Positions 1 to 64,000 of a stretch of DNA of 64,000 nt are shown piece after piece. The translations under genes and the position numbers were made by a program. Source of the DNA: Lytechinus pictus. Taxonomy: Eukaryota. The DNA lies in assembly GCF_037042905.1 (NCBI RefSeq), contig NC_087251.1:22384001-22448000 (forward strand), written 5' to 3'. Below the pieces are notes generated by a model. The model saw nothing but the letters and a program-made list of their open reading frames with translations, did no database searches and was not told the origin of the DNA. The number at the start of each line of letters is the position of its first letter. The stretch's first letter is position 1.

Positions 1-342
1 TATTATACCTATTTACCTTCAAAATTTTGAGAATATTATTCTTTAAAAAAAAAGAACACCTGGAGAGAGTAACAGCACAAACTCGTTTCCGGATATCCAG
101 TCCTACCCCCCTTTTCATTAAAAGCCCCCCGTTACCCCCATCTCACTAGATGGCGATTCCACTGCGATCGTCAAAAATCGACAAAGCGTGGTATAACGTA
201 GCTTGATCGTGCCTTTATCTTTTCAATCTTCTCCGTCGTACCTTGATCTTTTCTGAAGCGGCAAGGATCGCCACCATCTTTTTGGTCGCCACAAAATTTG
301 AACATGTTCAAAACTTACGTAGCGAGATCGCGGAGGTGCTAA

Positions 343-1895
343 TACCCCCATCTCACTAGGAAGGCGATCGTGGAGACCATGGCGATCTGTGTAAATCCCG
401 CAAATCGTAGCAGAATCTTCCTCGAATTCAATTTTTAGCCTGCGAGACGATTGCACTGCAACTTCTATGCGACCGACCTGCGCTGAAGGCGATGGTAATA
501 CGCTGAAAGTACGACGATGCCACTTTCTTGCGACGATTCGAGGCAGATGTGATGCGCTGCTTCTGCGATCAAAGCGATCGTACAACGAGGCTCATACGCT
601 AATTAGGACCTCGGTACGGTGGTGCTACGAATGAAGCGATTATGTTACGTTCATGATGGGCTCTTGAAACGATTTCAAGCAATCGGCATACTAATCGCGG
701 CACATGACACATTTTTCAGTCGATTGCCAACCTCCGACCAACATGGATGTTCAGAATTTGGTTGGACTTATACATCTTGGCATTCTAAAAGAACATCAGT
801 TAAAAGTTGAATGCGAGGACAGGAGAAGGAGGAGGCCAAAAAGATACAGGGTCCGATCCTGGCTGTCACCTAAGTCATAATATACAATATTTTTAAAATT
901 TCATTCAAAAGATGTCGATGAGCCTAATAGTTAATATAAGGGATGCATCCAGAATTTCATAAAAGAGCATAAAAATCTTTGATATTCTGTTTATTTTTTT
1001 CCACAAAGTTTGTCACTCAAAAATATTTGGTAAATTCCTTTCAAATTTGCTGACAAGAAGTAGTCTACTGATGTGAGAGCACTCATAAAAAGGGAGGGGG
1101 AGGGGGGCACAATGCCAGAATCTCCCTAAAGATTGCCTTTCCCAATCAATACATTAGTGATCGAATCATTAACAAAATTTGATGTTGTCTACTGTCACTG
1201 TGGTTGGAGTTCAATTTATTTTCAAAACATAATCAATTTATTTATTTCTGCAGAGGTAACCCATTTCGTCATCAAGACATGTGAGCGTCTTTTTTTTCTC
1301 TTTCCAGCTGGCTCAGCAGTGAGATTTTCATCCTCCTCCTGTACCCCCTCCTCTTCCTCCTCTACCTCCTCCTCCTCTACCACCATGACCACCACATAAC
1401 CCCTTGATCTTCCTCTTCGACCGCCGGCCTAAGAGGGGTAGCTTGGGCAGCTTTCCCTTTTCTGGTCCTTTTTCTGGGAGGTATGTTTGAAAACGCCGTG
1501 GTATCGCCTCGTAATCTGTTGCAAATATGATAATCCGCCACCATCGGCACGGCGTTTTATAGCAGCGCGGACGGTTGTTGCGCAATCGCTGCCCAGTCAT
1601 CAGCGGCGCAGCAAAAGCGCAACGCGAACGCCTGTAGCGGGCTGAGAACGTGTGCCACATGCCACCCAAAGAAGGAAGCGTCGTGGTGGAAGCTGTGTGA
1701 AGCGTGTCGTAAGTTTTGAACATGTTCAAAATTTTGTGGCGACCATAAAGATGGTGGCGATCCTTGCCGCTTCAGAAAAGATCAAGGTACGACGGAAAAG
1801 ATTGAAAAGATCAAGGCACGATCAAGCTACGTTATACCACGCTTTGTCGATTTTTGACGATCGCAGTGGAATCGCCATCTAGTGAGATGGGGGTA
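343..1895. mobile_element. Second copy of the same Harbinger-type element, inserted in opposite orientation
   Basis: Same TIRs; TAA TSD at 340-342 and 1896-1898; body is the reverse complement of 133-319 plus 2071-3931. Confidence 0.8.
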
Positions 1896-2492
1896 TAAAG
1901 CGCATCACAATTGAGTCATGAGCGTATTACAAACGACATATTCGTAGCTGTAACGGAGCCCCAACGCATAAAGCGTAGTATAAGCGCATTAAAAGCGGCA
2001 CCGATCGCCCGTGGTTTTCAGGCCCGTTCCCAAGACAATTCTGCTACGCTGCTTCCGTTTACAAGGCGACTCGACACGCTTCACACAGCTTCCACCACGA
2101 CGCTTCCTTCTTTGTGTGGCATGTGGCACACGTTCTCAGCCCGCTACAGGCGTTCGCGTTGCGCTTTTGCTGCGCCGCTGATGACTGGGCAGCGATTGCG
2201 CAACAACCGTCCGCGCTGCTATAAAACGCCGTGCCGATGGTGGCGGATTATCATATTTGCAACAGATTACGAGGCGATACCACGGCGTTTTCAAACATAC
2301 CTCCCAGAAAAAGGACCAGAAAAGGGAAAGCTGCCCAAGCTACCCCTCTTAGGCCGGCGGTCGAAGAGGAAGATCAAGGGGTTATGGTGGTGGTAGAGGA
2401 GGAGGAGGTAGAGGAGGAAGAGGAGGGGGTACAGGAGGAGGATGAAAATCTTACTGCTGAGCCAGCTGGAAAGAGAAAAAAGACGCTCACAT

Positions 2493-3004
2493 CCCGGGGG
2501 GGCACTCAGTATATAATGCATAGTGGGTATGTGCCGCGGAGGGGACCCCCATTTTTACACTCAAATTTCCGTTCCGAGGCATAGCATTTTTGTCTTATTG
2601 AGAAAAAGAACAAAGAAAGCCGCTCCAAAGCATAGCATTTTCTTCTTCTCGAGAAAAAAGAAGAAAAAAAATCCGCTCCAGGGCTTCGCATATATTCCGG
2701 TACGCCGTGCCGGTCGCAATTTTGGTGAAAAGCGGCCGCAGCTCGCTGTCCGACCATCGCCTCTGCGCTAGCGCGCCCGTCAGTCGTGCCGCCGGGCTAG
2801 CTGCATGCACGTTCCATAGGGATGCATACGCACTCGCACGCAGGCGACCCGTTCCAAGGACCCCCGTTTTCACAAACATTTGTAGTTCCGAAGCCCGTTC
2901 CGAGGACCCTCCTTTTTACAATTCGCCCGCTCCAAGGCCCCCGTTTTTTGTCTCGCCCGCGGCACACCCCTACCACTTTTTTGGTCGAGTGCCCCCCCCC
3001 CGGG
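2493..3004. mobile_element. Non-autonomous DNA transposon with CCCGGGGGGGCACTC TIRs and 8-bp TSD
   Basis: TSD gctcacat at 2485-2492 and 3005-3012; the sister copy has the empty site at about 1278-1285. Confidence 0.85.
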
Positions 3005-3983
3005 GCTCACATGTCTTGATGACGAAATGGGTTACCTCTGCAGAAATAAATAAATTGATTATGTTTTGAAAATAAATTGAATTCTAACCACAGTGACAGT
3101 AGACAACATCAAATTTTGTTAATGATTCGATCACCAATGTATTGATTGGGGCATTGTGCCCCCCTCCCCCTCCCTTTTTATGAGTGCTCTCACACCAGTA
3201 GACTACTTCTTGTCAGCAAATTTGAACAGTTGAAAGGAATTTACCAAATATTTTTGAGTGACAAACTTTGTGGAAAAAAATGAACAGAATATCAAAGATT
3301 TTTATGCTCTTTTATGAAATTCTGGATGCATCCCTCATATTAACTATTAGGCTCATCGACATCTTTTGAATGAAATTTTAAAAATATTGTATATTATGAC
3401 TTAGGTGACAGCCAGGATCGGACCCTGTATCTTTTTGGCCTCCTCCTTCTCCTGTCCTCGCATTCAACTTTTAACTGATGTTCTTTTAGAATGCCAAGAT
3501 GTATAAGTCCAACCAAATTCTGGACATCCATGTTGGTCGGAGGTTGGCAATCGACTGAAAAATGTGTCATGTGCCGCGATTAGTATACCGATTGCTTGAA
3601 ATCGTTTCAAGAGCCCATCATGAACGTAACATAATCGCTTCATTCGTAGCACCACCGTACCGAGGTCCTAATTAGCGTATGAGCCTCGTTGTACGATCGC
3701 TTTGATCGCAGAAGCAGCGCATCACATCTGCCTCGAATCGTCGCAAGAAAGTGGCATCGTCGTACTTTCAGCGTATTACCATCGCCTTCAGCGCAGGTCG
3801 GTCGCATAGAAGTTGCAGTGCAATCGTCTCGCAGGCTAAAAATAGAATTCGAGGAAGATTCTGCTACGATTTGCGGGATTTACACAGATCGCCATGGTCG
3901 CCACGATCGCCTTCCTAGTGAGATGGGGGTATAAATGCCCTCGTCTACATCTATAACACCCATCAGGCCCTGATGCGCGTTAA

Positions 3984-4569
3984 AGGACAAGTCCACCCCA
4001 ACAAAAAGTTGATTTGAATAAAAAGAGAAAAATCCAACAAGCATAACACTTAAAATTTCATCAAAATCGGATGTAAAATAAAAAAGTTATGACATTTTAA
4101 AGATACGCTTAATTTCACAAAATAGTTATATGCACATCCTGGTCAGTATGCAAATGAGGGAACTGATGACATCACCCACTCACTTTTTCTTTTGTATTTT
4201 ATTATTTGAAATATGAAATATTCTAATTTTCTCCTCATTGTCCTGTGAAACAAAGTTTTATTTCTCACTGAACATGTGGAGTTACCATTGCTTAACATTA
4301 TATTGTTCAGTCAAGTTGGTCCTTATTGTCATATTTGACAATAATTCAAACAATAAAAAACAAAAGAAATAGTGAGTAAGGGACATCGATTCTCTCATAT
4401 GCATGTGACTAAATTGTGCATATAACTATTTTGTGAAAAATAAGCGAAATTTCAAAATGTCATAACTTCCTTATTTTACATCCGATTTTGATGAAATTTT
4501 CAGCATTATGCTTGTCTGATTTTTCTCTGTTGATTCAAAACAACTTTTTTTCTGAGGTGGACTTGACCT
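3984..4569. mobile_element. Kolobok-like MITE
   Basis: TTAA|AGGACAAGTCCACC...GGTGGACTTGACCT|TTAA with long subterminal inverted repeats. Confidence 0.8.
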
Positions 4570-5614
4570 TTAAAGATGAAAAATTCACAAGCATTTATAA
4601 AATGTGATTTTTTTTTCGCTCGGTCGCTATTACAAATATGTGTTATGGGGGAGGGGGACTAGCTGCTTAGTCAGTATAAGTCTACACACAATAGGCTATT
4701 TTTATTGTACTGAATAAACCAACGTCTAGAACCGCTCCTGAATGCAATGTTACAAGGAAAACGACGAATGCACTTCGGAAGACACAAAATTATTGAAATA
4801 TCGGATTTTAATACGAAAATAGGAAACTTTTCAAGCTTGTTCTCTGCGCGCGCTCACATTTCCTCGTTTTCAATGTACTTCATATAAAAAGTCTCGTCCT
4901 ATCGCCTGTCTTGATTAAAAAACATTAAGATGGTAATTTCGTATGCATAAGTTTTTATTGTCCAAAATGCCCTTTGGAAGTCTCATAATTCTGGAGATTC
5001 CGGAAGCTTCACCCGAACTGGTATCGCACTTTATTGTTTCGACTCACAATGGATTTTGAGAAGAAAACAAGTGTACAAATAATTTGCCATTGCTTGCCAT
5101 TTAATTCCATACGAGGCATCAAAACACAGGCAATATGCCTAAATAACATAAAAGGTAATGAACATCAACACAATCTGAATAATGTCGTGAGACATAACAA
5201 AAGACTACATATGCATTAGAACTGTGGCATACTGAAAGATATGGTCACGTGAACACCAGGAGGGTAGTAACTCCTCCCTGGGGCTGTTGATCACGTGACC
5301 CACCCGCAGGATAGTAGTTCCCACGGGTATTTCCCCTAAATTTTGGTATAACCAACATCTTTGGAGCATATACTTTGATATTAATATTGGTGATCTGTCA
5401 GGTTTCAAACAATTTGTTTCTGAACACAAACCTTCTATATATAAGGCTATCCTTTCATGCTCCTTACCATTTACGTGTAACAACCAAAATCAGCCACATT
5501 ATGTAATATGCTTCATTAAGTCTGAAAATACATATAACATGTACATCTATATATCCATACTATGGTTGTATCCGCAACTATCTGTGCACGCTTTCTTGAT
5601 AAACGCTGTAATTG

Positions 5615-6880
5615 CCCGCCCAACCTTCCAACCTTATGCAGGCCAAAGAGCTACGTTCAGATTTCCTGTGCTCCTAATTACCAACATAAAATCAATATCT
5701 CTCCCAACCTCCCAACCAATGCTGACATCATTCTTCCCAACCTCCCAACCATGTCCTGTTTCACAGGAGTATCATAAATCTTGATAGACAAAATTTCCTA
5801 AACATTTCCATGTAGCTAATTCGCATCATAGAGCTCAAGGACCCAATGTCTCTCCCAACCTCCCAACCATTAGGTGATGTCTCACAGGAGCATCATAAAT
5901 CGTGATACACAAAATTTCCTAAACATTTTCCATACTCCTAATTTCCATCATAGAGCTCAAGGACTCAAAGTCTCTCACAACCATGATGACACAATTCTGC
6001 CCAGCCTCCCAACCATAATGCAGAGCCGCCAACCTGAACAAGAACATTTCAGTACTGTATTTTCAAGGCTGAAAATCATTATTTTGGTGAGGAAATTAGT
6101 ATTTTCACAGGAATGCCATAGGACAACACATAAACTGAAACTTAAGAAATCAGTATTCTTCTCTATTTTCAGTACTAAATACGGAAAATCAGTACTACTT
6201 GGCAGCTCTGATAATGTAACGTCCCACAGGAACATTATAAATCTTGATACACAAAATGTCCTAAACATTTTCCGTGCTCCTTATTTGCATCATAGAGCTC
6301 AAGGACTCAATTTCTCATCCAACCTCCCAACCATGCTGACATAATTCTGCCCAACCTCCCAACCATACATTAAAATCTCACAAGAATATAAAAAGTCGCG
6401 AAACACAAAATTTCCTATTTATTTTCCATGCTCTTAATTCCACCAAAGAGACTCAAAACTCAATGTCGCTCCAAACTTCACAACCATGCAGACATAATTC
6501 TGCCCAGCCTCCCTACCGTGGTGTCTCACAGGAACATCATAAATCCTGATACACAAAATTTCCTAAACATTTTCCATGCTCCTTATTTGCATCATAGAGC
6601 TCAAGGACTCAATGTCTCTCCCAACCTCCCAACCATGCTGACATAATTCTGCCCAACCTCCCAACCATAGACTTAAATCTCACAAGAATATCATAAGTCG
6701 TGAAACACAAAATTTCCTAATTATTTTCCATGCTCTGAATTCCATCAAAGAGACTCAAAACTCAATGTCGCTCCAAACCTCCCAACCATGCTGACCTACT
6801 GTCGTAATTCTGCCCAGCCTCCCAACCATCATGTCATATTTCTTATGAATATCGTAAATCGTGATACACAAAATTCCTGG
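5615..6880. repeat. Tandem repeat, ~120-150 bp units rich in ccaacctcccaacc, with a ~300-bp higher-order unit
   Basis: Recurring tcacagga..cataaatc..gatacacaaaatttcctaaacattttcc..catagagctcaaggactcaa units; 6225-6525 closely matches 6525-6825. Confidence 0.8.
6021..6210. mobile_element. Small hAT-like MITE inside the tandem repeat
   Basis: TIRs CAGAGCCGCCAA / TTGGCAGCTCTG; 6-bp direct repeat ataatg at 6015-6020 and 6211-6216. Confidence 0.7.
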
Positions 6881-7666
6881 ATATGGTTATTCTCAACAGT
6901 AACTCAGCTCTACGTGTAAAGTCAGTTGGTGTGGTAACACACAACAATCATTTATTGTTACACTGCAATGCTCACAGTCATGTAGCCCCCACACACTGTA
7001 ACCTCGTGTGTCTAAATTTTGTACTGACGTTAGGTCCTCTCCTCTAGATATTATAAAATAAAACCCTGATATCATAAAACAAAAATACATAGGGTGGGAG
7101 GGGAGGGAAACTTGTTGCCTCGATGGGATTTCAAACTGCAATGGCTTTATACAAGCACATGTCATTATAGAGCCGGGGTAATAGTATGGAGCGCTTAGAA
7201 TCATTTGTATTAAGCGCGATATGAATGCTGCATATTATAATGCAAGTTCCCCGCTGTGATTAATTCACATGATATGCAACTAGTGATCAGATGCACGTTC
7301 TAACTCAATTTAAACTATTTACATAGTTAAGCACCTGACTTATTCTTCAATAAAGCTAACACTTGTCTCTCTCAAAATTTTACTGATCACTAACAATGAT
7401 CATTACCTTACCAAAGTAGAAATAGGTGTTAATTCAGTATAAGTTCTTTATGAAGGCTTGCCGCATGGTGTAGATGCAGATTGGCTACATCTTGCATTTA
7501 GTAGATATTGCTTGTCATCAAAATATCAACGTTTTATGACATACAGTATAATATATCATAGAATTGCTATATTTCAAATTTTTATGCAAATAATCATTAA
7601 AAATTTGATGTTTAGTGTAAGTGGACCACCATGTGGGTGTACTGGGAATGCTGGATACATTATATA

Positions 7667-9746
7667 CACAACAACAAAAGTAAGTCCCCCCTTAAACAAA
7701 CATCAATAATTTCCGAACCAATGCGAGTTTTTAATATATTTTTACATGAGCGTGTAGGTAATTTTATAAGCTACCCTCTGAGTAAATGTTATGGACCTAT
7801 TTCACTTCATGCTTCAGTAGGCACCGTCAGAAGGCAAAAATCTCCCTTTTCAAAAGTCACAAGCCAAATATCATGACTTTGATTCCATTTTATTGGAACC
7901 AATTCCACATTCTCATCATAAAAAAATTGTCAGAAGGCTTGTAAAATGTACTCTCTAAAAAACGATACAACTTTTTTGGCTAAATTTCACGGTTGAATAA
8001 ACACAAGTCCAAATTTGCTATAATTGGATTTTTTACACATTTATATCAATAAAAATGATAGAATATGATGACAGTTATTTTTGGAAGAGTTTCAAAACAA
8101 TATTCATCGTTTCACGGTTCAATGAACATTTATTGAAAACAAAAAATACGATTTTCAAATATCTTAGGCAAGTATTGGTTCATTTTGAGAACTGAAAATG
8201 ATCTTTTCTCAACTTTTTCGTTATGTTCACGACCAATTAACATGCTTCAATGATTCAAAGGCGTTTAATTAAATATCCACGCTTGAATGAACATGTGGAA
8301 TGCGATTAGCTCTTTTTTACGTTATTGGAAAAAAATGCAATTTGCTACAATGGATATCTGTCACAAACCTCCTTGCATAGTTCATTTGATTTGATTTTTA
8401 TGAAAATCCCGATGTTTAATGCATCAGTGAGCACACAATATTCGAAAATTATGCAAATGAGAAGAAAGTTCAAGGCCTTGGCCCCACTCTGTGTCGTATC
8501 GAATGGTTATTTTGATGTGCGCGCCTTTTGGATAGTGTTACTCTGAAGCCATGTACGAAGTTTCATGAAATAACTATTGGCAGAAGTAACAAAAACCGTC
8601 CATGAAACAAACCTTCGTTTCATATTTGTTAAAATTATGACTTCGTTTCTCATAGACCTGTGTACATTATGGGTGCACATGTTTAAGAATAAGTAACCCC
8701 TTATTCAATATGGTGGAACTTTTTTTCACGGCTGTCTTTAGCAATGTCATTTGGCAGTAATGTTTATCAACCTATGGGCAGAATTCTGTGCAAAAATGAA
8801 ATCGATTTGTCTATTTATGGATGAGTGAGCACGCATCAAAGTGGAAAAATTGGTATTTTCAATGTCACAGACTAATTTTAAAGGGTAATAAAGTGAATAT
8901 TGGGGGCATATTCGGTTTCAAATAAGACTTTAATTCCTATTGTTTTTATCATCCATCATTTCTATCACCACACACTTTCCAAACTTTAAAAATTTTCATG
9001 GTTGAGCGAGCACATTCGAAAACTTAGGAATAAATACTCTTTATACTGCATAAATGTATTATTTTCCTAACAATTTCTCATGATCAGTTTAATTTATGGA
9101 CAAATCAGTGATGGGTCCAGAATTTTAAAATGGGGGAGGGGCCTATAATCGGGGGAGCCACCAACATTTTCAAATTTTAACATGATCTAACAAGTTGTAG
9201 AAGATACAACCATAAACCCCTATGATGATACGTTACAATACAGGGGCCGGGGAAGGGTTTTCAAAGGGGGGGGGGGGGGGCTGACCATGCAAAAAATCAC
9301 AATCGTATGGTCATTTCTACATTTTTGTACATGCTTTTGGAAAAAAGTGGGGGGATGAAGCTCCCCGCCCAGCCCCCCCCCTCGCTTCTGAGGCCCCTGC
9401 AATATATTGTGCTCACTCAACCATGAATATATGATATCAAAATTGTGTGTGGAGTGGTTAAATGATGGATAGTAAAACAGCATAATACCATAAAATTCAC
9501 CTAAAGACAACATTTGCCCAACTTTGTATGTGCACAATCTGAAAAACGACTCTTGTGACTTTCAAAAATGGTCATTTTTAATTCAATCTTTAATTACTCA
9601 TGCATGACTCAACCGATCAATCTTATTTTTCTCCGGGAGTTGCTTAATGAGTGTAGAAAACCATCTACGGAATATCATATCTCAAAATAATTCCGTTCAA
9701 AAGTTACAGCAATTTGATTTAGGGGGGACTTACTTTTTTTGTTGTG
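7667..9746. mobile_element. Non-autonomous Tc1/mariner-like element
   Basis: TA|CACAACAACAAAAGTAAGTCCCCCC...GGGGGGACTTACTTTTTTTGTTGTG|TA; subterminal inverted matches near 7847 and 9552. Confidence 0.7.
9241..9399. mobile_element. Small CAGGGGCC-TIR MITE nested in the previous element
   Basis: CAGGGGCC...GGCCCCTG with 5-bp direct repeat caata on both sides. Confidence 0.6.
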
Positions 9747-11748
9747 TATATAACACAAAAATTAAGATTTCGTTACTAGCTCGAAAATTGACCCTAAGAT
9801 TAGTTTTAGGAAGCATTACAAAATTCAGTGTAATTGTAATTTTGTTATTTTGACGTACGATTTTTTTTATATATTAAATCTCCTGAATAAAAAAATAAAC
9901 ACGAAAGATGTGTGCTGTAACATTAATGATCAGAAGGAATATTGAATGATAATGCTTGATTAGTATTTTCTATGTTTGATAAAGATAGAGACTTTATGAA
10001 TGGATACCTAACCATGCTGACTAAGCCAATAGACCATAACTCGCCACGAGTCCCAGGAAGGGGGGCGGAAGGTGCGGGCGTCCGTAAGATATGAAAATAC
10101 CCTGAATGAACCCCTGTATAAGCCTTTATTACCAATTACGCACCCTGCACCCCAGTTAAATGAGCGATTACTTTTTTGTGTGCTTGTCAAGCTTTTCTGG
10201 TGACGAAATGTCCTTCATTTTGGACTGATGACCTTTTCCTTTTAAATTATTTTTAGCATGTACAATTTTTCGGGCATTAAAAGTCCGACTCTGGATCCGC
10301 GCCTGTGTGGTGTCCGTAATAGAAAAGAGAAAAGCTGACACCAGAACGAGCTGAAAATCCCTCTTATTAACTGAATTACACTCTAATCCATCCCCGCCTC
10401 CCTCCCAAAAAAAAAGGGACATAACAACCGAGTATAGGCCTATTATTCACATCCGTCATGCATCTAACCCAGCGACATGTGAAAAATGACGTGAAATTAA
10501 ATATTTCTGATTGACAAATGTCTTTTGGACACAAGGACGACTGTTACGGCACATTTTGGTAAATTTACCAAAATGCTCCTTAACAGACGGCCATTACAAA
10601 AGCATAAAAGATGATGGTACCATAGCAAGCTGGAATTATTTTGCTTGAAAATGTTAGCCGACACACCTCATAGAAATATGTTGAGATGTTACCTCGAATA
10701 CCCCTCCCCACCGAACTATTGATATTTTAACGAATATCTGAACAATTAGAATAAAGAAATACATTTAATATTGACTTGGCCAGAATCAAAATCCTCAAAA
10801 ACAGTTTTTAGGGTATTTTATTGTTAATCAAAAGCATTTCAGATTTAATTTTGTTGCTGTAAGTTTAGAGGAATTAATCCAATATGACCGATAAGGGATA
10901 TAATTCTCCCTTCAGGAATACTACACAAAAATCAAAGGATTTTACCCAAGATTATCATTAAACTTTTTTAAATTACTTTGAAACCATAACAATCTCGGTC
11001 ATTATGGTTCAAAGATTATATAGAGCTCGGACGTTCAAGTATGAATATACTCGTGAATCTGTGCTCTTTCTGATCGACTTTGATATAAATGTATATAATA
11101 TCTACACATATATATATAAATAAATAAATAATATATATATATATTTATATATTCATATTCAGAAATATAAAAAAAAAATTGGGGAAGGGGATTTATATTT
11201 GGCTTCATTTTGTCACTGATCATTACTATCAGTCACAAACAGTCATTCACACTAATAGACAAAACAGACTACGCATTTCAATGAGTGAATTATGAAGAAT
11301 CTCGTTCTTTTATTGTGAAGTTAGTGAAGATTTTAAATAGAGGCATGCTCCATAAAGTTTATAATGATGCTTCACATTAATGTAATAAAGAAATGATATA
11401 TATTTGTAGCTAAACTATGAAATAAAATATGTGTGAGGCCCACAGGGATAATACGTGTCTATCACCCATTCGCGCGTATCAACGTTTTATTTAGTGCTAT
11501 AGTATTGAATTCGCACCAAATCAATTTCAAAACGGTAATCATTCTTGGTGAAGTTTTTGAATTGCTGCCTCCATGGTTTCTCTGCAACGTGGACTCATGC
11601 CATGTATATTATATGTCCATGCAATTCAGCCTGCTCAAATGTGTACAAAGTTTAGCACCGCTATACATAAACCTATTTTATAACTAATAAGTGGGTAATA
11701 TTTTGAAAAAAGACAGCATTGCATCGCCCATCCCCCCTCCTTCCCACA

Positions 11749-12103
11749 CACAGCAAAAAAAATTATACAACGCTGTTTAATATATGAACCTTACAGCAAT
11801 TGTTTAAACAGTTTAAACAACTGTAAACAACTGTTTAAATCTTAAGCAACAAAGTTTAATTTTCAATATCTAATTTTCAATAAATTAAACATGATCCTGT
11901 AACACAAGGAGAAAACAAGCCGACCCCATCTTGCGTTTTCCTCCTTTGATTTGAAGAACGAGGCTTAGATCATGAAAAAAAAAAGAATGTGAATAAACCT
12001 TACATTACTTTACAAGCGAAGAAAATAAATTTGTTAAACAAATACTGTAAGGTTCATATAGTAAACAGCGTTGTATAAAATCTTAAACAGCGTTTTTACT
12101 GTG
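11749..12103. mobile_element. CACAG-terminated MITE (CMC/EnSpm-like)
   Basis: Palindromic body with acaacgctgttt / aaacagcgttgt; related copies near 46587-47160 and 63883-64000. Confidence 0.55.
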
Positions 12104-12184
12104 CACTCTCCACGCCAAACTTTTACTATTGTGTATTTAAGGTTAGAGGTCATTCACAATGGAGATAAAAAGAATTGACAAATA

Positions 12185-12230
12185 TTTATTTAAAAAAAAA
12201 ACAGGGTTGTAGAAATTATAAAGTTTTATT
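12185..12230 (-). terminator. Candidate polyadenylation signals of gene A
   Basis: Minus-strand AATAAA at 12230-12225 and 12190-12185, about 380-420 nt after the stop. Confidence 0.45.
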
Positions 12231-12608
12231 AGCCAGATATAGTACAATGAACATCTAGAGTAGAGCAATTTTGTACTTAAAAATTAGATTAATTCTAACT
12301 GAATATAATCGGAAGTTCTAAGAACTAAGAGATATGACCGATAATGGATATAATTCTCCCTTCAGGAATACTACACAAAAATCAAAGGATTTACCCAAGA
12401 TTATAATTAAACTATTGTTTTTTTAATTACTTTGAAACCATAACAATGTAGTAAATGCATCAGATGCGGATGCAAATGATATATCGAACATAATCTTACT
12501 ATATAGTAAGATTTTGTTGATATATCATTTGCATCCGCAGCTGATGATATAGTCATTCTGACTCTGGTGTTTTAGTGTTGGAAAGCAGGCTTGGGCCGTT
12601 CATCGTCT

Positions 12609-12652
12609 TTATGAAGTGGAAAGTAGAACATTCACCAACATCTGGACGAATT
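12609..12652 (-). CDS. Gene A exon 6, coding part (EFVQMLVNVLLSTS*)
   Basis: ttcag acceptor, 44 nt to TAA; completes the calmodulin-like YEEFVQM helix. Confidence 0.9.
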
Positions 12653-15600
12653 CTGAATTGACGAAACAAACAACATAATTACCAATCTTACCTGTTATAT
12701 ATCAAATTGGATGTTTGAACCTTAAAATTTGACATGATTATGTGCGAGAAAGGTAAATGGCCAAAAAAACTACATAGGTCACAGGTTATGTAAAAATCTT
12801 TCGGACCTCGACCTCAAGAGTGTAGGCATATTTGTTAAACGTAAGAAAACGAAATTTTAAAAATGAAAAGCGAAGGAAATACACTTTCAGACTCGGAAAT
12901 GGTCCTGTAAAAAAAGATTATGAAGTTTCTATGAAATTACACTGCGATGTCGAAATATAGAGCAAAAAAAGCGGTCGTCAGTGATTCTCCCAGATATACA
13001 TGAACACTTCTGTTCATCCCTTCATACTCAACTACATACCTTCATAGTTGACCAAACCGTCACCATTCTTGTCACATTCCTTGATCAATTGATCAGCTTT
13101 CTCTTTAGACATGTTGATACAAGCCTCGCCCAAAGCCTCTCGCAACTCCTTAGCACTGAGCAAGAAAATAATCAATTATTATTTATTAAAATATTTTCAA
13201 TTTCTTAATTGTTATCAGCATCATCATCAAAACAGATGGCTTATGTGTAGTGTGGAAAGTAAAACGATTCAAGCAGTACGCCTGTTTGACAACTAAAACA
13301 GTTTTCTAATGCCTATTCCACAAAAAAGTCACCTTTTTTTCTTTATGGTCGGAAGAGCTCGCTCGTCACCCCCAACCCCCTTCCCATCCCCGGATCCGTG
13401 CAAGGTGATTACAGATAACTAAGAGTGGGTAGCTTGGTGGAGTTAGCTGAATCATCAAAAATATAAATTGCAAATACAGAAACTGAAGAAAATAATTAAG
13501 AAGAGGAAAAAGGGGGAAATGGAAGGAGAAGGATCAAGAATAGGGGGAAGAATATATTATAAATAAGAAGAAGTAGAAGTAGAAGTAGAAGTAGAAGTAG
13601 TAGTAGTAGTGGTAGTAGCAGTAGTAGCAGAAGAAGAAGAAGACGAAAAAGGAAAGAAAGAAAGAAAGAAAAAAAGAGGGAGAAGGGAGGAACAAAATGA
13701 AAGGGAAAAAGGGGGTAATCTATCCCAAAATTAGATTTTTGTACTTAAAGATCAAACTTTTTGTTAGCTCGCTTTTTACCTCGCAACCTTTACAATTTTC
13801 TCCCGCTACGCCAAGTCTGGGCCCCCTCAAAATGTCTGCCCCTTCCCAAATCTCTGTCTAGCTCACCTGATACAACCGTTGTCATCTTTGTCAAGTGTTT
13901 TGAAACATCCTCGAATATCCTCTTCACTGTATGTGGATTCCGCTTGTGGTATCATCATCAAAAATTCTTCAAAATCAATTTTTCCGTCGTCTAGTAGAAG
14001 AAAATATCAAAAGTTTCAATATGAATTCATGTTTTCTGGGTTTCCGTTCCAAATAAAAAAATATACCAGGGGCAACATATATAAGCGGGCGGGAAATGGT
14101 GGGGCGGCTATGGACGTAACATGCATATACGGCTCCACCTCCCCAAGAAAAGAGTGGGAGGACAAATTATTTTATTAGAAGGCATATAATATAAAAAGTT
14201 ATCTATCTTTTCACCAATGATTCCACGCGCACGATTAAATTTGCAATTTCCCTATGCATAGCATTCAAGAGTGTTATAGCTTTCTGAAAGAAAAAAAATA
14301 TTTGCAAATGTTTGTAAGAGGTTTGATAGAAATTTGACAAGCAAAAAGAGGGCTTCACTACAAACTGAATGTCATTTTGGTTACGAGAAATTTGACTCCA
14401 AATTTGACAAGCCAAAAAAAGGAGTTTCACTCATTTTTGTAATATTTTTCAATTTCTGAACACCTAAACGAAATTACAGGGGCTGCTGCTAATGGAGAAT
14501 AACACACGCAGCACAGGAGGGGGGGGGGGGTGCCTTCATTGACGAGTTCATCATGACAAGAAACACACGTGTAAAAATGGTATATATTTCGCTATGAAGG
14601 CTACGTGTTCAGGTCGAACAGTAATGTGCAAGTACAAGTGTGCTCAACAGCTATTTATTTCCTATGCAATACTTTTATGTACATGCACACATCTAGGATA
14701 ATAAAATGTTTTAAAGTTTAAAGAGATGTTAGTATCCCGCAATTAGTAACCATCTGGAATAAAACTATTGGAAGTTGGTTTCAACTGATTTGAGTAGATA
14801 TAGGTGTCAACATTTACCCCAAAAATCTTAGGATGAATACGGGGTGGGAAAAGTGGTTTTTTCAAGGTAAAAGGTCAATGACCTTTTTAAATATACTGTA
14901 TAATGGTATCTCCCAGATAAAATATTACAGAATGGTGATCATGGTGTCAAAATGCTTGTAAGAATCTGTGCATTTTGACACCATGATCACCAACCTGCGC
15001 CTTTTCATCTCAGAGATACCATTATACAGTATATATTTGACCTTGAAAAAATACTTTCCCACCCCGTATTCCTTAGTTTTTTGGTAAATGTCGACTCAAA
15101 TAGTTGAAAAACCATTTCCAATAATTTTATTCCAGATTGGCTATTTTGGGGTCTAATTTAGGGATACTATGTCTGATCATACTATCTTCAAATGTGCTCA
15201 ATACCTGGACTATATATTAAGCAGTTTAATTATCATTAAGTGGTGTTAAATTATCATTGTATTTGATGTTTTTTACCTGCAAGTATTCATGAAAGTTATA
15301 TAAGGTCATGAAATTTCTGGAAGGGATTAACATAATATTTCATCCCATTTTCATGGAATCAAATCAAATACAAAGTTAACTGCAAGCTTACTCATCAGTT
15401 GTATTTGTTTGCTTCTCTGATGTAAATGTAACTCAAATGTGCATATATACATATTGGAAAAAAATTGCCGGGAGATAGTGCTGTTAAACTATCGCTGTAG
15501 GCCTACTCTGGTTCAGGGGGGTCAAATTAAGGGAATACTTGTCAAGGGTACCGTTTTGCTTCCAATACTTGTTAAGCGGTGCATATTCAGAACATCAAAA

Positions 15601-18600
15601 GAATACTTATATGGTGCTTCTCGAAACCCCATGGACCGTGATGGACGCACATGATATCTACTCGTCAATGGATGCACCCCTCCCCCTCCCTCACGAAAAT
15701 ATTGGGGGTGCTTCAGCAGGGCTATACTGTGGGGCCCTAATATACGTGCGTGGAATATTAATTAAGAGGAAACCCTGATCATATTTTTTTTATAAGCAGG
15801 GGTGGCGGGGGGCCTTAAATTCCCCGTAGGAAAAACAAAATGGAAAGTGCTATTTCTTCAAAATGAAATGTGCCCTTTAAAGACCCTTTTCAAAATGAAA
15901 TATCCTTTTTGAAGTATAATACAAAATATATTTTCGGTTCCAAAATCGCACATTTTTAGCTCGCGCTTTGCGCTCGTATCAACTATGTTTAGTAAAGCCC
16001 CTTTCACAATTGACGTATTACCATTTGCGACCTTTGGTCGGCTGCAACAGGCATCAATTGCTATTCATCTCATAAGATCGCACAGAGGCTTTCACAAATG
16101 CAAAAGCTGTCGTCAGTGGCGTACCTGTGATTTTTCACAGGGGGGGGCAAAACCGTCCGCCAAAAAATTTGACAAGGCAAAAAAAAAAAAAAAGGTCTTC
16201 AATCACAAATGTACGGAGCCCGGGAAGGGACTTGGTAAAAATATTTTTATCTCGTTAAAACGAGATAGTTATCTCGTTTTAATGAGATAGCATCTCGTTA
16301 AAACGACATAGTATCTCGTTTTAATGAGATAGTATCTCGTTAAAACGACATAGTATCTCGTTAAAACGAGATAACTATCTCATTAAAACGAGATACTATG
16401 TCGTTTTAACGAGATACTATCTCATTAAAACGAGATAACTATCTCGTTTTAACGAGATACTATGTCGTTTTAACGAGATACTATCTCATTAAAACGAGAT
16501 ACTATGTCGTTTTAACGAGATACTATCTCATTAAAACGAGATAACTATCTCGTTTTAACGAGATAAAAATATTTTTACCATGTCCCTTCCCGGGCTCCGT
16601 AGAAACCACAACCTTAGAAGAGTTTAATTTAAACCCGAATTCAGTATACGTAATTTGTTGAGGGAGGAATGCCCTTACCCTATTTTCTCTAGGTTTTATT
16701 TCGGAAAAGTTTGATTTGTGTTATAAAAGACAAAATTATAAAATTATCTTGCCCTTTTAATTTCGTGCAGTTTATATTACAATTTTTATTATTTTTTCTG
16801 CCCTCTTTTATTTATTCTTAACCCCTATTTTGTAATACCGAGGAACGGTCGCATACATGCAAATGCAACGGTAGCGCAATGTTGTAAGCCGTGTTGCGAT
16901 CGGTCTTGCAACAGTCTTATTGCCTATATTATAATCGCACCCAGTCGCAAGACTGGTCTCTATAGATCGCTAGCACATGTGCAACTGTTGTACGACCTCC
17001 AGTCGACTAAGTTCAGATGCGACCAGTCACGACCATCGCGAGTTCGTGCGATCGTCTACAACGACTGCGAGTACTCGCAAGACACCAAGAGATCGATCGT
17101 GCAATAAGAAAAAACTGTTGCAGGCGGTCGTAAACTGGACGTATACGTCAATTTTGAAAGGTGCTTAAAGCCCCTTTCACAATTGACGTACGACCTGTTT
17201 ACGACCACCTGCAACAGTTTTTTGTTGTTGTTGCACGATCGATCCCTTGGTGTCTTGCGAGCACTCGCAGTCGTTGTAGACGATCGCACAAACTCGAGGT
17301 GGTCGGAGGTGATCGAGAGGTGGCACAACTAAGTATAGTCGCATTTACTCGACTGGAGGTCGTACAACACTTGCACATGTGCTGGAGACCGTACAGAGAC
17401 CAGTCTTGCGACTGGTTGCGATAATACGAGACTGTTGCAAGACCGATTGGAATTTACGGCCTACTATTTTCCACTACCGTTGCATTAACATGTATGCGAC
17501 CGTTCAGCCCCTTTCACAATTATCGTCCGACCAGTTTACGACCGCCTGCAACAGTTTTTTCATGTTGTTGCACGATCGATCTCTTGGTGTCTTGCGAGCA
17601 CTCGCAGTCGTTGTAGACGGTCGCACGAACTCGAGGTGGTCGCGACTGGTCACATCTGAACTTTGAACATGTTCAAAATCCGAACGCGATCAAATACGAT
17701 CGATTCACTCGCATCAGGCCGTACCCGTGGTCGTACCATCGGTCGGGCGATCATCGTGCGAGTGTTGTTCAACGTTGTACGACTTGGTGCGAGAGGTGGC
17801 ACAACTAAGTAGTCGCATTTACTTGACTGGAGGTCGTGCAACACTTGCACATGTGCAAGCGACCTACATGTACAGAGACCTGTCTTGCGACTGGTTGCGA
17901 TAATAATATGGGCCATAAGACTGTTGGAAGACCGATCGCAACGGCTTACAACATTGCACTACCGTTTCATTCGCATGTATGCGACCGTTCCACTCGCAAT
18001 CTCTCGTGCAACACTCGCATGTGATCGCACGAGCACAATAAGAGCGCGCCACAACTGGGCGTTGTGGCGTGCGCCTGTAATCCAAGCTGTGGGGAAGTTA
18101 CAAATTGATGCAGAGGTTCGAGGTTCGAGCCCTGGTCACGTCTTTCGGATGGTGACGTTAAAGGTCGGTCCCAGACGTAAATAATCATATCTGATTGATA
18201 CACGTCTGACAAAACTCAAATACACACAGAGCATATGCGACTTACTCGTGCAATGGGGTTTACTGGTTGTTTTTGTTGTACGACAGCTGTTGCAACTGTG
18301 AAAGCCTCTGTGCGATCTTATGAGATGACTAGCGATTGATGCCTGTTGCAGCCTGTCGCACGACCAAAAGGTCGCAAATGGTCGTACGTCAATTGTGAAA
18401 GGGGCTTTAGGTACTCGATGTTCTTGGTTATAAAATGTGCTCAGAATTTTCAGTTTTTAAGTTGGAATATCACAAGTTTTTGGCTCGCATCAATTATTGT
18501 TTAGTGAGGTACTCTACATGTTCTTGGTTACAAAAAGTGCTTAGAATGTCCAGTTTTCATATGGGAATATCACGAATTTTCATCTTGCTCTTCATACTTG

Positions 18601-21600
18601 CATTACTTGATTTGTGAGATATGTATCCCATTCATCAGTCACTAAATTCTTAAGTTAGATACACATCTTTTTCATAACAAAAATTTCTCGGAATATTTAA
18701 TTTTCATGGCTTATTTCAGGAAATGTTTAAAAGTTTGAGCTCGCGATTCGCGCTCGCAAAGATGCCATTTTAACAGTAATCAGCGCCATAATTGACCAAG
18801 AAGAAATGTTCACAACTTCAAATTTGAAATTTTCTTTAAAAAAAGCCTGAGTATATATTTTTTTAAACAGAAATCACTTCAAAAAGGCATTGCTCAACTT
18901 AATTCCTACAACACACACAACTACTTCACGCAAATGATCTCATGGTGAAAATATCAGTTTGCTCCAAAATGCCAATTATCACATATAAGTGCCCTTTGGG
19001 GGCTTTGCCCCCCCCCAAAAAAAAAAATACGTTCCATCGCCCATGCTTATAAGCATCATACATGCTTCACAATAAGGCGATCAATTTTCCATATTTTCAA
19101 TTCCCCCCCCCAAAAAAAAAAAATGCAAGCTTACAGTTTTGTTGAAAATCATATTAAATTCACCAAAATTGTGCAAAGTATCCTTCAATCTCACTACAAA
19201 AAAGGTGTCACTGTGGAAAGCTTGCAATTTTCCTCGAAATAAATTTTATAACTCGTATTGGACCCCCTGGACATATTCTCAGTATATACAGACCGAAGTG
19301 CCATCGTAAATTTGTGACTTGAGCCCCTCCAAAAAGATGGACCCCCTTCAGCTGTTTGCCCCCCCCCCTTCCCTGTGATATATTCTATAAAGTAAAGCAA
19401 TCATAATTTGTGGTAAAGAGTAAACATTCATAGTCAAATCAACACCTCACAGTGCCGGGATCATCACTTAAGGACGAACCATATGGATTATGAGTGCTAC
19501 CTACTTGCCATTTTGAAAGAAATCTTACTCATCCGTTTTCTTATATTTTTATAGTGAACTACAGGTCAATCATGCAACTAGATAGGCAAAATCAGAAACA
19601 AGCATTATTTTGTATCATAATCATAGTATGCATGTCATATGATCGTGAAGGGGTGTCTGGAAGAGTTACATGTATATGTATACAAGTTTCACTCATCAGT
19701 TTGCGATTCCTGATATAAATCTTCGTTATGGACTTACTGGTCGTATCGGCTTTTGCTACGTAAACTTTAATTTCCTCCTCAGTTAATCCACATCCACATT
19801 GTTCCAGCGCAGCAAACAGCTCTTTGCTATGGATAGAGCCGTTTTGATCACTGTCAAATGATAAGAATATCCCCCTGCAAACTACAAAAAACAAATTAAC
19901 GATTTCTTATTTAGTACACAGTATAAAGGGAAATTGGGACTTAATCCAAATTTCACCATGACGTCAAGTTTGCTTTCCTAAACGAAAGCCATGGAAACCT
20001 CCCAAAGAACTCACGGCCAAAATCCATAAAGAATAACGAAATTATGGTTCTATCAAGTTCTCATTTTGTGACGTCATATGCCGACAACGCCCTTATAATC
20101 ATATAATTTGATTATTTTTAATCCATCAGAATTCTCAGAAAATTCATTAATTATTTGCTTTTGCATAAATTATATCATCAGACAAGTCAGTAAAACAAAA
20201 TCAAGCAAAATTGTCATCCGTCAATTACACGGTAAACAAAATTTAATAACACGTATGAATTTCTTTTCAAAATGTCAGACACATACACAACATCGATTTC
20301 TATACAAATTATCATCATAAACATTACAAAGTAAAACAAAATTAAACAACATGACTATAGATTTCCACAGAAACGTATTACTATAACAACCGATCGATTA
20401 CTGCGAAGAGATAAACATGTTTAAACAATCAATTCTTATAACAGTATTCAATTTTTCAAACAGAAAATATTAAAGGAATAGTCTCCCTAGCAAATATCTA
20501 ATTTAAATTAGAGAAAAATAAACCAAACTTCATGCTGTTAATAACCTCAAAATAAGATGCAAAATAAGACAGTTATGGTATCTAAAATCTTTGCTTAATT
20601 TCACAAAACAGTGTATCACTATTTGCTTTTTATATTTTGTTATAAGAAGTCATATTTCCATTTTCTCCACATTATTCTTCGAAACAAGAATTGACCCCTC
20701 CCAGAATTCAATTGCCATTTTAATTTAATAAAGTTTTTCCTTGTCAAATCAGCAAAAATTGAAATATTGTGTTATACAAACAATAAAACCTAAAAGAAAT
20801 ACAAAATAAATAGTTATCATTTGCTCCTAACTGCGTTGTGTACTCTAAATTACAGGGATTTAAAATAAGTCCAGATGGACTGTAGCTAGGGACCAATCGA
20901 TTTCTGAATTTAGTTTTAATCCTAACGACTTAAATTTAAATCTCAAATGATTTAAATTTAAATCTTTCGAGATTTAAAAATGAATCTTAAGGATTCAAAC
21001 TAAATCCGGAATTCGATTGGTCCCTAACTACAGTCCATGTGGACTTGTTTTAAATCCCTGTAATTTAGATATAGACAACTATATCTCTTTTTATTCAAAT
21101 TAACCGTTGTTGGGGTGGACTACCTCATCAAACGTTAAATATTCAGTTTAGATTTTAATGAAGACATTTCAATTATCAAAACAATGCACGCGAATAAACT
21201 GGTAAATGAGATTGTATAAAGTGTTTTTACTCCATAAAAATGGGAATCTATTAGATTTAAGACATATGGGGTAGGTGCTCGCATGTGACGTCACAGGGTC
21301 GAAATTTCAAAATTGTGAATAGTTTATCTGATGGCTTATCGCCGGACCTCCATCATTGTGCTTTTATATTTTTTCTGTTTTATTAAAAAAGGACTTGATA
21401 TCGGGATGAACTTCCCCTTAAAGGAGATTTGTTAAACAACAGAGAGACGTGTGACTAATGATTCATATTTGAGCGTTCTAGATTTGCTGTTATATATTTC
21501 AATCTGTCCTAATACCAGACTATTATTTCGTTTCTTTGTTCACGTCAGTGTTGAAATCAAGGCCCAAACCATCAAGGCCGAGGCATAGAAATCCAAGGAC

Positions 21601-24600
21601 AAAGGCCAAGGTGTTATATAAGAAAATTATGATATCAAATTGAATATTTTTCATACGCAAAAAATAAATGCATAAGACTAAGATATTTGATGAGCTGAAG
21701 ATTTCTAATTCTATGAACCATAGGGAAGGCGGGGTAAAATGAGCAATTTTTTGCGTTTTAATGCATTTTAGGACTGATATGACTAAATAATCTTGTAGAA
21801 ATAAGTACCTAACCTTAAAATCTAATTCTTGTGAAATTTTCTACCCCCCCCCACAATGAAATGCACTGTAACCTTTGAAAAAAATGTCAAATGGCTTAAC
21901 TTGCCCCACACGAGGGGTACGTTAAGCCACAAAAACTATGTACGAAAGCTACGGGACAAGAACCATATGACAATTTTGTTTAGTCTTTTCACTTTCTATA
22001 GTTCTCTATAAACACTAACATCCTCTACAAGTAAAACTTGTGAATTTGATTCTTTCTGCCTGCATACGTGTTTTTATATATACATTACCATATGAATTAC
22101 CATGGCTCAACTTGCCCCATGTTTGCCCCATGTTTACCCCAGGCCGAGCTTCATGTGATACGACAAGAATGAGGATCCACACCTGGACTAACAATATTGT
22201 CGTCTTTTGTCCTTATCACATTTAAAGATGCATGTGGGTAAAATGCAATTAATATCTATATTTCACACTTTCTAACTTTTTTGGGGCTGAAATTTGTATT
22301 TTCCCTTTGAAAAACTACTTACTGTTTCAATGTTGAAAACAATGTGGTCGGTTAAGGGTTATGCAATGGGATATCAATATCCCACACTCACAATCACAAT
22401 GTCTGACTCATTCATAATTGGCCTGGGGTGGTGGCTCAACTTACCCCGCCTTCCCCGTATATATATTTTTCACCTGTAAACGAGACACAACATACTATAA
22501 TACAGGAAATTAGGGGAATCGGGGAATTTTTAAATGTGGTTTCCGACAAAACAGTGGTCTTTGATTAAATAGGGCCCATAAATTACATGAGTCATTTTCG
22601 GAATTTGTCTATTTTTTCCATGGACATTCAGGTGATATGAATTCGCACGTGTCCTCACACTTTGGTCTATCATGCTTTTATAACAGGTCTGTGGGCAATA
22701 ATGTTCTTAGAAAATTCTCATGATTCGTATAGAGTAGGCGAGTGAGCAACTGAGCACATGCACAATGAAATTATCAAATCCATCTCAGCTAAATATTGAT
22801 AGGAATAAATTTAGAAAAATAAACAATAACGCTTACAATGTCATAAAATCTGATATAATGTGAAAAAGTAAATGGCATTTTAAAGAAAATTATTATCATT
22901 TTTGGTATCCAACCATAAAGTGTTCCTCAAAATAATAAGAGGAACTCGGGTCCCGTGCATTCGTCATTCGGTCAATCAGTGTGCTCAGATTTGTTTGCTC
23001 ATTTGTTAGGAATTGTGACATTCATGGTTTTCCATAATTATGATTGAATCATTGGATCAGTTGCTATCGTTTTGGATGAGGCCCAGACAATAGGGAGTTT
23101 CCGCAATCACTTCGCACACGCTTCTATAACGCAGAGAATCTTTTGTCAAAAGCCCTTCAATGATAAAACAGACTTTGTCGAAAATCGATGAATCAAAACA
23201 GAAGTGTCGTCCTGGGTAGCGTTTCATGAAAGGATTCGTCGGACGTTTTATCCGACAAGTACCATTTTATCCGACAGTTACTATAGTAACATTGCCTCTC
23301 GGCCAATCAGAATCAAGGAAAGATGTCAGATCTGACAACTTTTCGGACGAAAATGTTGATGAAACGCTGGACTCTGGACAAATGACATTTTCTGAAATTT
23401 TTCGTTCGGTCCGAATCTTCGGACGATTTGCTGTCTCGATCCTTTTAATTTAGAAAAAAAACCTCTCAGCTGTCCTTTGCGATTTGACTTGAACGTCAAA
23501 GGAATAATTGGTGCGTTGTAGAAAGCGTCTTCGAAGTGATTGCAAAAATACGCTATTATTTTTTTGCTCATCGACGTATGGAGGATTCAAGTCAGAGTAA
23601 ATGTATTGAAAATGCCCGTCAAATAACAAAGGCAGTTGGGAGGTCTTTGTCGAAATTTGGTGAACCGCAACAGCCAGTTTCGTCCTAAGCTACTTTCGGT
23701 GCTGAGGAAAAATTGCAATTATGTCGTTCCTCCAGAACTGCCGTTTTGATATTCATCAATTTTCGAGAAAGACCTCTTTGTTTTGCTTTGTCATGCTGGA
23801 CATTTTACAACGTACTTTCAAATGTTACTTACTTTCAATTTCTTCGGCTGTATAAAGAGAAGACGCCTGCATTGGAGCAAGAAGAAAAATAAAACGAAAT
23901 AAATTACTCTAATTTTCATATATTTCTACAAATGCAGACTCTCTATGATAAAATATTGAACATTTTCAAGATATTCCAGAAGGTAAAAGCGGGTTCAAGA
24001 GAAATGTTGATTGTGTATATTGACTCCGATTATCTCGCAGAGCGAGTCAGACAGACCAGACCTAAACATACTGATCAAGCTTGATGGTGGAAGGTCAGTA
24101 ACCTTCGGAAATGGAAACCGAGCACGCAACCAGAAAATAAATATTCGCCTTAAATATTTATGCGTGTTTAGTTTATCAGGGAATTCTTATTAGCAATTTC
24201 CGGCTCTCACAAGGTGGTGTAGGAGGGAGAGGCCCCCTTTTCAGAATTCCAATCATATCTTTTTAATGCATAGCAGTAGAAAAGTGATTAGATGCCCAAT
24301 ACCAGATCGTCACTAGACCTACATTAATCAATAGAAATATGAGGACTAATCATATTCATTTGCATATTAATGAGCGTCAGGAGCCTTATTTGCCCCATCG
24401 AAATGAGGCAAATGAGGCCAGCCCTTGATTAAGAAACTATTTTGTGTTGCTATAAAGTAAAAATGGTTCAGTTGGTTTGATATACAATCACTGAACATTT
24501 AATAGTATATCACAGGATTAATATTTAATTATTTTCATAAAGACCCCATTTAAAGATTTATTTATGAATGCTATCCAATAACATGGAAAGAAATATTGTC

Positions 24601-27013
24601 AGATTATGTTTTTAACTGTCAGTTATATTATGTTTCTACAGTCATGTTCTATTGGAAATAGTATACGTAAGCAAGTGTGGAGATATCTTCACTGCATTTG
24701 TATTGTTTAACAGAACTGATGTAACCATATACAGTACTCATTATGTTTTAATGCAGAGGGTCTCATTTGCCCCATCAGGCATATGAAGTTCATAACTAGG
24801 CTTCCAGTCAAAAAAGAGGGAAAGTGGCGACTTTTACTAAAGTATTAGCATGTGTAACAATGCCTTAAAAAGGTAAACTAAGATAAAAGCTGATATACAT
24901 CGATGGATGGGTACAGTACATCGCCACTAATTTGAGGTGCTGCTGAGTTTGTGCTCGTCAAATGGGCTATGAGACATTTGTTTATACTCGAGATCTGTCT
25001 CAAATACCACACAAACAGCATTCCGTTGACACTGATAAACTTGAGCAGTGGGCTAAAAACTAATTGGGGCCTTATTTACCCAGGGCCTCAATTACTCAAC
25101 TCTCCCCTACATATTTATCTGAAGATGTGCAGATTGTGGTAAATTGCCAATCGTCTATATACCGCAAACTCGTCCACTTACCGAATAGTCTACTTTAATG
25201 CCATTCCGTCCATCAACATTTCGTCTAACAACCATTTGGTCCAATCATCACTTCGTCTAATCACCATTTCGCCTATGACCATTTCGTCTCATAACCAGTT
25301 GAGCTAGGCCTATATATATATAACATTTCGTTTTCATTAATTTTACACAATACACTTAGTCGAAGTGGATCAAATAAAATGGTATATAAACTAAATGGCT
25401 ATTGGACCAATTGGTTATTAGACGAAATGGTGATTGGACGAAATGGCAATTAGACCGTGTGGATAGTGGACGAACTGATGGTAGACCAAATTATAGTAGA
25501 CGAGTTGGCAATTGGACGAATTTGCAATAGACGAATAAGAAATAAATCCAGATTGCAGTTAAAATCTCAAGTTGACGACAAGGGTTCTGTTGCATAAAAG
25601 CAGGGGCGAGTTGGGAAGGGTAGGAAACTCAGACACATGCGTTTGAAAATCTATCGGAATACAAAGGCATTCCAATCACTGACAAAGCACTCAACGTGGG
25701 ATGATATCCCATGTGGCGTGCCGATGTTAACCCTTCGGAGCCGTATTCACTACTTTTGTCTAGAAGCATTGGTTTGGATAAATTTCTTTTGCAAATTTCA
25801 AATAAGTTATGGACAACAAAAAGTAAAGCCCTTGTGATATTTTCATGCAAAAATAATACAAAAGATTCGTGAAAACAAGACATATATAAAAATGTTAAAC
25901 TATACTTATAAAATTGACTAATTTCAGCATCTTCCGACAATTAGCGCCATTAGAGCTCACTCATGAAATTATGAACATAATTTGTACAGTAATTTATGCG
26001 TGTTCTTGCGTGAATCTGAGATAATTAACTTTTAATATTACTCGAATTATGGTTCTTTCTGTTCGCTGATACACATTATACCCATAAAATGTACTGATGC
26101 ATCATTACGAACTGGACAAGCCAATTGGAATCTGACTTTATCTTGTTGCTCCGAGAAACTGTCGCCTGAAAAAAAAGTGCCCATTATTGACACGTCTGAA
26201 TGTGATTGTTGAGACTTCTGTTTTATCTTGTCGTCGATACCATTGGATGGTAAAGTTTCATAATGGCACTCAAATAGTACGAGGTCATAATGGTAACTTT
26301 ATTGCAACGGGGCCCTTATATATAGCAACACTGAAATCCGGTAAAATAGAGAACATCCAGTAGCATTGATCATAAAAAGTGGGTGTATAGAACGTCCCTC
26401 GATCTTAGAATTGGAATGCGATGCAGGAACAGTGACATCATGGTGAATCCCATGATGGACCTATTACAAAGGTCCAATGATTATCAAGGAGAGGTAGGCC
26501 TATATTTTGTCAAAATGGAATCGGCAACTATTCATTGTGACAGATCAAAGTGATACACAAGTTGAACGCGTAACGCTTTATCACCGAAAAACGCTGTTTA
26601 TCGAGTGAAAACAAAGTTTATCGAGAGAAACTATGTTTATTGGGTGACAAAAATATGCATGGATAAACTCTATATTTCGCTCGATAAAAATTTTCGGCGA
26701 TAGAAACCGTATTTCGCGATAAACACTGCATGTAATTCGCGATAAACTATAGACAAATATGAAAAGAATATTATTCAGATGACAATGACAGCCACAGCTA
26801 AGTGATTCATTAACTACCCGATGAATGTCCATTTTTATAGGTCTATGGTGGAAGAACAATTATCAACTAGGACTATGAAATAAAATGGTTTGAAGATAGG
26901 CCATTTTTACATCTTCGTAATTATACCCGACCTGCATGGAACATTGCATCGTAAGTCATGTAGGCGAGGAAAATAAGTTTTGAATTATGATTCCAACTTG
27001 GTGAACTTACCAT
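12609..27013 (-). CDS. Gene A: four-EF-hand calmodulin/Spec-family Ca2+-binding protein, 6 coding exons, 154 aa
   Basis: Exons 27013-27011, 23866-23833, 19881-19738, 13990-13867, 13155-13040, 12652-12609; all introns GT-AG, phases 0,1,1,2,1; 465 nt. Protein MASSLYTAEEIEICRGIFLSFDSDQNGSIHSKELFAALEQCGCGLTEEEIKVYVAKADTTNDGKIDFEEFLMMIPQAESTYSEEDIRGCFKTLDKDDNGCISAKELREALGEACINMSKEKADQLIKECDKNGDGLVNYEEFVQMLVNVLLSTS*. Four 12-residue EF loops; the ATG-only first exon and 144-nt third exon are calmodulin-type. Confidence 0.92.
13040..13155 (-). CDS. Gene A exon 5 (EF-hands 3-4)
   Basis: gctcag acceptor, gtatgt donor, 116 nt; DKNGDGLVNYE. Confidence 0.93.
13490..13715. repeat. Purine-rich low-complexity tract with (AGAAGT)n and (AGT)n, gene A intron 4
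   Basis: Directly visible. Confidence 0.8.
13867..13990 (-). CDS. Gene A exon 4 (EF-hands 2-3)
   Basis: tactag acceptor, gtgagc donor, 124 nt; DGKIDFEEF...DKDDNGCIS. Confidence 0.93.
14730..15169. mobile_element. Palindromic Academ-like MITE
   Basis: TAGTATCCC...GGGATACTA termini, 3-bp TSD tgt, arms inverted over most of their length. Confidence 0.65.
16214..16599. mobile_element. Fully palindromic TA-flanked MITE with an internal ~20-bp minisatellite
   Basis: TA|CGGAGCCCGGGAAGGGAC...GTCCCTTCCCGGGCTCCG|TA; core of atctcgttaaaacgagatagt-type units. Confidence 0.8.
18046..18227 (+). mobile_element. Chimeric SINE: 7SL(Alu-domain)-like head, tRNA B-box, Deu-like segment, CA tail
   Basis: 18057-18088 matches the human 7SL 5' end at 26/32; B-box GGTTCGAGCCC 18122-18132; GTCTTTCGGATGGTGACGTTAAA 18140-18162; tail ...aatacacac; TSD agagc at 18041-18045 and 18228-18232. 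Confidence 0.72.
19738..19881 (-). CDS. Gene A exon 3 (EF-hand 1 and start of EF-hand 2)
   Basis: ttttgtag acceptor, gtaagt donor, 144 nt; loop DSDQNGSIHSKE. Confidence 0.93.
20841..21071. mobile_element. Palindromic MITE (TCTAAATTACAGGGATTT termini) inside a decayed Kolobok-like copy
   Basis: ~110-bp inverted arms; flanking 20460-21125 resembles 3984-4569. Confidence 0.65.
21723..22457. mobile_element. pogo/Tigger-like MITE (second copy at 35934-36689)
   Basis: TA|GGGAAGGCGGGGTAAAATGAGC...GCTCAACTTACCCCGCCTTCCCCG|TA; internal aacttgcccc repeats. Confidence 0.65.
23213..23368. mobile_element. Small MITE present only in the left arm
   Basis: AGCGTTTCATGAA...TTGATGAAACGCT inverted ends; the right arm has the empty site near 35165. 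Confidence 0.65.
23833..23866 (-). CDS. Gene A exon 2 (ASSLYTAEEIE)
   Basis: Polypyrimidine tract plus cag acceptor, gtaagt donor; 34 nt, phase 0 to 1. Confidence 0.85.
27011..27013 (-). CDS. Gene A exon 1 (ATG only)
   Basis: Minus strand aagATG|gtaagt, a consensus donor; upstream motifs shared with gene B exon 1. Confidence 0.78.
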
Positions 27014-27084
27014 CTTAATAGACTGGTTTTACTCTGCAAACCTAAAGACGAAATCTGTCTGGACCTGTAGCCTAGGCTGTATTC

Positions 27085-27147
27085 TTGACTTGTGACAAGG
27101 GTGTGGTGCTTACTTGGAGTTTTATTGAATGGGTTCAATGAGTCAAT
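27085..27147 (-). promoter_or_regulatory. Putative core promoter of gene A
   Basis: Sense-strand ATTGAC...TTCAATAAA-N10-AGCACCACACC...ACAAGTCAA; same motif order upstream of the gene B ATG. Confidence 0.5.
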
Positions 27148-27487
27148 GCGTGTCGAAATAAATGCTGTGCAGCGACGCATTTACCGATCAGTACAAAATG
27201 TATTCGCCAGAAAATAATATAGTCTAAATAATAGATATCTTTCCGTTGAAAGTATGTTGTAGGACAATGACGAAGTGTATTAGCATTCACCTCAATGGGA
27301 TTAGTAAAGGCAAAGTGATACAGCATTAAGAGTTGAAAGGATCAACATTTTATCAAGGAGATGTATAGGCCTAATCAGCCACTCCTTCTTTAAAAAGGAA
27401 AAAAATCTGTACAGAGCAGTCTCACTGTTGATTAATGCGATATATTACTACGCCACACGACATGACCACTAAAGTGGTGATGACCAT

Positions 27488-27801
27488 GGGGCCGATTGCA
27501 CGAGAGGGTCTTTGCAAGAACAGTCTTCCGTGTCGCCCATGTACTATGTGTCATGTGAAACGCATATCAAATAACCTGCAAACATATTTCATTCGTCCGT
27601 TAAAGTAAACAAAATTTTTGTTTATAAAATTATGTGACATCTCATGAAATTGAAAAAGAAATGATTTAAAAAGCTGGCTAAAGAATTTTATTCGTTTATC
27701 ATAAATTTCAGAAATATCCCGCATACACTGTACACCGCGTCATAAAAGATGGGCGACACGAAAGACGGTCCCTGGAAAGACCCTGTCGTGCAATCGGCGT
27801 C
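27488..27801. mobile_element. MITE ~0.5 kb upstream of the gene A ATG
   Basis: ~55-bp imperfect TIRs gccgattgcacga...gtcgcccat / atgggcgac...tcgtgcaatcggc. Confidence 0.65.
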
Positions 27802-29168
27802 TGCATTGTCCAAAAAATACAAATCAACAATGCAATTCGTTTGGTTAATTTGAGATCCTTAAAGGGCTAGCGGCAAACTTTGGTGTGTCTGCTGACCATA
27901 ATCTGCTCATAATATTTGATCAGAGAATTGCTCATAATTCCCGCCCCCATAGCGCCACCTTATGGGCACTGTTGCATAAAACATGAGAAAACTCTGGACA
28001 TTTCTCACCACACACGCTACAATCAGTCAACTGAAATTTGAATGTAAATACCTCACTCGAAGAGTATTCAATATATCACTTAAAAATGAATTGGTGGTTT
28101 AAAATAAGTAGATTTGCCTTCCGTTTTAAAAGAACAAAATAAATAACAAATAGAAAATAACAAGAATTCTTGTCATTCTGAACACTAGAAGCTAGCCAGG
28201 TCCTAATATGAACATTATTATTGACCCACTGATAATACTAGAGTAATATTTGAGATTGTTTTAGAGTGCATCGTTTTTGTGTTAAAATCAATTGCGTAAT
28301 AACCAAATTTTGCTACCGGGTTTTTTTGGGGGGTGGGCGGCGGCGGTGGTGGTAGTAGAAGTCGTAGTAAAAGTTTTCATGACAATCTAAAAACTATAAG
28401 CATAATCACAAATTCTTGCACCATCAGCCTTACTCCTTTACAAACATCATTGTTAAAATCGTGCATTGACGAGAAGGATGTCGAGAGCAGGGGAAAGGTG
28501 ATGCGGGTCCCCCCCCCCCCACACACACACAGGCAGCGGCGCTCCCGTTGGGAATAATAAGACTTTTCGCATCAATTCCTTTAAAAGTGCAAATCAAATC
28601 ACAATGGAGACCTGAGAGGCATTTGTCGAAAGTTGGTGGACCGCGGGACAGCATCGGAATCTCTTGACTCTGGACAACGACATAAATTGCAATTGTTTGT
28701 CCCAGGGGTGGATCCAGCCTTCGCCAATAGGGGGGCCATATTTTCCCCGATCGGCCGCTCGAAGATGAATCTTTGTTTTTTTGAAGGGGTATTCCTAATA
28801 GTTACTTCTTAGCTTTATTCTTATAAATCAACATATATAATAATGCGAGCGCGAAGCGCGAGCTAAATTTTTTTTGTTGAAATTTTATGTATTTTTCCTA
28901 AACTTTGAACATTCTGGGCAATGCTTGTTATCCTGAAAAAGATGTGTATGCAATTAAATAATAACAACGAACGCAAAGCGCGAGCAGAAATGTACTGATG
29001 GAAAAGGTACCTGTTAAAGACTGCTTGCAGTAAGCCATGAAGGCGTTACATATTTTAAAAGTCAAATAATGCGAGCGCGAGCTGATTTTTTTTGGGGGGA
29101 CATTTTTACCTAAAGAATTGAAAATCAAAGCACTTTTTTGACTTATTTAACAGATTTAACTAAACAAT

Positions 29169-30898
29169 CACTGGCGTAAATCCCGGGGGGATGGGGGGGA
29201 TATATCCCCCCCCCCACTTTTCGAGGAGGGGGGATGGCCTGTACAATCATCCCCCCACTTTTTACGAAAGAAATAAAAAAAAATCACAAGAGATAATTGT
29301 TTTATTGGTGAAAATTCTTCCTAAAATACCGCTTAACAAATAAAACAATATTATTGAATCATAAAATGCAAATAAAGAGCCAGTTCACCATTTCCAAACG
29401 AAATACTTATGTCCTTATTATAACATTGAAGAGAAACCCCCGTTTCTTCCAATTCATCAATGTTGGGGTCTTTGGGAAGGGATTAAGATGGAATGTCAAA
29501 AAATTTTGAATGTAATCTCTAATAAAACCATTAAACCATCATGGGGTAAAAAAATAATAATATTGGAGGGGTATTTGCCATATGGACATACAGTGGCGTA
29601 ACTACGGGGGGGGGGGGGGCATGGGAGGCACATGCTCCCCCCATCGGCTGACAAAAAAAACCGGGGAAATGGGGAAAAAGAGAAAAGAGGGAGAAAGGAA
29701 AAGAAACGTAGTGGGAAAGAAGAAAGTATTATTCATTATAATGTTATATTATATTATAATTATGTTATGTTACATTACATAAGAAACATTTTTATCATAA
29801 CTTTATGAAACATAATTTGCCCAGGGCCTACGTCTTCATTGTTCCTGGTGCTCGAATTGTCTGTTCAACGATAATCCTGTTGTACTAAAACATCCCGTTT
29901 TCAAGTCAATATAAACCAAATATATTTCCTAGCACTTGAGTTATCATTGTTTTATGTAGTGACATAGGCCTATGCTTCTTTTACATGACTCAAAAAGTGA
30001 TTGCCCCATGTTAAGGTCTTCGTATATATAAAAACATTTCCTGTCCGTGATTACGTTCGCATTAGTGGATTGGTGAGATATGTCTGCTCTTCATGAATTC
30101 CTAAAATCAGTCCTTAAAATGTCCCTTTTTCTGATATGAATATCAAAAATTTTCAGCTCGCGCTTCGCACTCGCATCATTTGGTTAATGAAATACGTATG
30201 GTCCAAGTTAATTCCTACAAAGAAACCTTAGAATGCCCCACTTCAGGTCTGAATTATCTAACTTATCTAAATTTTCTGCTCGCGCCTCACGCTCGCAATA
30301 TTTGATTAGTGAGATGCGTATGATAATCATGATTGCAATGACTACAAAAAGTGTTTCATGTGTTCAGATGTAATTCTACTAAAATCAGCAAGCGCTTGGC
30401 ACTCGCATTAGATGACTATGGTGAGATATGCATACTCTTAATGGATTCCTAAAATATATTCCTTAAAATCTCGCTGTTTGGGGTCAAAATATACGAAAAT
30501 TTCAGCTCGCGCTTCGCGCTCGCATTGTTTAGCGAGACAGGTAACTATCATGATTACGCAAATTTGATTATAATGTCCCTTTTTAGGTGTGAATATTAAA
30601 AAAAATTCAGCTCGCGCTTCGCGCTCGCATAATTTGATCAGTGAGATACATATCCGTTCAATGACATTGTCCTTAAAATGTCTCTATTAGGTCAGAATAA
30701 CTAGCAACTGAGCGCGCTTCGCGCGCTCACTCAGTGATTCAAAGATTTTGCTGGTGCCCCCACAATGCCGTGACCCACGGTACGCCACTGTGGACTTATC
30801 AATTACAATTCCTTGCATATCTAAAAACATGATTGCAAAAAAAATGCCAAAATATTTCAGTCATCCCCCCCACCCCTCAACACGGATTTACGCCAGTG
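29169..30898. mobile_element. hAT-like non-autonomous element with 8-bp TSD
   Basis: CACTGGCGTAAATCC / GGATTTACGCCAGTG; TSD taaacaat at 29161-29168 and 30899-30906. Confidence 0.85.
29591..30790. mobile_element. hAT-like element nested in the previous one
   Basis: CAGTGGCGTA / TACGCCACTG; TSD tggacata / tggactta (1 mismatch). Confidence 0.8.
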
Positions 30899-31140
30899 TA
30901 AACAATAATTGATGCGAGTGCGAAGCGCGAGCGGAAACTTTCGAGATTTAGACCTACTGAAAGACACTATTCATGTTTTATAAATCATGAAAAGCATGAG
31001 TAATAATTGGGGATCTTCCTTACATTAATAATGCGCGGCGCAAAGCGCGAGCAGAAAGTTTTTATATACGTTTTGAACTGATCGAAAAGGTTAAGGGCTG
31101 CTTGCACTTAGCCATGAAGACGTTGCATATTTGCACATGT

Positions 31141-31451
31141 GGAGCGTTGTAGCCCAGTGGATTAGTCTCCTGACTTTGAAACAGAGGGTCGTGGGTTCGA
31201 ATCCCAGCCATGGCGTAATTTCCTTCAGCAAGAAATTCTTCCACATTGTGCTGCAATCAACCCAGGTGATGTGAATGGGTACCTGGCAAGAATTTATTCC
31301 TTGAAATGCGTGTGCGCTGTAATCTTAGTAATTACGGCTGCCAAGCTACAGCTGGGGTAATAATATCCAAGTCCTTTGGAAGCACATATATAGAGACATT
31401 ATTAATAATGTGATATGCGCTATACAAAAACTGTATATTATTATTATTATA
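31141..31451 (+). mobile_element. tRNA-derived SINE (partial copy at ~57950-58180)
   Basis: A-box TAGCCCAGTGG, B-box GGTTCGAATCC, central ccttcagcaag...aatgggtacc block, (TTA)n tail. Confidence 0.85.
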
Positions 31452-32705
31452 TTTCAACAATCAAATTATGCGAGCGCGAAGCGCGAGCTGAAAATTTTTG
31501 ACATTTCTACAAAGAGAATGGAAAATTTTAATCAATTTTTGTAATCGTGAACAGGATAGCTATATAACTAAACAATTTATGCGAGCGCAACGCACGAGCT
31601 GACACAAAAATTGAGATTTAGACCTACAAATTCATGTTTTGTAAATCATGAAAAGAATGAGTAATAAGGGATCTTCCTCCTTAATAATGCAAGCACAAAG
31701 GGCGAGCAGAAAAGAAAATGATATTGTGATCTGAAACTGGCAAATGATTTAAATAGAGAACAAGCTGAGAATCTGAATAAACATGCGCGTGCGTGTTTCA
31801 TATTTGATTTATAGGCCTTCTAAATACAGCCTTTATCATGAAAATCAAAGCGAGCGCGAAGCGCGAGCTTAAACTATTTGATATTCCGATCTGAAAAAAA
31901 GAGTCAATTTCTGCTCTATATTTCAAACACTTTGTAGGAAAATTGTGAGGTGGATATGAACTGCACTTAAGAGCTGATATTTTTCATTATTATTACTTTA
32001 AATTTTGACATCCTTAGGATATATATGTCATCAGATATGAAAATGATGACTATCTTTCTATTAATTCCTCTTGCTGAGCGCGAGATGAAACAAAAGGGAC
32101 AATTTGAATTTTAAATTAATATCTTATTCATTAATGCCTAATGAGGGCGCGAAATCTGATGATATTATGGCCTGAAAACTGTACATTTCAAAAACAGCTT
32201 TATAATAAACAATTCATGCGAGCGCGAAGCGCGAGCGGAAAAAATCAAGATTTATACCTAAAAGCCAATCAAAATTCGAGTGTGCAGCGCTAGCTGATAC
32301 GTTTTGACAATCAGACCTGAAAAGGGATGTTTTGAAGCTTTATGGAATACACGATAGGCACCTGCAATCAAAATTTGCGAGCGCGCAGCGCGAGCAGAAA
32401 ATGTTAATATTCAAACCATTAGACATTTTTACAGAACACTTTTTAAAAATCAATTTGTAAATCACACGAAATAATGAAAGTTCGATTTCCGAGGTGAAAC
32501 ATGTTTTGTATTATTGACTTCCAAAATTGATATTTAAGCTCCATATATTAAGACCACCTAACAGGCAATGTGAGCGTGAAGCGCGAGCAAAATTTTATAT
32601 TGCAACGGGGCCAAGCTTCGCGCTCGCATTATTATATATGTTGATTTATAAGAATAAAGCTAAGAAGTAACTATTAGGAATACCCCTTCAAAAAAACAAA
32701 GATTC

Positions 32706-35700
32706 ATCACAAGGGCTTTACTTTTTGTTGTCCATAACTTATTTGAAATTTGCAAAAGAAATTTATCCAAACCAATGCTTCTAGACAAAAGTAGTGAATA
32801 CGGCTCCGAAGGGTTAACATCGGCACGCCACATGGGATATCATCCCACGTTGAGTGCTTTGTCAGTGATTGGAATGCCTTTGTATTCCGATAGATTTTCA
32901 AACGCATGTGTCTGAGTTTCCTACCCTTCCCAACTCGCCCCTGCTTTTATGCAACAGAACCCTTGTCGTCAACTTGAGATTTTAACTGCAATCTGGATTT
33001 ATTTCTTATTCGTCTATTGCAAATTCGTCCAATTGCCAACTCGTCTACTATAATTTGGTCTACCATCAGTTCGTCCACTATCCACATGGTCTAATTGCCA
33101 TTTCGTCCAATCACCATTTCGTCTAATAACCAATTGGTCCAATAGCCATTTAGTTCATATACCATTTTATTTGATCCACTTCGACTAAGTGTAATGAAAA
33201 TTAAATGTTATATATATATAGGCCTAGCTCAACTGGTTATGAGACGAAATGGTCATAGGCGAAATAGTGATTAGACGAAGTGATGATTGGACCAAATGGT
33301 TGTTAGACGAAATGTTGATGGACGGAATGGCATTAAAGTAGACTATTCGGTAAGTGGACGAGTTTGCGGTATATAGACGATTGGCAATTTACCACAATCT
33401 GCACATTTTCAGATAAATATGTAGGGCCGAGTTGAGTAATTGAGGCCCTGGGTAAATAAGGCCCCAATTAGTTTTTAGCTCACTGCTCAAGTTTATCAGT
33501 GTCAACGGAATGCTGTTTGTGTGGTATTTGAGACAGATCTCGAGTATAAACAATATAATGTCTCATAGCCCATTCGCGGAGGAGCACAAACGCAGTAGCA
33601 CCTCAAAATAGTGGCGATGTACTGTACCCATCCAGTGATGTGTATCAAATTTTATCTTAGTTCACCATTTAAGGCATTATTACACATGCTAATACTGTAG
33701 TAAAAGTCACCACTTTCCTTCTTTTCGTTTGACTGGAAGCCTATGAAATTTACATGCCTGATGGGGCAAATGAGCCCCCTGCATTAAAATACAATGAGTA
33801 GTGTATGGTTACATCGGTCTTTGGTTACATCAGTTCTGTTAAACAACACAAATGCAGTGAAGATATCTCCACACTTGCTTATGTATACTAAAAGTGTTCA
33901 TTTTCGATTGAACATGACTGTAGAAACATAATATAACTGACAGTTGAAAACATAATCTGACTATATTTCTTTCCATGATATTCGATAGGATTAATAAATA
34001 AATCTTTAAATGGGGGCCTCTAGGAAAATAAGTAAATATTAATCCTGTGATACTAGTAATGTTCAGTGATTGTATATCAAACCATCTGAACTATTTTTAC
34101 TTTGAATATAGCAACACAAAATAGTTTTTTAATCAAGGGGCCTCATTTGCCCCATTTCGATGGGGCAAATAAGGCCCCTGACGCTCATTAATATGCAATT
34201 GAGAATGATTAGTCCTCATTTCTATTCGGTAATGTAGGTCAAGTGACGATCTGGTATTAGGCACCTAATCACGTTTCTACTGTTATGCATTAAAAACATA
34301 TGATTGGAATTCTGAAAAAGGGGGGCTTAGTTACCCCCACTCCCTCCTACACAGAGCCGGATATTGCTAGTTAGAATTCCCTGATAAAATTAAACAAGCA
34401 GAAATATTTAAGGCGAATATGATTTATTTTCGGGTAGCGTGCTCGGTTTTCATTTCTTTACTGACCTTCCACCATCAAGCTTGATCAGTATATCGGTCTG
34501 GGCGGTCTCGCTCTACGAGATAATCGGAGTCAATATACACCATCAACATTTCTCTTGAACCAGCTTTTACCTTCTGGAATATCTTGAAAATGTTCAATAT
34601 TATATCATAGAGAGTCTGCATTCGTAGAAATACATGAAAATTAGATTAATTTATTTCGCTTTATTTTTCTTCTTGCTCCAATACAGGCGTCTTCTCTTCC
34701 AGCCATAAAAATTGACTGTAAGTAACATTTGAAAATATGTTGTCAAATGTCCAGAAAGACAAAGCAAAACAAAGAAATCTTTCTCGAAAATTGATGAAAA
34801 TCAAAACGGCAGTTCTGGAGGAACGACATAATTGCAATTTTTCCTCAGCACCGAAAGTAGCTTAGGACGAAAGTGGCTGTTGCGGTTCACCAATTTTCGA
34901 CAAAGACCTCCCAACTGCCTTTGTTATTTGACGGGCATTTTCAATACATTTACTCTGACTTGAATCCTCCATACGTCGATGAGCAAAGAATAATAGCGTA
35001 TTACTTGCAGACGCTTTCTACAACGCATTATTATTCCTTTGACTTTCAAGTCAAATCACAATAGACAGCTGAGAGGTTTTTGTCGAAATTAAAAGGTCGA
35101 GACAGCAGATCGTCCGGAGATTCGGACCGGACGAACAATTGCAGAAAAATGTCGTTTGTCCTGATTCCTGGACGACACTGCTGTTTTGATTCACCGACTT
35201 TCGACAAAGGCTGTTTTATCATTGAAAGGCTGTTGACCAAAGATTCTCTACCTGTCTACGTTATAGAAGCGTGTGCGAAGTGATTGCGGAAACTCCCTAC
35301 TGTCTGGGCCTCATCCAAAACGATATCAACTGATCCAATCAATTGATTCAATCATAATTATGTAAAGCCATGAATGTCACAATTCCTAACAAACGAGCAA
35401 AAAAACTGTGCACACTGATTGACCGAATGACGAAGGCACGGGACCCATGTTCCTTTTACTATTTTGAGGAACACTTTGTGGTTGGATACCAAAATTGACA
35501 ATACTTTTCTTTAAAATGCCATTTACTTTCTCACATTACATAAAACTTTATGACATTGTTAGCGTTCTTGTTTATTTTCTAAAAATTTATTCCTATCAAT
35601 ATTTAGCTGGGATGGACTTAATATTTTATCGTGTGCTCAGTTGCTCACTCGCCTACTCTTATACGAATCATGAGAATTTTCTAAGACATTATTGGCCACA

Positions 35701-37206
35701 GACCTGTTATAAAAGCATGATTGACCAAAGTGTGAGGATACGTGCGAATTCATATCACCCGAACGTCCATGGAAAAAAATAAACAAATTCCGAAAATGAC
35801 TCATGTAATTTATGGGCCCTATTTAATCAAAGACCACTGTTTTGTCGGAAACCACATTTTAAAATTCCCCGATTCCCCTAATTTCCAGTATTATAGTATG
35901 TTGTGTCTCGTTTACAGGTGAAAAATATATATACGGGAAGGCGGGGTAAGTTGAGCCACCACCCCAGGCCAATTATGAATGAGTCAGACATTGTGATTAT
36001 GCCATATATTGATGACCCATTGCATAACCCCTAACCCCACCACATTGTTTTCAACATTGAAACAGTAGGTAGTTTTTCAAAGGGAAAATACAAAGTTCAG
36101 CCAAAAAAGTAAGAAAGTGGGAAATAGATTTTATGTGCATTCTACCCATATGCATCTTTAAATGTGATAAGGACACAAGATGACTATATTGTTAGTCCAG
36201 GTATGGATCCTCATTCTTCTCCTATCACATATATATATATTGTTTTGAAGCTCGGACTGGTGTATAAGTTATGCCAGCAAACATGGGGCAAGTTGAGCCA
36301 TGATAATTTACATGGTAATGTATATATAAAAACACGTATGCAGGCAGAAAGAATCAAATTCACAAGTTTTACTTGTAGAGGATGTTAGTGTTTATAGAGA
36401 ACTATAGAAAGTGAAAAGACTAAACAAAATTGTCATATGGTTCTTGTCCCGTAGCTTTCGTACATAGTTTTTGTGGCTTAACGTACCCCTCGTGTGGGGG
36501 CAAGTTAAGCCATTTGACTTTTTTTTTCAAAGGTTACAGTGCCTTTCATTGTGGGGGGGGGGGGGGGTAGAAAATTTCACAAGAATTAGATTTTAAGGTT
36601 AGGTACTTATTTCTACAATATTATTTAGTCATATCAGTCCTAAAATGCATTAAAACGCAAAAAAATTGCTCATTTTACCCCGCCTTCCCTATGGTTCATA
36701 GAATTAGAAATCTTCAGCTCATCAAATATCTTAGGCTTATGCATTTATTTTTTGCGTATGAAAAATATTCAATTTGATATCATAATTTTCTTATATAACA
36801 CCTTGGCCTTTGTCCTTGGATTTCTATGCCTCGGCCTTGATGGTTTGGGCCTTGATTTCAACACTGACGTGAACAAAGAAACGAAATAATAGTCTGGTAT
36901 TAGGACAGATTGAAATATATAACAGCAAATCTAGAACGCTCAAATATGAATCATTAGTCACACGTCTCTCTGTTGTTTAACAAATCTCCTTTAAGGGGAA
37001 GTTCATCCCGATATCAAGTCCTTTTTGAATAAAACAGAAAAAATATAAAAGCACAATGATGGAGGTCCGGCGATAAGCCATCAGATAAACTATTCACAAT
37101 TTTGAAATTTCGACCCTGTGACGTCACATGCGAGCACCTACCCCATATGTCTTAAATCTAATAGATTCCCATTTTTATGGAGTAAAAACACTTTATACAA
37201 TCTCAT
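32706..37206. repeat. Right arm of the inverted duplication
   Basis: Colinear reverse complement of 21206-25838. Confidence 0.95.
34687..34717 (+). pseudogene. Orphan duplicate of gene A exon 2 (ASSLPAIKID), splice sites and phase intact
   Basis: ttttcttcttgctccaatacag|31 nt|gtaagt; I found no matching exon 1 or exon 3 on the + strand. Confidence 0.75.
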
Positions 37207-37830
37207 GTATATATTGTAAACTGTCCAGGGGGTCTAAAGTAAGTAAAAGAGTTGTAAACATTGACTTTTATATTTAACATGTTCAGTTGATAAAATGCAA
37301 ACAAATAGCATAAATATAAATGCAATTTAGCAGAATCTTAGGATTCAAAAGGAGGTGGGTCAATCAAGTACAATAAAGACATAATGTTTGAGAGTCAACG
37401 GACCCCTCTGTAATACTATTCAGTTCATTTTATTTTCATTCAGCATTGACACAAGGAAAGGAATTGGACTTGATCTATATCTTTCAGTGCGACATTTGAA
37501 TTGTGTCAGCATATTACTACTGTTATTTCGCAAATTCCATCTAGTCTCCCCTCTTTCCTTAGGGAGCCAGTGGCGGAAAGTGTCAGACTTCAAGAGGGAT
37601 TCGCCAAATTTGAGACAGGTTTCGTTGCGTCTTATCTCTAAGGTCTCGAGGTTGGTTTGCTGGAGTGCGCTTTCGTATGATTGATAAGAATATCCTAGGA
37701 TCAATTTAAGTACTCTCTTTTGGACTCTTTCAATGGCAGAAGTGTGTGATTTAGTTAGGCTAGGATGCCAAACGGGTACGCCATATTCTAGTAGCGGGCG
37801 AATGTATCCTTTGTAGATCAAGACAAGATC
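37207..37830 (-). mobile_element. 3' fragment of an L2/CR1-group LINE ORF2 plus 3' UTR
   Basis: ORF 37420-37821 YIRPLLEYGVPVWHPSLTK...IERVQKR...RNETCLKF is a typical post-RT C-terminus. Confidence 0.8.
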
Positions 37831-40484
37831 TTGGCCGAGTCACTCCTTCAGGAACTTGTCCATGCGATGCTGAGAACTTCGCTTGAACTTCCTCATAGCA
37901 ATCCATCTCGTAGGAAAAGGGGGAGGTCAGAATGGACTGGGGAAGTTTCAGAAGCCTATCAAGCAGCTCTTAAAGGATGGAGGCAGTGGAAGAAGGCAGG
38001 AAAACCCAAGAGCACTGAGATCCATGAGATGTACCTGAGATACAAGAAAGCATTCAGGAGTAAATTCCGTCAGTCAAGAGCTCAGCAGCATAGAAGGCTT
38101 CTTACTAGTATTGAGCATGCATCCAAAGCCAATACAAAGCTCTTCCATCACCTGATAAAGAAGCAGCGCCCTGAGAAGAGCAAACAACTTCAAACTGACA
38201 AGCTTCAGTATGATGGAAAGGCATTCCAAGGGGATGCGATGCTTGATGGATGGAAACAGTACTTCATGGATCTGGCTCAAGCACCCCAGGAAAACAGCGT
38301 AGATCTGCATTCCCTTGAAACTGGCCATCATGAAAACAAAGAGTATTTGTCATCTATGCTAGCCCTCGTCATCACATCAGATGAGCTGGATGAGGCTATA
38401 AGTAGTCTCCAAAAGGGGAAAGCAAGTGGGCTAGATGAAATAACAGAGCATATACAAAACCTTGGAGAAACTGCTATGAGACTACTACTCTTAATATTCA
38501 ATGTGTTCCTGACTAATGCACACACCCCACTTAGTCTTAAGAGTGGAATTGTGATTCCAATCCATAAGGGCAAAGGCAAGAGCATCCAGGACCCCAAGAA
38601 CTACAGGGGAATAACCATAACCTCTTCACTCTGCAAGCTACTGGAATTGGTATTGAAGCCTCATCTTGAGCTTTCACTTCACCTGAGTGACATCCCGGAT
38701 GAACTCCAGTTTGGTTTTCGGAAACAACACCCTTGCATCCTCACATCACCCTGCCTGGAACTGATCATTGAGCTTAACAGCAACAACAACCAGCCTACCT
38801 TTGTGGCATTATTAGACGCAGAGAAAGCTTTTTATAAAGTTTGGCATGAGGGATTATTCCAGAAATTAGATGCATCATACATCCATCCACAGTTTGTTCA
38901 CATGATCAGGTCTTTATACAATGATCTTCACAGCCAGGTCCTTTGGGATGGGTTCATTAGTGAGCCCTTCTATATAGAGCAGGGAGTTAGACAAGGGGGA
39001 GTCCTATCTCCGCTACTCGGTATTCATCGACGACCTGATGAAAGTCCTCCGGGAAAATAACTTGGGGTGCAACCTTCTGGATAGGTATTCCGGCCTCCTC
39101 GTCCTAGCAGATGACGTCGCACTGATCAGCTCATCACCGAGTGAACTACATGAGATGTTGAATGTTACCAACAGCTACGCCAAAAGTTGGAGGTACAAGA
39201 TCAACCCTAATAAAAGCTGTGTAGTACCTTCCAACAATAAGGGTAAACATGCAATTCAGCTCCCGTCATGGAATCTCGGAAGTGACACAGTAACGACATC
39301 TTCCTGTCATCCACATCTTGGCATCATAAAATCAAGTGACAAGAGAGACCCAGCAGAAAAGATCATCTCGAAAGGCATACAAACTTTCTATGCGCTTACA
39401 GGAAGCGGAGCATACACAGGAGGCCTTCTACCACAACACTGTGCATCCCTGTGGAAGGTCTATTGCATCCCTCGTATGCTCTATGAAGCAGCAGTATTAC
39501 ACCTCACGAAAGGGATGGAGAAAAGACTTGATCAGGCACAACATCAGCTGTTCAAGCAAATCCTTGGTCTGCCTAGAACAGCAGCAGATGAGGTTGTCTT
39601 TCTTCTCACTAGGCTCCTTCCTCTTCGTTCTCAAGTTGACCTTGAGAAGCTCCTCCTGATTGGACAAGCACTGGATCTCCCCCACACCAGATTTGAGTAT
39701 AGGACTCTTCTGCATGCTGTAGCCAAGACTACCCCCACTATCAAGTCCTGGCAGCTCATCTTGGACAAGTATAATCTCCCTGACCTTCACTCTCTTCTGC
39801 TCAAACCATCTCCTACATCACTTGGAAGAAGATCTCAAATAGGGCAGTTACAAACAAGATTTAAGATGAGGTACTGGCTGCTATTCAATCAAAATCTACT
39901 CTTTCGCTGTGGAGGAACATAGATATACCAGCGTCAAACGCACTATACCCCAGCTCCAGTAGCTCCCAGTTTCTTAGACGAGCTGTTGTCATCAGGTCAC
40001 ATCTAGTGAGTCAGACCTATCCAACTCAGTGCAGGCTAGTTTTGATAAAGAAGGCTACTTCTCCAACGTGTCGCCTATGTCATCAAGGTGATGAAGACAC
40101 CATCCACTTCATAGCTAGCTGTCATGTGTTTGACACTCAGCGTGATGAACTCCAAGTGGAAGTGAGAAAATTAGGCCTTCCTGCATCAATCTGCTCCTTA
40201 TTTTGCCAAGACTGCTGTGGAGACTATGCTAAGTCCATTCTATCACCTGTCCATCCAAAACTATCTTCTTCCATGCAAGACAAGCTGACTTCTAAACTCT
40301 TACTCTTCCTGCACAAAATCCACATCTTTCGTACCTCCTTTCTCTCTTGAATGTGTAAATGCAGTATATCACCGATGCCTATTCTACTCTGAGGAAGTGC
40401 TTTGTGCTCTTTGATTATTTATGCAACAATACAGCAACCAGCTGTAGATCTCCGGGATCAGCGGAGGAAGAAGAAGAAGAAGAA
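37831..40484 (+). mobile_element. 5'-truncated, frameshifted non-LTR retrotransposon (RTEX/Proto2-like RT with CCHC finger)
   Basis: RT motifs NYRGITITS, QFGFR, LDAEKAF, GVRQGGVLSP, LADD; C-terminal CRLC-x8-H-x4-C; (GAA)n tail ~40466-40484; frameshifts near 39018 and 39815 and an internal stop; no endonuclease domain. Confidence 0.9.
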
Positions 40485-40578
40485 GTTGACTTCTTTATAA
40501 ATGCACATTGCATAACTGATGCAGTCATGGTCGGTTGCCATATTTTCAATAAAATAAAATGCAATCTTACCTTACTTT

Positions 40579-41875
40579 TGGCCTGGATGAAAGGAAAGTG
40601 AACATGTGTCCAATTACTGATTTGCATATGTGCATTCCCTACATTCCATGCAAAGAGTAAAGGAGAAGTCCACCCCACCAAAAAATTAACTTCAATTTAA
40701 GGAAAAATAAAGTATTGCAGAAAATTTCATAAGAACTATGATTCAAAATTTAAAAAATTACTATTTTGACATTGAGAAATTTGCCTAATTTTACAAAACA
40801 ATTATATGCTCATCTTGGTCAATGTGCAAATTACAGAACCGATTATGTGACAAACACACTCTAATTTCTTGTGTTATTTTTTTGTTTGATACATGTACAT
40901 GACATGTATATTTTATTTTAATTTTCTCATTTTCTTCAACAAATTTTGAGAGGGATTTTAATTCCTCCATTAACATTCGTAGTTTCCATGAATGTAACAT
41001 ATTGTGATTCGATAAAGAGTTTTTATATCAAATTTGCTGAAATTGATATAATAAAATGCAACCAAAATTTAGAAAGTAATGTGATGTGAGTGACATAATC
41101 ATGCAACTCTATTTGCATACCATTGTTTTGTGTATATAACTGTTTTGTGTTAAAAAAAGGGAAATTTGTCTATTAATTCAAGGATTTTTTGTTGATGTGC
41201 ACTTGACCTTTATCTCACTTCCCTTCCCACCCCTGCCCAAATAAGTGTAATCAAGAACTTGAAAATGAAAAGTGATTAAAAAGAAGTAAGATTTAATCAT
41301 AGTTATTAATAGCTCCATGATTTAATAATACAGGCCTAAATAGAAATTCACCTGAAAGTAAAAAGAGAATAAAGCTGGGTAGGAACGGGGAAAGAATATG
41401 ATTTAAAGAAAAAGCAAAAATATATCCACACCACCCCCTGAAAAAAAAATCGTTCCGGCGGGTTCGATCCAGGTCCCTGCACACGACAAAACATTGTGCT
41501 TACGTAAGTCGCCACAGATAGCTTTCATACCGCGGGAGGGGTTTTTAATGATATATCAAATGTTGTAAGTCTGTGCGCCGCTGTTGACCAATCAAAACGC
41601 GGCGTTCGGAGCGAGACGACCCACGTGACGCGTCTGTCGTCTGTCATGGTCGAATGTCGGGCTACAACACGCAGGTCTACGGGGATTTTCGGTGGAAGAA
41701 TCGGACGACGATTCCTTCGTGCGAGGTCGTGATGAGCTGCGACGGCGGCAAGTCCGTGAAGAGTGGCAGGCCCGACACGCGGTGCGATTTTTGGAGCCCG
41801 GGCGTGGCGGATCCCGGGAGGAGATACGGTTCAACCGATCACCCCCCTCCGGGCTTAGTGTATTCATGTAATAGA
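40579..41875. repeat. Copy 1 of a tandem segmental duplication (Kolobok-like MITE 40661-41209 plus GC-rich cassette)
   Basis: Matches 43277-43775 joined to 46190-46524. Confidence 0.9.
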
Positions 41876-42686
41876 CTAGCAGAGCCCGTGGAAATTCCAC
41901 GGTTTTTGGGGGTGTGATTAAGTTAAATAGAATTTGTTGTAGACAGGTGACAGGTTTATTCAAGATAGGGAAAGAAATAAACATTTGAATTGTTAAAGAG
42001 AAGGTTGTGGTTTGAAAGGAATGTGAAAGTTAGGTTTTATTTGAAGTCGTAATTTGTTTTGAAAAATATATGATTGATTAACGGTAATAGTAAGAAAGTA
42101 AAAAGTGATAAAGAGTATAGGATTATGGTTAATAAAAGAGATACAGATAAGAGAATTAAAATGCTATTGAAGTTGGACGAATATGATATTTAGTTAAAGT
42201 AGCGTTTAAAAATATTGCCCCTCATTTTAACTATAAAAAGGGAAGTTTAAAAAGTATTTGGTTTTGGAGGATTTACATAACCCTTTTATTTACTTGTTCA
42301 ACGTATTTCATTGCATTAGCTGATATTCATTTTATCGCCCCCGCTTTTTATTTTTTTTAGTTTTATTTTTTTACTTCTTTTTATTTCTATTGGTCCCAAA
42401 AAGTAAAGAAGGAAGAAAACATTAAAAAATGACGCAAGTTTATTATTTTATTTATTATTATTTTTTTTGTCCCCTTTATCACTAAAAAAAAAAGGATTAA
42501 AGAAAGAAAATGATAAGGAAGTATAAAGGAAAGGAAGGACGAAAGAAAAGAAAGAAGAAGTGAAAGGTAAAGAAACGATAAATAAAAGGGAAAAGAGAAA
42601 GAACAAAGTGAAAGGAGTCAAAGGGAAAACAATGTAAAATAAAAAGAAAAAAAAAAGTATGAAAGCAATGGGGGAAAAACAAAGAA

Positions 42687-42839
42687 GCCGTAGTTGCGAT
42701 ATGGACTGAAGTTAGCGATCATAATGATGTGAACCTGTCGCGTGGACACACAGGCGGCGCGGCGCAAACTGCCCCATCCTTCGCGAGACAGGTTCACATT
42801 ATTATGATCGCTAACTTTAGTCCATATCGCAACTACAGC
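42687..42839. mobile_element. Hairpin MITE with ~55-bp TIRs
   Basis: gtagttgcgatatggact...gaacctgtc / gacaggttc...agtccatatcgcaactac; gaa on both flanks. Confidence 0.7.
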
Positions 42840-43775
42840 GAAGGCGAAGTCCAACTGATAATTCAAACGAAGGCGTCGAGATCGGCTGAAATTCAGGTTA
42901 TTGATTGATTAGACATTTGGGAATATAAATTATTATATTGTGCCAAAATTAATTGGCGAAAATCGCCCGGTGCGAAAGTGCATTTCAGTTGTGACAGAAT
43001 GCCAAAATCTCATTTCACGTTCACTTTAGATTCTACACATGATTCAAATCAAAGATCTCGCCATGTTTTATATATTTGTCCTTTTAAACGGTATTCGAAT
43101 GTGGTTACGCCTTGTTTTTGTTTTCCACAGTAATTATTGCATGTATGAACAGAAGTGAAATATTTGTTGTGAAGCACTGTGTGAATGTTGTGTGATCATG
43201 GAGCTATGGTGTGATGGTATTCTAATTAATTCATCATTTTTGTTATAAGACTGTAAACCTGGTGGATGTGAGGGAGTGGCCTGGATGAAAGGAAAGTGAA
43301 CATGTGTCCAATTACTGATTTGCATATGTGCATTCCCTACATTCCATGCAAAGAGTAAAGGAGAAGTCCACCCCACCAAAAAATTAATTTGAATTTAAGG
43401 AAAATAAAGTATTGCAGAAAATTTCATAAAAACTATGATTCAAAATTAAAAAAATTACTATTTTGACATTGAGAAATTTGCCTAATTTTACAAAACAATT
43501 ATATGCTCATCTTGGTCAATGTGCAAATTACAGAACCTATTATGTCACACACACACTCTAATTTCTTGTGTATTTTTTTTTCACCTGAAAGTAAAAAGAG
43601 AATAAAGCTGGGTAGGAACGGGGAAGGAATATGATTTAAAGAAAAAGCAAAAATATATCCACACCACCCCCTGAAAAATAAAATTCGTTCCGGCGGGTTC
43701 GATCCAAGGTCCATGCACACGTCAAAACATTGTGCTTACGTAAGTCGCCACAGATCGCTTTCATACCGCCGGATG

Positions 43776-44645
43776 GCGCGTTTCCGTTTTACACCCTGGC
43801 GAAGGCATTTTCCGCAAAAATAGCCACAAAGCGACTAGTGAAGAGTCTACTCACGTCGCTGGTTGCAGCGTGCGACACAGGCGAGCCCCACACCACCGCA
43901 TGCAATCTGCACAGTTACTGATCATATCAGAGCATAGAGTTCCTCGGCACTTCATGTTCAGAGAGCAGTCATATGGGGTCATATGAGTGAAATCCGAACA
44001 TGCTTTTGCAGTTACGTTTTTTTAATGAAAAGTTATGAAAAAGTTTTTTTTCTAAATATAAATTATTAACTAAATGAATAGAATGACAGACAAAATATAA
44101 ATAAAAATAAACAGATACATATAATAGAAAGAAAATTGAAGTTTGATGGATTGATACACTTAGATGCCGAAAGATAGATATAGAAGACTGATAAATAGAT
44201 ATAGACATAGATAGATAGAAGTAGAGAGAGAGAGAGAAAGACAGAGAGATGGATAGATAGATAGATAGATAGATGGGGGGGGGAGAGAACTTGAGAGATG
44301 GAGAGATGTTATAGATAGATAGATAGATAGATATATGGACGGATAAAAATAAATAGAGAGAGAGAGAAAAAAAGACAGACAGATGGATAGATAGAGAGAG
44401 AAAGAGAGAGAGAGAGAGAGAATCTGAGAGATAGATAGATGTTAGATAGATATAGATAAAGAATGAGAGAGACAGAGAAGATAGACAAATTAACAGATAA
44501 ATAGATACTGTAGTTACATAGATAGATAGAAGATAGATAGATGGGGGGGGGGGAACTTGAGAGAGGGAGAGATGTTATAGATAGATAGATAGATATATAT
44601 GGACGGAAAAAGAGAAATAGAGAAAGAGAGAAAACAAGACAGATG

Positions 44646-44679
<34 letters not shown>

Positions 44680-46180
44680 GGGAGAGAGATAGAGAGAGAT
44701 AGATAGATAAAGAATGAGAGAGACAGAGAAGATTAACAGATAGATAGATCATGTAGATACTGTAGTTACATAGATAGATAGAGATAGAATTTGAGAGATA
44801 GATAAATAAATAGATAGAAGATTGATAGAGAGAGAGAGAACTAGAGAAATACAGATGGATAGATAGAGAGGGAGAGAGAGAGACAGAGAAGATTAATAGA
44901 TAGATACTGTAGTCACATATAGATAGATAGATAGATAGATATATAATTTGAGAGATAGATGCATAGACGGATAGAGAGAAAAAGACAGACAGATGGATAG
45001 ATAGATAGAGAGAGAGAATTTGAGAGACAGACAGACAGATAGATAGAGAGAATTCGAGAGATAGATAGACGGATAGAGAGAAACAGAGAGAGAGAAAAAG
45101 ACAGACAGATGGATAGATAGAGAGAATTTGAGATATATATATATATATATTGGATTTTATTGCAATAAAAACTATCAAAATACAATCACAAGCAGTCAAA
45201 GACTGAAATAAGTGAATGTTTACATACAAATAGAATCATAATTAAATATAAAGTAAACATTATAAATACATATCAAATACAATACAAATTCATACAGATA
45301 AAAAGAAATGTATCATAAATAAATACAAAAGGCCAAAAGTAAAGTGTCACCAAAGAAGAAAAAAGCGGAATGAAAGATTAAGAAGAAAGAGGTGAGAGAA
45401 GGGAAAGAAATTGGGATAAGACAAAGAGAAGGGAAAGCAAGAGGTGGAATTTGAAAGAGAATAGGAGGCAACCTTCAGAAGAAAAAAAAACTCATTATGC
45501 AATACAAGACATTTAACAATGGTAACAAGTAAATAAAGTAGTAATTAAATCGAATTGAGCACAAAAAAGGGAATAGTAGAGCTGAGGAAATAGACTCCCG
45601 AAGGAAGTCGAAGCAGTGTTGATATTGCACATGAGTAGATTAACATATGGATAGAGAGAAATAAAAGAGAGACAGATGGATAGATAGAGAATTTGAGAGA
45701 TAGATTTTAGATGGATAGATAGATAGAGAATGAGAGAGACAGAGTAGATAGACAAATTAACAGATAGATATATCATGTAGTACCATAGATTGATTTATAA
45801 CATAGATAGTGGATAGACAGATATGATAGATATAAGGATAGATATAATATGAAAAAAAGTAATTATGTGTTTTATTTTTCAATATTTTAGCTATTATTCG
45901 TTTTCATTCATATAAACGATCATGTGCGATAAAGTAAAAAAAAATCATGAAGCCAACGTATATAGTTCAGCGGAACAACCAAAATACAGAGACTGAAGCT
46001 TTTGGTCTATAAGCTCAGCTGCATTTGCACGTATGTTCTGCGGATATCTTCGGTGCGGACTTTTGGATCGCGCTCAGCTGATTATGTAGACAAAGTAACG
46101 TAGACGTAGACTCTTCACTAGTCGCTTTGTGGCTATTTTTCCGGAAAATGCCTTCGCCAGGGTGTAAAACGGAAACGCAC
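43776..46180. mobile_element. Non-autonomous Mutator-like element (MULE) with (GATA)n/(GA)n interior
   Basis: ~75-bp TIRs starting with G; 9-bp TSD cgccggatg at 43767-43775 and 46181-46189; empty site at ~41531-41539. Confidence 0.85.
44150..45845. repeat. Compound (GATA)n/(GA)n simple-repeat tract
   Basis: Directly visible; interrupted by a non-repetitive block at ~45150-45635. Confidence 0.9.
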
Positions 46181-48025
46181 CGCCGGATGGGTTTTTAATG
46201 CTATATGAAATGTTGTAAGTCTGTGCGCCGCTGTTGACCAATCAGAACGCGGCGTTCGGAGCGAGACGACCCACGTGACGCGTCTGTCGTCTGTCATGGT
46301 CGAATGTCGGGCTACAACACGCAAGTCTACGGGGATTTTCGGTGGAAGAATCGGACGATGACTTGGGCGTGCGAGGTCGTGATGGGCTGCGAGTGCGGCG
46401 AGTCCGTGAAGAGTGGCAGGCCCGACACGCGGTGCGATTTTTGGAGCCCGGGCGTGGCGGATCCCGGGAGGAGATACGGTTCAATCGATCACCCCCCTTC
46501 GGGCTTAGAGTATTCATGTAATAGATGCTCAAAGTTATAGCCTAAAGTCCTTGGATCGTGAGCCATGTTGAAACCATACAACTATCACACAATAAAAACG
46601 CTGTTATAATTTTTTAACAACGTATTTTACTATATTATGAACCTTATAGCAGTTGTTTAAACAAGTGCGTACAATTTCCAAACAATAAAGTTCAATGTTC
46701 AATATATTTTTCCAAAAAAAATCAAACATGGTTGTTTAAACTGTTAAACAATAAGTTTCACAGAGTAAAAAAGCGTTGTACAAAACTTAAAACAGCGTCT
46801 TTACCGCGTGTAAATGCCTCCTTATAACCATACTCAACCTGATGCAGCGGATATAAGCTTTGATACAAAGCCAAAATGGGAAATTTGACACAGCCAAATT
46901 CAGAGTTAAATAAAAGATTAAACGCGTCTGTGTGTTTAAGAGTAGAAACGCTGTTTAAACTTTTATACAACGATGCTTACCATATAAAACATTACCGTAG
47001 TTATTTAACAGTGTGAGTTTAAAGAACTACGCTTAATTTATTGAGAATGAAATATCAAAACTTAAAATTTGTTGTTTAAGATATCAACACTTGTTTAAGC
47101 TGTTGAAACAGTTACTGTAAGATTCATGTAGTAAAAGGCGTTGTATACATTTTTAAAGAGGATTCGCTGAGTTGAATGCAAAGTAGGGCAAATTTAGCAA
47201 TTTTAACAGCATTTATATATGAATCTACGCAATAACAGAAGTAGGGCCTATAACAAATTTGATAATCACAAAAATGTTGTTTCTGTCTTGAAAGATGGGG
47301 GATGACTGTACAGCCCCACCCCTCCGAAAAGTGCGGGGGATAAATCCAAACACCCGGGATTTATTTCGGTGATCAGGGGCGTCCTTATTGGTTGTGGGAG
47401 AGGTTGATGGGTCGGTCCTAATGTACAATCACATGCCCCTGCATGTCCCTTCTATATTCACGCACATTCGCAAAAGTGGTTGCTTTTACAATCAAGGAAT
47501 ATAAAAGGCTCCATGTACAATCATGGAATAATCATGTGTAATGTAATCTCAAATCGACGATGTCAAGCTATTAGGCACTTTAAGAGTAATCCTACAAGAG
47601 AAAATTATCGTGATACACATTTCCTTCTAAAACTCACCATATATGTATTTTGTTCACCCCTCTTCCTATTTTAAGCCCGAGCATCTTTATTACTTACGAA
47701 GTATTGGGCATTGGTGTATCAATAATATTTTCATATTAAAATGCAATTGTTTAGACACTGAAAACTCCAGATATTAAGGATATTTGATTTCAAGTGATTA
47801 TAGATTAAAGAGTGGTGCCCAACCAAAATATCCTCTCCGAAGAATGTGTCAAGGATGGGTGGGTGATTAAAAAGAGCGGTGGAGACATCGGAATATGTTA
47901 ACTCCTATAGTTTTCGTTGTCCGATCATCCTTCCGGTGCTGCTTGAGAGCCATGGCACGTCCCTGGAAAGCAGATGTGCTGGGATCCTTTTTTTGCTTTT
48001 CAAATTTACCTCAGCACCCCAGTAA

Positions 48026-48917
48026 AACAAGTGGAACGCCTCTGGCAGTTTCGCCTGCATTACGCGATTTGAGCAGTGCTGACTTTGAAAACAGCTATTA
48101 AATAATTATTCATAAAAGAAAATACTCTTATGACAATAAAATACTATTTCCATTTACCCAACATGACATTTGACCATGACCATGTGACCTCAGACATGTG
48201 CAAAACAACTCGATTAAGCTTATGTCTATGTTTCATGAACTACATGTATAGATCCATAAACTTTCTAAGTTATGATGCCAATTCAACAAATACACCCAGC
48301 ATTATCAAAGTTCGTTGACTCTAAATGACCTTTGATCTTGGTCATGTGACCTTTGATCTTGGTCATGTGACCTGAAAATTGCACAGGATGTTCAGAGATA
48401 CATAATTGCTCTTATGTCTAAGTTTCTTTAACTAGATCCATAAAATTTCAAAGTTATGATGACGATTCCACAAATACCCCAACATGGTCAAAGTTTGTTG
48501 ACCCTAAGTGACCTTTGACCTTGGTCAAGCGACCTGAAACTTAGGCAGGATCTTCAATGATACACTAATACCCTTATGTTTAAGTTTCGTGAACTAGGTC
48601 CGTATACTTTTGAAGTTATGATGACATTTCAAAAACTTAACCTTGGTTAAGATTTCGATATTGATTCCTCCAACATGGTCTAAGTTCATTGACCCTAAAT
48701 GACCTTTGACCTTGATTATGTGACCTGAAACTCAGACAGGATGTTCAGTAATACTTGATTACTCTTATGTCCAAGTTTCATGAACTAGGTCCAAACACTT
48801 ATGATGACATTTCAAAAACTTAACCCTGGTTAAGATTTCAATATTGACGACGCCGCCGCCGCCGCCGTCGGAAAAGCGACGCCTATAGTCTCGCTCTGCT
48901 ATATGCAGGCGAGACAA
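48026..48917. mobile_element. Helentron-associated (HINE/DINE-1/Tsp-like) element with internal ~180-bp tandem repeats
   Basis: AACAAG start; subterminal IR tcgcctgcat / atgcaggcga; (GCC)n next to a short terminal hairpin; A-run insertion site; repeated gacctttgaccttggtcatgtgacctgaaa units. Confidence 0.75.
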
Positions 48918-49974
48918 AAATCGTTCCTAGGATCCTGAGCCCTGGCCATCGTACGATGACCAAGGGTGTCCGGACGGCACCAAGTCCTAAATGGCCAAAA
49001 CACATCGCAACATCGTAAAACTAAGGACGGGAATGTCACTGAGGTATAAGGCATGAGATAAGATTTATTTGTTTGGTCGGCGATTTGTTTTTCCTGATTG
49101 TATTCCGCATATGCTCAACCTCCTAATTTACCCTGTTCATATATATTCGTTTGCAGATTAGAACCACATTATTTCAATATATGCATACGAGGTAGTAAAA
49201 CGAGCGATGAAATATAAGCGATTCTGTTGCAAAAAAAAAAGAGAGAAGAAATCACGTTGTCCATTGGCGAACTAGAGGTGAAAATGTTGTCTGTCGTGCG
49301 GGACGTAATTGGGACCTTTCGCAAACCTCACGGACGCTAATATTAGGGTCCCCTAACACAAAAGTTAACGCTTAATCAAACACTTGATTTTTAAGATTGA
49401 TTGTACATTATAGTTAATAGAATCAAACGTAGAAAACTGCTCTACAATCAATGCTAAGCTTTGTGTTACAGGGGGGTTACAGGCCCTACAGATCTGCTTT
49501 TCGTGTGCAAAATTCTTTCCCGCGACACCCGCACCATACATGCATGTATGTACATTACGACTGGTGGCTGGAGATATTCGAAATGCAGGACCTACAATAG
49601 ATTATAACATGGATAAGAAAGTGGTTTTTCAAACAAATCGAGTACATATTGAGTGAGGAAAAAGTAACTGAATTAAGGCTTAGATATAGATCATTACAGT
49701 CCATCGAATCGATATTGCATTTAATGTGGATTATTGGTGGATCTCTGGCAATTGATTCCATGGGTCAAATCACCTCTCCAGCAGAAACCCTTTTGCATGC
49801 GTTGATTGTGTATATACACAGCATGTATACGTCTGAACAAGGAGTTACATTGGTCTGAGCACGTACCAGCCGAAATTTCTTTTGTTTACTCCTACACAAA
49901 CGATATGCCTCTAGCACACAATGTAATGGGCATTATGTTTTACTTTCCCCAGAAATGGGGATTAGATTCGAATT

Positions 49975-50273
49975 CCCGGGGGGACCACTTCCATTGATGA
50001 GTGGATACCAGGGACGACCATGCGGTTTCGAAAAGCACCCTAAACAAGGGAAGCAAGGCTTTTCCAGATTATGAAAATCCATCTCTTAACAAGTATTTAG
50101 CTTGTGAAACCCTACAAGTATTGAAAACATATCCTCTTTTCAGTATTTAAACATCGTTTTTGACACCCTTATAACGTTACATAGGCCTATACGTAACGTA
50201 CTTGCACACTCTTTCCTTTTTTACGCGTGGTCGCGCCTGGTATCCACTCTTCAATGGAAGTGGGCCCCCCGGG
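49975..50273. mobile_element. MITE with CCCGGGGGG TIRs (~38 bp)
   Basis: cccggggggaccacttccattgatgagtggataccagg / cctggtatccactcttcaatggaagtgggccccccggg; no clear TSD. Confidence 0.7.
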
Positions 50274-51369
50274 CGGCCTCTCGAGCTCTGGGAGGAACCA
50301 AAAGTGGCTTTGGAAAGTCGTCCTAAATCGGATATATCGCTGTTACCATAGTAGCAACCAGAATTTTGCACACGAAACGCAGATTGAATGTTTCCGTTCC
50401 AGATGCGAAACGAAAAAAAATCTCGTGTCACACAATTTGCATTGCAGGACAGAGTTTTACGACCATGACGACGGGCCCAAAAGTCTCTTCCAAAATCAAC
50501 TACCGTCGCAAATAAGCGTTCACGTTCTCCAACGAAAGGTCGGGATTATCCTGGACGACGCGCAATATTATGGCATTTTAGCAGTCAATTCACAGACGCT
50601 TTCTAAAACGCAGATAATTTTTTGTCAAAAGCCCTACATAACAAAGCAGCCTTTGTCGAAAATCAGTGAATCAAAACAGCAGTGTCGTCCTTGACTCTGG
50701 ACAATGACGTATTTGCATTTTTTGTAAGGTTCGAACCTTAAGACGATGTACTGTCCCGGTCCACCAACTTTCGACAATGACCTCTAACCTGTCCATTGTG
50801 ATTTGAAGGGCATTTTCATTAGATTCTGAATGTTGCAGAAAGCGTCTGTGAAGTAGATGCTAAGATCTGCTATTTTCAACTGTAGTTTTCCCATGGACAA
50901 AATATTTTTGTTGGTTGTAATTTTTCGCAAGACTGTCCAGTAATAGGCCTACTTTATTTTATCACAAAATAAATTGCATTTCCTCCTCTCTTTGGAGAGC
51001 AGGTTGATAAATGTTGTGAAAATGACCCGTTTTTCTAGCACGGAATCGCCCCATATTGTGCACTTTATATTTTAATAATTATTGTTTTAATCTTTAGTAT
51101 TATTTAGAGTGTTTGATACATGGGGTTAATTAACATTTAATTTGCAGGAAACAGTGATGGCCGTCAGTGAGTCTTTTGTGGGGCTGTGACAATTAAGGTT
51201 ACCAATCGCTCGTAGTGTCGTGCGTAAATTACGAAACACTTTTTTTAAAAGCTTCCAGAAAATTCATGAGGAATAATCCTCACTCTTTAAAGTTGATTAC
51301 TTTTGATACAAGCTATGACACAACTGACATAAAAACGAAATACAAATTGTAATGCAGTTTAAACAGAAC

Positions 51370-51375
51370 TTTATT
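51370..51375 (-). terminator. Candidate polyadenylation signal of gene B
   Basis: Minus-strand AATAAA about 430 nt after the stop. Confidence 0.4.
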
Positions 51376-51801
51376 ACGTTATAATTATGTTGTTATATTT
51401 GTTATCGTACGTATTCCATGTATATACGAAATTATTTCGCTACAATAACGGTACCTTTTCCTTTTTTAAAATCTAATTTTTCAATTTTTAAATCACTTGG
51501 AATTAATGATTTAAAGCGCAAATTGCGACACGTGTGTGTATAGTGTGTACAGTATAAATGGGTGCGTACTTTATCAATCATTTCGCATTTGCCATGAGCA
51601 CCTCCTTGCAGTGTGTGTGGTGTGGGGGAGGGGTGGGGGGTTGAAATAAGGCTAGGTGGTAAATATCTCTTGTAAACACCGTTAACGATATTTAAGACGA
51701 TATCAGTATTCGCCTCTTAAGTCACCATTGGTTTTATCGTTCCTTTAGTCTCTCTTTCAGTTAGTTTTAGATGTGGAAGTAAGAAATAGAAAACACCATC
51801 T

Positions 51802-51845
51802 TCACTTAGGCAGGGGCATTTTAAGCAGTAACGCCTCACAGAATT
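51802..51845 (-). CDS. Gene B exon 6, coding part (EFCEALLLKMPLPK*)
   Basis: ttttctaacag acceptor; 44 nt to TGA, same length as in gene A. Confidence 0.88.
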
Positions 51846-53390
51846 CTGTTAGAAAATAAGAAGAATGAATAGAAAATAAAACATTACATTTCATTTTTTT
51901 AAAACAAATTGTCAGCGCCAATCACTGACGCGCCTGCAATAAAGAATATTTTATTATAATTATTAATCTGGAATTGTATACCGAAATTTGTCCGTTCATG
52001 CAAGCCTCTTTCCCTCTTTGAAAGAAGATGAAAACAAGGAATGTTAAAGGCATGCTGGGAAAGTGATGATAATTAGAACAGAGCAATGCAGTAAAAAAAA
52101 AGGTAACTAGGCTACCCATTTTAACATTTTGTAAATGCAATCCGATGTTAGTAAGAATGATAACACTCATTTATTGAATTTTCTGTGAAAATCAGATTGA
52201 TCTGTTTCTTCTTCTCTCGTCCTGTTCTGTCTTACTTGTGTTACAGGCGTATCCCGTCACAGACTTTTGCTTTCAGGGAATTACGCCTCCTTCTCTTAAC
52301 AAACGTGTAAACAATAGGTTATATATTTTTACCTTTTTATGAGAAATGATTTTGTGTAATTTATATTGAAGAATGATACTTTTTGAAAATGACAAAAATA
52401 TGTTAATTTGAATTTCACCTTTCAAAAGGTCACAGTCACCGGTGCTATTTTCAAATTAAGATGAAAGTTAGCAACACGGAGACGTTGATATTATCACACC
52501 ATTACAAAAGTAACAATCTAGCTTACTTGTAGCTACGCTGTTTTATAATTTTATTTATTTATATGTTTATTCTATCCCGTAAAAAAACACAGTATGATGA
52601 AAAGGTCCAATGACAAAAACTTAACATGATTACAATCATTTCAACATAATCGTAGATGAATAACAATAATAACAACCAAACATTATATGAAATATCGAAC
52701 ATAGATATGTAAATACATACAACAGGACAACCATAGTTAACGAAAACCAGTATAATAATTGCCAAGGAGTAAAATTTTGATTACAAGGCTATCAAATGAT
52801 TAGAGTATTGTGGGGTTTTCTTTATCAAACGTGAAATATTCGGAAGAATATGGAATAGGTAAAGGCAATTTCAAAAGTTAAAGAATCGACCAACGTTAGA
52901 AAGGCTGACTGGTTGAGAGCAAAACATATTAAGTCCTTTAAAAAGTAATTATGGTGAATAAAGTAAATTCAATTTTACAATTTATCATAGATTCAAATAC
53001 TACCCATCCCCGATGGCACATCGATTAAACCAAGACTTCCGTTTATACATTACCTTCGTAGTTAATAAGGCCGTCGCCATCCTTGTCAGATTCTTCAATC
53101 AGTTTATCGACTAGCCCATCCTCTACTTTCGGATTAATAACTAGGAGCCCTTTCAGGAGTTCGGTGCGACTATAAAAAAATAAGAAAATTAAATTTCGTT
53201 GAACAGTAGTTCAGAGGTTCGACTCTTGTCTACCAATAAAGATGAATACGGGTTCGAATCCATCTCCTTGCTCTTACGTTCCTGTAATAAGAAATTTATA
53301 TGCTTCACCCTACCTAGGTAAACTACATGAATAACAGGTAAAGTGGTCTATTTAGTCGAGTCGGAAATGGGGGCTCTTCTTGCACCACTA

Positions 53391-53470
<80 letters not shown>

Positions 53471-56400
53471 TTTCAACAACTCTTTTGAATTGTCTGAAGT
53501 ATATGAATCTTGATGTTCCCATTGCCAAATCGTGCCCCATTGGTTCAAAATTTGCAATTTTGGCGGCATCTTGGATTTTCATGAAAATCAATTATTTTCA
53601 TATTTTTTGCACAGACAATGTGAAAATCTTAAATGAATACGCATTTTACTATGATTTTAGATAGTAAAAATCGATTGCAATCGCTTTCTGGACAATCCGA
53701 ATAATGTTTTTTTTTTAATATGAGAATTTATGCCAAACATTGATATCTATCTGTTTTATCATTAACATCAACAGCCTATGCAAATTATCAGCATTCGACA
53801 CGGAAGAGGATATGCTTCATGAGAGTATTAAGGTCTTAATTTGCTTAGAAAAAAAAGGGCAAATACATTATGTATTACTCGATACTGCGATAAAATGACA
53901 CAAAAAATCAACCTCCTTATCAAGCCGCCCTTTCACACGGTAAAAAAAAATCGTAATTTGAATGATGATTCCAGTGAAAAATAAGGCTAATGACGAGTAT
54001 TTCCCACGTGTGAAACCAAACTAGACCATGATTAGAATCACGAACGCTAATCACAGTCACGATTACAATAGCAATCATCATTACAATGATGATTTAGTAA
54101 ATGTTGTAAGTAGCTATAAAATTGTACATGCTCTCACCATATTTTTCCCTTGCCATCCTTGTCAAGAGATTTGAAATAATCTTTAATTTGATTTTTGGTG
54201 TATGATTTCGTCTTCTTCTCCCCCCTCGCCAACAATAGGTACTCTTCAAATTGAACACGTCCGTCATCTGTTATGATTAATAAAAAAAAAGACCTCGAGT
54301 CTAATCACCCCAATAATGTATTGAGATTAATGATCCAATTTCTTGTTATTTGTTACTAAAATTAACTGAATGAAGAAATATGATATCCATGCTTTAGTTT
54401 TCTGAATGGGAAGGAATGAACCACAAGCGAATAGATACTGCTTTGAAGTTTTATATCTCTATCACTGCAGGGATGTGCAATATTGCACGTCGACATACAT
54501 TGCGTCGACTTACCATAGAGTATGATAATCATAGAGCATCACCAGGTTCATGTTTACACAACCCACGTTATTTTGTCTGAATTGATACTACTTATACTCT
54601 AAAAAAAAATGGGTAAAAGTGCTCCACGAGGGTTATTATGTGTCCAACCAACATTGGGCATTTCTTTTGGGCATTTTTATTTATCCAGTGTGATGAAAAT
54701 TTTGTCCATTCTAAAGTAATTGCTGCTTATTCTTTAACCTTACTGGACAACATGCTTCCCGCATTGGGTAAAATATTGCCCCAAATTGGTTGGACACATA
54801 ATTACCCTCGTGTTGGTAAAAATGTTACCCAATATTTTTTTTAGAGTGTAGAGAGTGTTTGCACCACGACACAGATCGCTTTTAAGAAAATGTTTTGTCA
54901 AGTGCTCTTCAGGACCCGCTTCAGGACAATGAGCAACCAAGAAGTCTTTATCGAAAACTGGTGAACCAAAAACGGCAGTTTTGTCCTGGACTTTGACATA
55001 TCTATTTACAATTTTTCATCAGCTCCGAATGTAAATGGAATAAGAAAACGGATGGGAAAGATTAAATGGTAGCATATCTGCTAATTTACCAGGCTTATCA
55101 GATAGATCGATCAATGCGATCTTATTTCCTGAGTTTGAAAGCCATAATAATCTGCTTTTATATAGCGCTTAATACATCGGAACGACGTGTCTGAGCGCTT
55201 TACAGATATATTATTACCCCGGTCATTGGATTCAATCAGCCATTCCCGCGCACACAATGTGTGCACATCCTCCACTCCCTGGGGATTATTCCAGTCAGTC
55301 CGGTGAGGCGCACACAGTACTGGACAAGCTACAATGACTTTCACATCCTACCGGGTACCCATTAAGTACCTGGGTCGAGAGTGGCAAAGTGTGGATTAAC
55401 GCCTTGCCAAAAGACGCCAGACCGCTGTGGGATTCGAACACACGACCCTCTGTTTAAAAGGGGAGAGTCAGAACCAATACACCACGGCTCCTCAACATAA
55501 ATTGTATTTTCAATATAATGAAACTTTCCCAGCATGCCTTTAACATTCCTTGTTTTCATCTTCTTTCAAAGAGGGAAAGAGGCTAGCATGAACGGACAAA
55601 TTTCGGTATACAATTCCAGATTAATAATAATAATAAAATATTCTTTATTCGCTTCTTTAAAAGCACAATCTCATACAAACCTAAAAATATACACAGGATA
55701 CAGATAAAAACACGAGTACAAGAAGGTATAAAGAAGCAGTCCAGCGAAATCACAAATTATAGCAGATATCATAAAATACAAAAAAAATACTGCCCACTCA
55801 CCCCCCTCCCCCTATATGACAGACATGAGAATTCGAAGACGTTAATTGGTCCAACATAATAAAATCAAGGTACAATGTACGTGAGGGTACTTCCGTGAAG
55901 TTGGGGCACAAATTGCAACATCCCAGCACAACCCCAGACCAACCACACCACACATTCTCCCCTCGTAGGCCGTTCAGGTTAAATAACATGCCACAAACTT
56001 CCAGCAAAAATGCACGGTCCCCAAACAGATGCAAAACCCACAAACAATAAATGCACAGTGCAACTAGCCTTGAACTAGGCCAAAATGACACAACCTGCGC
56101 CCCAACTTCATGGAAAGACCCCTAAATAGAAATCACTGTGTGCATAGGAAATATTAGTTAATGGAAGCAAAAATGTATAGATTTTTGTACAAAGGGTTTT
56201 CCTACTATCCGTAAATGAAATTAACTACTCATACGTGTATTGTGACAATATACTTAATCATTATTTCAAAACATTTTACTAACCTTATTTTTTTAATTTT
56301 TGTAAGCTAATCTAACTAGTGTTACTACAGTTACCCCAAAACAGCAAAACTATATGTGATAATATCAAATAATTGTAAATAGAAAGCAAGGCAGATTTAT

Positions 56401-59400
56401 ACCTCGGTCACATTTGCTCTACGGCGAGTCGAAAACAGTTTTTTTTGTACCAGCTACAAATAGCTGGTTTGAAATAAAAATGAATAAAACGGCTGTTTTC
56501 GACTCGCCGTACGGCCGCCGTAGAGCAAATGTGACCGAGGTATTATAGGAAGGCAACTTCTTAACTTACACAATATTCCAGTACATTTCGACACTTATAT
56601 AGCTTACGTGTGAATCCAAATTCAAACATTCATCGACCTGAACCCCTAAAATCATATTATGCAATTACTTAACAGAAAATGATGAATATTCAGCAAGTTT
56701 ATGTAGACCTATACTTGAGGACTTGGCTAGTAGGCACGGGCCCTCGGTTCGTTGAAACACCCTTTGCCCACCATATTTATCATCACAATCGATATATTAT
56801 ATACCAAATCAAAAATGTTTATTTTTACTTACTGTTAATATCGACTTCAGCAATCATCGTTTTAATCTCATTTTTCGTGTAGAAATCTCCCATCACATCA
56901 TGCAACTCCTTAACAGATATGCTGCCATCACCGTTTGTGTCAATCTTGCTGAACTTCTTCCTGAAACCTAGTTAACAGACAAGAGTCCATCATGTTTGTT
57001 GGAACGAAAAGAAATGGAAAAAAGAAGGGGAAGGTGGTGCTAATGAATTAGAAATTGTTATATTATCAGCGGTATATTCATTCTAAAAAGTTTACCCAAT
57101 ATTGGGTAAAATGGGAACATGCATGTTGGTTGGGTAAAAATATGCGAGCGAGCGATAATTTTGTAATTTTTAGTACAAAATTTTGTGATAGATTTTTGTC
57201 TTTTCCTTCGTTCCTTTTTTTCTTCTTCCTTGGTTTTGGAACTTTTTTGGGGTCCATGGCCTCAAAGCCCCAGTCTGTACCCAGTTGGGGGGGGGGGTAG
57301 TCCTTAAGATCGACGTGTAAGTATAATGATAGCTTTATTTCTATAACAAGACTAGGTACTTCGTAAGGACTAGAGAAATAATGCAAGCGCAAAGCGCTAG
57401 CTAATTTTTTATAATGGATCTGCAATTAGCAATTTTGAGGAGTCTTTACCTTTTATACACTCTTCTAAATTTCCATTTTCATATCTTTCGCATGTTCTCC
57501 ATTTATTTTATATCATGAACCTGAATAAAGAAAACTATTAAAAAAATGAAGTGGTATTCAAAATGGTGGTAAAATAAAAGGGGCACATCACATGCGCTCG
57601 GGCGGGGTAATTTCAAAAAGATAATTGCATGTCTAAAAACATAATCATGAACATATAATTCTATTTCATTCTGGAATTTTATTTTTCTTTCTTCATCCTT
57701 CTTTGTAACAGTTTCCAAAAGGAATGGTTTCATTCAGTACCAATACACATAAAAACTTATGAGAAAAACAGTATTTATGATCGCCATGCGTCTATACGAC
57801 AACCATCAGTAGAAAATCAAAACTATTTTTAGTACTATTATTTTTTACCATTATGTATATAATCATAACTATAATAATAATAATGATAATAATTATTATT
57901 GGTATAATGGTATAATTATTTTGTCATGATCATAAATTATTGAGGGGGGTCCCAGCCATGGCGTTATTTCCTTCGGCAAGAAATTTATCCACATTGTGCT
58001 GCACTCGACCTAGGTGAGGTGAATGGGTACCCGGTAGCATTTATTCCTTGAACGCTTTAGCGCCTATTATAATATGGCAGCTTAGCTACAGCCGGGGTAA
58101 TAATATGATACCAATCAAAGCGCAGTTGAGTATATGCACATAGTAACTGCGCTATATAAATGGACATATTAGTATTATTATAACACAGGCTAAAACTCCA
58201 TCTGAAATATGGGATGGGGGATATATACAACCCCCCCCCCCCCCGATCGACACCCATGATGCCCATTGCGCTAATGCACTTTACCAAATATTTCAACCAA
58301 GTTCTATGAATCAATTTGTGACTATAATGGATCAGGCGTAAAGCTTGAGATATCACCGGGGGGGGGGTGTAATACCAAATGCCGTATGGCCATATCAATC
58401 TTTGGAAACATATGTGTAAATAATCTATGATATAAAGGGTATAAACAACCACGTTTTTTCTCAGAGTACGACTGCATGCACACATCTAAGGAATCGCAGA
58501 ACATTAATTGGAATCAAGACTTTGTCCGAGCTTGCACATCTGAAGATGAAAGTTAAAACACGGTCCTTCAGAATTAAAAAAAAAAGCTAGCCATTTCCAT
58601 TTCCGATTGTGCTCATTGTAGGCGTACAATATAAAATGGTTCCCATATAGACAAAATAAATCAATATTAATTCATTTCTTTACCTTCAATTTGTTCTTCT
58701 GTTAATTCAGATGCCTGTAAGGAGAGAGAAAATAGACAAAAGAATCAGGGGCGGTGCCACACGAGGGGCAGGGGGGGGGGACTGTCTTTATCTCTCTCTC
58801 TCTCTCTTCTAATTTAGCCGTTGAATGCTGTTTCCAAGATTACTTTCTGAACTGGTGCGCAAATATAAAGTTGGTACCGGATAATGGTCTGCAAAAATTA
58901 ACGACCCATACCCTTCTACCCTCGGTATTTCACTTGCATTATTTGCAGTATTTTCTGGGCATCTGATTTATAAATGGCAACCACTTTGTGATGTCTATAG
59001 AATATTATAACTTTACAATGTACAACTGAGCGAAGCTTGAAGTTAACGCCCCTAACCAAGCAATAAACGACTTTAATGACCAGGATTAAAGCCAGTAGTT
59101 TTTTTTAAAGAGAAAAGTAACAATTTGGCCCTTATGGTCAGTATTATGTTTAGGAGTTAATTTCAATTTAAAGAGCTCCTACAAGTGAACCCAAACCCCA
59201 AAATGTTGATCCTATTTACGCATAATGCTGAATCCAATCTTTGGAGGTAATTTTGGTCAAATTCCTACTTTTTGCCATACCGACCTGATTAACAGGGGAT
59301 GCTACATAATAACATACGCAGCACCCCCCCCCCCCCGACACAATTGATCATGGGGGTTTCATCAGCACCCCCACTTCCCAGGGCCTTGGTACTTCGAGAC

Positions 59401-61056
59401 TTCATTACGATATACTAAGCGTAACATAAAAGTTTATTAGTATTATTATTATTTTTATTATTATTATTACTACTACTACTACTACTACTTTTATTATTAT
59501 CATTATTATCATTATTATTATTATCATTATTATTACTATTGTTGTTGTTATCATTATAAGTACAAGTCTGACATTGAGACTATAATGGTAAGGCTTGTTG
59601 ACAGGTGGTCGGTTTTGACAAAAGTACATGCATCCCACTAGCTCTTTGTTAGCTCACTATCAAAGTTGGCTGATGATGTCACTACAGGAATGAGATCTGG
59701 AGATCGTTTTTACGGGGTGGAGCTTAGAAATTGAAAAAATCAAAAGTTATTTTTAAAAATCTATGAAAGATATTTTCATGCTTAAAAGCAACATTTACAT
59801 AATATGAGTCGTATTCAGTTCCACTGTGAATAAATTAGAATAATGGTGTTTTTTTTTTACAAGGGCTCTTAAAGTACAAGTGAAACAACAAAGCATGTAT
59901 AGGTCTTGCGTGCTCTTGAGGCCCGAATCAACATTACTCCGTCACGTAAAAGAACACAATACTAAAAGATCAACGATGTTATGTTTAAAACCATTTAACA
60001 AACTAATTGAATAACAAAATAAAATTGGTTTAGTACTTGTTTCAGATTATAATGGGTTTGAAAATGTTGCAAATTGTCGTAAATTTAGACCCACCTATAG
60101 GTGCAATGTACTTTAGAGCAAATGTGACCAAGGTATACCTCGGTCACATTTGCTCTACGGCGGCCGTAAGGCGAGTCGAAAACAGCCGTTTTATTCATTT
60201 TTATTCAAACCACCTATATACGGCTATATACAAAGAATGTTAAAACGGCTGTATTCGACTCGCAGTACGGCCGCCGTAGATCAAATGTGACCGAGGTATT
60301 AGTCTGCTTTGCAAACCCTTCACTCGAGTAAAGGGTCTGAATTGCAGCCTACTCATGCCTTGTGTACTGAAGGCCCTCTCCAGCAAGTTTTGTATGTGCT
60401 AGTCTTTGCGTGGAGACACACTTGTTGATCAAAGTTCAATCAGGGGCTGTGCCTGCAGACTAGTCACATCTACGGCGGCCGTACGGCTAGTCGAAAACAG
60501 CCGTTTTATTTATTTTCATTCAAAGTATATTACGTACCTGGTACCAAAAAAAGAGAGTTAAAATGGCTGTTTTCGACTCGCCGTACGGCTGCCGTAGAGC
60601 TAATGATTGTGACCTATAGGTATCATGAATCCTATCATCACATTCTTCCATGAAGAAAGGGTGTATTACAGATAAGCAGTCAAAATTGACGTCATTTCGG
60701 TGTTGAAGTGAAAGACAATCTAAACTATTCCCCCATTTATTAGAGAGAAAAAAAATCGATTAAGTTGAACTTCAAAGACAAATATGTATTAAATGAGTGA
60801 GCATGCAATTTAAAATGATAAGGTATGTATGCCGAGAGCTTCATATCAACTAAATAACCTCGAAAGCAACATTAAATTTGTAGGAAATGCTTCTTTGTAG
60901 GAAATGCTAAATGCATTAGTCTACAGATATTTTTAAATGTAAAATGCCCCGCAGAGACACACAAATAGACCACGTTCCTCGAATTAAAAAAATATATAAC
61001 TTTAATTAACGTCTTTCCTTGAGTAAACAGTTTTAATAACGACTTCAACTTACCAT
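51802..61056 (-). CDS. Gene B: four-EF-hand Spec/LpS1-like Ca2+-binding protein, 6 coding exons, 152 aa
   Basis: Exons 61056-61054, 58714-58684, 56967-56833, 54267-54138, 53169-53054, 51845-51802; GT-AG introns, phases 0,1,1,2,1; 459 nt. Protein MASELTEEQIEGFRKKFSKIDTNGDGSISVKELHDVMGDFYTKNEIKTMIAEVDINNDGRVQFEEYLLLARGEKKTKSYTKNQIKDYFKSLDKDGKGKICRTELLKGLLVINPKVEDGLVDKLIEESDKDGDGLINYEEFCEALLLKMPLPK*. Intron positions match gene A. Confidence 0.92.
53054..53169 (-). CDS. Gene B exon 5 (EF-hands 3-4)
   Basis: tttatag acceptor, gtaatg donor; 116 nt, same length as gene A exon 5; DKDGDGLINYE. Confidence 0.93.
53393..53462. repeat. (TA)n microsatellite
   Basis: About 35 TA units. Confidence 0.95.
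54138..54267 (-). CDS. Gene B exon 4 (EF-hands 2-3)
   Basis: taacag acceptor, gtgaga donor, 130 nt; DGRVQFEEY...DKDGKGKI. Confidence 0.92.
54595..54848. mobile_element. CACTCTAAAAAA-type MITE (CMC/EnSpm-like)
   Basis: tactctaaaaaaaaatgggtaa / ttacccaatattttttttagagtg plus inner inverted repeats. Confidence 0.6.
55144..55493 (-). mobile_element. tRNA-derived SINE (second family)
   Basis: Minus-strand TGGTGTATTGG A-box, GTTCGAATCC B-box, central acccaggt..aatgggtacc, tail aagcgctatataaaagcagattatta. Confidence 0.8.
56400..56542. mobile_element. Harbinger MITE (further copies at 60136-60298 and ~60463-60622)
   Basis: TTA|TACCTCGGTCACATTTGCTCTACGGC...GCCGTAGAGCAAATGTGACCGAGGTA|TTA. Confidence 0.85.
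56833..56967 (-). CDS. Gene B exon 3 (EF-hand 1)
   Basis: aactag acceptor, gtaagt donor, 135 nt; loop DTNGDGSISVKE. Confidence 0.93.
58684..58714 (-). CDS. Gene B exon 2 (ASELTEEQIE)
   Basis: ttttctctctccttacag acceptor, gtaaag donor; 31 nt like calmodulin exon 2 (ADQLTEEQIA). Confidence 0.92.
59433..59557. repeat. (TTA)n/(CTA)n/(TCA)n compound microsatellite in gene B intron 1
   Basis: Directly visible. Confidence 0.9.
61054..61056 (-). CDS. Gene B exon 1 (ATG only)
   Basis: Minus strand aaaATG|gtaagt; upstream motifs shared with gene A. Confidence 0.78.
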
Positions 61057-61120
61057 TTTCTGAAATTATAAATTGAAGACAATAGACAGATTCTTTCTGA
61101 GACTTTATGCCTATCTCTGG

Positions 61121-61191
61121 TTGACTTGTTTGTAAGGAATGTGGAAGGTGCGGTGCTGGCATATAGTTTATTGAAAGGAGAGTGGGTCAAT
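61121..61191 (-). promoter_or_regulatory. Putative core promoter of gene B
   Basis: Sense-strand ATTGAC...TTCAATAAA-N9-AGCACCGCACC...ACAAGTCAA, matching gene A. Confidence 0.5.
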
Positions 61192-64000
61192 CTGTAACGA
61201 AATTCAAAGAGCAAACGTAAGGTTATTCTGTTTTCTTAGCGTACCTTGAAATATCTCGCCTTAGGTAGATTACATTTGAAATATTTCGACTTTATAATAT
61301 TATACTATTATACTTTTTATGGATATCATCAAGTCGCAATATTTGCTAATGTAAAATTTGACGTTGGTGTTGTGTCACTTTAGCACAGTATATATCGATG
61401 TATATAAGTGCCATCGGTGGATGAGCTATATGCATTAATGTGATTTTGATAATGTTTTGCAAACTCAGATTAGGTGTCGATGTAAAGCAAACTAAATTGT
61501 GCTTCCATCATCAGCACCAACATCGACATTGAAAATGTCAATTTTTATATCTTCTTAATTATACTTTAAAAAAAATCTAGCAGGGCCCAGTCCTCGATAA
61601 TTCTAAAAGAATTACTAGCTATTAATACGACGAAGAGCTAGATTTTAAAAGAAAGTATATCTGTGATTATTTTTTCTTTATAAGTTTATCTTCAAGTTAA
61701 GGCCTTAATTCACTGTAGTTTTACATTTTTCAGCACATCAGCATGGACACATCAGTCGTAGATTTACTACCAAGGGTTATTACCTGAACATTTTCGATGG
61801 TGATTAATAATTAATCTAACCATTCGAAGAAAAAAAAATCTCTGAGAAGTACAGGGTTATATATCTCTCTCATATTAATTATTAAAGTTTAATAAATTGT
61901 CATGAAAACATTTTGGGACCACAGATTGACGATTCATAGTCGCCCATAAAGTAGTGCGCGTCTCTTACAAAACATAATATTATGAAACAACCCAATGGTT
62001 ACTTTACACGCAGTCATACAAACAAGCGAAATACACTATAGATATCATTATAATATGCTTTTCGCTTCATTGCAAATGAAAGAAAAGTGGGGAAAATTAT
62101 AGGATTAAAGGATTTACTTTTAGACATTAAATGGGTTTAGCGATACTTGGTATAAAACTCTGAAAAAAAATATTTTGCAATATAAGGGGAGGATATATAT
62201 TTGGAATAAAAGTTTAGATAAACAGATTCATAGCTCCGGTACAACGCCACATTCTACGTCTAACTCTTAAGGAAAATTATTCAGGCAATCAGAATTGTCG
62301 TGGATTGTTCTGCATTTAAATGAAATTTGAGGACCGTGAAGCATATATTTTTTTATTCTATAGCACTTTGAATCATTTATGCCAGTTCATTCAGAGGAAA
62401 TCATTAACATAATTCTTTCTAAGTTATCCTATACCAAAGTTCTTACGTATTCCCTTTTCTTTCAAATTTTAAATCTCGATTAGAAGTTTATAATAAAAGG
62501 TTTCCATATGACCGTTTAGATCGAATTCTCATATTACAAATAATTTTGTCTGTATATTCTTTAGATTTTTGGCTTGCATGCTGTAACCTTAAATTTGAAT
62601 TTATTGGTTTATTTCATTTACTTATCAATGCTTTTACATGTACAAATCAGAAATTAAAAAAATACTACTAAATAGTAAACACAAAAAAGAGAGAAAACAA
62701 TGATCATGGGTAATATCAATGCAAATGAAATACGATATAAATTCATATCATCACCTTCAATCAGGAGAGAGAGTTTCACCTCAAAACTTAATTCAGGATT
62801 TTTTTGAGTTTTCTTTGTACAAAAGTACAGGATCTCACTTTGAAATTTCATCTTTTTTTAGCTCTTTGTATTTATTTGCTGTCACTCACATCTCTCATTT
62901 TTGTTACGTTTACTTTTTTTTTGAAAACGTAATAAATAAATATAAATGGATGCTATACATATTTGGTAATTAGTGAGAGACAAATATTTTTCTCTCGAAA
63001 AGAGATTGTATTTTGGGGTTCGCAAAAATAAACTTTTTAAAAAGCAAGGTAATAAATCTATTAAGGAGCGAAATCCCTTTGGAAAACAAGTACATAATAC
63101 ATTGCATTTGGGGTGTGGTTTTGAATTAACAGGGTGTGTGCGTGTGTGCGCGCATGTGTGTATTTTTTTCCTTTGGAGAGGGGGGGGGGGTGGGTTGGTG
63201 AAGATCAAAGTTAAATCTGGATTTTAGATATCACCACCACGACGAATAAAGCGTTGAACTCTAAATTGCAGCAACGCCCTTAATACTTTATGAGCATTTA
63301 GAAATTTAGAACAATGCATAATATAGTGACAGGATATTACGATGCATGATCGGCCAAACAAAATTGAAAAAAGGTGAAAAGTAATACCCTCCTAATATTC
63401 AGAGGCTATTTTGGACAGGAATGGATCAGAAAAAATGGCTTCGCTTTGCTTCAAAAACTTTCAAGGGTCTGGAAAGTCTGCTATTTATTTCAAGAGGCGT
63501 GGTGATACGCTGTAATGCACCGTGTTTGGGTAGGTCTAACAGTAGCCGCTATGGAACACAAGCTTCCAGGTATGACAAGTGGCGCCGCTTTACTCCAAAA
63601 AGACTTGTTTTTTGTAAATGTAAAAGAAGTCTGCTTCATCAACAATGGGCGTGATGATACGCTGTATGCACCACAATGACGTGTCTATATTTTCCTTCTC
63701 ATTTAATTTTCTTAGCGTTTGTAAAGTCTGATACAGTAAATAGGGGACCGATGTTCTCGGATATTTTCCGGCATAATTGTTAACATAATCCCAAAGTTAA
63801 GTTATCTTTATGCATGGTACGATGTAGAAAATTTACGTATGTGTGAAAGAAGAACATTTGGAAATATCAATGACGCAATCTACACAGTAAAAACGATGTT
63901 TAAAAAATATAGGCCTATATACAACGCTCTTTACTATGTGAACCTTACCGTAGTTGTTTAAAAGGTAACAAACAAGTGTTAAAAATCTTAAGCATTAAAG

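Follow-up and report, generated by a model that had tools for sequence, protein, structure and literature searches.

Within the 64,000-nt stretch of DNA analysed here (the window), a 174-nt SINE is located inside a very abundant host repeat (Table 1). Terminal inverted repeats bound the host repeat, and its flanks are of the TTA type. A first look through the genome gave 1,113 candidate copies, and 39 of the 40 copies scored showed 99% identity, the remaining one being the copy of the window itself. In all 11 other host-repeat copies that were compared, the site is empty and reads uninterrupted as ...aataAGAGCatatg..., whereas the junctions in the window read ...aataAGAGC(gcgccaca + 174-nt element)AGAGCatatg.... 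This comparison defines the insert as 18046-18227, the target-site duplication as AGAGC and the start of the element proper as 18054, where it begins with ACTGGGCG. The insert of 182 bp with a 5-bp AGAGC duplication, as put forward in a preliminary description of this DNA, is thus confirmed.

Eight additional bases precede the element at its 5' junction. Seven of the eight bases of GCGCCACA equal element nt 10-16 in reverse complement, so that they may have arisen by snap-back or by a template jump. A comparable inverted 9-mer is present at another copy (locus L002), and further 5' bases were found at L016, L028 and L030 as well.

Table 1. Features of the SINE insertion and its surroundings, in window coordinates.
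Feature	Position	Strand	Basis
Host repeat holding the SINE, terminal inverted repeats at its ends	~17165-18410	.	~1.06 kb without the insert
Target-site duplication AGAGC, left copy	18041-18045	+	single AGAGC in 11/11 empty-site paralogues
SINE insertion (8 extra bases + 174-bp element, total 182 bp)	18046-18227	+	empty-site comparison
Additional 8 bases GCGCCACA preceding the element	18046-18053	+	neither at the empty site nor in the family consensus
7SL-derived head, element nt 1-46	18054-18099	+	Rfam RF00017, host 7SL alignment, fold
A-box-like segment TGGCGTGCGCC within the 7SL head, putative Pol III box A	18065-18075	+	read from sequence
Linker and B-box region, nt 47-81, possible tRNA 3' half	18100-18134	+	without significant 7SL similarity
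Perfect Pol III box B GGTTCGAGCCC	18122-18132	+	matches consensus GGTTCGANNCC
Central piece, nt 82-124, like the 5' start of a Deu/Nin ('Inv'-like) SINE domain	18135-18177	+	by-eye alignment
3' hairpin CAGACGT...ACGTCTG with inner stem	18172-18208	+	minimum-energy and centroid folds both
3' tail ACAAAACTCAAATAC + (AC)n, 3 AC units here	18209-18227	+	sequence, copy comparison
Target-site duplication AGAGC, right copy	18228-18232	+	empty-site comparison

The head of the element and the 7SL RNA of the host

A search with the Rfam model Metazoa_SRP (RF00017) matched 18054-18098 to model positions 1-44 with 31.2 bits (E=7.3e-7) and identity to the Rfam consensus at 34 of 44 positions. This score lies below the gathering score of 70 bits, as is to be expected of a fragment of 45 nt, and the match does not qualify as a full-length SRP RNA gene or retropseudogene. 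Model position 1 coincides with element nt 1, and most copies of the family start at the first base of 7SL. Seven full-length 7SL genes of the host were recognised by the same model with 272-283 bits, and the head resembles these genes better than any general consensus: over the first 31 nt of the element, 30 are identical to the seven host genes. An older subfamily (L038) shares 38 of 40 nt with host 7SL, and a variant 7SL gene (L037) shares 42 of 46 nt with both subfamilies, including a paired change from C3-G to U3-A in helix 2. Element nt 1-46 derive from the host's own 7SL RNA. Within the window, a 27-nt motif of the head occurs only once, where none is expected from 100 shuffles.

In the head, the 5' domain of the Alu part of SRP RNA is present in full, with the closing pairs of helix 2, the helix 3 hairpin, the UGUAAU turn and the helix 4 hairpin. 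It folds into two hairpins, as nt 1-45 of host 7SL do. Folding energies are uninformative here, as neither the 46-nt head (z-score +0.92) nor the genuine 7SL 5' domain (-0.5 to -0.1) folds better than shuffled sequences; the z-score of the whole element was -0.89. Among 64 near-full-length copies, nt 1-30 are almost invariant and the loop is variable. In the youngest subfamily, which includes the copy in the window, the loop of helix 4 is shortened from AGCUACGUGG to AAGCUGUGG and one C is lost, and it is this loop that makes one of the loop-loop contacts of the Alu domain. Helices 2 to 4 and the UGUAAU turn align to the Rfam structure with two non-canonical pairs.

Similarity to 7SL ends at nt 46. 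Local alignment of nt 47-174 with 7SL nt 45-300 gave scores of 13-15 at a shuffle mean of about 15, and homology continuing past nt 46 was rejected, as the alignment was no better than those of shuffled sequences. In the full-model Rfam alignment, the columns of helix 5 contain mostly non-canonical pairs; the 7SL 3' strand (helix 5), which all known 7SL SINEs retain, is missing here. By analogy with Alu, the segment TGGCGTGCGCC within the head is a putative box A.

B-box region, central piece and 3' end

Downstream of the head, the element contains GGTTCGAGCCC, a perfect match to the Pol III box B consensus GGTTCGANNCC. The subfamily of the window carries within nt 47-81 a 7-nt internal duplication (GTTCGAG), which is missing from many copies. 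A tRNA 3' half with a B box had been proposed for this region. The perfect box B and a resemblance by eye speak for this proposal, but no tRNA was detected in the element by ARAGORN and the Rfam tRNA model gave no match at E<=10. Apart from the box B there is only a T-arm-like stretch, and 7SL occupies the position of the A box, so that the head is not the tRNA-derived one of a SINE2. We consider nt 47-81 as possibly a tRNA 3' half. A tRNA-headed parent family was not found by pattern searches of the genome. A B-box-like GGTTCGAGTC is located 15-45 nt past the terminator in six of the seven host 7SL genes. That the B-box region stems from sequence following these genes was not established, because it is mostly the B box itself that aligns (alignment scores 18-23, null maxima 20-24).

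The central piece was aligned by eye with the Deu part of the four mollusc BivaMD-SINE1 consensus sequences given in PMC4824008, and about 30 of 42 columns agreed. The match is collinear, consisting of a 6-mer, an 11-mer, a 5-mer and a 6-mer common to all four consensus sequences, and it is limited to the ~45 nt with which the Deu/Nin domain begins. The resemblance to a Deu domain suggested earlier thus holds by eye, and for the beginning of the domain only. A motif taken from the 3' part of the Nin domain of molluscs has practically no counterpart in the genome (six matches, compared to two in the reversed control).

The 3' hairpin may be what the reverse transcriptase of a partner LINE recognises. 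In 29 copies, the (AC)n end is extended by 0 to 22 further bases. The pattern searches for the partner LINE required the tail or body and forbade the element's own upstream bases, with boundaries at about nt 140, 120, 80 and 45; one search yielded no match and the others 44, 164, 212 and 172. The sampled matches were all indel variants, 5'-truncated copies, copies split by other insertions, or copies embedded in larger repeats, and a LINE sharing the tail or body was not found in these searches. No reverse-transcriptase frame was present upstream of 13 tail-only loci. Comparison of 12 of 13 long frames (all except L077:1723-2340) with Pfam revealed RVT_1 in just two cases, a frame of locus L056 that runs in the opposite direction and the LINE of the window. 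The latter, the only LINE of the window, was rejected as partner, as it ends with (GAA)n and shows no similarity to the element tail. A second family, considered on account of loci L093 and L098, was likewise rejected; in these loci, about 130 nt of other sequence are joined to nt 81-174 with 80% identity, the common stretch comprises only ~225 bp without tRNA features or a frame, and the sequence is a probable composite.

Copy number, age and dispersal of the family

The 28-nt head occurs with at most three mismatches at 1,432 places in the genome, seven of which are the true 7SL genes, and the body (nt 92-125) matched at 1,491 places. The 50-nt head/body junction was found at 410 places with at most three mismatches, as compared to none in the reversed control, and it was exact in the first 100 among the matches listed. 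Identity of the copies was 100% in 24 of 40 scored and 99% in the other 16. Hallmarks of retrotransposition are seen in the target duplications, which vary from 0 to 14 bp between copies, in the variable (AC)n, in the tandem arrays and in the additional 5' bases of some copies. We conclude that the sequence belongs to a SINE family of non-autonomous retrotransposons which is young, numbers about 1,400-1,500 copies and is probably still active. With at least 1,400 dispersed copies that have the 7SL/body junction in common but differ in flanks and duplications, it is not a one-off chimera.

SINEBase defines a SINE as a short (<1 kb), interspersed, non-tandem genomic repeat in the account given in PMC3531059. 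The element described here is 174 nt long and its copies are found on many contigs with unrelated flanks, a minority of them in head-to-tail arrays. Against the SINEBase similarity threshold (>=60% to tRNA, 5S or 7SL over >=60 nt), 42 of 46 nt are identical to a host 7SL gene, and over 60 nt about 45 by eye, the last 14 nt of which are at chance level. All seven host 7SL genes have a conserved upstream block at about -35 to -15. None of 71 sampled copies possesses such a 7SL-type upstream promoter block, and no master locus was therefore identified. The 14 sequencing runs in which all sampled words of the element occur belong to one organism, and nine of them possibly represent the source DNA. 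In six RNA runs labelled otherwise (sea urchin, echinoderm, marine, estuary and fish metagenomes), 3-4 of 14 words occur, which is uninformative on range and expression.

Proposed origin, mobility and relation to known SINEs

We are highly confident that a young SINE of four modules, headed by host 7SL nt 1-46, best explains these observations. The first module is the 5' domain of host 7SL, starting from its exact 5' end, the second a short linker with the perfect B box, possibly a tRNA 3' half, the third a piece of ~45 nt resembling the beginning of a Deu/Nin domain, and the fourth the hairpin followed by the (AC)n tail. The 7SL head very probably supplies the promoter: Pol III would start at nt 1 by means of the A-box-like segment of the head and the B box ~57 nt downstream. 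As the element contains no internal terminator, transcripts would end in the flanking DNA. We infer that a 'stringent' LINE recognises the 3' hairpin and the (AC)n tail and copies the SINE RNA into the nicked target, which would lead to variable, often short or absent duplications, occasional 5' extras and head-to-tail arrays. As to the origin of the element, a reverse transcriptase copying the RNA of an older tRNA/Nin-type SINE may have switched to 7SL RNA at about nt 46 and run to its 5' end; template switching is also the explanation offered in PMC4824008 for SINEs composed of 5S rRNA, partial tRNA and Deu sequences. Alternatively, nt 46 of a 7SL gene might have been the insertion site of a 5'-truncated SINE.

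Besides its promoter role, the head may be bound by SRP9/14 and so bring the RNA to ribosomes, a function that has been proposed for Alu. The family would then follow an invertebrate Alu-like strategy, in which a 46-nt 7SL domain recruits SRP9/14, reaches translating ribosomes and captures reverse transcriptase made by a tail-recognising LINE other than L1; we advance this tentatively. It is somewhat more conceivable, though at slightly less than an even chance, that the 7SL piece serves solely as a Pol III promoter and start module replacing the A-box half of a tRNA, without SRP9/14 or ribosome docking, the element otherwise behaving via its 3' hairpin and tail like any SINE dependent on a stringent LINE. 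The break at nt 46 brings the A-box-like segment to a workable distance from the perfect B box, the Alu domain lacks its 3' half, and the altered helix-4 loop belongs to the youngest and most successful subfamily, all of which is consistent with a role restricted to the promoter. It is the established view that SINEs with LINE-derived tails can in principle do without ribosome docking. Moreover, with GGTTCGAGTC beyond the terminator in six of seven cases, the host 7SL genes may use an A-plus-B layout, which the SINE would have recreated compactly. Against this restriction, the retained piece stops exactly at the end of a self-contained 5' domain, the closing strand of helix 2, and not after the A box; nt 23-46, that is the turn, helix 4 and the helix 2 strand, are retained in all subfamilies though they lie outside box A; and the 5' domain of 46 nt is, as reported in PMC11760393, the minimal part of human Alu which binds SRP9/14 and is competent for retrotransposition.

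The likeness of nt 82-124 to Deu/Nin and of nt 47-81 to tRNA might be coincidental, the body being lineage-specific and of unknown or LINE origin, and the element would then consist of a 7SL head, an unknown body and a LINE tail like the hagfish SINE1. A match over ~45 nt only, made by eye against mollusc sequences, the virtual lack of the mollusc Nin 3' motif and the lack of a match to the tRNA model point in this direction. We nevertheless regard coincidence as rather unlikely, as the collinear match sits exactly at the start of the Deu domain delimited by the authors of the four BivaMD-SINE1 consensus sequences, and Nin, Deu and Inv domains are on record for echinoderms (PMC5804259).

A different question is whether the four-module SINE has been catalogued before. 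For most sequenced genomes automated repeat libraries exist, and the family could already be contained in Repbase or Dfam for Lytechinus pictus or a related urchin, perhaps as a tRNA-type SINE2; ours would then be at most a re-discovery with corrected head assignment. Sea-urchin SINEs have been curated since 2005, namely SINE2-1 to -6_SP, SP-4 and SP-5 (PMC4824008, PMC4758252). These are, however, all described as tRNA-derived in the sources cited. In its treatment of 7SL SINEs, a 2020 paper by a Repbase curator (Kojima, PMC7245038) restricts them to supraprimates and hagfish, to which a paper of the SINEBase group of February 2026 (PMC13023118) adds the shrew mole. In a search confined to the literature, we found no published report of a 7SL-headed SINE in a sea urchin or other echinoderm, in agreement with the preliminary description, which knew of none; nor did five 16-18-mers of the element occur in the literature searched. 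Prior cataloguing therefore appears unlikely.

All known 7SL SINEs are stated in PMC13023118 to retain both ends of 7SL after a central deletion of ~183 nt. The present element has a 7SL-derived 5' head but not both ends, which distinguishes it from SINE1. Like Alu, B1, the other supraprimate 7SL SINEs (SINE1) and Urop of the shrew mole, it starts from the first base of 7SL with the 5' part of the SRP Alu domain (helix 3, UGUAAU turn, helix 4) and possesses an internal A-box-like segment followed by a B box. In contrast to these SINEs, which keep both 7SL ends according to PMC13023118, it contains nt 1-46 only and no detectable 3' part, and whereas they are moved by L1 via a poly(A) tail, it ends with a hairpin and (AC)n. 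As the head comes from the host's own 7SL, its origin is independent of Alu, B1 and Urop. With SINE1-1_EBu of hagfish (PMC7245038; 2,363 copies according to PMC13023118) it has in common that both are independent, young, non-mammalian 7SL-headed SINEs of similar family size in which the head is joined to a tail suited to a LINE other than L1 and to an end resembling a microsatellite. The hagfish SINE, however, retains the 7SL 3' region with the Alu deletion boundary (PMC13023118) and has an identified RTE partner, whereas the element described here lacks a 7SL 3' part and has an added B-box module, a Deu/Nin-like piece and an invertebrate host.

DeuSINEs of the SINE3/AmnSINE1 type show the same principle of a small Pol III RNA promoter end grafted onto a tRNA-like 3' part and followed by a Deu-type domain; their graft is 5S rRNA, while here it is 7SL, and the resemblance extends over only the initial ~45 nt of a Deu/Nin domain. 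The sea-urchin Deu/Nin SINE SINE2-3_SP, probably from the same host group, has a Deu/Nin-type central domain, the beginning of which the central piece here resembles, but this and the other SINE2-n_SP are described as tRNA-headed; for SINE2-6_SP, an L2-type tail is reported in PMC4824008. We conclude that the element is an independent, structurally new 7SL-headed SINE. The initial reading as an independent composite family with a 7SL head is borne out by the copies, the match to host 7SL and the literature.

Apparently, the 7SL head to which Alu owes its success in primates was reinvented in an invertebrate. Origins of SINEs from 7SL are rare, those named in the papers cited above being supraprimates, hagfish and, since 2026, the shrew mole, all with the same central deletion. 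The present family would add another independent origin to these, the first from an invertebrate and the first with the 5' domain only, and it bears on the questions why 7SL is seldom recruited and what portion of the Alu domain is important for mobility. The small size, youth and near uniformity of the family should make it easy to find master copies, the partner LINE and insertion polymorphisms, and the host is a model of experimental embryology for which injecting RNA and testing binding are routine work. If the head does recruit SRP9/14, nature would have produced a counterpart of the 46-nt 'minimal Alu domain' that deletions in human cells have defined, and ribosome docking would aid SINEs generally, whatever LINE clade mobilises them.

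Insertion and dispersal of the element

The preliminary description of an insert at 18046-18227, bounded by a 5-bp target duplication, agrees with the sequence of the window. In an empty-site test, the left flank of the insert was searched against the whole assembly (812 Mb; the window lies on contig 7, 22,384,001-22,448,000). This flank is part of a very abundant repeat with 1,113 first-look candidates; 39 of the 40 scored copies showed 99% identity, the 40th being the window's own. The empty site ...aataAGAGCatatg... was unbroken in all 11 other copies of this host repeat that were fetched, and the filled site of the window reads ...aataAGAGC, gcgccaca, the 174-nt element and AGAGCatatg... 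As the 11 paralogous copies are uninterrupted at this position, 18046-18227 is an exact insertion and AGAGC is its target duplication, as had been claimed. The element proper starts at 18054 (nt 1), and the preceding eight bases (gcgccaca) are extra. In reverse complement, 7 of these 8 agree with element nt 10-16, and a comparable inverted 9-mer occurs at another genomic locus, L002. The host repeat is itself very young and abundant and contains internal inverted subrepeats.

The 174-nt element has 1,689 first-look candidates in the assembly, 40 of which were scored. The family is young: 24 of these copies, the window copy included, were 100% identical to the element (17 over nt 1-174, three over nt 2-174 and four over nt 3-174) and the other 16 were 99% identical. 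Pattern searches allowing up to three mismatches located a 50-nt pattern across the head/body junction at 410 places (reversed control, 0), with zero mismatch in the first 100 matches listed. A 28-nt head pattern matched 1,432 places, seven of them true 7SL genes, and a 34-nt body pattern (nt 92-125) matched 1,491. Since these two counts are almost equal, the body is nearly always joined to the 7SL head and no second large family carries the same body. The number of junction places, the spread of scored copies across many contigs and flanking sequences that vary between copies bear out the predicted family of dispersed copies sharing the 7SL junction.

Among 29 copies, target duplications were up to 13-14 bp long and in some copies undetectable, the (AC)n tail extended 0 to 22 bases beyond the consensus end, and the 5' junction of several copies held an additional 8-15 bases; some copies form head-to-tail arrays, for example four copies in locus L001. 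Judged from sequence, these features are typical of target-primed reverse transcription by the machinery of a LINE with apparently specific 3'-end recognition, and not of L1-type poly(A) copying. The linkers between array units consist of (AC)n and CTTA or TA, which suggests that later copies inserted into the tails of earlier ones.

Several copies have been altered by other sequences. Two independent copies (L053, contig 6; L072, contig 3) share one 8-bp break site, CACGTCTG (element nt 148-155), occupied by inserts that look hAT-like, with an 8-bp duplication and the termini CAGYGG...CCACTG; the copies at L065 and L077 are also interrupted in the tail region. At L093/L099 (contig 12) and L098/L100 (contig 3), SINE nt 81-174 is fused to some 130 nt of other, unrelated sequence that is partly palindromic. 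The two loci are 80% identical over ~225 bp and are possibly a composite repeat with a captured SINE fragment; L100 also contains, 1.8 kb upstream, a frame of GIY-YIG (Penelope-like) type. At L016, a decayed fragment resembling the element is followed ~50 bp downstream by another SINE head, which is tRNA-like and has clear motifs of A- and B-box type.

Positions of features in the window and in fetched genomic loci
Feature	Position	Remarks
Host repeat	window ~17165-18410	terminal inverted repeats, TTA-type flank; ~1.06 kb without 18046-18227
B box	window 18122-18132	perfect; in B-box region nt 47-81
Non-LTR retrotransposon RT gene	window 37795-39922 (+)	split over two overlapping reading frames, with RVT_1 at E=1.5e-18 and 8.9e-7
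(GAA)n run	window near 40470	~550 bp downstream of the RT gene
Long open frames	window 43969-45235 (-)	low-complexity serine/leucine/isoleucine-rich repeats; probably simple-sequence DNA, not a gene
Arrays of 2-4 SINE copies	L001:1329-2033; L039:1501-1867; contig 7 ~25.357 and ~25.366 Mb	
Three tandem 7SL genes	contig 10, ~7.91-7.92 Mb	
Older SINE copies by 7SL genes	L031:1290-1458; L035:1294-1462; L036:1315-1462; also L031:877-1045	
Decayed SINE piece	L016:270-340	internally duplicated; resembles SINE nt ~13-73

Relationship of the head to the host 7SL genes

The Rfam Metazoa_SRP model identified seven full-length 7SL genes in the assembly (272-283 bits), three each on contigs 10 and 1 and one on contig 12. 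The first 31 positions of the element are identical to these genes at 30. An older subfamily (e.g. L038) matches a canonical 7SL gene at 38 of 40 positions, the variant gene on contig 12 (L037) agrees with both subfamilies in 42 of 46 columns, and a paired change in helix 2, C3-G to U3-A, is common to the element and this variant. When Rfam was applied to the element alone, nt 1-45 aligned with model positions 1-44 (31.2 bits, E=7.3e-7), nt 1 falling on position 1; most copies start at this same base and a few are 1-2 nt shorter. In the aligned structure, helix 2 is represented by its three closing pairs and helices 3 and 4 by their hairpins; the UGUAAU turn is present as well, and two of the pairs are non-canonical. 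Folded alone, the 46-nt head forms the same two hairpins as the matching part of host 7SL RNA; folding energies were no better than those of shuffles, for the element head and a true 7SL gene alike. Tested against the host's own genes, the proposed 7SL origin thus holds for nt 1-46. Past nt 46, what remains of the element and of 7SL scored 13-15 when aligned locally (shuffle mean ~15), and the helix 5 columns were mostly mismatched when Rfam was made to place the whole model; the element therefore retains the 7SL 5' domain only. It is highly probable that the copies constitute a genuine family of 7SL-headed SINEs.

All seven host genes (L031-L037) carry an upstream block of type GATATnTCCTTAATTTCGC at about -35 to -15, and in six (L031-L036, not the variant L037) a B-box-like GGTTCGAGTC lies 15-45 nt past the 7SL T-run, which suggests a host 7SL promoter that combines an upstream element with a B box downstream. 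Each of the three tandem genes on contig 10 is accompanied by an older SINE copy in the same orientation (81-91% identical), whose (AC)n tail stops ~35 bp before the 7SL start, directly bordering the conserved upstream promoter block. The duplicated unit includes the SINE and the SINE's own upstream flank.

B-box region, central piece and tail

The assignments of the following parts as tRNA- and Deu-derived were made by eye, and to this extent the earlier reading of a 7SL-tRNA-Deu SINE, well supported as to dispersal and head, is qualified. Neither ARAGORN nor the Rfam tRNA model (E≤10) detected a tRNA in the element. Apart from its perfect B box, a first lead towards the proposed tRNA 3' half is the resemblance by eye of nt 47-81 to the variable-loop and T-arm part of a mollusc SINE tRNA head (supplement of PMC4824008). 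In the subfamily of the window copy, a 7-nt duplication precedes the B box; it is missing from many other copies.

For the Deu comparison, four short body words were searched in the same supplement, and one matched the consensus of the mollusc BivaMD-SINE1. The element's GGTCACG-TCTTTCGGATG-..AC.TTAAA-...GGTCCC is collinear with the start of the BivaMD-SINE1 segment after the 66-bp Meta domain, a segment which the available text of PMC4824008 terms the Deu (Nin) domain. Counted by eye, ~30 of 42 columns of the central piece (nt 82-124) match the consensus sequences of all four species. The likeness is limited to the first ~45 nt of the domain, a part called Inv in the accessible portion of PMC5804259, and a motif from the later part of the mollusc domain is nearly absent from the genome (6 matches versus 2 for a control). 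Within these limits, the comparison supports the earlier reading of a Deu-like central domain.

The tail (nt 119-174) contains a hairpin at nt 119-155 in both minimum-energy and centroid folds and ends in ACAAAACTCAAATAC(AC)n. A partner LINE was sought with patterns that demanded the tail or body and barred the bases which precede it in the element; four boundaries were used. None was found: the sampled matches were indel variants, 5'-truncated, split by insertions or embedded in larger repeats, and no reverse-transcriptase frame lay upstream of 13 tail-only loci. Among the long frames scored in the window and the fetched loci, LINE frames occurred only at L056, in opposite orientation, and in the window's own LINE, which has a (GAA)n end and no match to the element tail. 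The pattern-search matches included no tRNA-headed parent family, and the upstream block of the seven 7SL genes, sought as the mark of a master locus, was found in 0 of 71 sampled SINE copies.

Proposed mechanism and relation to other 7SL-derived SINEs

We propose that Pol III would start at nt 1, using the A-box-like TGGCGTGCGCC in the 7SL piece and the B box ~57 nt downstream. As the element has no run of four T, transcripts would stop in the flank, and a LINE recognising the 3' hairpin and the (AC)n tail would copy this RNA at a nick. The architecture would run from the promoter-bearing end of a small Pol III RNA through a partial tRNA-like head to a Deu-type domain. It parallels vertebrate 5S-rRNA/tRNA/Deu SINEs, in which the small RNA is 5S rRNA instead of 7SL; for these, template switching from SINE RNA to 5S rRNA is proposed in the available text of PMC4824008. 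A similar switch from SINE RNA onto 7SL RNA at about nt 46, with run-off at the 7SL 5' end, would account for an element starting at the 7SL start. Alternatively, the same product would arise if a 5'-truncated SINE had inserted into a 7SL gene.

That the head acts solely as a promoter has slightly less than an even chance, though it is somewhat more probable than an added SRP9/14 role. The missing helix 5 and the shortened helix 4 loop of the youngest subfamily count against a role in SRP9/14 binding and so favour a promoter-only head; however, the break in the 7SL piece coincides with the end of the self-contained 5' domain and does not directly follow the A box, and nt 23-46 are kept in all subfamilies. 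The additional SRP9/14 role, raised in the preliminary description, may be entertained tentatively.

In the available text of Kojima 2020 (PMC7245038), 7SL-derived SINEs are known only from supraprimates and, subsequently, hagfish; the accessible part of Kosushkin et al. 2026 (PMC13023118) gives the same restriction with the shrew mole added, and states that all such SINEs arose after a central deletion of ~183 nt with both 7SL ends kept. Printed sea-urchin SINEs (SINE2-1 to -6_SP, SP-4, SP-5) are described as tRNA-derived in the portions available of PMC4824008 and PMC4758252. The host itself is probably an echinoderm, which is weakly supported by sequencing runs labelled sea urchin or echinoderm metagenome that contain a few of the searched words, and by one cluster with a single echinoderm-labelled member. 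The sea urchin, echinoderm and invertebrate literature searched, a scope outside repeat databases, reports no 7SL-headed SINE, and five sequence words of the element do not occur in it; that the family is already catalogued, for example in Repbase, Dfam or SINEBase, is unlikely. Known 7SL SINEs retain the 3' end of 7SL, whereas the present element lacks it, and their tail also differs. Because of these two differences it is set apart within 7SL-headed SINEs. We record it on sequence grounds as a 7SL-headed SINE that is structurally distinct and was derived independently from the host's own gene.
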